Origin: a virus
Taxonomy: Duplodnaviria > Heunggongvirae > Uroviricota > Caudoviricetes
Length of the DNA stretch: 18,525 bases
IMG/VR virus record: IMGVR_UViG_3300015615_001160
Span: 1 to 18,525 of that record
Reading direction: 5' to 3' (one strand)
Positions 1 to 18,525 of the stretch are shown one piece after another (position 1 is the stretch's first letter; each line of letters begins with the position of its first letter). Below the pieces are notes generated by a model, which ran no database searches, was not told where the DNA came from, and saw only the letters and a list, made by a program, of their open reading frames with translations. Made by a program: the position numbers and the translations under genes.

Positions 1-915
1 TCAATCAAAGGTGCGGCCCGACGGCGGAGAGGCTGCTTGGGCGGAGAAACGAGGGCTGCGAACTTCCAGCCATGCGGTGAGAAGGGCGGTGAGAATGGTG
101 GCGCCCGCCAGGATTTTCAGGCTCTCTTCCACCCACTCCGACCAATCGCCGAAATCGGCGGCGACCGTGCCGATGAAGCAAAGCCCGGCGAAGGACATGG
201 TGAAGATCATCCAGGGCAAACGGACGAGTTGGTAGCGATTGCTCCAGCCCAGCGCGAGGGCGACCAGGCCGTAGCAGGCCACGAAGGCATCGTTGAGGTG
301 CGCCGCGAAGGGATGTGTTTCCGGCAGGTGCAGGAGGGTGCGGTTGACGTTATCGGCGGCGCGCTCATGCCACATGAGCAAATCGTCGAGCGCCATCCAG
401 CAAAGCAGGCTGCCGAAGGTGAGCCAGAAGCGACCGGGACGGCAGTGGTGCATCTGCCGCCAAGCATGGATTCCTAAGGCGGCGGTGGTCACGACGGCGC
501 CCCAAAACCATCGGCCGAGGCGTTGGGAGCTGAAGTAGTAGCGGTTGCGGTCGTGAAGCTCCGAACCTGCCCAGAACATGACGATGGCGCCGACGACCAC
601 GAAGGCGAGTGCGCCGGCGAACCGCAGCAGGGCCGCGCGGGGCCACGACTCGCTCCGCTGCAGGACGGCGTGACAAACCAGGAGGCAGACCAAGCCGTCG
701 ACTGCGAGGTAGCCGACCGAAAGAAAGGTGCCGACGCGGCCTTCACGAAACAGGCGCGCCCAGTAGAAGGGATGCGTCGAGGCAAGAAGCGATGCCAGCG
801 TGACGAGGCAACTGCCGACGATGAGGAGGGTGAGCCAGCCCCATTTTCGCGGAGGCCGGCCCGGCGCTCGGCACGTGCGCCAGAGAAGGGGAAAGATATC
901 GAAGAGGTGGCTCAT
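1..915 (-). CDS. Polytopic inner-membrane protein of unknown function (304 aa, about 8 predicted TM helices)
   Basis: ATG at 915, stop TGA at 1-3; an in-frame stop 19 codons upstream limits extension. About eight hydrophobic 18-23 aa stretches, with polar motifs at or in the membrane: EGRVGTFLS, LDDLLMWHE, NDAFVACY, AADF, EESLK. No family recognised with confidence. Confidence 0.8.
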   Translation of the reverse strand: MSHLFDIFPLLWRTCRAPGRPPRKWGWLTLLIVGSCLVTLASLLASTHPFYWARLFREGRVGTFLSVGYLAVDGLVCLLVCHAVLQRSESWPRAALLRFAGALAFVVVGAIVMFWAGSELHDRNRYYFSSQRLGRWFWGAVVTTAALGIHAWRQMHHCRPGRFWLTFGSLLCWMALDDLLMWHERAADNVNRTLLHLPETHPFAAHLNDAFVACYGLVALALGWSNRYQLVRLPWMIFTMSFAGLCFIGTVAADFGDWSEWVEESLKILAGATILTALLTAWLEVRSPRFSAQAASPPSGRTFD

Positions 916-1048
916 CGGCCTTGCGAGGACACGGACGCTCTGGAGTTCGCTCGGGTCAGCAGCGAACCTTCAGGAGGGGGTGGTGGAACCGGAGAGAGAC
1001 CAAGGGCGGATGAGGAAACGATTGCGTGTCGGACAAAGCAAATTTGGC

Positions 1049-1064
1049 GGGTAAGTTCTTACCC
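1049..1064. promoter_or_regulatory. Operator-like palindrome GGGTAAG-TT-CTTACCC in divergent intergenic region
   Basis: Perfect 7-bp arms with a 2-nt spacer, between the divergent starts at 915 (-) and 1194 (+). Function inferred only. Confidence 0.3.
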
Positions 1065-1193
1065 CGCGGGAGGTTGTTTCTGCAAGGGGTTGTCGAGGAT
1101 TTGAGGGGTGCTGATGCGACTCGCGGGAGATCGCCTTTTTGCGATATCGCGGGTTGCATGGTGCGATGATATTTGGGAACTCTGCGGCGCCCC

Positions 1194-1703
1194 ATGAAAA
1201 TCCCCCTTTGGCTCACCTCCTGTTTTCTCGCCTTCGTCGCCATGGCCGCGCCGCCGGCACCGTGGTCGCAAGTGATCGTCAGCGAGCCGTTTCACATGGG
1301 TGACGATACGGTGAAGGAAATGCGGAGCCCGAAGCCGCACGGGGAGAAATTCAGCGGTAGCTTCGCCCTTCCGCCGACGATGAAGCCGGGAAATAATACT
1401 TCAGTGCTGGTGAACCTGATGATTGCCGGCATCAGCCCGAAAAGCGAGGTGCAACGATCCCGAGCGCAACGCGAAGGCAAGGCGCTGGCGCGATTGCACA
1501 TCAATGGGCAGGAAGTGGCGGTCCTGAATACGCTGATCCAGGGGACGCATTCGAACTCTGCCGATCAGCCGATCATCGTGCGAGTGGCGGGGAAATTCCT
1601 GCGGGAAGGGCGCAACGAAATCGAGGTTCTGCCTGGCAGCGGCAAGGGGAAGGCTGGGCTGGATGACTGCGAATTGCTGCACTTGTCGGTCGCGAGCGAG
1701 TAG
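1194..1703 (+). CDS. Secreted hypothetical protein (169 aa), probable beta-sandwich domain
   Basis: ATG at 1194 (in frame with track ORF 1173-1703) gives a Sec-type signal peptide MKIPLWLTSCFLAFVAMA|AP. The mature part has an alternating beta-strand pattern (ARLHINGQEVAVL, FLREGRNEIEV) and motifs FHMGDD and LDDCEL. Stop TAG at 1701-1703. Confidence 0.8.
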   Translation: MKIPLWLTSCFLAFVAMAAPPAPWSQVIVSEPFHMGDDTVKEMRSPKPHGEKFSGSFALPPTMKPGNNTSVLVNLMIAGISPKSEVQRSRAQREGKALARLHINGQEVAVLNTLIQGTHSNSADQPIIVRVAGKFLREGRNEIEVLPGSGKGKAGLDDCELLHLSVASE

Positions 1704-1785
1704 GAGGATGCGGACGCCGTCGGTCGTTCAGAGCGGTTGAAATAGAGTTGTTGCCGCTGCGGTCCTGCCTGCTCAGTCGAACGAC

Positions 1786-1911
1786 GGTGGAACGGGCGCT
1801 CCGAGCCCGTTTGTGCCAGCCATCTTTGTCGGAGGCGAACTGAACTTTGGGGAAGAGTGGCGGCTGCGCCGCCGGTGTTTGGCGAAACGGGCTCGGAGCG
1901 CCCGTTCCACC
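1786..1911. repeat. REPIN-like inverted doublet of GTGG-type REP sequences
   Basis: Perfect 27-bp inverted repeat GGTGGAACGGGCGCTCCGAGCCCGTTT at 1786-1812 and 1885-1911, with a 72-bp spacer. Each arm is GTGG followed by its own hairpin AACGGGC-GCTCCGA-GCCCGTT, the GTRG + palindrome layout of REPs. Extragenic, between convergent genes. Confidence 0.8.
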
Positions 1912-1953
1912 ATCGGTTACCAGAATCTCGGCTATCACTTCATCTGAGCCGCT

Positions 1954-2005
1954 GTGGAAGCCTTCGGCGAGACGCCGGAGGCAACGGGTGGGACGCCCGG
2001 GCTCC
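1954..2005. repeat. Second REP-like element: tandem double hairpin
   Basis: GTGG-AA, hairpin GCCTTCGGCG-AGA-CGCCGGAGGC (1960-1982, one G:T), AA, hairpin CGGGTG-GGA-CGCCCG (1985-1999, one G:T), then GGCTCC (GGAG head on the minus strand). Lies about 40 bp downstream of the clpB stop. Confidence 0.55.
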
Positions 2006-2042
2006 GCGGGTGAGACGGCGTGCTATTGGAGGCGGTGGCGAA

Positions 2043-4619
2043 TCACGCTCCGAAGGCCAGCTTTCCGTCGCGCTCGTCGACGTGGATAAGCATGCCCTCG
2101 CGGAATTTGCCGTCGAGGATGTCGAGGGCGAGCGGGTCGAGAAGTTCGCGCTGCAGCACGCGCTTGAGCGGGCGGGCGCCGTAGACCGGGTCGTAGCCTT
2201 CGCGGGCGAGGTGGAGCTTCGCCTGGTCGCTGAGCGTGAGCGTGAGCTTTTGGTCGGCGAGGCGCTTGGTGAGGCGCGCGAGCTGGATGTCCACGATCTG
2301 CTTGAGATCGGTGTCGCTCAGGCGGTCGAAGATGATGATCTCGTCGACGCGATTGAGAAACTCGGGGCGGAAATGGCCGCGGAGTGTCTCGAGCACGCGG
2401 GCTTCGCGCTGCTCGGGGTTGTCGACATCGAGGATCGCGGCGCTGCCGAGATTGCTCGTCATGATGATGACGGTGTTCTTGAAATCGACCGTGCGGCCCT
2501 GGCCGTCGGTGATGCGGCCGTCGTCCAGAACTTGCAGGAGCACGTTGAAGACGTCGTGGTGCGCTTTCTCGATCTCGTCGAAGAGGACCAAGCTATACGG
2601 TTTGCGGCGGATACTTTCGGTGAGCTGGCCGCCTTCCTCGAAGCCGACGTAGCCGGGAGGCGCGCCGATGAGACGCGCGACGCTGTGCTTCTCCATGTAT
2701 TCGCTCATATCGATGCGGACCATGGCGCTGTCGTCGTCGAAGAGGAACTCGGCGAGCGCTTTCGAAAGCTCGGTTTTGCCGACGCCGGTCGGGCCGAGGA
2801 AAATGAAGGAGCCGATGGGGCGGTTCGGATCCTGCAACCCGCTGCGAGCGCGGCGCACGGCATTCGCGACGGCGGTGATCGCTTTCTTTTGACCGATGAC
2901 GCGCGCGCTGAGGCGCTGCTCCATCTTCACGAGTTTTTCGCGTTCGCCTTCGCGCAGATTGCTCACGGGGATGTGTGTCCACGCGCTCACGACCTCGGCG
3001 ATATCTTCCTCGGTGACTTCTTCCTTCAGCATCGAACGCCCTTCGCGCGCCATGTCGGCGAGCTTCGCGTTCTGCACTTCGATTTGTTTTTGCGCGGCGG
3101 GAATGTGGCCGTATTGGATCTCGCTCGCGGTCGTGAGATCGCCGTTACGCTGCGCGCGTTCGAGGTCAGTCTTGAGCTGGTCGAGTTGCTCGGAAAGCTT
3201 GCGCTGCTGGTCGATGAGCGACTTCTCGCTCTGCCACTGCGCCTTCATCGCGGCGCTCGATTCGCGCTTCGCGGCGAGCTCTTTTTCGATGCGCGCGAGG
3301 CGTTCTTTCGAGGCGGCATCCTTTTCTTTTTTCAAGGCCTGGCGCTCCATTTCGAGCTGCATGATTTCACGCTCGACCACGTCGATTTCCGTGGGCATCG
3401 ACTCGATTTCCATCTTCAGGCGCGACGCGGCTTCGTCCACGAGATCGACGGCTTTATCGGGTAGAAAACGGTCGCTGATGTAGCGGTGGGAAAGCGTGGC
3501 GGCGGCAACGAGCGCGGCGTCCTGAATGCGCACGCCGTGGTGCACTTCGTAGCGTTCCTTGAGGCCGCGGAGAATGGCGATGGTGTCCTCGACGGTCGGC
3601 TCATCGACCATCACGGGCTGGAAGCGCCGCTCGAGCGCGGGATCTTTTTCGATATGCTTGCGATACTCGTCGAGCGTGGTCGCGCCGATGGTGCGCAGTT
3701 CGCCGCGCGCGAGCTGCGGCTTGAGCAGATTGCCTGCATCGACGGCGCCTTCGGCCTTGCCGGCGCCCACGATGGTGTGGAGTTCGTCGATGAAAAGAAT
3801 GATCTCGCCCTGGCTGTCGGTGACTTCTTTCAAGAACGCCTTGAGCCGGTCCTCGAACTCGCCGCGGAACTTCGCACCGGCAATCATCGCACCGAGGTCC
3901 ATCGCGATGACGCGCTTGTTTTTCAGCGAATCCGGCACGTCGCCCGCGATGATGCGGCGCGCGAGACCCTCGACGATGGCGGTCTTGCCGACGCCGGGCT
4001 CGCCGATGAGCACGGGGTTGTTTTTCGTGCGGCGGGAGAGCACCTGCATGGCGCGGCGAATCTCCGCATCGCGACCGATGACGGGATCGATTTTTCCTTT
4101 GCGCGCGAGCTCGGTGAGATCGCGCCCATATTTTTCGAGCGTCTGGTATTTGTCCTCGGGATTCTGGTCAGTCACGCGCTGCGAACCTCGCACTTGCTGG
4201 AGCGCTTGCATGACCTTTGCGTGCGTGAGGCCCACTTCCTTGAGCAGCTTGCCGGCGGAGACACCGCTGTCGCTGAGCGCGAGCAGGTAGTGTTCGGCGG
4301 AGAGGTATTCGTCCTTGAGCTTGCCCATCTCCTTTTCGGCCTGGCGGAGAATGGCGAGCAGCTCGGCGGACGGGTTGGCTGGCGAAGTTCCGCCGTGGAC
4401 CTGTGCGCGCGTGGCGAGGGCGGCAGTGAGCTTGCCGCGCAAAAGGCCGACATTGACTCCGACCTTTTCGAGCAGCGGCACGGCGAGACCTTCCGGCTGG
4501 TCGAGCAGCGCGGAGAGCACATGCTCATTATCTAGCTCGGAATGGTGGCGGTCCGCGGCGGCAGATTGGGCACTTTGGAGTGCTTCCTGCATTCGTTGGG
4601 TGAGTCGGTCGAGGCGCAT
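2043..4619 (-). CDS. clpB: ATP-dependent chaperone/disaggregase ClpB (858 aa)
   Basis: The start [14 protein letters not shown] at 4619 fits the ClpB N-domain; the track ORF's extra 61 N-terminal aa do not. NBD1 has Walker A GEPGVGKT, Walker B LFIDE and pore loop [10 protein letters not shown] long coiled-coil M-domain follows. NBD2 has Walker [13 protein letters not shown] and LFDEIEK. C-terminal [12 protein letters not shown]; no IGF ClpP-docking loop. Confidence 0.97.
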
Positions 4620-4653
4620 AGGGCGAGGAAATACAGCAAGTTGCTTTCCCCGT

Positions 4654-4680
4654 CTTATACAGAGAGAAAGCCAGTGGCAA
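4654..4680 (-). promoter_or_regulatory. Candidate sigma70-type promoter for clpB
   Basis: Minus strand TTGCCA (4675-4680) then TATAAG (4654-4659, 15-nt spacer) or TAAGAC (4652-4657, 17-nt spacer), about 35 nt upstream of the ATG. Spacing and the -10 match are imperfect. Confidence 0.4.
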
Positions 4681-4691
4681 TAGCGCAATAG

Positions 4692-4728
4692 TGACGCACA
4701 TGACACACATGTGTCTCTGTGAGTCATG
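4692..4728. promoter_or_regulatory. Operator-like cluster of three TGACNCACA boxes upstream of the clpB promoter
   Basis: TGACGCACA (4692-4700) and TGACACACA (4701-4709) in tandem, plus inverted TGACTCACA (4718-4726). Boxes 2 and 3 form the inverted repeat CATGACACACA-N8-TGTGAGTCATG (10/11). Confidence 0.5.
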
Positions 4729-4895
4729 CTGGCGCACCGGAGCCGTGATGGGGTTGGAGCCTGCCGAGGGCATTCGGGGCGGTCGGACCACGCGAAGATC
4801 AACGGAGTTTTCTGGCAACTTCCAAGAGGGTGAAAATACCTATCTGAAAATAATTTGATCGTGGAGTTTTCCGAGGTGGTTTTTGGTGTGAGTTT

Positions 4896-4921
4896 CGCGC
4901 CTCGTGCGAGGTGCGTTTTTT
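4896..4921 (+). terminator. Intrinsic terminator-like hairpin with U6 tail
   Basis: Stem CGCGCCTC / GAGGTGCG (8 bp, one G:U), loop GTGC, immediately followed by TTTTTT (4916-4921). No U-tract in the minus orientation. Confidence 0.5.
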
Positions 4922-5188
4922 CGGTGGCTCGGTGGGATGACGTTTCGGCCGGTCCGTCGCGCCATCGGTGCGGAGCGGGGGCGTCGCCCTGCGAGGCTCA
5001 TTCCGCCATGGTTTGCGGGCGATGCGATTTTCCCGATCGGGGCGCGAATCGCGCGCGGTGAGCGGCGACCTTTTGCGTTGCGAAAAGCGCGCGATTTTGC
5101 GCGGTGGTTTTGAGTGGAAATTTCGAGGTCCGCCAAGCGCATCCGTGGTGGCCGCAAAACGCTGGGCCTGGATAAAAATTCCGCAACG

Positions 5189-5204
5189 GATTTACGAGTA
5201 AATC
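5189..5204. promoter_or_regulatory. Operator-like palindrome GATTTAC-GA-GTAAATC
   Basis: Perfect AT-rich 7-bp arms in an AT-rich patch (5171-5215) of otherwise GC-rich DNA, about 340 bp upstream of the giant gene. Confidence 0.4.
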
Positions 5205-5410
5205 AAATTAGTTTCCGGGCCCGATTTTGGGGCCGGGCGGGAAGGGTCAGGCTTTGCCCGAAGCTCCTCGTGCGCGCGAGGGCGCTCGCGAACCCGCATG
5301 GATACACGCTTTCCGGGTGGTTCCTCTCTGGAAAACCGCGGCGCGGCGTGGCCGGCGGCGTGGCGAATTTTTGCCCTGCTTCGCTCAGAGGCCTTGCGTC
5401 ACGGTTTCCC

Positions 5411-5429
5411 TGCAAAGAATTCCTTTGCA
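5411..5429. promoter_or_regulatory. Operator-like palindrome TGCAAAG-AATTC-CTTTGCA
   Basis: Perfect 7-bp arms with a 5-nt spacer, about 110 bp upstream of the ATG at 5541. Confidence 0.4.
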
Positions 5430-5540
5430 CCCGGGGCTTTATGGCGTTTTCTGTCGGAAGTCCCGGTTGGGATCGGTGTGCCCTCGCGCCGACCTCCAAT
5501 CCCCCCACTGAACGTCCCCGTCCACAGTCCCTACATCCTT

Positions 5541-8500
5541 ATGCGCAAGCTAACACGTCCCTCCCGCAAGAACGCACGTCGCCACGCACGTCGCTTCTCG
5601 CGCCGCCTCCAGTCCAAGCGGTTGATGCCGTCGCTGATCCTCACCGGCGCCATCAGCTTGTTCCTCCCGAAAATCGCCAACGCGGCGGTGCTGATTTGGG
5701 ACCAGGACACGGTCGGCATCAACAACATCGGGGCGTTCACCGGCGCTACGGGCGGCGGTGCCGGCATCGGCGGCGCGGGCACGTGGAATACGACCGGCGC
5801 GCAGTGGTGGTCGGGTCCGAGCCTCACGAACAGCCTCGCGAACACGACGTGGAACAACGCCGGCAACGACACGGCAATTTTCGGCGGACCGACGGCTGGC
5901 ACGGTGACCCTTGGGACGGGGATCACTGTGGGCGGCCTGCAGTTCAACACGACGGGCTACACCATTTCGGCAGCCACGAACGCTCTGACGCTGGGACCGT
6001 CGGCGACGTTCACGCTGAACAACGTGGCGGCGGCGACCATCACCGGGGCGGTGGGTGGGACGGGGAGTAATCTCACCGTGAGTGGCGGGGTGCTCGGTGG
6101 TGCGGTGACGGGAGGGACTCTCACGTTCAACGGCACGGCCACGGGTGGATGGACCGGCACGACGACGATCAACAACGGCATGACCGTGAACCTCTCGGAG
6201 AGCAGTCGTGTGCTGGCGAATACGTCGAGCCTCACGCTCAACGGCGGTGCGCTCACGCTGACGAATGCGAACCCGACGGAAGCGGCGTTCGATCGCGTGA
6301 ACAACGGCGCGGGCATCACGTCCAACGGCGGCGCGATCAACTTCACCAACACGGCCGCCTCGACGATCAGCTACGCGGAAACGCTCGGCTCGGTGGCGCT
6401 GACTTCGGGGCGCCTGTCCATCACGAACACGAACAACAACACGTCGCCCTCGACGCAGATCCTGACCCTCGGTGGGTTGACGCGCACGGGCGGTGCGAAC
6501 ACGTCGGTCGTGAACTTTGCCGGCACCGGCCTCGGTGCGACGGCGCAGAGCCGGATCATCATCACCGGCCAGGCGGCGGCGGACATCGGGCCGTGGGCCA
6601 CGTATAACGGCACCGACTTCGCGACCTACAACGCCACCAACGGCGTGCAGGCGGTGACGACGACGACGCTGGCTTCCACGTCCAACAGCGCGACAACGAA
6701 CTACATCGCGCCAGCCACCCTGTCGGTCTCCACGGGCACCAACCCGTCATACAAGACGCTGCAGATGAATACGGCGGCGCGGACGCTGAACATCACGGGC
6801 AATACCGTGAGCGTCGGCGGCATCGTGGCCAGCGGCGGCAGCCATCTGGTCAACATCGGCGCGACGGGCACGGTCCGCGCGCTCACCTCGGGTGCGCCGC
6901 TCTATATCTTCGTCAATGCCAACCAGCTCTCGCTGAACGCGATCGTGGCGGACAACGCGGCGCCGGGCGGCCTCGTCTTCAGCGGCGGCACTTCCGGTGC
7001 CGGCACGCTGGTGCTCGGCAACGCGACCAACTCGTTCGGCGGCGGCGTGACGATCAACTCCGGTGTGCTGAGCATCGCGGCGGATAACCGCCTCGGCAAC
7101 GTGAACAACGACATCGCGTTCAATGGCACGGGCACGCTGGCGATCACGGCGGCGAGCACGCTGCCAGCCTCGCGCGAGGTTTTCGTCAATAACGGCGCCA
7201 TTGGTATCATTAACGTCACGACGGGGACCAGCACCATCAACGGCGTGGTCAGCGGCACAGGTGGTATCCAAAGCCTGGCGAATGTGCTCGTCCTTGGCGG
7301 CGTGAACACCTACACCGGGCCGACCATTCTCACGGCGGGTACGTTGCAGGCGGGTTCGGCTCAGGCCTTCGGCGTCAACTCGGCGGTCAGTATCACCGCC
7401 GGTACGTTGAGCCTGAACAGCCTTAGCAACTCGATCGGCTCGCTGCAAGGCGCGGGTGCGGTGGGTCTCGGCAACGCTACGCTGACGGTGGGTGGCAATA
7501 ATGAATCCACCTCGTATAGCGGCGTCATCGGCACGGCCTCCACGGCCGGCAGTCTGACCAAGATCGGCAATGGCATCCTGACCTTCACGTCCGGCACCGG
7601 CCATATCTATACGGGTGCGACCAATATCAATGGTGGCTTCCTCGGCATCTCGAACACCACTCACCTTGGCCCGGTCGCCACGCCGCTGAATATCGGTGGC
7701 AGCGGTGGCGGTTTGCAGTTTGCGCCGAACACCACCGTGAACGCGCTCGATATTACCGCGGGTCGCACGATCAACATCAATGCGACGCTGACGATCGACA
7801 CGAATAATACGGTGCAGTCCTTTGCCAATCCGATTGGCGGGGGCGGCGCGGGTGGCATCATCAAGGCGGGCAACGGCGTGCTCTATCTCAGTGGCACCAA
7901 TGACTTCTCCGGGGCGACTTCGGTGACCAACGGCACGCTCGTCCTGCGCAACAGCGCGGCGCTCGGCACGTCCCCGAGCGCGACGGTCACGGCCAATGGC
8001 GCGTTGACCTTGCAGAGTGGTATCGCGCTGCCGGCGACGACCTCGCTGACCCTCAGCGGGAATGGTGCGGCCGCCTTCCAGAGCGGTGCGCTCGTCAATG
8101 CCTCCGGCAACAACACGGTTTCCGGCGCCCTCACGCTCAATGCACCGGCCACGATTTCCGTGGATAACGGCACGCTCGTCCTGGACAGCACCACGCCGGT
8201 CGCGGCGACCGACCATACGCTCACGCTCGCGGGTTCCGGCAGCGGCACCCTCGGCGCCGCTCTCGCCACCGGCGCGGGCGGACTCACCAAGACCGGCCCC
8301 GGCACGTGGACCCTCAATGCAGGTAGCACGAGCACGAACACGGGCGCGGTGACGATCAATGGCGGCACGCTCGTCGTGAATCTCGCGAACAGCCCGACCG
8401 GCGTCCTCAACTCCGTCTCGGATCTCGCGATCAATGGCAGCGCGCTCACCATCATCGGCGCGTCGGGCGTCGGCAGCAGCCAGTCGCTCGGCAACCTGAG

Positions 8501-11500
8501 CCTCGGGCCGGGCGTCGATGCGGTGATCAATATCGACCCGATCGACAGCACGACCACGAACCTGACCCTTGGCACCACCTGGACGCGCGCGGCCGGTTCG
8601 ACCCTGCATATTAATTACCTTCCCGGCACGGGCGTGGCCTCGATGACCACCAGCGGACCCGTCAGCGGTTCCGGCGGGCCGACCGGCTCGAATGGCGTGC
8701 TCGGTTATGCGACCCTGACCGACGCGGCCGGCGTGACCCGCATGGCGCGGATCGATGGCGGCAACAACCTTGCCCACTTCGACTCGTCCTCCGCGACCGA
8801 CCTCGCGGACAACAGCGACGATGCGGCGATCGACTACACTTCGCTCAACAGCGGCGCTCTGCTCAACTGGTCGAATGGTATCTCCAATCGTTCGGTCAAT
8901 TCGCTGATCGTCGATACGGCGAACGGTGCGCAAACGATCAATATGGGCGCGGCCGGCAATAAGCTGACCATCACCAGCGGCGCGATCCAATTCCTCGGTG
9001 CGGACAATGGCACGCTCACGGGCGGCCAGGTGGGCGCGGACGATTCGGAAGTGATCGTGCACCAGAACGGCGCGGGCACGTTCACCATCGGCAGCCTCCT
9101 CAGCAGCGGCACGGGCAGCCTCATCAAGACCGGCGCGGGCACGCTCGTGCTCTCCGGCGCGAATTCCTACTCGGGCGCGACGACGGTCAACGGCGGCATC
9201 CTGCGCGCCGGCTCGAGCACGGCGTTCGGTGTGAACTCCGCCGCGACGGTCGCGGCGGGCGGCACGCTCGACATCGGTGGCTTCAACGTGGCGGTCCGCT
9301 CGCTCAACGCCGCCGGCGACGTCGCGCTGACCAATGGCGGCACCCTGAGCGTGGGTGGCGCGTATTCGATCGGCAATACCCAGGGCGTCCTCGGGCGCAG
9401 CACGATCAGCGGCCTCATTTCCGGCACGGGCAACCTCTCCGTGAACGGCGGCACTACGCTGACGCTGACGAACAACAGCAACAGCTTCTCCGGCCAGACG
9501 AACGTCAATCACGGCACGCTGGTAATTAGTAACATGGGCCAGCTCGGCACGGGCTCGGCACCGCTCGTCGTGGGCGGCCAGGCCAGCCTGGGCGGCCTGC
9601 CGAACGGCCAGTTGATCGTGCAGGGCGGCGCGTCCGGCATCACCACCGATCGCGACCTGACCATCCAGGGCCGCGGCCCGAATACAATCGGCAATGCGTT
9701 GGTTAGCATCGGCAACAACACCTTCAATGGTATTGTGACCACGGGCACGTTCACGGAGACCCGCATCACCTCCGCGGCCGGCACTCTTACGTTCGGCAGC
9801 GATAGCGTCGTGAACATCGGCCAGAACACTGGCATGAACGACAGCTTCCTGGCGGTCAACGCCGGGAACATCGTCATCGACGGCTTCATCACCGGCGGCT
9901 TCTTCGGCACGGCCACGGCCGCCCCGAACCGCAGCTTCCGCAAGGCGGGTGGCGTGATCGCCAGCTCGCTCATCCTGACGAACAACAACAACAATTTCGT
10001 TGGCGACTTCTACCTCGACGGCGGCAATCTGCGCCTTTCGCACGGCGGCCAGCTCGGCCAGAGCGTGGGTGCGAGCACCAGCGTGCTGCGCGGCACGGGC
10101 GGCACCTACGAAATCCGCACCGACGCTCCGACGAGCTTCGCGAACCGCAACGTGTCCACCCAGGACGGCAACCAGAACTTCTTCGTGGATCGCGCCGCGA
10201 CGGGGGCCGGCGGCTTCGGCGTGGTGCAGGCGGACGGCTCGGGCGTGCTGGGCTACGCCAGCGCCGCTGGCAACGTGACCTTCGGCAACCTGGTCTTCGG
10301 CACGACGGGGGGTAACCTGACACGTTCGCTCACCTTCACCGGCCGCAACGGCTACGGCATCTCCTTCTCCGGTTCCACCGGCACATTCCCGCAGCTCCTG
10401 ACGCTCACCAACAACCTTTCCGGCGGTCTCCTGACGCTGAATACCTCGATCACCTTCGGTGAAGGCACCACGCGCACGCTGACGATTGGCGGTGCCGCCG
10501 ACACCCTGCTTACCGGTTATATCCTGAGTGCCGGCAGCGGGTCGCATTCCTTCACCAAGACGGGTGCGGGCACGCTGGTGATGACCGGCGAAAACACCTC
10601 CACGGCCAGCGCCAGCACGTATACGGCGAGCACGAACGTCAACGACGGCACGCTCCGCCTCACCGGCAGCATCAACAGCATCCTGAGCGGTCTCAACGGT
10701 GCGCTTCAGCTCAACAACGGCGCGTTCGATTACCGCGGCGCGGGCGAAAGCACGGCCAAGGTGCTCAACCAGTCGGGCACCACGGGCAATGCGATCGTTC
10801 TCGCGAACGGCACCGGTGCGCTCGAATTCACCAGTGCGGTGGCGGCGGGGCAGACGGGTGCGAAAACCTTGTTCCTCGGCGGCGCAAGCACGGACGCCAA
10901 CACCATCGGCGGCGTGATTATCGGTGACGGCGCGGTGGCCAAGGTCGGAGCGGGCACCTGGCTCTATGAGCCGGCTGCCGCGACTTATAGCACGGTTCAG
11001 AATCCCACCATGGCCAGTGGTGGTGGTGCGAACGGGCGCACTTTTGTGGTGTCGAGTGCCGCCGGCATCGTGATCGGTTCCCGCGTTACCGGCGCGGGTG
11101 CGCCTACGGGCTCCGTCGTGACCGGCATCAGCGGCAACACGATCACCATCAGCAATGCCATTGGGACGACAATGACCACCGGCGGCACGCTCACGTTTGC
11201 GGCCAATGCCAATTTCACCGGCAACGTCACCGTGGCCGGCGGCACCCTGCGCATCAGCCCGACGGCGACGAGCGGCAATGGTTCGGATGTCATCAACAAC
11301 ACCAGCCAGCTCATCTTCAATACCGATACCCTCACGGCCAATGGTTCCGCCGGCGGCACGTTCGAGTATCGCGGCCTGACCGGCGCGCCGACAGAGGTGC
11401 TCGGCAACCTCACGCCGACCGCGGGTCATGGCGTGGTGAAGATCGACGCGAATGGCGCGGCGTCGCCGACGCTCAACTTTGCTTCCCTCGTCGCGCGCGG

Positions 11501-14500
11501 CGCGGGGGCGACGGTCAACTTCCAGCCGGCTTCGGTCGGCGGCATCCAGTTCGCCACGGTGCCGACCACCGCCTCGAACGGGATGCTCAGCGGCTACGCC
11601 TACATCACCGACCCGACCACGGGGGCGATCGATTACGTGGCGACCCCGGCGATCAACACGAACATCGCCGCCCTCGGCGCGGCGACGGCGCTGCCGACGA
11701 CAGGTGCAACCGGCACGATCAATTACGTCAACACTGGCGCGCTGACGACCACCACGGCGCAGGCGGTCAACTCGCTGCGCATCGTCGGCAATGGCCAGAC
11801 CATCACCCTCGGTGGCGGACTCACGGTTACTTCGACCAGCGCCAACGTGCTGGGCGGCATCCTGCACGACAACGCGACCGGCGGCGCGACGATTGCCGGC
11901 GCGAACATCGCTCCCTCGACGAACAACCAGGAAATCGTCATCATCACCGGCGGCGCTTCTCTCACCCCGGACATCGATGCGCTAACCATCAGTTCCCTCA
12001 TCGGCGGCACGGGGACGGCCGTGCTCTCCCCGCTGACCAAGGCGGGCAAGGGCACCCTCATCCTCGCTGGCACGAGCACCCGCACCGGTCTGTTCACGAT
12101 CAACGAAGGCGTCGTGCAACTGAGCGGCAGCGGCCAGCTCAGCGGTGCGAATGCCCCGCTGACCATTCGCCAGAACGGCACGCTCGACATCAACGGCATC
12201 CCGACCGGCACCTCGATCGGCACGCTCAACGGCGCGGGCACGATCACGAACAGTGGTGGCTCCGCCCAGATCACCGTCGGCAACGGCACGACCGCCGGCA
12301 CGACCGGCGTCTTCTCGGGCATCATGCAAAACGGCGCGGGCCAGTTGAACCTCCGCCTGACGAATGCCTCGACCACCGGCACCACGCTGCTGGCTCTCAC
12401 GGGCCTGAACACCTTCACCGGCGCGACCACCATCGAAAACACGGCGGCCGGCACCGTGGTCCTCGATGCCAACCTCCTCGGCAACATCGGCCAGCCGAGC
12501 AGCATCGGTGCGGGCGATGCGACCGACGACGTGACCAACGCCGCGAGCCTCATCTTCAATGGCACCGGCACCGGCCTCGCCGTGTTGCGGTATACCGGCG
12601 CCTCGTCCCAGATCTACCAGACGACGCAATCGCCTACGGTTCTCACAAACCGCCTCTTCACGCTCAATGGCAACGGCGCGATCGATTCCTCGCCGGGCTA
12701 TGGTGCAGAACAGATCACGGCCCTCGCGAACAACAACGCCGCGCTCGTCTTCACCAACACGGGCGACATCGTGCTCGGACCCGGCACCAAGACCCTCACT
12801 TTGCAGGGCGTCTCGACGTCCGACAACGAGATCCGCATCCGCCTGACGGATGTGCCCGGCTCCACGCTCAACCTCACCAAGGCGGCGGCAGGCTTGTGGA
12901 ATCTGAACCCGGCCACGGCCAACGATTACGAAGGCTTCACCCTCATCAGCGGCGGTCAGTTGCAGGCGGTGGAAGATGTCAATGTGAACGGTGGCGTCGT
13001 GGGCATCTCGACGGGCAGCAACCTCCGCCTCGCGGGCGGTGTGTTCCAGTCGCTCGGCGCGCAGACTTTCGACCGTGGCATCGGCCTTGGGCCGGGCTTG
13101 GTGGCGTGGACCGGCGCGGCCGGCACGGAAGCGAGCCAAAGCGGCGGTTTCGCGGGCGGCACCGGCAAACTGACGGTGAACTTCGGCGGCACCGGCTCCA
13201 CGGTGAGCTTTGGCCAGCCCAGCGGCCTGGGCAGCGGCATCGGCAACGGCACCGGCACCCTGATCCTGAACTCCGGCACCGCGTTGTCGGAAGTCGAAAT
13301 CGTCAACGGCCTCAACCTGAACGGCGCGCTCCGCACTATCCAGGTCGATGACAACGCGACCGCGACGACGGATTTTGCCACGATCTCGGGCGTGATTACC
13401 GGCATCGGTGGTCTGAACCGCACGGGCGCCGGCACGCTGTATCTCACCGGCGCGAACGACTACTCCGGTCCGACCACCTTGGGGGGGGGCAATACGTTTG
13501 TGAGCTCAATCGGTGGTGGCTCGACCGCCACGAGTGCTTTCGGCGATGGCTCGGGTGCGCTGAACCTTGGCGCCAATGCCAACCTGTTTTATACGGGCTT
13601 GGGCGAAAACGTACAGCGACAGATCAACATTACTGGAACGCCCGTTCGCCTCGACAGCTCTGGTAGCGGCCCGCTGATCATCAACAGCCTCATCAATGCG
13701 GCGGCGGGGGCGAAGACACTGATCATTGGCGGTTCCTACAGCGGCGACAACGAACTCAAGGCCAACCTCGCGGACAGCGGCGGTGCGTTCACCCTCACCA
13801 AGGACGGCGGCAGCACCTGGATCATTTCCGGTGCAAACACCTACGCCGGCAACACGAACGTCAACTCCGGCTTCCTCGCCATCCCGACCACCAGCGTTGG
13901 GACGGGGATCAATCCGCTCGGCACCGGCACGCTCGTCTTCAGCAACGGTGGCATCATCGCGATGAATTCCGGCGGATTGACCGTGACCCAGCCGGTTCAG
14001 GTCCAAAACGACGCGTCGGCCGTTTTCAGCGGCGCGAATTCGATCGCGCTGACCAACAACTTCACGCTGCAGGGTAACTCGATCAATGTCAGTAACGCCA
14101 TCGCTTCGCCTGGCACGCTGACCATTTCCGGCCTCATTCAACAAGGCGCTGCGCAGACGACGGTCCGCGCGATTACCTTCCTCGGCACGGGCAATACGAT
14201 CCTCAGCGGGATCATCGGGGGATCCGCGGCGAATACCGCGAACCTGACGCCGACGTTCAATACCTCGGGCACGGTGACCATCACCGGAGGCTCGCCGAAC
14301 GTTTTCGCGTCCGGCTTCAACATCACCCAGGGCACTATCTTCGCCAACAAGGTGGGAGCGCTGGGCACCGGCACGGGCACGTTCACCTTTGCCGGCGGCA
14401 TCCTCAATGCCGGCGTGCCTTTCACCGGCACCAATTCGATCCTCAACCCGCTCATCGACCTCACGGCCACGGGCGCGGCGGCGTTTGCTGGGTCGAACTC

Positions 14501-17500
14501 GATCGAGCTCGCCGGCGTCGTGCGCAACAACAACGCCGACCGCACCCTATTCAACAACATTTCCAGCGGCACGCTGCATATCGGCCAGTTCCAGCTCTCG
14601 CAGGACACGAACCCGCGTTCCTTCACCTTGATGGGCAGCGGCAATACGACGCTCGGTGGCCAGATCGTCAACGGCAGCACGCTCACTACCGGCGCGAGCA
14701 ACTTCACCTATCGCGGCAACGGCAGCCTGACCTTCGGGGCGGGTGCGACCACCGCGGCGACCTTTGCCACGACCAGTGGCAGCGCCTCGGTCACGACCGG
14801 TTCGACCACGGGCCTGACCGTCGGCATGACGGTGACCGGCACGGGCATCCCGGCGGGCGCGTTCGTTTCGCGCATCCTGAGTGCCAATAGCTTCCTCCTG
14901 TCCGCGAACACGACAGCGACGAACGCGACCAATAACCTGGGCTTCAACGGCGGTTCATTCTTCACCGGCGCTCTCAACGTGCAATCGGGTACGGTGAGCT
15001 CCATCGACGGCGGCTCGATCGGTGCGGTCGGCACCTTGTCCGTCAGCCCCACGGCGACGTTCAACTTCGACAACAGCACGGTGCCGACCAACCCGGCAGC
15101 GGTCAACTTCAACACGACCAGCGGCAACACGACGGTGACCACTGGTTCGACGGTCGGCCTGACACCCGGCATGACGGTGACCGGCGCGGGCATCCCGGCC
15201 CGTGCGGTGGTCACGCAGGTCCGCGACGGCACCAGCTTCGTGATCTCGGTGGCCCCGACGGCGACCACCGCGGCCACGCCGCTGAGCTTCGCCTTCAACC
15301 GCCTCGGTGGTCGCCCGGTGACGCTCGCCCACGCCGCGTTCAACGTGACGGGCAACACCCTGGCCCGCTCGGAAATCGGCGGCAACCTCACGATCAACAG
15401 CGGTCTCTCGACCATCGACATCGACCCGAACGGCGGCGCCGGGGTCAGCCTCGAGCTCGGCACGTTCGCGCTCGGCACGGGCGGCGCGGTGGACTTCACC
15501 GGCACGCTCGGCACGGCGGCGAACAAGATCACCTTCACCGCGGCTCCGGCGCTGTTGCCGGCCAATACGGGCATCATCGCCCGCGGCCTGGTGAATGGGA
15601 ACGACTTCGCGACCTACAACAACACCGGCCTCACCACGAACACGAACGGGGTGCAGGCGTTTGCCGCGTATAACAACACCACTCTGCCTTCGGCCACCAC
15701 CAGCGGCAATACGACCGTGACCGTGACCAGCACGGCGGGCCTGACCCCTGGCATGGCGGTGTATGGCCCCGGCATTCCGGCGGGCGCGACCGTTGCCACC
15801 ATCATCTCCTCGGGCCTCTTCACCCTCTCGGCGGCGCCGACGACCACGGCGGCGGCGGGCATCCTCACCTACGGCACGGGCACCCTCGCGGACATCAATC
15901 TCACGAGCGGCGGCGACACGCTGCACATCGACAGCGGCTACGGTGCGGACGACATCAATGGCAACCGCACCATCAACGCGCTGAAGCTCACCGACGCGAC
16001 CGATCGTGAACTCGGCATCACCGGCGGGCAGAACGGCCAGCTCACGCTGACCTCGGGCGGTCTCATCGTGCAGGGTGGCGATCACTCGATCACCGTCCCG
16101 CGCATCGGTCTCGGCGCCGAAGCGGGCCTCCATGTGGCGAGCGGTTCGTCGCTCGACATCGCCGGTTCGATCGTTTCCGCCCAGAGCGTGACTAAGACGC
16201 AGGGCGGCGCGCTGACCTTCTCGGCGCCGCAATACTTCTCCGGCACGCTCACGCTGAGCGGCGGCACCACCACACTCGATGGCGGCCACAATACCATCTT
16301 CAACTCGGAAGCGTCCTCGACCATCCTGACGGTGAACGCCGGCGCGGTGCTCGATCTCAACGGCACGAACGCGTTTGTCCGCACCCTCAGCGGTGGCGTG
16401 GCGCCCGGCACCGGCGGCACGATCCAGAACGGCGGCTCGGCCTCGACGCTGACCGTCCGCATGGCAGCCGACGGCATCTGGGCGGGCGGCATCAATGGCC
16501 CGATCTCCTTCGTTCGCACGGGCGGCAGCACGCTGACCATGATGAACGCGAACGCGTATGATGGCGCGACGGCCTTGTTCGGCGGCGTGACCACGCTGCG
16601 CGACAACGCCACGCTGCTCAATACCCCGAGCCTCGCGATCAACTACGGCACGCTGACGATCGACAACAACGCGGGCAACGCGATCGACATCGCCAACCGC
16701 ATCAACGACGCGGCGCCGATCTCGATGCGCGGCGGCATCATCACCTTCCAGAGCCGCGTCAACAACTTCTCGACGGAGACGCTCGGGGCGCTCAGCCTCC
16801 TCGAGGGCGCCAACCGCGTGACTTCGACCAACAGCGTCACGGGCGCCTACGGCACCGCCGACCTGACCTTCGCGAGCTTCTCGCGCGCGGGCACCGGCAC
16901 GACGATCAACTTCACCGGCAGCAACCTCGGCGGCATTGGCAGCGTGGCGCGCATCATGTTCACCGACCCGGCTGGGCTCAACGTGAACGCGGGTTATGTG
17001 CTGCCGGTCTGGGCGGTCGCCAACAACTCCGATTACGCGGGCTACAACGCCACGACCGGCGTGGGCGCGCTCAACTCCTCCGGCTTCGTCGGCTACGATG
17101 CCGGCTACATGGCGGGCGGCAGCCCGCAAGGCTTCGGCCCCGGCAAGATCACGAACGTCTTCCAAGGCGCCCAAAACGGCACGCTGACGCTCTCCGCCGT
17201 CACCACCGAGACGGGGCGTCTGCGCCTCGCCGGCGCGTTCCAGAGCAGCATCGCCTTCACCGATGAAGACAACACGCTCGTCCTCCAGGACGGCGGTCTG
17301 CTCCGCAGCGATACCAACGCGGCGTCGGTCATCGGCACGACGGACATTCGCGGCAAGCTGACCACCGGCACGAGCAATCCGGAACTGATCGTTTACAACA
17401 ACAACGTCGGCACGACGAACTTCGCCGGTGGCGCGACCACCCAGGGTTCGGCGACGATCACGATGACCAGCACCACGGGCCTGGTCCCCGGCATGATCAT

Positions 17501-18525
17501 CACCCAGGCGGCGAACATCGCGCCCGGTACCTACATCCAGGAAGTGGTCAACGGCACCACGGTGATCCTGAGCCAGGCGGCCATCGCCACGAACAGCGGC
17601 CTTACCTTCGTCGGCGGGTCGAGCAATGTGATCATCAATTCGCAGATCACCGACAACGGCAATAACGTCGCGCTCGTGAAGTCGGGCGCCGGCAACCTGA
17701 ACCTGACTGCCAACAACGACTACTCGGGCGGCACAGTGGTTTCCCAAGGCACCTTGAACCTCATGGGTTCGGGCGTGGTCATCCCGGCGGGCGGCCTCGT
17801 CATCAACGGCGGCGTGCAGGGCACGGGTGCCGCGGTGACGCTGTTTAAGAACGCTGGCCAGATCGACGACAGTAACGACGTGACCATCAATGGCCGCGGT
17901 CTCCTCACCTTCGTCGGCAACAACACGCTGAGCAGCCTGACCTTCAACAACCTCGGCGGCGACGGCGCCCCGGTGGTGACGCAGCAGACCAACACCACCG
18001 GCAAGCTCACGCTGACGAGCGCGAACGCGATCACGGTGACGTCCAGCAACGCGGGCATCGTCCCGGTCATCAGCACGTCTTCGCTGGCCCTCCCGGCTGG
18101 CTCGGTCGACTTCAGCATCGGCGCGATCAAGGTTGGAGGCACGATCCTCACCGATCTGGTTCCGTCGCTGAATATCGCCGCGAGCATCAGCGGCGCGGGG
18201 ACGAGCATCACGAAGTCGAGTGACGGCCTGCTCCAGGTCGCCCCGTCGGCGGTCTTCCTCAACGGCGCGACCACGGTCGGCAGCACGACCCTTGCCCTCC
18301 CGTCCACCGACGGACTCCTCGTCGGCCAGAGCGTCACCGGCGCGAACATCCCCGCCGGCACGGTCATTCAGTCGATCGTGGACGGCACGACCGTCGTGCT
18401 CAGCCAGGCGGCGACGGGCACGGCCACCGGCACCACCGTCACCGCCACGGGTAGCACGTTCACGGGCGGCATGAGCGTCAGCGGCGGCGGCCTCGTCCTC
18501 GGTGGCAGCACGAACGTCTCCACCC
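5541..18525 (+). CDS. Giant secreted beta-helical adhesin-like protein with autotransporter-associated beta-strand (PATR-type) repeats; 3' partial, at least 4328 aa
   Basis: ATG at 5541. Reading this frame by hand gave no stop to the window end, and the track shows no stop-terminated + ORF in this frame while the antisense shadows keep one register. Signal peptide MRKLTRPSRK...LFLPKIANA|AV. G/T/N/A/S-rich, with about 20 repeats of type LTKxGxGTLxLxGxNxYxGxTxVNxGTL (e.g. LIKTGAGTLVLSGANSYSGATTVNGGIL near 9120, LVKSGAGNLNLTANNDYSGGTVVSQGTL near 17675), matching PF12951/TIGR02601. The C-terminal anchor (beta-barrel or PEP-CTERM) lies outside the window. Confidence 0.93.
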   Translation, partial: MRKLTRPSRKNARRHARRFSRRLQSKRLMPSLILTGAISLFLPKIANAAVLIWDQDTVGINNIGAFTGATGGGAGIGGAGTWNTTGAQWWSGPSLTNSLANTTWNNAGNDTAIFGGPTAGTVTLGTGITVGGLQFNTTGYTISAATNALTLGPSATFTLNNVAAATITGAVGGTGSNLTVSGGVLGGAVTGGTLTFNGTATGGWTGTTTINNGMTVNLSESSRVLANTSSLTLNGGALTLTNANPTEAAFDRVNNGAGITSNGGAINFTNTAASTISYAETLGSVALTSGRLSITNTNNNTSPSTQILTLGGLTRTGGANTSVVNFAGTGLGATAQSRIIITGQAAADIGPWATYNGTDFATYNATNGVQAVTTTTLASTSNSATTNYIAPATLSVSTGTNPSYKTLQMNTAARTLNITGNTVSVGGIVASGGSHLVNIGATGTVRALTSGAPLYIFVNANQLSLNAIVADNAAPGGLVFSGGTSGAGTLVLGNATNSFGGGVTINSGVLSIAADNRLGNVNNDIAFNGTGTLAITAASTLPASREVFVNNGAIGIINVTTGTSTINGVVSGTGGIQSLANVLVLGGVNTYTGPTILTAGTLQAGSAQAFGVNSAVSITAGTLSLNSLSNSIGSLQGAGAVGLGNATLTVGGNNESTSYSGVIGTASTAGSLTKIGNGILTFTSGTGHIYTGATNINGGFLGISNTTHLGPVATPLNIGGSGGGLQFAPNTTVNALDITAGRTININATLTIDTNNTVQSFANPIGGGGAGGIIKAGNGVLYLSGTNDFSGATSVTNGTLVLRNSAALGTSPSATVTANGALTLQSGIALPATTSLTLSGNGAAAFQSGALVNASGNNTVSGALTLNAPATISVDNGTLVLDSTTPVAATDHTLTLAGSGSGTLGAALATGAGGLTKTGPGTWTLNAGSTSTNTGAVTINGGTLVVNLANSPTGVLNSVSDLAINGSALTIIGASGVGSSQSLGNLSLGPGVDAVINIDPIDSTTTNLTLGTTWTRAAGSTLHINYLPGTGVASMTTSGPVSGSGGPTGSNGVLGYATLTDAAGVTRMARIDGGNNLAHFDSSSATDLADNSDDAAIDYTSLNSGALLNWSNGISNRSVNSLIVDTANGAQTINMGAAGNKLTITSGAIQFLGADNGTLTGGQVGADDSEVIVHQNGAGTFTIGSLLSSGTGSLIKTGAGTLVLSGANSYSGATTVNGGILRAGSSTAFGVNSAATVAAGGTLDIGGFNVAVRSLNAAGDVALTNGGTLSVGGAYSIGNTQGVLGRSTISGLISGTGNLSVNGGTTLTLTNNSNSFSGQTNVNHGTLVISNMGQLGTGSAPLVVGGQASLGGLPNGQLIVQGGASGITTDRDLTIQGRGPNTIGNALVSIGNNTFNGIVTTGTFTETRITSAAGTLTFGSDSVVNIGQNTGMNDSFLAVNAGNIVIDGFITGGFFGTATAAPNRSFRKAGGVIASSLILTNNNNNFVGDFYLDGGNLRLSHGGQLGQSVGASTSVLRGTGGTYEIRTDAPTSFANRNVSTQDGNQNFFVDRAATGAGGFGVVQADGSGVLGYASAAGNVTFGNLVFGTTGGNLTRSLTFTGRNGYGISFSGSTGTFPQLLTLTNNLSGGLLTLNTSITFGEGTTRTLTIGGAADTLLTGYILSAGSGSHSFTKTGAGTLVMTGENTSTASASTYTASTNVNDGTLRLTGSINSILSGLNGALQLNNGAFDYRGAGESTAKVLNQSGTTGNAIVLANGTGALEFTSAVAAGQTGAKTLFLGGASTDANTIGGVIIGDGAVAKVGAGTWLYEPAAATYSTVQNPTMASGGGANGRTFVVSSAAGIVIGSRVTGAGAPTGSVVTGISGNTITISNAIGTTMTTGGTLTFAANANFTGNVTVAGGTLRISPTATSGNGSDVINNTSQLIFNTDTLTANGSAGGTFEYRGLTGAPTEVLGNLTPTAGHGVVKIDANGAASPTLNFASLVARGAGATVNFQPASVGGIQFATVPTTASNGMLSGYAYITDPTTGAIDYVATPAINTNIAALGAATALPTTGATGTINYVNTGALTTTTAQAVNSLRIVGNGQTITLGGGLTVTSTSANVLGGILHDNATGGATIAGANIAPSTNNQEIVIITGGASLTPDIDALTISSLIGGTGTAVLSPLTKAGKGTLILAGTSTRTGLFTINEGVVQLSGSGQLSGANAPLTIRQNGTLDINGIPTGTSIGTLNGAGTITNSGGSAQITVGNGTTAGTTGVFSGIMQNGAGQLNLRLTNASTTGTTLLALTGLNTFTGATTIENTAAGTVVLDANLLGNIGQPSSIGAGDATDDVTNAASLIFNGTGTGLAVLRYTGASSQIYQTTQSPTVLTNRLFTLNGNGAIDSSPGYGAEQITALANNNAALVFTNTGDIVLGPGTKTLTLQGVSTSDNEIRIRLTDVPGSTLNLTKAAAGLWNLNPATANDYEGFTLISGGQLQAVEDVNVNGGVVGISTGSNLRLAGGVFQSLGAQTFDRGIGLGPGLVAWTGAAGTEASQSGGFAGGTGKLTVNFGGTGSTVSFGQPSGLGSGIGNGTGTLILNSGTALSEVEIVNGLNLNGALRTIQVDDNATATTDFATISGVITGIGGLNRTGAGTLYLTGANDYSGPTTLGGGNTFVSSIGGGSTATSAFGDGSGALNLGANANLFYTGLGENVQRQINITGTPVRLDSSGSGPLIINSLINAAAGAKTLIIGGSYSGDNELKANLADSGGAFTLTKDGGSTWIISGANTYAGNTNVNSGFLAIPTTSVGTGINPLGTGTLVFSNGGIIAMNSGGLTVTQPVQVQNDASAVFSGANSIALTNNFTLQGNSINVSNAIASPGTLTISGLIQQGAAQTTVRAITFLGTGNTILSGIIGGSAANTANLTPTFNTSGTVTITGGSPNVFASGFNITQGTIFANKVGALGTGTGTFTFAGGILNAGVPFTGTNSILNPLIDLTATGAAAFAGSNSIELAGVVRNNNADRTLFNNISSGTLHIGQFQLSQDTNPRSFTLMGSGNTTLGGQIVNGSTLTTGASNFTYRGNGSLTFGAGATTAATFATTSGSASVTTGSTTGLTVGMTVTGTGIPAGAFVSRILSANSFLLSANTTATNATNNLGFNGGSFFTGALNVQSGTVSSIDGGSIGAVGTLSVSPTATFNFDNSTVPTNPAAVNFNTTSGNTTVTTGSTVGLTPGMTVTGAGIPARAVVTQVRDGTSFVISVAPTATTAATPLSFAFNRLGGRPVTLAHAAFNVTGNTLARSEIGGNLTINSGLSTIDIDPNGGAGVSLELGTFALGTGGAVDFTGTLGTAANKITFTAAPALLPANTGIIARGLVNGNDFATYNNTGLTTNTNGVQAFAAYNNTTLPSATTSGNTTVTVTSTAGLTPGMAVYGPGIPAGATVATIISSGLFTLSAAPTTTAAAGILTYGTGTLADINLTSGGDTLHIDSGYGADDINGNRTINALKLTDATDRELGITGGQNGQLTLTSGGLIVQGGDHSITVPRIGLGAEAGLHVASGSSLDIAGSIVSAQSVTKTQGGALTFSAPQYFSGTLTLSGGTTTLDGGHNTIFNSEASSTILTVNAGAVLDLNGTNAFVRTLSGGVAPGTGGTIQNGGSASTLTVRMAADGIWAGGINGPISFVRTGGSTLTMMNANAYDGATALFGGVTTLRDNATLLNTPSLAINYGTLTIDNNAGNAIDIANRINDAAPISMRGGIITFQSRVNNFSTETLGALSLLEGANRVTSTNSVTGAYGTADLTFASFSRAGTGTTINFTGSNLGGIGSVARIMFTDPAGLNVNAGYVLPVWAVANNSDYAGYNATTGVGALNSSGFVGYDAGYMAGGSPQGFGPGKITNVFQGAQNGTLTLSAVTTETGRLRLAGAFQSSIAFTDEDNTLVLQDGGLLRSDTNAASVIGTTDIRGKLTTGTSNPELIVYNNNVGTTNFAGGATTQGSATITMTSTTGLVPGMIITQAANIAPGTYIQEVVNGTTVILSQAAIATNSGLTFVGGSSNVIINSQITDNGNNVALVKSGAGNLNLTANNDYSGGTVVSQGTLNLMGSGVVIPAGGLVINGGVQGTGAAVTLFKNAGQIDDSNDVTINGRGLLTFVGNNTLSSLTFNNLGGDGAPVVTQQTNTTGKLTLTSANAITVTSSNAGIVPVISTSSLALPAGSVDFSIGAIKVGGTILTDLVPSLNIAASISGAGTSITKSSDGLLQVAPSAVFLNGATTVGSTTLALPSTDGLLVGQSVTGANIPAGTVIQSIVDGTTVVLSQAATGTATGTTVTATGSTFTGGMSVSGGGLVLGGSTNVST
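5571..5594 (+). repeat. 12-nt tandem duplication in the signal-peptide n-region
   Basis: AACGCACGTCGC CACGCACGTCGC (11/12 identical), encoding NARR-HARR and followed by degenerate FSRR. Confidence 0.7.
10971..11204 (+). repeat. Inserted domain copy 1 (divergent), splitting a PATR repeat
   Basis: KVGAGTWLYE [..RTFVVSSAAGIVIGSRVTGAGAPTGSVVTGISGNTITISNA..LTF] ..NANFTGNVTVAGGTL. Confidence 0.7.
13481..13489 (+). repeat. G9 homopolymer inside the adhesin CDS (currently in frame)
   Basis: TTG GGG GGG GGC (Leu-Gly-Gly-Gly). This is the longest mononucleotide run I saw in the gene, which otherwise uses mostly GGC/GGT for Gly. Confidence 0.9.
14745..14945 (+). repeat. Inserted domain copy 2, splitting a PATR repeat
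   Basis: FTYRGNGSLTFGAG [..TTSGSASVTTGSTTGLTVGMTVTGTGIPAGAFVSRILSANSFLLS..LGF] NGGSFFTGALNVQSGTV. Confidence 0.8.
15096..15293 (+). repeat. Inserted domain copy 3, in the DN..NR loop
   Basis: FNFDNSTVPTNP [..TTSGNTTVTTGSTVGLTPGMTVTGAGIPARAVVTQVRDGTSFVIS..LSFA] FNRLGG. Confidence 0.8.
15678..15872 (+). repeat. Inserted domain copy 4, after the DFATY..GVQA motif
   Basis: NGVQAFAAYNN [..TTSGNTTVTVTSTAGLTPGMAVYGPGIPAGATVATIISSGLFTLS..LTY] GTGTL. Confidence 0.8.
17412..17612 (+). repeat. Inserted domain copy 5, in the ELIV..IINSQI loop
   Basis: ELIVYNNNVG [..TTQGSATITMTSTTGLVPGMIITQAANIAPGTYIQEVVNGTTVILS..LTFV] GGSSNVIINSQITDNG. Confidence 0.8.
18246..18449 (+). repeat. Inserted domain copy 6, splitting a PATR repeat
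   Basis: ITKSSDGLLQVAP [..TTVGSTTLALPSTDGLLVGQSVTGANIPAGTVIQSIVDGTTVVLS..] GSTFTGGMSVSGGGLVL. Confidence 0.8.

Follow-up and report, generated by a model that had tools for sequence, protein, structure and literature searches.

The giant PATR gene and its module copies

The window, by which we mean the whole stretch of 18,525 nucleotides analysed here, encodes residues 1-4,409 of a 13,022-residue PATR beta-helix protein, the complete open reading frame of which (13,022 codons) ends at nt 44366 of the 122.5-kb record. Residue numbering here begins at the first ATG in the open frame (nt 5298); the start codon of the gene is likely ATG 5541, with a signal-peptide-like stretch after it, and the residue numbers of the initial annotation fit a start at this second ATG, the offset between the two numberings being 81. 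Besides the gene itself, the window holds six copies of a small module nested in the encoded stalk:

nt 5298..18524, + strand: 5' part (4,409 codons) of the PATR beta-helix surface protein gene, open frame
nt 11013..11201 (aa 1906-1968), + strand: module copy 1, divergent, nested in a PATR turn, found by HMM; both orthologues have this copy
nt 14763..14948 (aa 3156-3217), + strand: module copy 2, nested in a PATR turn, found by HMM; both orthologues are without it
nt 15108..15293 (aa 3271-3332), + strand: module copy 3, in the loop preceding the NRLGG motif, found by HMM; orthologues without it
nt 15690..15875 (aa 3465-3526), + strand: module copy 4, in the loop that follows the NGVQA motif, found by HMM; orthologues without it
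nt 17430..17612 (aa 4045-4105), + strand: module copy 5, in the loop after ELIVYNNN; the orthologues and P0077 have this copy
nt 18264..18449 (aa 4323-4384), + strand: module copy 6, nested in a PATR turn; both orthologues are without it

The PATR model PF12951 matches the giant protein with E 2.1e-39 and 133.6 bits (cut-off 27) in 11 stretches, TIGR02601 does so with E 1.5e-36 in 15 stretches, and the C-terminal 1,000 residues give a PATR match in Pfam at E 5e-52. The protein ends in VVVPEPGSMATLAGAAGLLLGLQRFRRRNTKKA, that is, VPEP followed by a hydrophobic stretch and RRR, and the two orthologues end in VVVPEPSRMLLLMFGLLGLFFRRRRR; this tail resembles PEP-CTERM in sequence, the score of the Pfam PEP-CTERM model PF07589 (E 0.042, 14.4 bits) lying below its cut-off of 20.7. 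A classical type Va autotransporter was considered and rejected, given that there is no C-terminal beta-barrel translocator and the last 1,000 residues match PATR alone in Pfam. For aa 3990-4450, the AF2 model gives structural matches to pertactin (Z 15.8), VacA p55 (14.5), Vag8 (14.2) and UpaB (12.9); the part outside modules 5 and 6 aligns to the beta-helices of pertactin, VacA and Vag8, with about 250 of the 461 residues of the model aligned, and the predicted fold of the host protein is a right-handed beta-helix. The giant protein is a very long rod on the surface of a Verrucomicrobiaceae bacterium. In Verrucomicrobiota and Planctomycetota, few surface proteins are as large or as common as giant PATR/PEP-CTERM rods, which are annotated merely as "beta strand repeat" proteins, with no function assigned.

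The initial annotation had described a mobile domain of about 65 residues inserted six times into different loops of the stalk, and all six copies were located in the translation. A module HMM built exclusively from the proteins of other organisms gives these six copies 27-69 bits, with E between 1e-10 and 1e-23, and recovers all 17 copies of the 62-66-residue module in the whole 13,022-residue protein at 20-71 bits, whereas the best score in 50 block-shuffled versions of the protein is 2.7 bits. The other 11 copies lie downstream of the window in the same open reading frame, six of them as a tandem run. The proposed consensus agrees with our alignment of the six copies. The module is 33% Thr+Ser in composition, with 3.5% charged residues; the conserved positions are exclusively Gly, Pro and hydrophobic residues, and the module copies share none of the conserved polar or aromatic patches that would be expected of a fixed binding site. 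The identity of 32/33 nt claimed for copies 2 and 3 (14822-14854 vs. 15167-15199) is exact, but as it falls on the best-conserved peptide, GMTVTG(T/A)GIPA, it argues only weakly for a recent exchange. No module was found outside the giant gene anywhere in the 122.5-kb record, and therefore the prophage located further along does not carry it.

Nesting in stalk turns and turnover among relatives

The splice test used a profile of ten uninserted PATR repeats of the same protein. On excision, the PATR-profile score rises from 7.4 to 15.8 bits for copy 1, from -0.7 to 6.1 bits for copy 2 and from -0.2 to 7.7 bits for copy 6, in line with the earlier proposal that these copies interrupt a PATR repeat at one common turn and that their removal restores it; the identical procedure gave 2.3 and 4.3 bits for copies 3 and 4. 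In the case of copies 3, 4 and 5, the three uninserted loop motifs quoted in the initial annotation are present in the translation. Stronger evidence for nesting than the splice test is provided by the orthologous and paralogous sequences, in which the same loops are uninserted. A BLAST self-comparison, made on chunks of the giant protein, found a paralogous segment of ~1,200 residues holding positional twins of copies 3 (aa 9683-9744), 4 (aa 9901-9962) and 6; this internal paralogue is without copy 5, for which there is a clean gap of ~73 residues at aa 10465/10466. Paralogue B, P0153 and P0036 have copy 6, and about 12 homologous segments lack it. Judged by these alignments, the host loop is continuous where the segment is absent and the borders of the indels are the borders of the domain, as is characteristic of a nested domain.

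A search for longer homologous proteins gave five relatives, and given that presence and absence among the 150 HMM hits are biased towards presence, genome-derived orthologues were used instead. These orthologues, of 14,338 and 14,376 residues, belong to Prosthecobacter fluviatilis and a Verrucomicrobiaceae MAG, and both are collinear with the giant protein over aa 124-4315. Copies 1 and 5 are common to both, while copies 2, 3, 4 and 6 are missing from both, with the loops there uninserted, and the alignment offset jumps by 131 residues exactly at copies 2+3 and by ~70 at copy 4. The orthologues also bear one, one to two and one modules at sites that are empty here, near aa 766, 1289 and 2866, and one turn holds zero, one or two modules across the three orthologues; more widely, homologous segments bear modules in differing loops in at least 10 proteins. 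Fixed positions in all orthologues, an observation that the initial annotation had put forward as speaking against a mobile domain, were not found, given that four of the six window copies are missing there and modules occur at three other loops. Because modules stand at different loops in the orthologues, we infer a nested domain that has been acquired or lost at individual sites, and among close relatives this turnover appears to go loop by loop.

Copies 2, 3, 15, 16 and 12 form a clade restricted to this protein (support 0.86) that unites different site types, in a module tree of ~62 columns and moderate support in which gene conversion could mimic a lineage-specific clade. Copies 2 and 3 are mutual nearest relatives, at 56-59% identity vs. 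42-52% to the orthologue modules. The claim of repeated insertion holds in that copies are nested at several loops, but the six copies are not six independent events, because copies 3, 4 and 6 have twins in the paralogue and copies 1 and 5 are common to the orthologues. In the same way, the contrast drawn with ordinary tandem duplication applies to the nested copies, but the same protein also has a tandem run of six and arrays are usual in the family.

Predicted barrel fold, phage relatives and family

Modelled alone, copy 3 gave seven strands (AF2 with a 131-row alignment, pLDDT 90.1, pTM 0.73), and copies 5 and 6 inside the 461-residue stalk model show the same strand pattern, with pLDDT 75-91 in the module blocks and 40-50 in the flanks of copy 5. 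The module is thus modelled, both alone and within 461 residues of stalk, as an autonomous seven-strand beta-barrel, which agrees with the self-contained small beta-domain proposed at the outset and not with the ordinary beta-helix rungs that were named as its counter-case.

A profile of 131 modules run against PDB sequences matched residues 13-71 of 8ECI (8eci_1) at E 8.6e-5, in an alignment that includes the GIPAGTTI core; this sequence match has a large composition-bias term and is accepted solely on account of the agreeing fold match, with Z 9.4, rmsd 2.5, 68/70 residues and 37% identity by VIA, the next match being 2 Z units lower, and with probability 1.0, 39% identity and TMq 0.64 by Foldseek. 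Among solved structures, the nearest relative of the module is therefore the N-terminal domain of gp7 (8ECI) from the Arthrobacter phage Bridgette. This protein decorates the capsid, where its dimers surround the pentamers (bioRxiv 10.1101/2022.09.09.507160). Predicted structures in BFVD of cyanophage fibre/virion structural and tail-collar proteins match with TM 0.85-0.91 and 30-40% identity, and all six copies match four PHROGs at identical positions, and three of these PHROGs belong to the class virion structural protein. A tblastn search with a six-module tandem array against 50,697 GenBank phage records, with the low-complexity filter on, gave no match at E<=1e-4.

Of the likenesses to phage inserts and E1 FCCH-like domains proposed in the initial annotation, that to phage proteins holds at the fold level, with Z 9.4 for gp7 and 7.4 for phi92 gp150, and FCCH reaches 5.3/4.6. 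Tailspike insertion barrels match the module in fold (6e0v, Z 7.4, and 7w1c, Z 6.2, by VIA; 8bke by Foldseek), and no sequence similarity was found between the module and these domains. The E1 FCCH model PF16190 matches none of the six copies at E<=10, and the VIA scores of FCCH (Z 5.3 for 4p22_B 218-300 and 4.6 for 2v31) are in the range reached by common small barrels, such as the P22 coat I-domain (Z 5.0) and F1 alpha (Z 5.4), Z values near 5 denoting common arrangements. As a separate observation, the module-bearing protein P0051 has a sub-threshold PF16190 match (24 bits vs. 29.5) right after its array, in a place where the module HMM is blind.

At E<=1e-3, 2,937 representative protein clusters bear the module, mostly in tandem arrays with a period of 65-72 residues. 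No model for it exists in Pfam-A or NCBIfam, so that the known Pfam domain named at the outset as speaking against the proposal was not found, and literature searches on PATR, giant genes and PEP-CTERM gave no description of a nested module. Arrays also sit inside proteins that a Pfam scan identified as flagellins (P0045 and P0024) and a hook protein (P0083, FlgE); the module occupies the outer region of both kinds of protein and, in the flagellins, the variable middle. The module family sits on the exposed faces of filaments and particles, namely, phage capsid decoration, fibre and tail-collar proteins, flagellins and FlgE. We suggest it to curators as a candidate new domain family, which numbers ~2,900 sequence clusters and has a single solved structure.

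Role of the module and comparison with known systems

We consider it quite probable that the module is an autonomous barrel of ~65 residues, nested in PATR turns with turnover per turn, whose copies likely work as lateral contact knobs. Each copy would project sideways as a knob from the very long beta-helix rod; the module ends are presumably close in space, since in the model the helix is continuous on both sides of the insert, and this would let the domain fit into a beta-helix turn. Copies would be added or removed in frame at single helix turns, partly by copying modules already within the gene, and would then be carried along by segmental duplication. The knobs are probably lateral contact surfaces for multivalent low-affinity adhesion, and, together with the helix face, they may shape carbohydrate grooves, like tailspike insertion barrels; by this analogy, the module may have an adhesion or glycan-contact role.

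As for the rivals, a nested domain with a structural or protective role, be it bracing or spacing, rod-rod packing, carrying O-linked glycans or masking from proteases and phages, is possible but rather less likely: it fits the 33% Thr+Ser, the 3.5% charged residues and the lack of a conserved polar site, the dimers of gp7 decorating the capsid around pentamers (bioRxiv 10.1101/2022.09.09.507160) and the filling of the outer region of flagellins and FlgE, whereas carbohydrate contact is documented for similarly folded insertion barrels of tailspikes (PMC10653864) and the phage fibre and tail-collar settings suggest target contact. It is quite improbable that all modules are ancestral to the stalk, every difference being a deletion, with nothing inserted and "mobile" a misnomer. 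Each difference from the Prosthecobacter-lineage pair can, of course, be read as gain or loss in a comparison made without an outgroup, copies 1 and 5 are shared with orthologues, and copies 3, 4 and 6 are older than the internal segmental duplication; yet an all-ancestral protein would require a module in almost all turns, and this reading has to face the copy number of 0, 1 or 2 at one turn among three orthologues, the at least 10 proteins with modules in differing loops of homologous segments, and the lineage-specific copies 2 and 3, which sit at different site types yet are mutually closest (56-59% vs. 42-52%). Hardly credible is the view of the segments as degenerate beta-helix repeats or a low-complexity Thr/Ser/Gly/Ala resemblance; although the whole protein is compositionally biased and the 8ECI sequence match has a high bias term, shuffles reach at most 2.7 bits against 20-71 for real copies, the AF2 barrel has pLDDT 90 and an 8ECI fold match of Z 9.4, and the paralogue and orthologue indels fall cleanly on module borders.

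Going beyond the preferred nested contact knob, the module might be an all-purpose "surface-decoration" barrel that phages and bacteria exchange, droppable into almost any exposed turn (beta-helix rods, the outer regions of flagellin and hook, capsid decoration proteins, fibres) because of its small size and presumably close termini. In this rod, knobs and helix face would make many carbohydrate-binding grooves, each evolving independently. We hold this wider proposal to be unlikely; if true, turn-by-turn presence or absence would retune what the bacterium sticks to. Regardless of it, giant PATR rods bear many copies of a discrete, foldable domain unnamed in databases, the same domain is found on phage capsids, fibres and flagellar filaments, and relatives differ in its sites. 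It is a clean natural case of domain nesting with loop-by-loop turnover, revealing no new mechanism, and a 65-residue unit that is expressible alone gives an experimental handle on giant PATR rods.

The host is a typical member of the PATR/PEP-CTERM giant proteins of Verrucomicrobiota and Planctomycetota, with the nested module as an extra feature, given that the PATR family annotation names the repeat alone. The FCCH, EF-Tu-domain-II-like and F1-ATPase N-terminal six-stranded barrels resemble the module in general small-barrel architecture and in a "GL..G..V" turn, at a level of fold similarity that common small barrels also reach. Bridgette gp7 has the same fold and the shared motif G-x-x-V/I-x-G-x-G-I-P-x-G-T-x-I ... 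L-S; in phage proteins, however, the domain is terminal or in tandem in small or fibrous virion proteins, while here it is nested in the beta-helix turns of a cellular protein of 13,022 residues. In the tailspike depolymerases KP34gp57, LKA1gp49, phi92 gp150 colanidase and K1 lyase, likewise, a small barrel interrupts one turn of a right-handed beta-helix and juts out from the helix, and such beta-barrel insertion domains complete a carbohydrate groove with the helix face (PMC10653864). These tailspike barrels, which are the best analogue for how the module may work, have ~100 residues, occur once per helix and carry charged residues assisting binding or catalysis, whereas the module described here has ~65 residues, is nearly uncharged and is found many times over, in turns of several kinds.

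Location of the module copies and the setting of the giant gene

Features of the window and of the giant protein (residues numbered from the ATG at nt 5298)
2043-4802, minus strand: intact ClpB/ClpA-type AAA+ chaperone gene (Clp_N, two AAA modules, ClpB_D2-small)
5298 to window end, plus strand: part of the giant PATR gene within the window, a single open frame of 4,409 codons
aa 1906-1968, plus strand: core of module copy 1
aa 3156-3217, plus strand: core of module copy 2
aa 3271-3332, plus strand: core of module copy 3
aa 3465-3526, plus strand: core of module copy 4
aa 4045-4105 (window 17430-17612), plus strand: core of module copy 5
aa 4323-4384, plus strand: core of module copy 6
aa 8778-9216 (G000:C1 nt 31629-32945; L015:6334-7650): tandem run of six modules in the same giant protein, period ~73 residues

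In the 122.5-kb source record, the giant gene reaches nt 44366, giving a protein of 13,022 residues whose C-terminus consists of VPEP followed by a hydrophobic span and RRR, and in which Pfam and NCBIfam recognise only PATR or "autotransporter-associated beta strand" repeats. The ClpB-type chaperone gene lies directly upstream on the opposite strand, so that the IMG/VR "provirus" record, at this end, appears to consist of ordinary host chromosome and not of phage DNA. Prosthecobacter fluviatilis and a Verrucomicrobiaceae MAG are the nearest organisms. The strand opposite the giant gene also has very long open frames (up to 1,706 codons; e.g., window 6747-11867, minus strand), which most likely are no genes but a by-product of the GC-rich, stop-poor repeat sequence.

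All six copies listed in the initial annotation, whose residue numbering is consistent with ATG 5541 as the start codon, were located, and their cores align with the consensus proposed there. Against circularity, the module HMM was trained on 125 copies taken exclusively from other organisms' proteins; with it, copies 1-6 score 27-69 bits, and 11 further copies appear downstream of the window, namely the tandem run of six and five single copies, while 50 block-shuffled versions of the giant protein gave a top score of 2.7 bits. The 32/33-nt identity reported between copies 2 and 3 is exact, but it falls on the most conserved peptide of the module. The P. fluviatilis orthologue contains a comparable tandem run at aa 5151-5420, and thus nested and beads-on-a-string forms coexist in one gene.

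An autonomous barrel, variably present in the helix turns of related proteins

The module is an autonomous barrel nested in turns of the beta-helix. Modelled in isolation (AlphaFold2, 131-row module alignment), it is a seven-strand all-beta domain with pLDDT 90.1 and pTM 0.73, and copies 5 and 6 keep the same strand pattern when modelled with their flanks (aa 3990-4450, 21 alignment rows, mean pLDDT 73.8), in line with the self-contained domain initially envisaged. The rest of this model, of low confidence on either side of copy 5, aligns with the beta-helices of pertactin, VacA and Vag8 (Z 14-16) over ~250 of 461 residues, as two predicted barrels lying outside a continuous helix would lead one to expect. 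The termini of the module probably lie close together, and the barrel presumably projects outward from the helix.

Copies 1, 2 and 6 had been described as splitting a PATR repeat, and indeed the PATR profile scores 6.8-8.4 bits higher once they are cut out; cutting out copies 3 and 4 gives only 2-4 bits. The giant protein also contains a pair of paralogous segments, aa 3240-4460 and aa 9655-10800 (35-45% identity); in the second, copies 3, 4 and 6 have positional twins and copy 5 is absent, leaving one clean ~73-residue gap (ELIVYNNN[...]VIINSQITDN vs ELFVFANN-TVTIASAIVDN).

Module presence is also variable between relatives. The orthologous giant ORFs of P. fluviatilis (14,338 aa) and the MAG (14,376 aa), both with a PEP-CTERM tail, are collinear with the giant protein over aa 124-4315 at 35-58% identity. 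Site-by-site alignment shows copies 1 and 5 in all three proteins; copies 2, 3, 4 and 6, four of the six in the window, are missing from both orthologues, which have an intact PATR repeat or loop there instead and whose alignment offsets shift by 131 and ~70 residues. Conversely, the orthologues carry modules at three other sites where the giant protein has none: the PATR turn near aa 766, the loop before PLGTGTL near aa 2866, and the PATR turn near aa 1289 (two tandem modules in P. fluviatilis, one in the MAG), the last being the giant protein's best-scoring uninserted PATR. In more distant homologous segments, the placement differs again.

A tree of the modules of these three proteins, built on a short alignment, places copies 2, 3, 15, 16 and 12 in a clade restricted to the giant protein (support 0.86), within which copy 2, from a PATR turn, is sister to the pair 3/15 from a different loop (0.82). 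This grouping suggests, with moderate tree support, that in this lineage modules were copied from one kind of site to another; gene conversion is an alternative reading of the same clade. Copy 5 groups with copy 6 (0.76) and not with its positional counterparts in the orthologues (G001 ORF aa 4043; G002 ORF aa 3945), a pattern that could reflect conversion of one copy by another or replacement of the module in place.

Family, composition and possible role

The module matches no model in Pfam-A or NCBIfam, and its family comprises 2,937 representative clusters at E<=1e-3 (398 at E<=1e-10), most of them with tandem arrays of period 65-72 residues, from Planctomycetota and Verrucomicrobia proteins named "hypothetical" or "autotransporter-associated beta strand protein". 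P. fluviatilis and the MAG hold at least 50 copies each, over several open frames of ~4,800-14,400 residues. In 63 shorter members, co-occurring Pfam domains include PATR, phage tail Collar, Big_13, Flagellin_N and flagellar hook. The flagellins P0045 and P0024 carry 7-8 modules in the variable outer region (Flagellin_N at 3-137, modules at ~152-701), and the FlgE-type hook protein P0083 has four between D1 and the C-terminal rod segment; these are further cases of nesting in the outward-facing middle of a filament protein. About 15% of the family (alignment A4) has Cys at both positions 5 and 16, on neighbouring strands 1 and 2, possibly an optional, subfamily-specific disulfide; the window copies have none.

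With 33% Thr+Ser, 3.5% charged residues and only Gly, Pro and hydrophobic positions conserved, the sequences argue against a fixed catalytic or ligand site, and would suit a scaffold whose surfaces vary, multivalent contacts of low affinity, possible glycosylation, or packing. The modules could act as lateral contact knobs on the rod, and by analogy adhesion or glycan contact is a tentative assignment; a structural, packing or shielding role, with which the same composition is compatible, seems only somewhat less likely.

Comparison with phage barrels

The phage-barrel likeness suggested in the initial annotation holds at fold level. The one solved chain matched by the module sequence profile is 8ECI, the decoration protein of Arthrobacter phage Bridgette (E 8.6e-5), which is also the top fold match (Foldseek probability 1.0, 39% identity; VIA Z 9.4, rmsd 2.5 A over 68 residues), the next VIA hit being two Z units lower; according to its depositors, this gp7 binds as dimers around capsid pentamers. 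Below it in the VIA ranking come, almost without exception, structural proteins of phages that bear accessory barrels (phi92 gp150 tailspike, tail-tube, tail-tip, lambda J, K1 lyase, P22 coat I-domain), followed by E1 FCCH and the F1/V1 N-terminal barrels at Z ~5. Predicted cyanophage virion and fibre, tail-collar and Arthrobacter phage proteins in BFVD match at TM 0.85-0.91 and 30-40% identity, and four PHROGs are hit by all six window copies at identical positions; three of these PHROGs have the class "virion structural protein". In the family protein P0051, residues 696-741, directly after the module array, give a sub-threshold E1_FCCH match (PF16190, E 4e-5, 24 vs 29.5 bits) and no match by the module HMM, which hints that FCCH-like barrels and the module travel together or are distant kin.

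Phage virion proteins and the outer regions of flagellar proteins thus have the module too, and these contexts make it a general decoration of surfaces exposed on filaments and particles. Barrels nested in beta-helices are already known, as is the structure of one family member; the family itself, uncurated despite ~2,900 clusters, appears undescribed, as do the multiple nesting of one module in a single rod, in turns of several kinds, and its documented presence/absence between orthologues. The best mechanistic analogue is found in beta-helix tailspikes, where a beta-barrel insertion domain and the helix face together complete a carbohydrate groove (PMC10653864).
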